Below, piece by piece: positions 1-29,551 of a stretch of DNA of 29,551 nt. This stretch comes from a virus. Its lineage: Duplodnaviria > Caudoviricetes. The stretch lies in the IMG/VR virus record IMGVR_UViG_3300027796_000281, positions 1 to 29,551 of that record, one strand, 5' to 3'. How positions within the stretch are numbered: the stretch's first letter is position 1; each line of letters starts with the position of its first letter. The notes below the pieces were generated by a model, which made no database searches, had not been told where the DNA came from, and was given only the letters and a program-made list of their open reading frames with translations. A program made the translations under genes and the position numbers.

Positions 1-37
1 GATTTTTCTGCCTGATTTTCTTTTTGTTCTTCTTACA

Positions 38-65
38 AGTATCATCAGGTATTATGATTTGTCAA
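38..65 (-). promoter_or_regulatory. Candidate sigma70 promoter pointing left, out of the window
   Basis: Minus strand reads TTGACA-N16-GATACT within the AT-rich 1-135 segment. Confidence 0.45.
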
Positions 66-138
66 GGGGGGAAAGGAAGAAAAAATCATTTTTTTTTGAA
101 GATGAGATATATTAGTTATAAAGAAAGAAAAGGTATGA

Positions 139-226
139 GCAGACGGGAGAGCCCGGGATGAGGCGAAGCAGACCGGCGCGCAGTTTACGCAGACGCGCGG
201 CAAATCCGGTGTGCGACGGCGCAAAT
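139..226 (+). repeat. Degenerate GCAGAC-core motifs, possible transposase-binding sites
   Basis: GCAGAC at 139, 168 and 189 and GCGAC at 213; the last two are followed by GCAAAT. They begin right after the AT-rich to GC-rich transition at ~136. Confidence 0.3.
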
Positions 227-246
227 GTGAAGCATCCGGCGGTGTG

Positions 247-348
247 TGCTCACGCATGCGCGACACGCGCGATACAACCATTCCGAAAACCGTCTGATCT
301 CGGGTATTCCGATTGCTCACGCATGCGCGACACGCGCGATACAACCAT
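247..348. repeat. Two identical 35-bp direct repeats (247-281, 314-348) separated by a 32-bp unique spacer
   Basis: TGCTCACGCATGCGCGACACGCGCGATACAACCAT occurs twice; internal hairpin GCGCG-ACA-CGCGC. Confidence 0.95.
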
Positions 349-362
349 CCGCATGACGGCAT

Positions 363-394
363 AAAAAATCCCCCGGGTGTCACGCCGGAGGATT
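363..394 (-). terminator. Rho-independent terminator of the early operon
   Basis: Minus strand AATCCTCCGG-cgtgacac-CCGGGGGATT followed by TTTT, 7 nt after the last early gene stop. Confidence 0.8.
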
Positions 395-401
395 AGTGCG
401 G

Positions 402-1178
402 TCACCGGAAGGAACCGCTCAGCACTTCCCATGCGAGCGCCGCCACCGCCGGAACCTGTCCGTTGCCAAGGGCGCCGATGCGCTCCATCCGATCGGCCAC
501 CCCATCAGGAGTTCGACACAGCAAACCGTCGGCCAGCAGCCGGTCGCGGTCAGCACTTTGCAGACCAGCGAGTTTTTCCTCGCTCCAAACCTGGTGTTGA
601 CGATCGGCTCCTTCCGGCAGCCGGGACACATGTCCTTCGCCATCGTCCGGATGACGCCGCCCCAGTATCCATAGGCGGTCTCGTTTAATGGGGTAGTTGA
701 GGTGTCCAGCGCCCAGCACACACCATTTCGCATCATACCCCATTTCGGCCAGCGAAGATAAGACTTCCTCGAGTCCGCGACCGGTGAGGAGCGGGCTATT
801 TTCCACGAATGCGAACGCCGGTCGTATCTCGCCGACAATGCGCGCCATTTCCCGCCACAATCCGGACTTTTCCCCGGCGATGCCCTTACCAGTGCCGCAC
901 GAGCTGATATCCTGGCAAGGAAAGCCTCCGCTGACGACGAGATCGCCGGCGACGGTCCGCAGCCATCCGATGTATTCCCGGCATTCCGGGTTGTCGATCC
1001 GGAAGCTCCGGACGTCGTCCCAGATCGGGAACATGGGACAGCAGTCGTCCCTCTGTCTCTGGAGGAGAACCCTCCGGCAGTAAGGTTCGATCTCGACGGC
1101 TCCGACCGTTCTAAAACCGAGAAGGTTTTTTCCGAGAATGCCTCCTCCAGCTCCGGCAAACAACTCCAGCTCATACAT
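402..1178 (-). CDS. C5 cytosine DNA methyltransferase, alpha-like chain
   Basis: Motif I ELFAGAGG, IV GGFPCQDIS, VI FVENSP, VIII KRDRLWI, X ALGNGQVP; no motif IX in this frame. Confidence 0.92.
   Translation of the reverse strand: MYELELFAGAGGGILGKNLLGFRTVGAVEIEPYCRRVLLQRQRDDCCPMFPIWDDVRSFRIDNPECREYIGWLRTVAGDLVVSGGFPCQDISSCGTGKGIAGEKSGLWREMARIVGEIRPAFAFVENSPLLTGRGLEEVLSSLAEMGYDAKWCVLGAGHLNYPIKRDRLWILGRRHPDDGEGHVSRLPEGADRQHQVWSEEKLAGLQSADRDRLLADGLLCRTPDGVADRMERIGALGNGQVPAVAALAWEVLSGSFR
419..1174 (-). CDS. Overlapping-frame methyltransferase beta-like chain (251 aa) carrying a motif IX-like segment
   Basis: Open frame nested in the alpha gene; ATG at 1174 overlaps the upstream stop (ATGA) and lies 8 nt from AAGGAG; C-terminal VELLMGWPIGWS. 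Confidence 0.7.
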   Translation of the reverse strand: MSWSCLPELEEAFSEKTFSVLERSEPSRSNLTAGGFSSRDRGTTAVPCSRSGTTSGASGSTTRNAGNTSDGCGPSPAISSSAEAFLARISARAALVRASPGKSPDCGGKWRALSARYDRRSHSWKIARSSPVADSRKSYLRWPKWGMMRNGVCWALDTSTTPLNETAYGYWGGVIRTMAKDMCPGCRKEPIVNTRFGARKNSLVCKVLTATGCWPTVCCVELLMGWPIGWSASAPLATDRFRRWRRSHGKC

Positions 1179-2064
1179 GGCGCTCCTTTCCGGCGATCCG
1201 CCGCATGGCTTCCGGGTTTCGCCAGAGACATTCGGTCCGGCGCTGTTTCTCCTTGACCTTCCCCGCGCCCTGAAGGCCGCTTATGCGCGTTCTCCCGGCG
1301 GCGGAACAGGTGACCTCCACCTCCAGCTTGTCCCAGCCGGCGGCGGCCAGAGGCGCATACAGAGGGCTGTTATAGCCGCTCAGGACCACAGCCCCGTCGT
1401 AGGACAGCAGCGCGCGGATCAGCGCCTCGTGGTCACTGTCCTTGAGTTCATGCTCGTAACCTCCGGCTTTGCGGCTCCCTGCCACATAGGGCGGGTCGCA
1501 GTAGGCCAGCCAGCCGGGACCGGAGAACCGGCGCAGGACATCGCGCCAGTCGCAGCACTCGATCTGGACGCGCTGCATCCGATCGTGCACCCGGGGAAGG
1601 TTGTCAAAGCTGCTTCGCCAGCGTGCGGTGGTCTCCGCCATGCCTCCGGAGCTGGTGTTGACGGCGGTGCCCCAGCTGCCGCCGAAGATGCCCCCGAAAC
1701 TCTGCTGCACAACGAAATACCACCGGGCGGCCTGTTCGATCGGATCGTGGATCGCGGGCCACGTGCGGAGACACTCCTCGTAGAGCTCGCGGCTGTAGGG
1801 CATTTCCCGGACACGGGCCATAAACGGGCCGAAGTATTCGCGGCTGGCGACCACCCGGAAGAAGCTGACCATGCCGCGGTTGACGTCGTTATACACCTCG
1901 ACCTCGGCCGGCGGCTTGGATATCAGGATCGACGCACCGCCGCCGAAGGGCTCCAGATAGCGCTGGTGGGGCGGCAACGCCTCTAAAATCGCGGACTTGA
2001 TCTTGGGTGCGCCCTTGCCTCCGAACCACGGGAAAGGAGCCCGAATCATCTTTTTTGAATCCAT
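1171..2064 (-). CDS. D12-class (Dam-like) N6-adenine DNA methyltransferase
   Basis: PFPWFGGKG, YLEPFGGGASIL, EVYND, YCDPPY, LSGY, RTECLW; ATG at 2064 with GAAAGGA RBS. Confidence 0.93.
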   Translation of the reverse strand: MDSKKMIRAPFPWFGGKGAPKIKSAILEALPPHQRYLEPFGGGASILISKPPAEVEVYNDVNRGMVSFFRVVASREYFGPFMARVREMPYSRELYEECLRTWPAIHDPIEQAARWYFVVQQSFGGIFGGSWGTAVNTSSGGMAETTARWRSSFDNLPRVHDRMQRVQIECCDWRDVLRRFSGPGWLAYCDPPYVAGSRKAGGYEHELKDSDHEALIRALLSYDGAVVLSGYNSPLYAPLAAAGWDKLEVEVTCSAAGRTRISGLQGAGKVKEKQRRTECLWRNPEAMRRIAGKERHV

Positions 2065-2087
2065 AATGCAATCCTTTCGAAAAACGT

Positions 2088-2225
2088 TTAAAATAAAAAA
2101 GGCCCGGGGATTGCGCAAACCATCCGTTCCGTCTATATTACCTCGTGCCTCACGAGCGGAACGGTTCTGGTGTCGCAACCACCGGGCCCGGGGAGATCCG
2201 GCTGTTGTAAAGCCGGGTTTCTCCC
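2088..2225 (-). ncRNA. Structured leader RNA or attenuator upstream of the adenine methyltransferase
   Basis: Hairpin 2191-2225 (GGGAGA..CCGGCT/AGCCGG..TCTCCC); long hairpin 2101-2188 (GGCCCGG/CCGGGCC, TTGCG/CGCAA, ACCA/TGGT, CCGTTCCG/CGGAACGG, CTCGTG/CACGAG); then a U-tract. Confidence 0.6.
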
Positions 2226-2250
2226 GCTCCCTTTCTTTCCTGCAAAAGCT

Positions 2251-2265
2251 CTAGGTCTTGCCCAT
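2251..2265 (-). other. Minigene MGKT* with strong RBS (leader peptide or gene remnant)
   Basis: Minus strand AAGGAG-ctaagatt-ATGGGCAAGACCTAG. Confidence 0.3.
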
Positions 2266-2285
2266 AATCTTAGCTCCTTTCCCTG

Positions 2286-2720
2286 TTAAAACGGGACTTC
2301 ATTCAGTCGGTTCCGCTCTTTTGCGATGCGATCTTTCAGCGCCTCGATCGCTTTTTTTGCTTCGCCCGGCGTGAACTCATCAAACCGGACATTCTGTCCG
2401 AACCAGCGAACCTTCCCGAACTGGTCGACGAACCCGGCCAGATACGCGGCCGTGCGCTTTTCCTCCGGGAGGAACCGGCTCAATCCCGGCTCGGAGTCCG
2501 TGCCCAGCCAGAGCGCCCAGATTTTGCGCTCCGCGGCGGTCTTCGGCCGCTTCGCACGTACGGGCTCCATAGCTTTCAGCTCGTCCATCACGGCGCGGTC
2601 CTGCGCCGCTGTAAGAAGTTTGGAGCTGCTGACGCCGGCCACGCGCATCAGCAGGGCGCGATAGTCCGGATCAGACAAGCCCAGATGCCCCTTGATCGCA
2701 TGGATGGCCTTGATGCTCAC
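2286..2720 (-). CDS. gemA: GemA/gp16-like regulatory protein (DUF1018)
   Basis: AIHAIKGHLGLSDPDYRALLMRVAGVSSSKLLT, KIWALW, EAKKAIEALK; GTGA overlap with the upstream gene. Confidence 0.85.
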   Translation of the reverse strand: MSIKAIHAIKGHLGLSDPDYRALLMRVAGVSSSKLLTAAQDRAVMDELKAMEPVRAKRPKTAAERKIWALWLGTDSEPGLSRFLPEEKRTAAYLAGFVDQFGKVRWFGQNVRFDEFTPGEAKKAIEALKDRIAKERNRLNEVPF

Positions 2721-3133
2721 AGTTCATGCTCCCATAATCCCTGATGGCCCTTGACAGGAAAGAGCGGCCACGCAAACTGTTCCGCGTCGCGGAGGTACCA
2801 GTGCCAGCACCCCGGCTCTGCCCAGCGGCTCGGTCTGGGAACCGAAAAATGGTGACAGCCCTCGAGATTTACGCGTCCGACGATCGCGCCGAACTCGTTT
2901 GGGCGTCGGGCATCGGCCTTTCCCGCGAATAACATGAAATGTCGGCGCACCTCGTCGGATGCCTGAAGCAGTCCAAGCTCATGCAATCCCGTCAAGGCGA
3001 ACGGATCCCACGTCTTCGACGCATGAATCAGGAGCGGACCTTTATAATTTGTGAACCAGGAGCGGTTCTCGACATCCTTCAGTCCGGAAACGATCAGCCA
3101 CGCCCATGGCTGTTTTACGGTCAAAACTTTCAT
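2717..3133 (-). CDS. ASCH domain protein
   Basis: MKVLTVKQPWAWLIVSGLKDVENRSW..GPLLIHAS, GAIVG, PVKGHQGLW. Confidence 0.9.
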   Translation of the reverse strand: MKVLTVKQPWAWLIVSGLKDVENRSWFTNYKGPLLIHASKTWDPFALTGLHELGLLQASDEVRRHFMLFAGKADARRPNEFGAIVGRVNLEGCHHFSVPRPSRWAEPGCWHWYLRDAEQFAWPLFPVKGHQGLWEHEL

Positions 3134-3339
3134 TTTGGTTTCCCCTTCTCTTTTTCCTTTGCGGCATTACAACAAATACACGAAGCGCCGAACACAATAT
3201 TGTAAACGAACAAGATGCCGGGGGCAAGATACTTCCAGACCGGCCAGGAAATGTAACCGGTCATCTGCATCGTCAGAAGGACGATTTGTGCGATAATAAG
3301 TGTCCAGCCCCATACCTGAAGAATAATACTGCTGATCAT
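3130..3339 (-). CDS. Small membrane protein with two hydrophobic segments
   Basis: 69-aa hydrophobic ORF with basic tail, AAGGAG RBS and ATGA coupling to the ASCH gene. Confidence 0.65.
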   Translation of the reverse strand: MISSIILQVWGWTLIIAQIVLLTMQMTGYISWPVWKYLAPGILFVYNIVFGASCICCNAAKEKEKGKPK

Positions 3340-3355
3340 AATCTTACTCCTTTGG

Positions 3356-3562
3356 TTACATGAAAATTGCGGTGATTTCGTTGTCGGTCATGTCGGATGT
3401 CTTGTCGAGGTCAAAGCGGACATTATGGTTGATCTCCCGGGCGGCGTCCCGGCAGGCATTGAGCCAGGAATCGAGAGACGTCCGGTCGCCACGGGCGGCG
3501 CGGATGATTGCCTCCAGCTCAGCTTTTGAATACTGAAAACGCGTCACGATGGAGAGTTGCAC
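3356..3562 (-). CDS. Hypothetical protein (GTG start)
   Basis: GGAGG-atcac-GTG; fills the operon gap. Confidence 0.6.
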   Translation of the reverse strand: MQLSIVTRFQYSKAELEAIIRAARGDRTSLDSWLNACRDAAREINHNVRFDLDKTSDMTDNEITAIFM

Positions 3563-3906
3563 GTGATCCTCCGATCGATCGCGCAAATCGCGTTGTCGAT
3601 ATAACCGTTTACGATAAGGCGTATGACGGCATACTCATATTTATTGTCTTTAGACGTTAAAAGAGCAAGCACCGCTTGTGCCGGGGCACGGTTAAATTCA
3701 ACAGGCCGTGTATTATAATCCCGAAGATACCAGATCGCCTTTTTGAGATCCTCGATCTCCTTGGACTTGTCGCCCTTGCGGCCCGCTCTCCATAAGTATT
3801 TTACGGCGTTGCCCAACTGGAAGTTTAAATGCCTGGTCAGATCGATGCACTCGATCGTAACGTCGATTCCGGAATAGTGTGCCGGGTGGTTGATGTTGTC
3901 GCTCAT
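3544..3906 (-). CDS. DUF3310 (SaV-like) protein
   Basis: DNINHPAHY, IECID, FQLGNAVKYLWRAGRKG, EDLKKAIWYL. Confidence 0.9.
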   Translation of the reverse strand: MSDNINHPAHYSGIDVTIECIDLTRHLNFQLGNAVKYLWRAGRKGDKSKEIEDLKKAIWYLRDYNTRPVEFNRAPAQAVLALLTSKDNKYEYAVIRLIVNGYIDNAICAIDRRITCNSPS

Positions 3907-4073
3907 TTTCTGCCATACCTTACCTTTCTTGCGCGGATTTTGTTTTTGACCTTATGTTTTGTAGGGCGGTGTTTGTGGTGGGTGAAACGCGGACAATATG
4001 GTTCATAACTGAAAAAATCAGGAATGAATGGTATTGGCCAAAGACGCGATAAACCGAATGAATGTATTTTCAT
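3903..4073 (-). CDS. 56-aa basic small protein missing from the ORF track
   Basis: MKIHSFGLSRLWPIPFIPDFFSYEPYCPRFTHHKHRPTKHKVKNKIRARKVRYGRK; ATGA overlaps at both ends. Confidence 0.65.
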   Translation of the reverse strand: MKIHSFGLSRLWPIPFIPDFFSYEPYCPRFTHHKHRPTKHKVKNKIRARKVRYGRK

Positions 4074-4261
4074 GTTCTTTTTCTCCTTGTCGGTTTGAGT
4101 TTCGATACGACCGATTGCAGTGTCATAAGTTCGTCGTATGTTCGCGGCGCGGGACAGTCGTTTTTGAGATACCAGCGAGCTAGGCGATACAGGGCCGTCC
4201 GCTCTTTCCGGGTCAGCCGCCGGCTGTCGCGCGCGAGTTCAAAAAGTTCACCTTGCGCCAT
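4070..4261 (-). CDS. Hypothetical protein
   Basis: 63-aa ORF in the operon, stop coupled to the next start. Confidence 0.6.
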   Translation of the reverse strand: MAQGELFELARDSRRLTRKERTALYRLARWYLKNDCPAPRTYDELMTLQSVVSKLKPTRRKRT

Positions 4262-4299
4262 TCCCCCCCCCTAAAATTTCCGCAAGCCATGGTGCCCCC

Positions 4300-4512
4300 T
4301 TATTTTGAAACTTGAAATTTGATGTTGCCGGCCAGGACCGGCAATGAAACCTTGTTGGCCAGCTCCTGGGTTTTGCGCCGGGCCGCGCCGATCGCGGACT
4401 CCCGGCTGAGATAAGAGGCGTCGGCAATGAAACAGGTTCGACCGTCGCGGGAGAGGAAATACATCCACTTCCCGTTTTTGTGGCTCTTCCGGATCATCGC
4501 CGAGTAGGTCAT
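4300..4512 (-). CDS. Small protein, possibly YegP/DUF1508-like
   Basis: AAGGAGG RBS; IRKSHKNGKWMYFL..IADASYLSRESAIGAA pattern. Confidence 0.55.
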   Translation of the reverse strand: MTYSAMIRKSHKNGKWMYFLSRDGRTCFIADASYLSRESAIGAARRKTQELANKVSLPVLAGNIKFQVSK

Positions 4513-4525
4513 TGCCTTACCCTCC

Positions 4526-5545
4526 TTATTTATCCTCCGGCCAGGCACCGCCAGACTTGCGCCACTTGACAAAAAGCTGGAGGTCGGCTTTTGTAACCGG
4601 ACGCCCTTTTTCCCTGGCGAATTCCTCGGCGCGGTAAAGGTCTTTGAAAAGAGTCCGGAGCTTGCCGTCCCGGCCGGTTGCCTGGGCGTATGCAAAGGAA
4701 ACCAGCTCCTCGTCCAAGGTGTCGCCGAAGAAGGAGGACAGCACCTGCCGAACTTCATCCCTGCGCGGAACCTTCGGGATCTCGACCGGAAATTCAAGAC
4801 GCCCTAAAAATTGTTCAAAGTAGTCCGCGTTTTTCCCCCTCTTAATCTCTTGCAGATACACGTCCGTAAAGATCAGGGCGACGCCGCATTTGGTGATGTC
4901 GTGCAGGTCGCGCAGCAGCTCGATCGCGCCGCCCGGACGCCCGCTCTTACTGAGGAGATGGCCTGCCTCATCGATGATCAGCACATTGCGCGGTCCCAGC
5001 GCCTTATGAATATTGAGTTCGATATCCGCTGTCGATCCCCGCACGGACACGCCGATCGCGCGGGCAAGCAGGAGAACCAGCGTCCGCCGGGTGCAGTCGG
5101 AGGGAACCCTCAAAAACTTGCTCCGTCCATGATTGTTCTGCTCCGCCCAATATTCGGAGGTGTAGGTTTTTCCGCGTCCGGTAGGTCCCGCGATATAGAC
5201 CATTGCCGCATAGTCGCGGCAGTAGTCCAAGGCTTGAATGATCCGCTCGGCAACGATCGTCCTGACAAGAGGGCGTTGCTTGCGGACGCGCCGGATCAGG
5301 GCATCGATCGCCTCGATTACATCGTCGCGCTTATATTTGGGCTGGCCGTAAAAGCCTGTAAAATACCCGCAGATGTCCTCCCATGGAACCCCGAGTTCCT
5401 TTTCGACCGCATCTTTGGATTTGTTGAGAATGTTGCAGAAATAACCCCAAATCCACTGGAGGCGCTCCTTTTCCTGTTCATTCGGCAAGCTTTCGAGGTT
5501 GCGCCTATAGGCGTCATAACTCAGGTTGACCTTTTCCTCACTCAT
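4526..5545 (-). CDS. MuB-like transposition AAA+ ATPase
   Basis: Walker A GPTGRGKT, Walker B LIIDEAG, LRDLHD; directly downstream of the transposase; ATG at 5545 with AAGGAG. Confidence 0.92.
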   Translation of the reverse strand: MSEEKVNLSYDAYRRNLESLPNEQEKERLQWIWGYFCNILNKSKDAVEKELGVPWEDICGYFTGFYGQPKYKRDDVIEAIDALIRRVRKQRPLVRTIVAERIIQALDYCRDYAAMVYIAGPTGRGKTYTSEYWAEQNNHGRSKFLRVPSDCTRRTLVLLLARAIGVSVRGSTADIELNIHKALGPRNVLIIDEAGHLLSKSGRPGGAIELLRDLHDITKCGVALIFTDVYLQEIKRGKNADYFEQFLGRLEFPVEIPKVPRRDEVRQVLSSFFGDTLDEELVSFAYAQATGRDGKLRTLFKDLYRAEEFAREKGRPVTKADLQLFVKWRKSGGAWPEDK

Positions 5546-7625
5546 CGTCTCTGTCTCCTTTTTTGGTGATGAAATTATGTATCTCTTCCAGTCCTTCGGA
5601 ATCGGTTGGAATCTGCTGACGTTTCCGGGCGATCGCCGCATGAATCTCCGCAAGCGCGGCCGTTTCCCTGTCTTCGTGCAGAACGAGATCGGCCAGCGGG
5701 ACCGAGGGGGCGTCGTCCGATTTCTGGGCGGACGGGTATACATCCTCCGCGGGGGCAAGCCGTCTGTAGGTGTGGGACAGTCCTTTGACCGGGTGGATCG
5801 TTCCGCGGCTTACGAGCCTGACATCGGTGCCGGCGATCAGCATTTCCTCCAGCGGACTGCCGGACGGACGGCCTCCCTTGAGATCGAGGGCCAGCAGCTT
5901 GACGCTCCTCGCCATGGCCTTCTGGCGGCTGATCCGCTCGCGGAGCTTGGCCAGCTCGGCTTCATCGCCCCGGGCCAGCGCCTTGACCGCCTCGCGCGTC
6001 GCACCCGTGCCGATCCGCGCGCCGGTGAGATCGTAAAGGCCGATGGTGTCGTCCCCGAACGGACTGCGCTTGACCAGCACTTTCTCGCCGTAGCGGACAT
6101 CGTCCGTATAATAACGGGTGTTGCGGATCGTGACGGACTGGCCGCGCCCGATTTGCCGCGCGCCCTCCGGAAGCATGAACGCCTCGACCAGTTCCTCGGG
6201 CGTATGGGCGGCCGTCTGCGGGCGCGAGTTCCAAACTTCGGCCGGCGACGCTCCCTGGTGGATCACGCCGTTTTTGGGATCCTGATGATACGCCTGCAGC
6301 CAGGAAACGAAAATCGCGCAGAACTGGTCGAGCGTGGGAAGGTCTTCGGGGTGACGGTCATGCCAGGCAGCGCCGTCCGTGCGTCCGGCCGGATTGCTTC
6401 CGAGGTAGTCGGGGAATTTCTTATCGAAGCGCTGCATGACGTTTTTGAAATTGGGTTCGATCGTTTTCGCCCGGCCGTTGTAGGGGGTGGAGTTGGTCAG
6501 CCGGATGCCGAGCGACTGGAAGATGCTGTATGGTTTGTCTCCCAGGATCATGGGCGTGGAGAAGCCCTGCGCGTTGTAGTCGAGTCCGTTGTCGAAATAG
6601 GCCTCGGCCGGGGGCACGCCGCCGGTGACGCAGCAGTATTGCGCCAGCAGCCGGATCTGGTCCATCGTGTTGACCGCCTCGGTCGTGATCATCCAGGAGA
6701 CGAAATACCAGCTCTTGGCGTCCATCAGGGCGGACAGCGTCGGGCGTACGGAAATCGGCTTGCCGGAACCGTCCGGCGCGGGGATTTGGACACGCGTGTC
6801 GAAAGGACGGCTGTCTCCGATGATCATCGTTCCGGGCGCGATCGCGGACCAGTCGCGTTCGGCGTAGTCGCAGACCTTGTTCCGCCAGGCCACGTCCCCT
6901 TCGCGCTCGCGGATGAACAGCTCTTTCGGGAGATGCGCCAGATAGTAGCGGACATCCTGCTCGAGCGGAATCAGGGCGTCCGGCCGGGTTTTACGGAGGA
7001 TGGAAACGGTGTTTCGATAGGATTCCGCGACCGTCTGGCAGTTCGGATGAAAGTAGATGCGGTTGAACTGTTCGTAGAATTCAGGATACTTCGGACGCGG
7101 ATCGTTCCATCCGCGACGGTATCCGTCCGCCAGCGCCTCGATTTTCTCCTCCCGGGTCGGATTGCGCCGCCCGAGACGGATTTCCGCCTGCTTCAGCTTC
7201 TTCGTCCAGTTCCGCCAGTTGTTCCAGTCCAGCTGGCTGCCGCCCCTGTGCCCTGAACGGGACAGGATCGGGAACCATTCCGGGTGCAGCGCGGCCGCCG
7301 CCAGACACGCTTCCGGGTCCGTCATGCCGGCCGTGGCCGTCCGCTTGACCTGCTCGACCGATTCCAGATACAGCAGCCGTTCCGCGGCCGTCTTCCGGAT
7401 TTCCTCCGGCAGGGTTGACTGAACCGGTTTGATCAGTATTGTCACCACACTCTGTTTGAGTGTCGGCGCGGCTGTCCGGAGCACTTCCGGCAAGGTTGTC
7501 TGAATCGGTTTGCACAGTGTTGTTACCACACTCGTCCGGGGCGGTTCCGGCGGCGGGACGGCCAAGGAAGGCGGCCCCGAAATCGAGCGTACCCGGGTTT
7601 GCAGCAGTTCCTCCAGGTTCTTCAT
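5538..7625 (-). CDS. MuA-like DDE transposase
   Basis: Catalytic triad contexts IIGDSRPFD, AYFDNGLDY, AKTIEPNF; Mu-type C-terminal region; start at ATG 7625 (alternative TTG 7640). Confidence 0.93.
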   Translation of the reverse strand: MKNLEELLQTRVRSISGPPSLAVPPPEPPRTSVVTTLCKPIQTTLPEVLRTAAPTLKQSVVTILIKPVQSTLPEEIRKTAAERLLYLESVEQVKRTATAGMTDPEACLAAAALHPEWFPILSRSGHRGGSQLDWNNWRNWTKKLKQAEIRLGRRNPTREEKIEALADGYRRGWNDPRPKYPEFYEQFNRIYFHPNCQTVAESYRNTVSILRKTRPDALIPLEQDVRYYLAHLPKELFIREREGDVAWRNKVCDYAERDWSAIAPGTMIIGDSRPFDTRVQIPAPDGSGKPISVRPTLSALMDAKSWYFVSWMITTEAVNTMDQIRLLAQYCCVTGGVPPAEAYFDNGLDYNAQGFSTPMILGDKPYSIFQSLGIRLTNSTPYNGRAKTIEPNFKNVMQRFDKKFPDYLGSNPAGRTDGAAWHDRHPEDLPTLDQFCAIFVSWLQAYHQDPKNGVIHQGASPAEVWNSRPQTAAHTPEELVEAFMLPEGARQIGRGQSVTIRNTRYYTDDVRYGEKVLVKRSPFGDDTIGLYDLTGARIGTGATREAVKALARGDEAELAKLRERISRQKAMARSVKLLALDLKGGRPSGSPLEEMLIAGTDVRLVSRGTIHPVKGLSHTYRRLAPAEDVYPSAQKSDDAPSVPLADLVLHEDRETAALAEIHAAIARKRQQIPTDSEGLEEIHNFITKKGDRDDE

Positions 7626-8352
7626 CTTCGGTCTCTCCAAGCAGGTTGTTGATTTGTTTCAGGGTCTCCTCGTAATCCTTTTTCAAGGCGAGCAGCAGCA
7701 AGGTGTCCTTCGGCGTCTCCGGACGCTTCTGGAACTCCAGGAAGCCGGTGATCAGACGTCCCCCCAGCTGGAGGGCGCTGATCGCCGCCGTTTCGTCCCG
7801 GATCGCCTCGATGATCTTTTCCTCCGGGCAGTCCACATACTGTTTGAGGAGGTCGTCGAATCCCGGCAGCGCGGGCTGCTCTTTTTCCGGGATCGCGATT
7901 CCGGCCACGCGTCGCAGATAGTCCGCGACGGCGTCCCGGATTTCCTCCCGGGTCATATTCCAGACGGCCTCCGTCTGCGACAGGAAAGACTCCAGCAGCC
8001 TGCTCTTGTCGTCGGCCGGCGAATACTTGACCAGGCGCGTCATCGGCAGCAGTTTGTCGCCTCCGAGGGCGATCAGCTTTTTGTAGATCACCGCGCGGCC
8101 GCGGACCGCCAGAAGCATTTTTCCGATCGCCAGACGGTGATAAATCTCCGCGTTTTCAAGCTGCGCCGTCTCCCGCGCCCAGGCGAGCCATTTTTTGGCG
8201 TCGCCCGCGAAGTTGCTCATCAGGGCGTCCGTCAGCGACAGGGCGGAAATGACCGTCCCGCGACGCTCGATCATGGAGACCTGCCGGAGCACGGCGCTCT
8301 TCTCCTCCAGTGATTCGGGTATCCCGCCCGTATAAATCTCCTCGAATGTCAT
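7081..8352 (-). CDS. Pre-transposase helical protein (possibly DUF3102-like) with a long low-complexity tail overlapping the transposase gene
   Basis: ATGA coupling to gam; the first ~240 aa look globular and helical; no stop until 7081. Confidence 0.7.
   Translation of the reverse strand: MTFEEIYTGGIPESLEEKSAVLRQVSMIERRGTVISALSLTDALMSNFAGDAKKWLAWARETAQLENAEIYHRLAIGKMLLAVRGRAVIYKKLIALGGDKLLPMTRLVKYSPADDKSRLLESFLSQTEAVWNMTREEIRDAVADYLRRVAGIAIPEKEQPALPGFDDLLKQYVDCPEEKIIEAIRDETAAISALQLGGRLITGFLEFQKRPETPKDTLLLLALKKDYEETLKQINNLLGETEDEEPGGTAANPGTLDFGAAFLGRPAAGTAPDECGNNTVQTDSDNLAGSAPDSRADTQTECGDNTDQTGSVNPAGGNPEDGRGTAAVSGIGRAGQADGHGRHDGPGSVSGGGRAAPGMVPDPVPFRAQGRQPAGLEQLAELDEEAEAGGNPSRAAQSDPGGENRGAGGRIPSRMERSASEVS
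7382..7533 (-). repeat. 81-bp-period diverged tandem duplication in the transposase N-terminus
   Basis: SVVTTLCKPIQTTLPEVLRTAA versus SVVTILIKPVQSTLPEEIRKTAA. Confidence 0.85.
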
Positions 8353-8882
8353 TTTCCAACGCCTTTCACGGCTTCGTCGACGAGACGATCGTCGATGTTG
8401 ATTTTCGGTTCCTCCGAGTCCACGATCCGGCAGCCGGGCAGCACGACGCCATCGTGCAGCAGCTTCAGGATCTCGGATTCCTCGAAGGTCGTCGTCACTT
8501 TGGTTTCGGACGTTTCCTGATAGAGGTTCGAACGCGCGGAAAGCCTCAGGGATTCTTTCAACCGTTTCGGATCGTCGACCATGAGCTTTTCCGGATTCCC
8601 CTGCAGGCCATAATTTCCCCAGGCGGTTTTCGGCTTGCGCGGACTCTGAAAAAGCTCCTTGTTGTTGCTGATGAACATTTCGAGCTCGTAGACCAGTTTT
8701 TTATCTTCCTCGCGGAACGGATTGGCAATATCTTCCGAGCGGGCTTTAAGCTCGGCGATCTTGGCGTCGAGAGGCGCGACCGCCCGCGCCCAGCGGACAC
8801 GGTTGTCGAAAATCTGATGATGCAGCTCATCGGCGTCCTTTTTGGTCATCAGACGGTATTTCTTGACATCGATCATGGACAT
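8349..8882 (-). CDS. gam: Mu Gam-like host-nuclease inhibitor
   Basis: 177 aa; coiled N-half, NKELFQSPRKPKTAWGNYG, LPGCRIV; position in the early operon. Confidence 0.75.
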   Translation of the reverse strand: MSMIDVKKYRLMTKKDADELHHQIFDNRVRWARAVAPLDAKIAELKARSEDIANPFREEDKKLVYELEMFISNNKELFQSPRKPKTAWGNYGLQGNPEKLMVDDPKRLKESLRLSARSNLYQETSETKVTTTFEESEILKLLHDGVVLPGCRIVDSEEPKINIDDRLVDEAVKGVGK

Positions 8883-8883
8883 G

Positions 8884-9711
8884 TCAGACCTCCTCGGAAA
8901 TGTTGTTGCGGGATGGACGGGGGAAAGCGAAAAGGTCCTGGAAACGATCAGCGATCGGCGCGGTCACCAGACCGCCCCTGCATTTGGCAAGCACCTGATA
9001 GCCGAGCCCGGTCAAGGCGGCCAGATCGCCGATCGTGATCCCCTCATCGACGCAGGCGCGGACCAGAGTCGGAATGTCGGACGGCGTGCGCTGCTGGATC
9101 AGACGCAGAATCTTGGCGCGTCCCCTCGTGATATCCGCGTCGGACATTCGTGTCGGGACGGTCGGAGTCGCCGGACACGCGCGCTTGATTCTCCGGCCTC
9201 TTTTCTTCGGAGCCGCGGACGGAGGAGCGGCATTCCGCAGCTCTTCCTGGGACACCGGGGGCACGGGAACGTTTCCGGGCTCGGAAGCGATGGCTCCGCC
9301 GTCCGTTCCGAAAAGCTCTGTCATGCGGGACAGGAGTTCTTTCCGGCCGTCCTGCCAGTCCAGCGAGTATTCAAGGTCGCGGCGGGACACGCCGATCAGC
9401 CGTGCGAATTCGGCTTGGGTCAAGTTGAAGTGATCCAGGATCAGCCGGATCGCAGGAACAAGCCCGGTTTCCTCCCAGCGGATTTCCTGCGCAAACTGGC
9501 GGATGGACTCGACCGAAGGCCATTCCAGGGAGTCCGTGCTGAAATACTCCAGATCGTTCAGATCGCCGTCCAGCTCGCTGTCGCTGTCGATTTCGTCTAC
9601 AATTTCCCGGATGGTGTTGATCAGGGTCTTGCCGACCGCGCACTCCGTGAGGGTATTCAGTCCGAAACAGGCTGCCTCGATCCGCCCGATCTGTCTTTGA
9701 GTGATTTTCAT
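8884..9711 (-). CDS. Protein with two XRE-type HTH motifs
   Basis: NLTQAEFARLIGVSRRDLEY and GITIGDLAALTGLGYQVLAK; ATG at 9711 with AAGGA RBS. Confidence 0.7.
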   Translation of the reverse strand: MKITQRQIGRIEAACFGLNTLTECAVGKTLINTIREIVDEIDSDSELDGDLNDLEYFSTDSLEWPSVESIRQFAQEIRWEETGLVPAIRLILDHFNLTQAEFARLIGVSRRDLEYSLDWQDGRKELLSRMTELFGTDGGAIASEPGNVPVPPVSQEELRNAAPPSAAPKKRGRRIKRACPATPTVPTRMSDADITRGRAKILRLIQQRTPSDIPTLVRACVDEGITIGDLAALTGLGYQVLAKCRGGLVTAPIADRFQDLFAFPRPSRNNISEEV

Positions 9712-9715
9712 GATG

Positions 9716-9856
9716 TCAGTTTCCTTTCTTCGTCCCGGGGACGGTATAGACTTTGCGATCGGCGAATTCCTGCTGTTTGCCGCGATTCCAATTCTGGACA
9801 GGTCTGAAATAGCCGCAGACCCGGCTGTAGACTTCACATTTTTCTCCGCACTTCAT
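9716..9856 (-). CDS. Stand-alone glycyl-radical peptide resembling the class III ribonucleotide reductase (NrdD) C-terminus, 46 aa
   Basis: MKCGEKCEVYSRVCGYFRPVQNWNRGKQQEFADRKVY; GAAAGGA RBS; fits exactly between its neighbours. Confidence 0.88.
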   Translation of the reverse strand: MKCGEKCEVYSRVCGYFRPVQNWNRGKQQEFADRKVYTVPGTKKGN

Positions 9857-9863
9857 GGCAGTT

Positions 9864-9908
9864 CCTTTCAGTTTGAAATTTGTAAATGGGTCAATTTGTA
9901 AGTTGAGG
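9864..9908. repeat. 8-nt-period repeat element, copy 1
   Basis: Plus strand AATTTGTA AATGGGTC AATTTGTA AGTTGAGG; on the minus strand it is followed by CTGAAAGG. Confidence 0.75.
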
Positions 9909-10382
9909 ATTCGGCTGCTTGTAGATGATCGTTTCGCCGCCGATCGGCGGGAGGCTGTCATAACAGTTTGTCGGGATTTCGACGCCCTGGATATAGTCCC
10001 GGACCGAACTGGTGTTGAGCTTGAGGTGCGCCGCGATTTGCTTGTTGCTCATCTCCCAATTAAAAAAGTGAATGAAGTTCGAATCAAACCAATCCGGAGA
10101 TTCCGCCGCCTTTTTGAGTGCGCAGACGAACCGGCGGGGATCGAGCAGGATCCGGCGCATGGAACGGGCCAGGACGGACAGCGGGATCCGGCGCACCCGG
10201 ACATCCCCTGTCTTGCTGTCGGTGACCTCCGCTTCGACCGTCTGGCGCAGCTCCTCCAGCGTCTCGATACGCTGGATCGCCAGCATCGCCTGGAGCATCA
10301 GCTCGAGCGTCACCGTCTGCGGTTCGACCGGCCGCGGTCTGCGCTCGTCATTTATGAAACTATCCCGTCCCGACATGATCAT
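9891..10382 (-). CDS. Putative DNA-binding protein with C-terminal HTH
   Basis: MSNKQIAAHLKLNTSSVRDYIQG. Confidence 0.7.
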   Translation of the reverse strand: MIMSGRDSFINDERRPRPVEPQTVTLELMLQAMLAIQRIETLEELRQTVEAEVTDSKTGDVRVRRIPLSVLARSMRRILLDPRRFVCALKKAAESPDWFDSNFIHFFNWEMSNKQIAAHLKLNTSSVRDYIQGVEIPTNCYDSLPPIGGETIIYKQPNPQLTN

Positions 10383-10386
10383 CCCC

Positions 10387-10547
10387 TTATTGCAGCAGTC
10401 CGAAAGTTCTTCCGAATACGACGACTCCGCCGATGAACGTCAGCATCAGAGCCCCGCCCGCGACAAGGATCGCGGAAAAGAGCACCGCGCCGGCGGCCCG
10501 GCCCTGGCCCCCTTCGATCCCGCACTCGTCCGCCGTCTCGTCCAGCC
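10387..10547 (-). pseudogene. 3' remnant of a small membrane-protein gene
   Basis: LDETADECGIEGGQGRAAGAVLFSAILVAGGALMLTFIGGVVVFGRTFGLLQ*; frame closed by TGA at 10555-10557 with no supported start. Confidence 0.6.
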
Positions 10548-12131
10548 TGGGACGTCATCGCCGCGCTGGACCAGCGCGCGGAAGCGCTGCTCGGCGTCAA
10601 GTGGGAGATTCTCCCCGGCGGAAGCGGTCCGAACGACAAGGCCGCCGCGGATGCTTTCCGGACGGAACTGGAAGGCTGCGGTTCCTTGAGCGGACTGGAT
10701 ACTTTTTACGATCTGGTACGGAATCTTGAAGGTGCCGTGATCTATCCTTTCGCGGTCTCGGAAATCGTGTGGGAGCCCGGCGGTCTGATCTCCGGTTTCC
10801 AGCACGTCGATCCGTGGCACTTCACCCTGCGCGACAGTTACGAGCCGCTTCTGATCTCGGACGAATTCCCGAACGGGATGCCGCTGCCGGCGAACAAATT
10901 TGTGATCCACCGGACGCTGAAAAACGCCGATCCGGCGCGGTCCGGGCGGATCCGGACGCTGGCATGGCTGCACCTGTTCCAGAACTGGCCGATCAAAGAT
11001 CTATTCAGCTTTGTCGAGCGTTTCGGCATGCCGTTTGTGATGGCCAAGGTCGATAAGCAGACGTGGGACGAGGAACGCGGCGCTGTTCAAAGTATGATCA
11101 AGAGTTTCGGGCCGTCCGGCGGCGGCGTCTTCACCGCGTCGACCGAGGTGGAGCTCCTTCAGGCGGCGAACACCGGCAGCGACAATATCTATCTCAAGAT
11201 TCTGGACTATACACGGGAAGCGATTTACCGTCTGCTGCTGGGTCAGACGGCCAGCAGTTCGGACGGCGGCGGGCTTTCGGGGGATACGGCGCAGTCGAAG
11301 GTCCGGCAGGATATCCTCGAATCCGATGCCCGGGCGATCGAGTCGACGATCCGGGCGCAAATCGCGGCTCCGTGGACCACGTTCAACTTCGGTCCGGCCG
11401 CGGCGGTTCCGAGAATCCATTTTCAAGTGGAGCCTGCGGAAGACATCACCGCGTTCGCGACAATGGTCCAGACGCTCTACAACAGCGGTTTGCAGGCTGA
11501 TCCGGTTCAGATCGGAAAGAAGGTCGGCTTGACGCTGACGGCACGTCCGGAACAATCGCAGATGCCCGGAATGGGGTTTGGATTGCAGACACCACCGGAA
11601 ACAACCGCGCCGGCGGCGGATCCGAAAGCCTTACAGGAAGCGCGCGGCATCGCGATCCGCGCCGGTACGCTGACTCCGACAGCGGAGATTGAGGCGCAGA
11701 CACGCCGGGAACTCGGGTTGCCGGTGATGCCGGAAGAAGTCAAGAAGGCGTGGGAGGCGACCGGAGGAATCCGGCAGCCGATCACGCTGAAACCCGCCGA
11801 AAGCGCGGCGGTGGATGATGCCCTGAAGGTGGACGAAAAAGCGGCCGCCTCCAAGACCGCGCCGGACGCCGCGCCGCTTGCGGCCGACGATCCGAAAAAA
11901 AAAAGTGAGGAACGGGCCGTTGCGGACGCCCTGGTCGAGTGGCTGACGCCGCTTTCGAAAGCGTTGCCGGAGCTGACGGATGAGTCGGAGATGTCCGATG
12001 AGGCCTTTGGAAAGGCGCTGGCGGCCTGCGCGGACGGAAAGAAGCTCGGCGACCTGACACCGCTCATGAAGGCGCAGGAAGGATTGATCTACCGGGATCT
12101 GGCGGAAACCAAGGGAGGAACAGGAAAATGA
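10548..12131 (+). pseudogene. Mu gp29-like portal (DUF935), 5'-truncated
   Basis: In frame upstream of TTG 10686 the sequence reads WDVIAALDQRAEALLGVKWEILP; later FVERFGMPF, LLGQTASS, VRQDILESDA; no start codon before the junction. Confidence 0.85.
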
Positions 12132-13414
12132 CGTTCGACGAGGCCAACGACTGGATCGCACACCGTCAGTCCAAGACGACCGAGCTGACTTCCCGCGAGA
12201 TCTCGAAGACGGTGCCGCCCAAAATTGCGGCGCACTGTTTTTTTTCGGCTCAGGTGGCCAAGGAAAACGTGCTCGGGAAAATCCGGGACGTCTCCGACCG
12301 TTTCAGCCGCGGCGAGATCAGCCAGGCGGATGCGCGGAGCGAACTCCGGAACTGGCTGAAAGCGAACAATCAGGACGACGGAACCGCGAGCGTGAAGAAT
12401 CTGGCCAGCAAGGCGCGTGTCAATCTGATTCTCGAACAGAACAAAAAAATGGCGGTGGCGGTCGGCAGGTATCAGACCGACCGCGATCCGGTGGTCGAGG
12501 CGCGTTTCCCGGCGTGGGAATACCATACCGGCCGCAATCCGCGCGATGCTCATGCGGCGTTGAACGGGAAAATTTATCTCAAGTCGGATCCGATCTGGCA
12601 AAAGATTTATCCCCCGTGGGAATTCGGCTGCAACTGCTGGGTGACCAATACGGACAAAGCGCCGAACGGGACGATCACCGTGGCGGATATCGGGAAGCCG
12701 ACAAGCGGTTACCGGTTCGATCCCTCCGACGCGTTCGAGGATTATAAGGTCGATAGTTTTGAGTTCAAAAAAACGCCGGACTCACCCTTGATTGTCAAGG
12801 CGCGCGGAGAAGCGGAAACCTTGAGGCGGGAACAGCTCAAGATCATGTACAAGGATGTCGACAAAAGACAGCCGGGAATCGTCGAGGAAGCGGATGATTA
12901 CTGGGGTCGGATGGAGCCGGAAGACCGGGAACCCGTGATCCGTTATACCGCGAGCGATCAGGCGAGCCTCAACCGGGCAAGCCGCGGACAGATTGAGATG
13001 ACGAAACCAATCTCGGACGAGATGGACAAGGTATCCACCCTGCTGGAGAAAGCCCCCAAATACACCGGAGGACAGGTTTACCGGGTCATCAATCTGAACA
13101 CGCAAGAGGATCTGAAATCCCTTGTAAACGACCTGGAAAATGACAGATGGGCTCTGAATGGGTTCAACTCGACCTCCACATCGATGGACAGCGCGAAACG
13201 CTACCTGAACCCGGAAAAAACAGGGGTCGTCTTCCATGTGGTCAAGAGCCGGAACGGAGCTTTTATCGGTCAATATTCCTACATGAACGCGGACAAGGAG
13301 GTGCTTTTTGACAGAAAATGCAAATTCCGGGCTTTACAATCATGGGAGCCGGATTATATTAAACGCGACGGATGGCCGGACGGGCTGATGCACATAGCGA
13401 TTATGGAGGTCTGA
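12128..13414 (+). CDS. MuF head morphogenesis protein with C-terminal ADP-ribosyltransferase (VIP2-like) domain
   Basis: MuF core PRDAHAALNG..DPIWQKIYPPWEFGCNC; ART motifs YT..LNRASR, VYR, FNSTST, DKEVLF. Confidence 0.88.
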   Translation: MTFDEANDWIAHRQSKTTELTSREISKTVPPKIAAHCFFSAQVAKENVLGKIRDVSDRFSRGEISQADARSELRNWLKANNQDDGTASVKNLASKARVNLILEQNKKMAVAVGRYQTDRDPVVEARFPAWEYHTGRNPRDAHAALNGKIYLKSDPIWQKIYPPWEFGCNCWVTNTDKAPNGTITVADIGKPTSGYRFDPSDAFEDYKVDSFEFKKTPDSPLIVKARGEAETLRREQLKIMYKDVDKRQPGIVEEADDYWGRMEPEDREPVIRYTASDQASLNRASRGQIEMTKPISDEMDKVSTLLEKAPKYTGGQVYRVINLNTQEDLKSLVNDLENDRWALNGFNSTSTSMDSAKRYLNPEKTGVVFHVVKSRNGAFIGQYSYMNADKEVLFDRKCKFRALQSWEPDYIKRDGWPDGLMHIAIMEV

Positions 13415-13416
13415 AA

Positions 13417-13605
13417 ATGGAAGTTGAAACCTACAAACCTACACGCAAGGCGCTGTTGCGCGTCCAGGCATTCCGGCAGACAGCCGCGGGCAAAGCCTCG
13501 GACGAACGCATCTCCAAATTGTGGGACAGCAATATCCGTGAGCGCAAAAGGCTGGGCATGCCCGTTCCTCCCGAATCCTCCGAAAAAGAAGAAGCGCCCC
13601 GCTGA
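13417..13605 (+). CDS. 62-aa small protein, candidate immunity protein for MuF-ART
   Basis: GGAGG RBS; starts 2 nt after the MuF stop. Confidence 0.6.
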   Translation: MEVETYKPTRKALLRVQAFRQTAAGKASDERISKLWDSNIRERKRLGMPVPPESSEKEEAPR

Positions 13606-13631
13606 TCTGACCTGAAAAACTTTTGAATTCC

Positions 13632-13663
13632 GCACACCGGTGAAACACCCTGTGTGCTTTTTT
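13632..13663 (+). terminator. Terminator-like hairpin after the MuF-ART pair
   Basis: GCACAC-CGGTGAAACACC-CT-GTGTGC-TTTTTT, followed by a second hairpin CGCAC-TTTT-GTGCG. Confidence 0.6.
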
Positions 13664-13691
13664 GCGCACTTTTGTGCGAAAAGGAGACCGT

Positions 13692-14282
13692 ATGCGTATC
13701 GGCATCACGGTCGATCTGCGTGACTTTCTCGCCGCCGCCGAGCAGATGAAACTCCAGAACCGTCTCCCCGAATTTGTGGCCAAGACGCTGGCGGTCTCCG
13801 CCCGCGATCTTGCCTACAACAACGCCGCCAAGCAGGGCGGCAGGCGTTTCTGGCGGGAACTCGCCGATGGCGTGCGCGTCAAGGCGGAGGGGCTGGAAGT
13901 CACGATCGACCACGTAACCAACGACACAAACCATCTGGCGGAGCATGTCCACGAGGGCGGCGTCATCCGTCCGAAAAACGCCCGATATCTGGCGATTCCG
14001 ATCGACAAGAGCGTCGAGGGGGAAAACGCCCGGGACCATACGTGGAAAACCGATACCGGGAAACCCGTTTTTGTGATCGATAAAAACGCCGGAGCGCGCG
14101 GCCGTGCATTCATGGCCGAAAAAACCGGGAAAAAAGGCAAGCTCAAAATGCTGTTTGTGCTGGTCCGGCAGACCAAGCCGCAGCGGGCGCGTCCGTGGTG
14201 GCCGAAAGACGAGGAATTCCAGGCGCTGGCCGAGCGTGAAACAAAATGGTGGACGGAACAATATCTCCCGAAAACGATATAA
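13692..14282 (+). CDS. Mu gpG-like virion morphogenesis protein
   Basis: HVHEGGVIRPKNARYLAIP, ARPWWP; AAGGAG RBS; synteny. Confidence 0.75.
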   Translation: MRIGITVDLRDFLAAAEQMKLQNRLPEFVAKTLAVSARDLAYNNAAKQGGRRFWRELADGVRVKAEGLEVTIDHVTNDTNHLAEHVHEGGVIRPKNARYLAIPIDKSVEGENARDHTWKTDTGKPVFVIDKNAGARGRAFMAEKTGKKGKLKMLFVLVRQTKPQRARPWWPKDEEFQALAERETKWWTEQYLPKTI

Positions 14283-14300
14283 ATAACAAAAGGTTTACAC

Positions 14301-15452
14301 ATGAACGACTTTTTTCTTGATGGCGCCGTGTTCGGCTCCGGGCCGCCTGACTCGGTCCGGCGCGACGCGGCGGGCGTGCCGATCGCGTGGCGGTTGCTGA
14401 AGGCCGGGAAGCTTTCCCTGGTCAAGAACGGCGTCGCGGACGCGCTGGACATCACGAAAGAGCGTCTGACGCAGGCGATCGACTACTTTACCTGCAAGGG
14501 CGAGAAGGTTCCGATCGACAGCAGCCATTATCTTTCCGCGCTGGCGGACCAGCACAAGATCCCCGAAAGCGAGGTGGAACGTCTGATCCCGGGCGGCGCG
14601 GCCGCGATGGGATACGGGCAGCTCGCTCTTTCGGCGGACGGGTCGGAACTCTGGATCGACAAAATCCAGTGGAAGGACCCCGCCTACAAGCTGCTGAAGG
14701 ACGGCATCTACAAATACTTCTCCCCGATGCTCCGGGGACTGAAGGAAGGACCGTTCCGCGTGACCTGCGTGGCGCTTGAAAATCAGCCCGCAATCAATGA
14801 TCTCGACGAACTCGCGGCGCAAGCCGCCGATGACACAAACCCGATCCGTCTTGCCGCAAGGGGACGGATCGAAGAAAAAAAGAAAGGGAATCCTATGGAT
14901 CCGACTCTCCTGAAAGCCTTGCAGAAACTCGTGCCGGGCTGTGACGTGCTTGCGCTGGCAGCCGAAGACCCCGCGAAATCCAAACCCGAGCAGAACAAGA
15001 TCGCCTGCGCGGTGGAAGACACCGCGGTCATGCTGACCCAGCTGCGCGATCTGCTCAAGCTCCCGGCCGATGCCGACCGCGCCGCGATCGAGGCCGCCCT
15101 CAAAGGAGTGCTTGCAAAGGCCGGCAGCGCCGACACCACCCAGCAGGAAAATCTCGCGATGAAAGCCTCCGCCGAAAAAACGGAAAAAGCGCGCCTGATC
15201 GCCGACGGAAAGCAGAACGGCCAGATCACCGACGCGATGCTCGCATGGGCCGACACGCAGGACAGCAAAGCCCTGAGCGCCTATCTCCAGCATGCGCCGA
15301 AACTCGTGCCGACCGGACAGCTTCCCAAGCCCGAACGCAAGCCGACTGACGGCGATACCGTGGCACTGACGGCGGAAGAAAAAAGGATCTGCCAGATGGC
15401 GCATGTCAGCGAAGAAAATTATCTCAAGGAAAAGAAAGGCGGTAACAAATGA
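14301..15452 (+). CDS. Mu gpI-like prohead protease/scaffold
   Basis: VPIDSSH, AAAMGY, YKYFSP, VALENQPAINDLDELAA; helical C-half. Confidence 0.88.
   Translation: MNDFFLDGAVFGSGPPDSVRRDAAGVPIAWRLLKAGKLSLVKNGVADALDITKERLTQAIDYFTCKGEKVPIDSSHYLSALADQHKIPESEVERLIPGGAAAMGYGQLALSADGSELWIDKIQWKDPAYKLLKDGIYKYFSPMLRGLKEGPFRVTCVALENQPAINDLDELAAQAADDTNPIRLAARGRIEEKKKGNPMDPTLLKALQKLVPGCDVLALAAEDPAKSKPEQNKIACAVEDTAVMLTQLRDLLKLPADADRAAIEAALKGVLAKAGSADTTQQENLAMKASAEKTEKARLIADGKQNGQITDAMLAWADTQDSKALSAYLQHAPKLVPTGQLPKPERKPTDGDTVALTAEEKRICQMAHVSEENYLKEKKGGNK
14895..15452 (+). CDS. Nested in-frame scaffold protein (Mu gpZ-like)
   Basis: Internal AAAGGGA-atcct-ATG (MDPTLLKAL) at the protease/scaffold boundary, as in Mu I/Z. 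Confidence 0.6.
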   Translation: MDPTLLKALQKLVPGCDVLALAAEDPAKSKPEQNKIACAVEDTAVMLTQLRDLLKLPADADRAAIEAALKGVLAKAGSADTTQQENLAMKASAEKTEKARLIADGKQNGQITDAMLAWADTQDSKALSAYLQHAPKLVPTGQLPKPERKPTDGDTVALTAEEKRICQMAHVSEENYLKEKKGGNK

Positions 15453-16084
15453 CGGCTCTCGCACAAGACAGAGGCACCCTGAAGAAGGTGCCGGTACGGC
15501 GGACTCTGGAAGCGGCCGGAACCATTTACGTCGGCGCCCTTGTGGCGGTCAATTCCAGCGGCAAGGCCGTGGCGGCCTCGGACGCCGCCGGGCTCAAGGT
15601 GATCGGCTGCGCGCAGAATGCGGCGATCGCCACCGAAAACGTGACCGTCGAGGAAGGCTGCTTCGCCTACGACGGCACTGGCATCACCAATGCCGACATC
15701 GGAAAGACGGTCTACGTGGCCGATGACCAGACGGTCTCCCTCAGCGCCGGCACCAACGGCGTCATCGCCGGAACCGTTTTCGACGTGGACACGGAAGGCG
15801 TCTGGGTTGCGATCGGACGCACCGCCCAGGGCGTCTATCAGACGCCGCTCTCCAAGGCCGCCAGTTCTGACATTACGGCCGGGACGGATGATGCCATGTA
15901 TGCCACTCCCAAGGGGCTCAAGGACGCCGGAATCGTCGCGGTTGCCGCCGCCACCACGGCCGCCGCGGGCAAGGTCAAGATGGCCGCCACCGTCGCCGCC
16001 GCGGCCGGAGAGACCACAACCGGAGCCGAGTTCAACGCCCTGCGCACCTCGCTGATCAACTCCGGAGCGCTCTCCGCCACCTGA
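15449..16084 (+). CDS. Capsid decoration/cement protein with C-terminal head-fibre-like extension
   Basis: IYVGALVAVNSSGKAV..IGKTVYVADDQTV; tail ATTAAAGKVKMAA..EFNALRTSLINSG. Confidence 0.75.
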   Translation: MTALAQDRGTLKKVPVRRTLEAAGTIYVGALVAVNSSGKAVAASDAAGLKVIGCAQNAAIATENVTVEEGCFAYDGTGITNADIGKTVYVADDQTVSLSAGTNGVIAGTVFDVDTEGVWVAIGRTAQGVYQTPLSKAASSDITAGTDDAMYATPKGLKDAGIVAVAAATTAAAGKVKMAATVAAAAGETTTGAEFNALRTSLINSGALSAT

Positions 16085-16090
16085 GAATAC

Positions 16091-16177
16091 AGTTTGTAAG
16101 CGGGAGAGTGCGGACTTCCCGATTTCTCCCATTTACAAACTTCCCAACTTACAAATTCACGAATTCAACCTGAAAGG
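16091..16177 (+). repeat. 8-nt-period repeat element, copy 2, forming a hairpin before the capsid gene
   Basis: AGTTTGTAAGCGGGAGA pairs with TCTCCCATTTACAAACT; then AACTTACA AATTCACG AATTCAAC CTGAAAGG. Confidence 0.75.
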
Positions 16178-16184
16178 TTAACAA

Positions 16185-17099
16185 ATGGAACTCAATTCCA
16201 CCAATCTGACCAGCATGCGGACGGCGTTCAATCTCCGTTTCAAAGCGGGGATCGAGGCCTACAAGCCGATTTACGCGGATCTGGCGATGATCGAGGGCGA
16301 TGTCGCCCATGACGCGATCGAATTCCCCTTCCTCGAACAGTTCGCCGGAATGCGCGAATGGCTGGGCGACCGCCAGTACAAGAGTCTCTCGAGCAACAAA
16401 ATCACCATCAAGGAAAAGCCCTTCGAGCAGTCCGTCTCCATTCCCCGCCGGAAAATCGAAACCGACAACTGGGGAATCTACGGCACGGTCATCGCCCAGA
16501 TGGGCGCCGCCGGGGAACAGCTCTGGGACGAGCTCTTCATTGAGGCGCTGGCCAATCCCGCCGCCTGGTTTGACGGCAAGGCATTTTATGTCAACAACCG
16601 CAAATACGGCAGCGCAAAGAATGCCGGCACGATCAACAACATCGCCACTCTGGCGCTGGACTTCGCCAACTTCGGAACTTTCTATCTCCAGATGTCGACG
16701 CTCACCGGCGCGACCGGAAAGCCGCTCTCCTCGCGTCCGACGCACCTGATCGTGGGTCCCGCGCTGGAAGACACCGCCCGGATCATCCTGACCCAGGACA
16801 AATACAAGGACGCCCAGGGCAACGAAGTCCTGAACCCGCACAAGGGAAAATGCCAGCTGGTGGTGCATCCGCTGCTGGTCGGCGATTACGCCAATGACTG
16901 GTATCTCGGCAAGTTCGACGCCGTGCTCAAACCGATCATGATCATGAAGAACAAGATCGGGGCGCTGGTGTCCCTTACCTCCGAAACGGATGAAAACGTG
17001 TTCCAGCGCGACGAAGTCGTCTACGGCAACAGCGCCTACGGCAACGCCGCCGCGCTGTTCCCGCATCTCCTCGGACGGTCTCGTCCCAGCGAGGGCTGA
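16185..17099 (+). CDS. Mu gpT-like major capsid protein
   Basis: GMREWLGDR, FEQSVSIPRRKIETDNWGIY, FDGKAFY, PTHLIVGPALE. Confidence 0.93.
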   Translation: MELNSTNLTSMRTAFNLRFKAGIEAYKPIYADLAMIEGDVAHDAIEFPFLEQFAGMREWLGDRQYKSLSSNKITIKEKPFEQSVSIPRRKIETDNWGIYGTVIAQMGAAGEQLWDELFIEALANPAAWFDGKAFYVNNRKYGSAKNAGTINNIATLALDFANFGTFYLQMSTLTGATGKPLSSRPTHLIVGPALEDTARIILTQDKYKDAQGNEVLNPHKGKCQLVVHPLLVGDYANDWYLGKFDAVLKPIMIMKNKIGALVSLTSETDENVFQRDEVVYGNSAYGNAAALFPHLLGRSRPSEG

Positions 17100-17101
17100 G
17101 C

Positions 17102-17524
17102 ATGAGCTACGCGACGGCTTCGGATTTGTCGGAGCGGCTCGGGACGGTCTACGGTAAGATCTACGCCGGGGAGTCCGGCCCTGCCGCCGCGGATTCCGAT
17201 CTGGAGTCCGCCGCGGCGGAGATCGACGGTGCGCTGGCGTTCCGCTACGCCCTCCCGATCGAAGGAGACCGCAGTCTGGCGCTGCTCAAGGACTGGACGC
17301 TGACACTGGCCGAGGAGCGGGCTTACTCCCGCGCCGCCGGATCCAGTCTGGCGGACAAGGTCAAACTGCGCGTCGACCAGGTGCGCAAGTATCTGGAGAT
17401 GGTCCGTGAGGATCAGTTCCGACTGCCGGACGCAGCCGAAAATGTATCGGCCGGCAGCGGCGGCATCTCTCTGGTCAAAAACGAGCCGCCCGTCTTCGGA
17501 CGCAACAACATGGGGGGATTTTGA
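17102..17524 (+). CDS. Mu gp36-like head-tail connector (DUF1320)
   Basis: MSYATASDL, AAAEIDGALAFRYALP, YLEMVREDQFRL. Confidence 0.85.
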   Translation: MSYATASDLSERLGTVYGKIYAGESGPAAADSDLESAAAEIDGALAFRYALPIEGDRSLALLKDWTLTLAEERAYSRAAGSSLADKVKLRVDQVRKYLEMVREDQFRLPDAAENVSAGSGGISLVKNEPPVFGRNNMGGF

Positions 17525-17526
17525 AC

Positions 17527-17622
17527 AGTTTGTAAGTTGGAGAATTTGTAAGTTTATAAGAAAACGAATTCCACAACTCACGAATTTTCCAATTTTCCAA
17601 CTCATAAACTTAATCTGAAAGG
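17527..17622. repeat. 8-nt-period repeat element, copy 3, with inverted halves
   Basis: AGTTTGTA AGTTGGAG AATTTGTA AGTTTATA AGAAAACG AATTCCAC AACTCACG AATTTTCC AATTTTCC AACTCATA AACTTAAT CTGAAAGG, in unbroken register. Confidence 0.85.
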
Positions 17623-17628
17623 TTCAAC

Positions 17629-18039
17629 ATGCGCGCCCCCCATGAAATAACCGGCGATCTCAAGACGCTGCTGGATCAGTCGTTTCAGACGGTTCTGATT
17701 ACGACCGCGCAGATTTCGGAGCAGTTTCTTTCCGAGGTGCGCGCGATCAGTTCGGCGGCGCTGCCCGCGGTGGTCATCGTCTACGAGGGCTACTCGAACA
17801 GCGGCGGGGTCAGCGAGACACAGCTGGCTCTGGTGCTGATCGACGAGTTCCGGGCTGACGACCAGGACAAGGCAGTATCGGTACTGACCGCGCTGTCGAC
17901 GCTCTCCGCGCTGTTCCCGGCAACGGGGCTCGCTCTCAGCGGTGTCATGTATTTTCCATCCGGCGCGCAGGCGGCCAGCGCGGACAAGGCTTACGCGTGC
18001 TTTGCGCTCAGCCTGACCGCCAAACAGGGATCAACGTAA
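17629..18039 (+). CDS. Putative tail terminator (gp37-like)
   Basis: LPAVVIVYEG; size and synteny. Confidence 0.6.
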   Translation: MRAPHEITGDLKTLLDQSFQTVLITTAQISEQFLSEVRAISSAALPAVVIVYEGYSNSGGVSETQLALVLIDEFRADDQDKAVSVLTALSTLSALFPATGLALSGVMYFPSGAQAASADKAYACFALSLTAKQGST

Positions 18040-18059
18040 CACAAAAAGAAAGGCTTATT

Positions 18060-18392
18060 ATGGCAACGGTTTTTGGACTTGTTACCTACAAGGGCGCGAT
18101 CGCCGCGCTCGAACTCCAGGATGTCACCTACGGAGAAAGCGGATCCACCAGTGAGCCGCTTAAGGAGGACGGCACCGTGGAACAGATCGACACCTACGGC
18201 GACAAGGTGACGTTGCAGGCAAACGGAAACGTCAAGACGGGTGCAAACATGGCCGCGCTAACTCGTGGCGCCACTCTGACGGTCGACTCGATCGCCTACA
18301 AGATCACGGACGTCCAGATCAAGGAAAGCGTCACCGGCGCGAAAACCTGTTCGATTTCCGGCTCCGCCCCGAAGCCGGTTCCCGCGGGTTAA
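18060..18392 (+). CDS. Putative small tail tube protein
   Basis: Beta-rich 110 aa, GAAAGG RBS; lies between the terminator and chaperone genes. Confidence 0.5.
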   Translation: MATVFGLVTYKGAIAALELQDVTYGESGSTSEPLKEDGTVEQIDTYGDKVTLQANGNVKTGANMAALTRGATLTVDSIAYKITDVQIKESVTGAKTCSISGSAPKPVPAG

Positions 18393-18395
18393 CCC

Positions 18396-19118
18396 ATGAC
18401 CGAACAGGAAGGACTGCGGCTGGCGACGAAGGAATTTTCCGCCGTCCTGGCCGCCGATCCGGAGCTGAAGCGTCTGGAAGGACTCAAATACGACCGGAAA
18501 AGCGAATTTGCGCCGCTTCTGGACGCGATCGGGCTCCGGGGCGGCTGGAAGATCGGGTCGCTGCCCGTGAAGCCTTTGACGGCCGCAAAATGGGGGTTCC
18601 TCTGGGGCATCGGGAATCCGCTGGTAGCCGGGGATCTTCCGGAAGGAACGGCCGCAACCGCCGCCGACGCGGATATTTTTCTTTTCGTGCTGGCGGCGCC
18701 GGACCTCCGGAAGCTGGAGATTTCCTTCTCCGACCTTCCGGCGGTGGCGTCCGGATACGCGGAAGCCACCGGGCTTTCCCCGGAGGATGTGGTTCGGGAA
18801 ATCCATCAGGTCAAGCAGTCCGCCTTCCACGCCTTCGAGATGCTGCCGGAAACGTCCGGGCGCGGGGAACCGGTGCATTACGACGCCGACTGGCTGACGC
18901 TGCTGTCCGGCATCGCCGCGCGGGAGACGCTGACGCCGGTCGAGGAGGTCATGCACGAGATGCCTCTTTCGACGGTTCTGTATCACTACATCCAGTATCA
19001 GCGGCGCGAAGACCTCCGCGGCGGGAATATCAAGCGCCGTCCGAACAGCGATGTTCAAAAATTGATCTCGAAGCGGATCGATGAACTTGCGGAGGCGTTT
19101 TTGAAAGTTTGTAAGTGA
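18396..19118 (+). CDS. Putative tail assembly chaperone
   Basis: Directly precedes the tape measure gene; C-terminal EEVMHEMPLS resembles pre-TMP chaperone tails. Confidence 0.55.
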   Translation: MTEQEGLRLATKEFSAVLAADPELKRLEGLKYDRKSEFAPLLDAIGLRGGWKIGSLPVKPLTAAKWGFLWGIGNPLVAGDLPEGTAATAADADIFLFVLAAPDLRKLEISFSDLPAVASGYAEATGLSPEDVVREIHQVKQSAFHAFEMLPETSGRGEPVHYDADWLTLLSGIAARETLTPVEEVMHEMPLSTVLYHYIQYQRREDLRGGNIKRRPNSDVQKLISKRIDELAEAFLKVCK

Positions 19119-19136
19119 AGAATTTGTAAGTTTGTA
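19106..19136. repeat. 8-nt-period repeat element, copy 4
   Basis: AGTTTGTA AGTGAAG AATTTGTA AGTTTGTA before the tape measure RBS. Confidence 0.75.
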
Positions 19137-19151
19137 AAAAGGAAAAACCTC

Positions 19152-21422
19152 ATGCCGACTATCGTAAAAATCACGTGCGACGGTGAAAGCTATACACAAG
19201 AACTGAATCGCATCGTGTCTTTTACGCGCGAGAGCCGGCGTCAAATGGAAACGGCAGTCTCCGGAGAGATCAAGTCGACCGTGAAGCAGGAGGTCAAGGG
19301 CGCGGAGGAGATCCAGAAGGCAAAGCAGGAGATCGACTCAATTCCTGCTGATAAAAAAGTGGTCGTGACCACCGAATTCAGCGGCGTTTCCAAGACCTCG
19401 GAAGACCAGCCGGCCCAGACCGGCAACGTGCAGGATCAGGAGGTGACCGTCACGGCCAAAGTCGAGGGGATGAATGATGTAAAAAGCCTCGCAACTGCGC
19501 TGGATGAGCTTCCCGACACGGTCTCCGTGGCTGTCAATGTAACCACGCCGTCCGCGCCTCAAACACCAACACCGCAACCCGCGCAGCAGCCGAATCAGCC
19601 TGCCCCGCAGCAACAGCATGGCAACGTGCAGCAGATATCCAAGGCGGGGGCGGCAGTCGGAGCGCTCAGCAATGCTCTTGGCACAGCAAATCCGCAGCTG
19701 GCCCTTTTTGGCCAGTTGCTGTCTACCATCGTGACTGGTCCAGTTGCTGTTTTTACCGCCGCAATAGGCATTGCCGTCGCAACTATCGTGACCATCTGGG
19801 ACAAGCTCATTATGTCAGCGGACGAATACGCGGCCAAGCTGGCCAGGCTCAGCTCGGACGCGGAAAAACATGCTCAATCGGTGCAAAAGGAGCATGATGC
19901 CGCGCGCGGCTACATGTCGCGTCTCCAGGCGCTGGCCGCGCAGGAGGTCTTGAGCAATGAATCAAAACTCGAAGCGGCAAAGCTGATCGAGGTAGTGAAC
20001 TCGAAGTATGGCAATCTGGGTGTGACGCTGGCGGATGTCATCAACAAAACCGGCGCACTGGATGCCGCGCAGGCGCGTCTGAATCAGCGGCTGCTCGAGG
20101 AGCAGAAGGTGGAACTGGCGCGGCAGGCCGCGGCGGCGAGGAAACAGGCCGAGCAGGAAGGAAAAATTGCGATCTCCACCAACTACGGGCTTGGAAAAAT
20201 CGTTGGATATGGAAGTTACCAGGCGTCCCAACAGATGTTTTCCGAAGATGTCGCAAAAAGACCGGTTGAGAAACGAATCGATTTTGCCACAAAAATGCGC
20301 GATGCCATGGGGACAAGCGAGACTGACGCCGCCGCCTGGCAGAAAGTAATCGATACGCTCGAGAAAGAGCGTGAACTCACCCGTCAGATTGGCGACATCG
20401 ATCGCGGCCTTGCTGCCGCGAAGCTGGCGGCCGACGCTGAAATCAACGATCGGAAAAACCGTGAACTCGCCCTGAAAACAAAAATACAGGAACAGTCCAA
20501 GTATGAGGTCGATTACGCGAAGCTGACCGCCGCCGGAGAGTATGACAAGGCCGCCGCCCTCAAGCAGCAGCATGAACTCAAGCAGCAGAACCTGACCCTT
20601 ACCGAGGCGGAGAAACAGGCGGTCCTCGACAATCAGAAAGCACTGCAGGCGATCGAGACCGGCAAACGGATTTCCGAGGGCGCGGACGAACTTGAGATCC
20701 AGAAAGCGCTCCTGGCTGGCGACTTTGAGCGTGCCAACGCCCTGAAGCTGCAGCTGGAGTATAAACGCCAGGGGAAGGCCCTCAGCAAGGAAGACCAGGA
20801 TGCTCTGCTTAAGCAGCAGAAGGAATCCCAGAAACTCGATACCGACAAGGCCATCTCCGAGAATGAGACGGAGCTCGAGATCCAGAAAGCGCTCCTGGCG
20901 GGCGAATATGAAAAGGCCGACGCTCTCAAGCGCCAGCTGGAGTATAAGCGTCAGGGCAAGACGCTGGACGCCGATCAGGAAAAGGCCCTCAAGAAGCAGC
21001 AGGAAGCGCAGAACGCGATGAATCTCCAGAAGTCCATGAAGGATCAGGGGAAATCGGTGCTTTACGGCGCGATGGAACAGGCCGGCATGGGACGCGCGGC
21101 CGCCTATGCGAAGGCGCTCGACGACGCCGAAAAGACCAAGGGCGGAAAGCTGACCGGCGATGAAGCCAGCCGGACGAAACAGCTGACCGATCTGAGCTTG
21201 CAGTTGAGCGCGTCGGTTCCGGTGCAACTCGGCGATCTCGGGATCAAGACGAACGACCTGACGGCGCGCGGCGGCTTTTCCTCCGGCGCGGTCATGCCGG
21301 ACAAGGACGAGGTCAACCGTGCGATCCGCACCAATACCCAGTCTATGGCGGAGGCCCTGAAGGGAATCCAGACCTGGCTGGATAAACTGGACAACAGCAT
21401 AAAGGAAGGGAACAGGAACTGA
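19152..21422 (+). CDS. Tail tape measure protein
   Basis: 756 aa, Ala/Gln/Lys-rich helical, one hydrophobic stretch, 61-aa repeats ELEIQKALLAG..LEYKRQGK. Confidence 0.8.
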   Translation: MPTIVKITCDGESYTQELNRIVSFTRESRRQMETAVSGEIKSTVKQEVKGAEEIQKAKQEIDSIPADKKVVVTTEFSGVSKTSEDQPAQTGNVQDQEVTVTAKVEGMNDVKSLATALDELPDTVSVAVNVTTPSAPQTPTPQPAQQPNQPAPQQQHGNVQQISKAGAAVGALSNALGTANPQLALFGQLLSTIVTGPVAVFTAAIGIAVATIVTIWDKLIMSADEYAAKLARLSSDAEKHAQSVQKEHDAARGYMSRLQALAAQEVLSNESKLEAAKLIEVVNSKYGNLGVTLADVINKTGALDAAQARLNQRLLEEQKVELARQAAAARKQAEQEGKIAISTNYGLGKIVGYGSYQASQQMFSEDVAKRPVEKRIDFATKMRDAMGTSETDAAAWQKVIDTLEKERELTRQIGDIDRGLAAAKLAADAEINDRKNRELALKTKIQEQSKYEVDYAKLTAAGEYDKAAALKQQHELKQQNLTLTEAEKQAVLDNQKALQAIETGKRISEGADELEIQKALLAGDFERANALKLQLEYKRQGKALSKEDQDALLKQQKESQKLDTDKAISENETELEIQKALLAGEYEKADALKRQLEYKRQGKTLDADQEKALKKQQEAQNAMNLQKSMKDQGKSVLYGAMEQAGMGRAAAYAKALDDAEKTKGGKLTGDEASRTKQLTDLSLQLSASVPVQLGDLGIKTNDLTARGGFSSGAVMPDKDEVNRAIRTNTQSMAEALKGIQTWLDKLDNSIKEGNRN

Positions 21423-22213
21423 TGCAAACCAGTGTTCACCAGGGACGTGTTTTCGAGCGCAACGAGAACGGGTCCAGCACAACGGAGACCGTGACCGGAA
21501 CGCAGGCGGAAATGCAGGCGTATCTGGAGGCGCTGGTCTTTGACAGCACGGCCGGCGGACGGCATGTCACCAGCGGCAAGGTGTCGCAGGTGGCCGGGAC
21601 GGAATGGAAATGCGAAGTGGTTTACGCAGACGAATCCAACGGCGGGACCGTGACGCCGCCGTCTTCCGCCTATGGAAAGAAATCCGCGACACTGTCCACC
21701 GGCTGCATGCGCATGCCGTTGGAAAAGCGCGAAAACTATCTGGCAAATTGGAATCACTATCTTGCAAAAGGTTTGCTGGAGAGCGAGACGGACGATGGAC
21801 TAACGCCCGATTTCTGGTTTGACGCCTCGACGGTGATCCTCAGCAAGCAGGACTCGCAGCGTTGGAAATGGGTCAAGTCCATGGCGGACATTCCCCCGGA
21901 CGCCGATAAGCTGGGGCGGACCTGGAAGATCATCAAGGACCCCACAAAACCGGGCGTGGAAGGTTACGATCTGGCGACTTATCAGGTGACGGAGTCGGTC
22001 AAGCAGCCGAACCCGACGCGGTGCGGATATTATGTGGCCAACCGCCTCAATAAAATTATCAGCCCCAACGAAACTTTCGGGCTCACGGTCGGCAACTGGA
22101 AGTGCGACTCGGCGTCGATCCAGTGGGATGGCAAGCACTGGAAGGCGACGCTCACCTACACGCTCTCTGGCGACGCCGAAGGCTGGGACCTTGATCTTTA
22201 TGAGCTTGGATAA
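21422..22213 (+). CDS. Putative tail-tip protein
   Basis: First gene after the tape measure gene, TGATG coupling. Confidence 0.55.
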   Translation: MQTSVHQGRVFERNENGSSTTETVTGTQAEMQAYLEALVFDSTAGGRHVTSGKVSQVAGTEWKCEVVYADESNGGTVTPPSSAYGKKSATLSTGCMRMPLEKRENYLANWNHYLAKGLLESETDDGLTPDFWFDASTVILSKQDSQRWKWVKSMADIPPDADKLGRTWKIIKDPTKPGVEGYDLATYQVTESVKQPNPTRCGYYVANRLNKIISPNETFGLTVGNWKCDSASIQWDGKHWKATLTYTLSGDAEGWDLDLYELG

Positions 22214-22224
22214 GGAGACATGAC

Positions 22225-22830
22225 ATGGACGTTCCATCACCGCTTCTTCGCGGAGACCAGCGCAAGGAATCAGTATTTCTTAAGGTCAACGAACTATGTC
22301 AGTATCTCCGGGCGGAGCGCCTGAACGCGGACGGCCGCACAATTGCGCTGAACCGGACCGGCTCCGGCGTCATGATTTCGGCTTTGCGCCAGGCGGCGGC
22401 TGGGGTGCAGTCGTCCTCCGGCGCGGTGCTGGACGGCTTTTTCAAAGTGTCGCTGGTCAAGTCCGCGGAGGGCGTGACTATGCTTTCCGTGCTTGACGGA
22501 TACGACAAGACGGCGCCGCTCGCCGGATATGCTTATTACAATGGAAAAAAAGTGGAGTGTCCGACGGCGGAAGGCATCGCGGTCGCGGCCGGGTATCTCT
22601 GTCTTGGCATCAGCAAAGACGCGGAAACTTATACAGTCGGCTATACGATCGAGGCTTCGATCCCCGACATGCCGACGCTGGAGAGCATCACAGACGACAA
22701 CACTGCAAAATATCCGATCGCCGAGATCCTCGGTTCCGCCGCGGACGGTTGGAGTTGCCGGCAGCTCCAGCTGTCCGGGCTTCCGGCTCTCTGGTGCTTC
22801 GGCCCGTGCGACACGGAAACAACAACATGA
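22225..22830 (+). CDS. Putative tail protein
   Basis: AAGGAG RBS; synteny. Confidence 0.55.
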   Translation: MDVPSPLLRGDQRKESVFLKVNELCQYLRAERLNADGRTIALNRTGSGVMISALRQAAAGVQSSSGAVLDGFFKVSLVKSAEGVTMLSVLDGYDKTAPLAGYAYYNGKKVECPTAEGIAVAAGYLCLGISKDAETYTVGYTIEASIPDMPTLESITDDNTAKYPIAEILGSAADGWSCRQLQLSGLPALWCFGPCDTETTT

Positions 22831-22839
22831 GGAGAAAAA

Positions 22840-25134
22840 ATGCTGTTTGTCAACTCAAAGGGCCAGCCAATTATCAGATCCGGACAGGTCTATCCGCGTG
22901 ATTGCGGAAAGTGTCCGTGCGGGGACTGCGGCGAATGCACAACCTCGTGCTATTACTCGGTGCTGCATCACGTCGACGCGGACTATCCGGGTGTGATCGC
23001 GGCCGCGGCGGGCAATGTCTATCATTGTCAATGCACGTATGAGGGTTCGACCTTCGATCTCTATCTGGATGGCACCAGCAAGCCGCTGTCCCAGTTTCGC
23101 GACGGAAGAGTCTGGTATGATCTGGACGATGTGAATCCGAACTATGACGCCGCCGCGAAAACCATTTACGATTCTTATTGTCTCGCCCATCCGGATGACG
23201 CCGCCGGACAGCTTGACGCCTACCAAATATATTTGGAGACGAAAGACAAATACAATCACTACTACAGCGCCGCGGAACTGGAAGGGTTGACCGGACGCTG
23301 GCGCTCGGATACGCCGCTTTCCGCATCCTCGACCTTTACGAACCGCAAGCACGCGCTCGGATTGTTGGGAACCGAACGGCCGCAGTATTACGTAAGCGCG
23401 ACGATGGAAGTAATTTGTAAAAACAAGCCGGAAGAACCTCTTTTCGATACGAACGGAATACGATACCAAAAAGGACTTGAAGGCTGGATCGTCTCGACCG
23501 ACGATTGCGATTTCGGGCCTCCCCGTAAAGCGAAACTGACGCTCGCGTATTTCAATATTTTCAAGTTCACGGCAACGGTGGCAAAGTGGAACGCGACGGC
23601 ACAGCGGTATGAGGAAGTCGACACCTTTGTCCACTGGTCGCAGAACATCACGGATAAGCCCGTGGCGCTCTTCGGCGCGGAGAATGTCACCGTGCTCGGC
23701 GGCAGTCCTTTCCCGCTCGACGCGGCGGGCGTCGCGGCGAATAATGTCCCGGACTGGATGGACCCGGACTGGCACTGGAGTGACCACAGGGATCCGTCCG
23801 TTGCGATCCAGCCGCCCGACTTTTACCAGATCTACAATTTCTATGACGTCAACGGAAACAAGCAATACAATTACTTCCGGCACGCGGGCGACTATGCCTA
23901 TAACGAAAATGAGCGCACAATCGCGCTGACGGATTTCGACAATAACACCGCTGGCGTCTGTTACTTCGGCAACACCACGTGCGAGAATTCCGCCTGCAAC
24001 ACCGATCTGCTGTTTACAGACGTTCAGGTAATTGTTACAAGCGGAACCCAGACCGATCCGTCCGTGGACGCGACCGGCGACATCGACATCGTTCGCCAGA
24101 TCGTTTCCGGCACCGGCAGCGACGGCAGCACGATCGGCGGCGACGTGACCGGAGGCGACGTGACCGGAGGCGACGACGGATCGACTACGACCACGATCAA
24201 CGTCGACAATGGAACAAACACGACGGTCATAACCATCGAGACAACTCCCAACAGCGACGGATCAAGCACGACTACCATCACCATCGACAACGGATTCGAC
24301 GCGCCAACGGTCATAACCATCGAGACAACTCCGCCAGACGATAATGGTTCCAGCAGCTCATCCGGATCGGCCACCACCGGCGATGGAGACAGCAGCTCGG
24401 TGGGCGGTTCGACCACGACCAACGACGACGGCTCGACCACCACCGTCATTGTCATCGACGGAGGCGACGACGCGGATACCACCATCACGATCGATACGGA
24501 TCCGAACGACAACGGCGACGGCGGAAGCACGTCGGACGTCACGGTCGACGACGGGGATGGAGAGGAAGAGGAATATCACATCGTCATCACTCCCGTCGAT
24601 CCGTGGACCAAGGAAAAAGTGCCGCAGAAGGATCCGTGCCGGGTCGGAAACCAGCACGTCCACTACAGGATCGACTATACGGTCAATGTAGCGAGCGATT
24701 TCCCGGACTATGAAGGATATACCGAGACCCGCTGGACGGAAGGTATTGGCATTATGTATGGTTCCGTACTGGACCCGGATCATACTGCTTTTTATCGTGT
24801 ATCATTTAATGGGGAACCCGAGGTTATTGAAGAAAGTTCCGTTGCTAAATGTGAGGGCAGCAAATCGTCGGACTGCACGAAGTGGCTGATGGATACAATC
24901 GGAGTGGGTTTTGCTGTCTCGGGAGGCGGCGGATATCGCTTCAATATCGACCCGCAAACCAATCAAATTGTGACTTTTTCGGTGCCGAAAAAAGGGCTGT
25001 ATTTTTATGGCACGATCGAGTATGCGGCGACAGGATCCAGAACGGAGGAGTTTGCCGGACAGTATTATACCTATACAAAAAGCGTTCAGTTTGTATGCAC
25101 CGTCCGGAAAGAAACCGACATGAGCTTTGAATAA
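22840..25134 (+). CDS. Large putative tail protein with Cys-rich N-terminus and acidic T/D/G/S repeat block
   Basis: DCGKCPCGDCGECTTSC; low-complexity block at ~24000-24600. Confidence 0.7.
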   Translation: MLFVNSKGQPIIRSGQVYPRDCGKCPCGDCGECTTSCYYSVLHHVDADYPGVIAAAAGNVYHCQCTYEGSTFDLYLDGTSKPLSQFRDGRVWYDLDDVNPNYDAAAKTIYDSYCLAHPDDAAGQLDAYQIYLETKDKYNHYYSAAELEGLTGRWRSDTPLSASSTFTNRKHALGLLGTERPQYYVSATMEVICKNKPEEPLFDTNGIRYQKGLEGWIVSTDDCDFGPPRKAKLTLAYFNIFKFTATVAKWNATAQRYEEVDTFVHWSQNITDKPVALFGAENVTVLGGSPFPLDAAGVAANNVPDWMDPDWHWSDHRDPSVAIQPPDFYQIYNFYDVNGNKQYNYFRHAGDYAYNENERTIALTDFDNNTAGVCYFGNTTCENSACNTDLLFTDVQVIVTSGTQTDPSVDATGDIDIVRQIVSGTGSDGSTIGGDVTGGDVTGGDDGSTTTTINVDNGTNTTVITIETTPNSDGSSTTTITIDNGFDAPTVITIETTPPDDNGSSSSSGSATTGDGDSSSVGGSTTTNDDGSTTTVIVIDGGDDADTTITIDTDPNDNGDGGSTSDVTVDDGDGEEEEYHIVITPVDPWTKEKVPQKDPCRVGNQHVHYRIDYTVNVASDFPDYEGYTETRWTEGIGIMYGSVLDPDHTAFYRVSFNGEPEVIEESSVAKCEGSKSSDCTKWLMDTIGVGFAVSGGGGYRFNIDPQTNQIVTFSVPKKGLYFYGTIEYAATGSRTEEFAGQYYTYTKSVQFVCTVRKETDMSFE

Positions 25135-25145
25135 AGGAGTTTGGT

Positions 25146-25520
25146 ATGGCCTGTCATTGTCACGGAAAAGAGGGGATCGAGGCGGTCGAGCCGAAGCCCC
25201 TCGACCAGTGCACTGTCTGCGCGAAGAAACACATCGACAAGGCGCATGCGCTCTGGTCCGAGTTTTTATATACCCAGGCGAACCGCCGGCAGATCCACGG
25301 ACAGCTCCGGCTGGCGGTGGACCATCTGATGTATGACCACCGCCTGACCGCGATCCTCGCGCGTGACGTCGCGCAGAAGATCGAGCTCAACCGGGACGCC
25401 GAACTCAAGGACGCGTGGGAGCGTCTCGCCGAGGCGGTCGACGCGGATTTCTACGCCGACCATCCCGACGCCCTCGAACGCCTGAACCGGCTGCAAGCCA
25501 GCAAGGAGACCCTTTCATGA
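25146..25520 (+). CDS. Cys/His-motif small protein
   Basis: MACHCH, CTVCAKKH; AAGGAG RBS. Confidence 0.7.
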   Translation: MACHCHGKEGIEAVEPKPLDQCTVCAKKHIDKAHALWSEFLYTQANRRQIHGQLRLAVDHLMYDHRLTAILARDVAQKIELNRDAELKDAWERLAEAVDADFYADHPDALERLNRLQASKETLS

Positions 25521-26602
25521 TTTATATAGACATCGGCCAACGGGCCTTTTCGGACGCCTCCGGAATGAATATTCTTCCGGAGCCGGACCACACGCGTCTT
25601 TTTCATGGGACCGTGGAGACATTGCGTTTCAAGCTGCTGAGCGGCGGGAGCGCGCTGGTCCTGAATGCGTCCGACACCTTTGTCCTGAAGATCGACAGCG
25701 ACTTCGACGACACGACTCCCCTGATGGCGTACTCCACAGTCTTCACGATCGTGGACGCCGCCGCCGGAATCATCGATGTGACGGTCAACCTGACTGCCGA
25801 CGCGTTCGGCGCCAAGGTCGGGACGGCGGTCTTCATCAAGTCGTATCTGCGTCTGGAACGGTATCTTGCCGGCGTGATTACTCCGTCCGTGCTGGTGCAG
25901 GACACGATCTTCACTTTCAATTCCATCGATTCGATCGCCGCGCTTCCGCAGCCGGACGATCCCGAGTATTACAGCGCCGCGCAGGTGCAAGCCCTGCTCG
26001 CCGCGCTTTTCGACTTGGGCGACCCTTACGATTTCACGACGACCGCCGAGACCGGCGAGACCATGACCTTTGCCGCGGCGGCTCTCGGCGTGGACGCGGA
26101 GTCCTGCGACTTCGAAGTCGTTCAGGTGCTCGAGACCGAAAAGAAGACGGTCACCGGCGATGCCGCGATCTCCCGCAAATGGACGTCCGCGGGGTATGTG
26201 GTGAGTTATGCCGGGGGCTGGCCCGCTGGGACGTGGCAACTCCGCGCCGGAAAGGTCAAGGGCGACGACGGCCGCGACGGCATGGTCTACGACCGTGAAA
26301 CCATGAGCGGCGTCACGATCACAGCGTCCGCGACGCCGAAGACGCATTACTACACGGCCCACAGCGGCGATGTCCTGGTAACCAACTGGACAGCGGTCAG
26401 CGGCAAGGACGCCACCATCTGGCTCAAGCTGACCATGCCGTCTACACCTGTGACAATAACGCTCCCTGCAGACATTACCGCGTGGCGCGACGATTTCGGT
26501 AACGCCGCTTCCGCGCCCGACATGAGCACGGCGGGGACTTACTGGATCTTCATTCACAAGGACGCCGCACAGATATGGGCGACGGGAAAGAAGGTGTCAT
26601 GA
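25517..26602 (+). CDS. Putative baseplate/fibre adaptor protein (BppU-like N-terminus)
   Basis: ATGA coupling; LRFKL..IVDAAAGIIDVTV; KGDDGRDG linker. Confidence 0.55.
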   Translation: MIYIDIGQRAFSDASGMNILPEPDHTRLFHGTVETLRFKLLSGGSALVLNASDTFVLKIDSDFDDTTPLMAYSTVFTIVDAAAGIIDVTVNLTADAFGAKVGTAVFIKSYLRLERYLAGVITPSVLVQDTIFTFNSIDSIAALPQPDDPEYYSAAQVQALLAALFDLGDPYDFTTTAETGETMTFAAAALGVDAESCDFEVVQVLETEKKTVTGDAAISRKWTSAGYVVSYAGGWPAGTWQLRAGKVKGDDGRDGMVYDRETMSGVTITASATPKTHYYTAHSGDVLVTNWTAVSGKDATIWLKLTMPSTPVTITLPADITAWRDDFGNAASAPDMSTAGTYWIFIHKDAAQIWATGKKVS

Positions 26603-27330
26603 TGCTTTTTCCGACTCCGTTTTCTCCGATCCCGATTCAAACGCTCGGCGACGTCTCCGCGATCATGATCGAGATCACCGCAGCGCACATTTCAGGCGGG
26701 ACGGCGTATCATACTTTTTTCATCGTTGCAACTGCCGGGTGCAAGGTCTACTGGGGAGACGGCGCAAGCAGCACATTGTCCGCCGGGACAAACACCTGCA
26801 CCCACACTTACGCGGGCGCGGGTTGTTATCTGATCCAGATCAAAGGGGCGCACACAAGGCTTTACCACGGAACCGGAAGCACAGCCGCAAAAGTCATCGA
26901 GGCGGTCAAACTTTACAGTGGAGTGACCTCCTGCGCGAGCTCTTTTAGAGATTGTTTAAACAGTAAGTTTAAGATGGGGAATGGGCTTCGGTTTCATAAC
27001 GGAATTACGGATTGCCTATATGCTTTCTTGAACAGTTCGATAAAAAGAATTGCTCCCGGCTTTACGCTTCCTGCCACCTGCTCAAATTTTTATGGAATGT
27101 TTCAGAATGATACAGAGCTTGAGTCTGACATTTCGAACATTATCCCGGAGTGGCCGCCCGGAAGGACCATCACACTTTCATATGCGTTTTTTTATGCACA
27201 AAAAGTGACCGGGACGCTTCCCGCGTCAAAGCTGTGGGGCAGGACGGACATCACATGGATACCTACACAGGCCTTCACGAGCGCAACCCATCTGACAAAC
27301 TACGCCTCCATCCCGGCCGGATGGAAATAA
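26599..27330 (+). CDS. PKD-like plus BspA/DUF285-like repeat protein
   Basis: VYWGDG..THTYAGAGCYLIQIKG; repeats TSCASSF, TDCLYAF, NFYGMF, TLSYAF; ends LTNYASIPAGWK. Confidence 0.65.
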   Translation: MMLFPTPFSPIPIQTLGDVSAIMIEITAAHISGGTAYHTFFIVATAGCKVYWGDGASSTLSAGTNTCTHTYAGAGCYLIQIKGAHTRLYHGTGSTAAKVIEAVKLYSGVTSCASSFRDCLNSKFKMGNGLRFHNGITDCLYAFLNSSIKRIAPGFTLPATCSNFYGMFQNDTELESDISNIIPEWPPGRTITLSYAFFYAQKVTGTLPASKLWGRTDITWIPTQAFTSATHLTNYASIPAGWK

Positions 27331-27342
27331 GGAGGAAACATT

Positions 27343-27730
27343 ATGGCATGGAAAAAAAATAAATGAAAATGGCACGCTGAGCGATCCGCCGCACAACAAC
27401 GGCCACCGGATCAATGTGCATCTTGATCCGGAGTGGCTGGCGGCCAATGGATATGTCGACATGACAGACGAAGAGATCGCCCAATACTCGACGACCACGA
27501 CGATGGTACAGACCGTCTTTACAAAGCTCCAGATACGCCGGGCGATGCGTGCGCTGGAGATGGAGCCGGTTCTGGACGCCATCCTTGCCGGCAACGCCAC
27601 CTTCGCGGCTGACTGGGCCGACGCCCAGGAGATCGATCTCGCCGATCCGGTCTTTGCTTCCGCGATTGCCGCCGCGGGGATCACCGCCGAACAGATCGAT
27701 GCCGTCAAAACCAAAATTCTGGAAGGATAA
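27343..27730 (+). pseudogene. Tail-fibre-associated small protein interrupted by a frameshift in an A8 run
   Basis: GGAGG RBS and ATG 27343; A8 at 27352-27359 gives MAWKKNK*, whereas A7 gives MAWKKINENGTLSDPP.. in frame with ORF 27416-27730. Confidence 0.7.
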
Positions 27731-27733
27731 GAA

Positions 27734-29551
27734 ATGAGAAAACTGTTTGCGATTTTTCTTTTGCTCGCGCTTTGCATGGTCGTGCTGACCGGAGAAAAAC
27801 GAATCGTAGGAGCGCGCGTCAATAATCAGCTTATGCTTCTCCGGATCGACCTCGCGAACTACGCGATGGACTGCTCCGTCGACGGGACAAGCTGGAATGC
27901 TGTCAGACTTGACTGGTCGAATGTGCTGAATGCGTCCGGCATGGCCATGTTGACCGGTGCGGCCTTTACGGGCAATGTCTCCGTTGCCGGTACGTTTACC
28001 GCTTCCGGAACGCTTGTGGTGCCAAACAACGCTTTTTCGCTTTCCAAGCTCGCACAGGTTTCGGCCGGATCGGTCCTCGGCAATGTCAGCGGATCGACCG
28101 GAAATGTGTCTGTTCTGACTGCTTCTGAGCTTAAAACTCTGATTGGAAACGCGACCGCTTCTGTTGTCGGACTGATGTCCGCAGCAGACAAGAGCAAGTT
28201 GGACGGACTGTCGACGGTAGCCACATCGGGCAGCTATTCCGACTTGAGCGGAAAACCGACTGTCGCGACGAATTCCGTTGCCGGATTCATGTCCGGCACG
28301 GACAAGACAAAGTTGGACGGGCTCGTTTCCGGCTACCGAGGATACTATGCGACCGAGTCCGCGCTGAAAGCGGCCCATGCCACCGGAACGAACGGAGATT
28401 ATGCACTGATAGGCGAAACGGGCACCGTCTGGGCGTGGATCGGGTCCGCGTGGACCAATACGTCCATCACTTCGCTTTCGTGGTCTGCCGTCACCGGCAA
28501 GCCGACTTTTGCAACCGTGGCCACTTCCGGAAGCTATGGCGACCTGTCCGGCAAACCAGCCATTCCTTCCAGGGCTGTACAATATTATACCGGGACGGTC
28601 GCGGATGATGGAACCATTACTCTGGATAACAGTGTGGCTGTGTCCGCTCTCGCCATCGGCGATCTGGTTCGGATCACGAGCGCCAATGCCACCCTCGGAA
28701 TTGCCATCGGCGATCTTTACCGGAAGAATGCCGACAGCGCAACCGTGACGGTGCCGGATCCCTCGAAAGTCAACGTTCTCGGAAATTATTCCGGATCCGG
28801 CACATATATTCATTGGAACCCATACACGCTGCAAAGCGGCACCGGATCAAGCCGAATCTGGATGTCGAGCAACGGCACATACTGGGTCGGTTATAGACAA
28901 ATTGGAGGATATAATGGATGGCAGATATACTATATGTACATGGTATACGCAAGCGCCATTGACGATGGGACGCATGATCCGTGGGATTCGTCGCTCACGT
29001 GGGTTACGGATACAGGAGCAAGCGGCAGCACGAACATTCATGTGGGAGAAGGCACCAGCGATCAGACCGTCACAAACAATATTGTCCAATTCAAAAAGGT
29101 GATGGATGCAACGCTGACCGCTTTGACCGTTCCTTATCTGGATGCTTCAAAGAATCTGACCTCCAGTACCGTAACACCGACGGAGCTTGGATATCTTTCC
29201 GGTGTTACGTCCGCCGTTCAGACACAGATGAACGGACTCGAAGAGTTGACAAAAACAGTTTCAGTCAACCCTCAGACCGGCACAAGTTATACACTTGTCC
29301 TTGCGGACCGGGGCAAGCTGGTCACGATTTCCAATGCGTCTGCAAACACCTTGACGATCCCGCTGAATTCGAGCCTGGCATATCCTACAGGAACCTGGAT
29401 CGATGTCGTCAATATCGGCGCCGGGGCTTGCACGGTGACGGCGATAAGCGGCGTTACGCTGAACGGAACGGACGGCGGGACAAAGGCCATCTCCCAATGG
29501 TCTGGAACGAGACTTTACAAAATCGCCTCAGACACATGGGTCGCAAGGTAA
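27734..29551 (+). CDS. Tail-fibre-like protein with N-terminal signal-peptide-like sequence
   Basis: Fibre repeats GLMSAADKSKLDG, VATSGSYSDLSGKP, TELGYLSGVTSAVQTQ, QTGTSYTLVLADRGK; N-terminus MRKLFAIFLLLALCMVVLTG. Confidence 0.8.
   Translation: MRKLFAIFLLLALCMVVLTGEKRIVGARVNNQLMLLRIDLANYAMDCSVDGTSWNAVRLDWSNVLNASGMAMLTGAAFTGNVSVAGTFTASGTLVVPNNAFSLSKLAQVSAGSVLGNVSGSTGNVSVLTASELKTLIGNATASVVGLMSAADKSKLDGLSTVATSGSYSDLSGKPTVATNSVAGFMSGTDKTKLDGLVSGYRGYYATESALKAAHATGTNGDYALIGETGTVWAWIGSAWTNTSITSLSWSAVTGKPTFATVATSGSYGDLSGKPAIPSRAVQYYTGTVADDGTITLDNSVAVSALAIGDLVRITSANATLGIAIGDLYRKNADSATVTVPDPSKVNVLGNYSGSGTYIHWNPYTLQSGTGSSRIWMSSNGTYWVGYRQIGGYNGWQIYYMYMVYASAIDDGTHDPWDSSLTWVTDTGASGSTNIHVGEGTSDQTVTNNIVQFKKVMDATLTALTVPYLDASKNLTSSTVTPTELGYLSGVTSAVQTQMNGLEELTKTVSVNPQTGTSYTLVLADRGKLVTISNASANTLTIPLNSSLAYPTGTWIDVVNIGAGACTVTAISGVTLNGTDGGTKAISQWSGTRLYKIASDTWVAR

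Follow-up and report, generated by a model that had tools for sequence, protein, structure and literature searches.

Two overlapping reading frames of a Mu-like prophage gene probably encode the two chains of one C5 methyltransferase

The locus and its genomic setting

The DNA analysed here (the window) is a provirus record of 29,551 nucleotides. On its minus strand, a 777-base gene is open in two overlapping frames over nearly its full length. The first frame (402..1178, read from 1178 to 402) encodes a C5-methyltransferase catalytic chain of 258 aa, designated alpha, and the second (419..1174, read from 1174 to 419), which is the +1 frame relative to alpha, encodes a chain of 251 aa, designated beta. 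A preliminary description had reported the 251 open codons of the second frame with the strand unstated, and the translation agrees with it. The shared start region (1171..1188, minus strand) contains a single AAGGAG, 4 nt from the alpha ATG (1178) and 8 nt from the beta ATG (1174). The latter overlaps the TGA stop codon (1173-1171) of the upstream gene for a D12-class adenine methyltransferase (1171..2064, minus strand, read from 2064; PF02086), which is coupled to the pair by this stop codon. The same arrangement, with the upstream gene termed Dam-like, had been described before and is visible in the sequence. The beta frame is open further upstream, into the D12 gene, where an ATG at 1231 would give a product of 270 aa; the start at 1174 is therefore based on conservation and not on the edge of the open reading frame.

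Genes for a Mu-like transposase, a transposition ATPase, Gam and GemA are located upstream on the same strand, and the methyltransferase pair terminates this string of early-operon genes of the Mu-like prophage. A D12 methyltransferase was adjacent in 11 of the 20 loci checked. A terminator-like hairpin with a T run (367..394, minus strand) lies 8 nt past the alpha stop; two such hairpins were found in the window vs 2.4 expected in shuffled sequences, and the element is informative by its position only. An identical contig extends past the window edge into a host-type GntR regulator gene. The gene pair is thus followed by a terminator-like hairpin and then the GntR gene, and no restriction-enzyme or nuclease family was recognized among 92 neighbouring ORFs of 20 loci, many of which had no Pfam match, in agreement with the orphan status proposed earlier. 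Of the named relatives, the closest comes from a Victivallaceae genome (81% identity), and in the tree the window falls together with Lentisphaerota sequences, which suggests that the prophage host is probably a member of Lentisphaerota.

Several other features of the window were recorded. Positions 1-130 are probably host sequence, and a sigma-70-like site at 65-38 (minus strand) points to the GntR gene at the window edge. Two identical 35-nt direct repeats (247-281 and 314-348, 67 nt apart) are located between the terminator and the host gene; they are possibly transposase-binding sites at the prophage end. The plus-strand gene at 12128-13414 encodes a MuF minor head protein that ends in an ADP-ribosyltransferase domain at its C-terminus (PF04233, PF03496). 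In the late region (17629-29551), most long plus-strand ORFs had no Pfam or PHROG match, the exceptions being a weak tape-measure match (19152-21422) and a weak RraB match (22225-22830). Over the whole window, CTAG and GTAC are strongly depleted (0.22 and 0.30 of expected, respectively).

Motifs and models of the two chains

The motifs of alpha are named here as is established for the C5-methyltransferase family. Motif I (LFAGAGG) occupies residues 6-12, motif IV (GGFPCQDIS, with the catalytic Cys88) residues 84-92, motif VI (FVENS) residues 124-128, motif VIII (IKRDRLW) residues 164-173 and motif X (ALGNGQVP) residues 236-243. The chain can be divided into a catalytic domain with motifs I-VIII (1-175), a linker of low conservation (176-235), and a last part made up of motif X and the terminal helix (236-254). 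Residues P87, C88, E126, N127, R166 and R168 were invariant across 48 alpha sequences. No motif IX-like pattern was found after motif VIII in the alpha frame of any of 60 homologues, which, together with the motifs located, upholds the earlier account of alpha as a chain with motifs I, IV, VI, VIII and X and without motif IX. In a local hhalign test, the alpha variable region gave no match to a motif IX-X profile (P=0.37).

The Pfam family PF00145 matched only residues 4-179 of alpha (profile positions 4-166 of 324), and the match to PHROG 363 spans nearly all of the chain. In the AlphaFold2 model, the block means of pLDDT were mostly 80-98 over residues 1-180 and below 50 in most of 180-238; the catalytic domain and the terminal helix were modelled with confidence, and no confident small domain was obtained. 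Foldseek aligned this model with M.HaeIII and M.HhaI at E-values of about 1e-13, with an rmsd of 2.4-2.9 Å over about 180 columns. Judged by its motifs and its predicted catalytic fold, alpha is a C5-methyltransferase chain. It does not qualify as a single-chain enzyme of this type, since motif IX and, in all likelihood, the recognition domain are not in the same chain.

Beta had no match in Pfam or NCBIfam, and PF00145 was matched by none of 48 beta members. The chain did match PHROG 1008 (annotated as 'DNA methyltransferase') and, at its C-terminus, the unnamed PHROG 35493 and 26627; phrog_1008 was found in 46 of the 48 members, and phrog_35493 and 26627 in 47. The PHROG library holds the alpha and beta families as separate entries and has no record of two frames in one gene. 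On the basis of frame selection and the PHROG matches, beta consists of an unconstrained, stop-free leader (about residues 1-110), followed by a conserved C-terminal part. The latter contains a likely target-recognition region (about residues 171-214; 535..664, minus strand), delimited by selection on the beta frame, and a motif IX-like segment (residues 215-231, with E221 and LMGWP; 482..532, minus strand), which was placed by its register with motif IX and overlaps the DNA immediately before alpha motif X. The second frame had been described as ending in an LMGWP-type segment. The segment is present, as VELLMGWPIGWS (beta residues 220-231), but 20 residues remain C-terminal of it.

When beta is aligned with 23 single-chain enzymes, its residues 215-231 fall in register with their motif IX, although the match is weak (P=0.006, hhalign probability 6%) and so is the test, in which even the true motif X of alpha scores only P=0.05. 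Only this local C-terminal test was used, the whole-length beta profile having given a probability of 0.7% against single-chain enzymes. The beta profile had only chance-level matches to PDB sequences and Pfam, with no C5 methyltransferase among them. Folded alone, beta yielded a low-confidence model (mean pLDDT 45, pTM 0.20) with no meaningful fold match and no match at E<=0.001 among viral structures. In the ESM Atlas, the top clusters for beta residues 135-251 carried PF00145 in 55-59% of their members; this is a lead only, because the score (0.89) is below the tool threshold and such scores can also arise from an alternative frame that overlies a real gene.

Selection and variation in the two frames

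The openness of the second frame was analysed in 151 loci (51 viral, 80 metagenome and 19 genome loci, and the window). Four loci cut at the 5' end, four without a motif I pattern and seven without an in-frame motif VIII (some of them frameshifted) were dropped, and removal of 65 near-copies from the 136 loci with an intact motif I-VIII core left 71 non-redundant loci. The +1 frame was stop-free over motifs I-VIII in 68 of these 71, the three exceptions being the most distant sequences; thus, in the test of stop avoidance suggested by the preliminary description, the second frame proved to be open ahead of the LMGWP segment. Over the core of the 71 loci, synonymous recoding predicted 345 stops in the +1 frame and 5 were observed. 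The +2 frame, which was never open, contained 508 vs 495 expected; the loci are related by descent, and such counts are not independent trials and overstate independence.

For the alpha core of the window (164 codons), 4.8 stops were expected in the +1 frame and none of 1000 synonymous recodings was stop-free. From a control set of 34 loci of single-chain C5 methyltransferases, 11 could not be parsed; none of the 23 used was stop-free in +1 over the same span (mean of 7.6 stops). Seven other genes of the window had 6-19 stops each in this frame. At alpha codon 2, all 52 loci with Asn or Tyr use AAT or TAT, creating the beta ATG, compared with 173 of 411 Asn/Tyr codons ending in T elsewhere in the cores. 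ATG or GTG is present at +4 in 57 of the 71 loci and absent in 14. Ten variants identified by eye in near-identical pieces introduced no beta stops (seven were silent in alpha and two in beta, numbers that are too small to carry weight), and four DNA runs revealed no indels. Of 557 single changes that are silent in alpha, 36 would place a stop in beta. As far as the sequences can tell, the open second frame is real, and it is maintained by selection and is not a product of chance.

Variation in each frame was measured in 16 close relatives that align almost gap-free. Alpha codons 1-110 vary most at the alpha third position, with identities of 0.76 in alpha, 0.48 in beta and 0.45 in the third frame, so that over this part the conservation of beta does not exceed that of the third frame. 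In alpha codons 176-215, the most variable position is the one that beta uses as its wobble position (identity of 0.46 in beta, 0.30 in alpha and 0.29 in the third frame), and both frames are constrained in codons 216-253. These patterns of variation place a switch of selection to the beta frame between motifs VIII and X, which in turn makes it likely that beta holds the target-recognition region in addition to motif IX. The term target recognition is applied to beta on the grounds of position, selection and family behaviour, as the TP repeat of the window beta is divergent and not a clear one. Where motif X is in alpha (60 loci), up to 233 codons separate it from motif VIII. TP-type repeats (1-5 in relatives) were found there in beta at 38 loci and in alpha at 3, and loci with longer VIII-X regions tend to have more of them (Spearman 0.62).

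The same data bear on whether alpha, with both chains being made, might methylate alone, perhaps with relaxed specificity, beta having an accessory, regulatory or stabilizing role. We consider this improbable, given that motif IX is missing from alpha at all of 60 loci and that the DNA of the variable region is less conserved when read in the alpha frame than when read in the beta frame. Alpha residues 196-225 do retain some identity in the close clade (0.37-0.53), and the homology of beta to canonical small domains is weak. The two-chain enzyme M.EcoHK31I can be cited on both sides: the available parts of the publications place its recognition domain in alpha (PMC2836561, PMC3404938), but one of them describes its activity as abolished by removing all beta starts (PMC2836561).

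The preliminary description had further proposed that gene callers would drop the second chain. Only alpha is listed in all four annotated two-frame records examined, but elsewhere beta products are called in large numbers: the beta profile matched 33,213 cluster representatives at E<=0.001 (6,106 at 1e-30), which means that gene callers often do call the beta frame. In 4 of the 71 loci, at no fewer than three separate places in the tree, motif X lies behind motif IX in the beta frame and alpha is short or without X. Repeated movement of motif X into the beta frame is sensible only if beta is translated.

Some variant layouts were noted by inspection. In L030, L031, L033 and L035-L038, alpha ends at about 167 aa, past motif VIII, and motifs IX and X are in beta; by eye, the IX/X overlap segment of these loci looks duplicated and unfolded into one frame. 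A third-frame ORF with an HNH-endonuclease-like pattern (recognized by eye) is located just past motif IX in L019 (2310-2717), L032 (2526-2933) and L025 (1226-1588), where beta is open across this ORF and reaches motif X, and alpha has no motif X. Frameshift-broken copies were found in L039, L044, L046, L076 and L123. In L046 (1501-2600), alpha and beta exchange frames at a G run near codon 89, by either an assembly slip or a phase-variable switch. Proteins in which alpha and beta are joined occur in either order, alpha-N/beta-C (P0022, P0069, P0117) and the reverse (P0137, P0144), and are likely the result of indels or assembly chimeras.

Joined proteins would be the regular product if one chain were made by ribosomal frameshifting, with alpha read over motifs I-VIII, the ribosome slipping by +1 into beta to read the recognition region and motif IX, and then slipping back for motif X. 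The pieces do lie in this canonical order in the DNA, and the three alpha-N/beta-C hybrids could be taken as examples. However, these hybrids have no motif X and comprise only 1-9 member sequences each, and the reverse hybrids fit indels or chimeras. Frameshifting also leaves unexplained why beta is stop-free over motifs I-VIII (68/71), why the +4 ATG is kept (52/52) and why alpha has no stop in a VIII-X region that can reach 233 codons, and we regard it as very improbable.

Distant members differ in their 5' part. Stops appear in the first 20-60 codons of the +1 frame in L047, L048, L150, gp70 of mycobacteriophage Aubs (L152) and a Bacillus plasmid gene (L156), which implies an internal beta start in these sequences. 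A motif IX-like segment was noticed in the +1 frame of L152 (1501-2259), L156 (1201-1965), L047 and L048; L152 and L156 are each annotated as a single gene. An internal start could also be the working one in a heterodimer of the window type, with the +4 start being secondary. Beta of the window has Met147 and Met148, the latter invariant in the close clade, and the beta chain of M.EcoHK31I works from downstream methionines according to the accessible part of its description (PMC2836561). Such a start predicts no avoidance of stops in beta 7-146, yet no stop occurs there in 68 of 71 loci and the ATG at +4 has been conserved, so that we hold an internal start of the window beta to be highly improbable. 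That the second frame is an untranslated shadow of alpha codon and amino-acid use is scarcely credible: beta 1-110 is conserved like the third frame (0.48 vs 0.45) and its fold prediction is poor, but many +1 stops arise in synonymous recodings, single-chain controls and other window genes, and past motif VIII it is the beta frame that is under selection.

The two chains as one enzyme and its known counterparts

The comparison of sequences argues strongly for a dual-coded gene with both frames under selection, and we consider it probable that the two proteins assemble into one C5 methyltransferase, which would shield the Mu-like prophage from host restriction. In the mechanism that we propose, ribosomes would load at AAGGAG, or restart after the D12 stop, and begin at either of the two ATGs, 4 nt apart; the shared start region would link the amounts of alpha and beta. 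Alpha would fold the SAM-binding catalytic domain, in which Cys88, Glu126 and Arg166/168 are intact, loop out residues 180-235 and supply the motif X helix. The first 110 or so residues of beta would be a leader that needs only to stay stop-free, and its C-terminal 85 residues would form a small domain comprising the target-recognition segment and motif IX. Located at the end of the early operon beside the D12 adenine methylase, the pair would methylate cytosine in a short target sequence, and by analogy its likely role, together with the adenine methylase, is the protection of phage DNA from host restriction.

A broader proposal, to which we give about an even chance, is that the gene belongs to a very large phage family with its recognition module in an overprinted frame and with a subunit ratio set by two starts that share one ribosome-binding site. 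Specificity would shift in this family by gain or loss of beta repeats, alpha absorbing the same DNA as an inert loop, while motif X would have moved between frames several times and HNH genes would have been inserted in the third frame. If this is true, the published assignment of the recognition domain to alpha of M.EcoHK31I may need revisiting, and the two-frame phage genes represent modular methyltransferases that nature has provided.

It is rare for two frames of the same strand to overlap by about 750 bases and both to encode parts of one enzyme, and annotation keeps one frame. Cloning of family members from annotated ORFs succeeds by accident. Codon optimization of alpha would destroy beta unnoticed, and the enzyme would wrongly be scored as 'inactive'; a specificity prediction that considers only alpha would leave out the recognition region. 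In this family, start choice between two ATGs 4 nt apart can be studied in a natural setting, and natural split methyltransferases are on offer for targeted methylation, for which, according to the available part of PMC2836561, M.EcoHK31I has already been used. The principle is already known, and the window gene is one ordinary member of the family. We found no paper on the two-frame phage family, although subscription journals, REBASE notes or supplements could hold one. Published prophage methyltransferases of Paracoccus and Sinorhizobium are other enzymes (about 700 aa, or m4C), with no nested frame mentioned in the accessible portions of the sources.

With the single-chain enzymes M.HhaI and M.HaeIII (PF00145), alpha of the window shares the catalytic fold and the catalytic residues. 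In those enzymes, unlike in the window gene, the recognition domain and motif IX are in the same chain and the +1 frame is full of stops. The locus also differs from a Type II restriction-modification system, in that no cognate endonuclease was seen beside the methyltransferase (20 loci, 92 ORFs). The subunits of M.AquI are encoded by separate genes and not by nested frames. This enzyme (CYCGRG) is described, in the part of PMC3404938 available, as a two-polypeptide C5 methyltransferase with the distal variable region and motif IX in its small chain. The window gene resembles it in having a motif IX-like segment in the second chain, and L025, L030, L032 and L033, with X also in beta, follow the AquI division. 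The difference is that motif X of the window is in alpha, motifs IX and X being together in the small chain in only 4 of 71 relatives.

EcoHK31I belongs to a restriction-modification system, and the beta chain of M.EcoHK31I is reportedly 176 aa long, within a gene for 309 aa. As described in the accessible parts of two papers, this E. coli enzyme (YGGCCR) has an alpha chain with motifs I-VIII as well as X, plus a beta chain that bears motif IX and is encoded within the alpha gene in a different frame (PMC2836561, PMC3404938), and it needs both chains in vivo (PMC2836561). M.EcoHK31I was not identified among the plasmid matches listed (the best 40 of 88 and the best 60 of 593). The likeness to it drawn in the preliminary description holds for the layout, within the published text available (PMC2836561, PMC3404938): alpha of the window has motifs I-VIII together with X, and the second chain, kept by selection, lies wholly inside the alpha gene in another frame. 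In the window gene, too, motif IX is probably in the second chain; the alpha side of this division is clear, and on the beta side the match is in register but weak (P=0.006). In contrast, the window beta has its start 4 nt behind that of alpha, not internally, and extends over nearly the entire gene; the recognition region is apparently in beta, while both papers, in the text available, place that of M.EcoHK31I in alpha; and the window gene is a prophage orphan. Likened by layout and published description, the window gene is best called a variant of the M.EcoHK31I kind rather than a member of its family.
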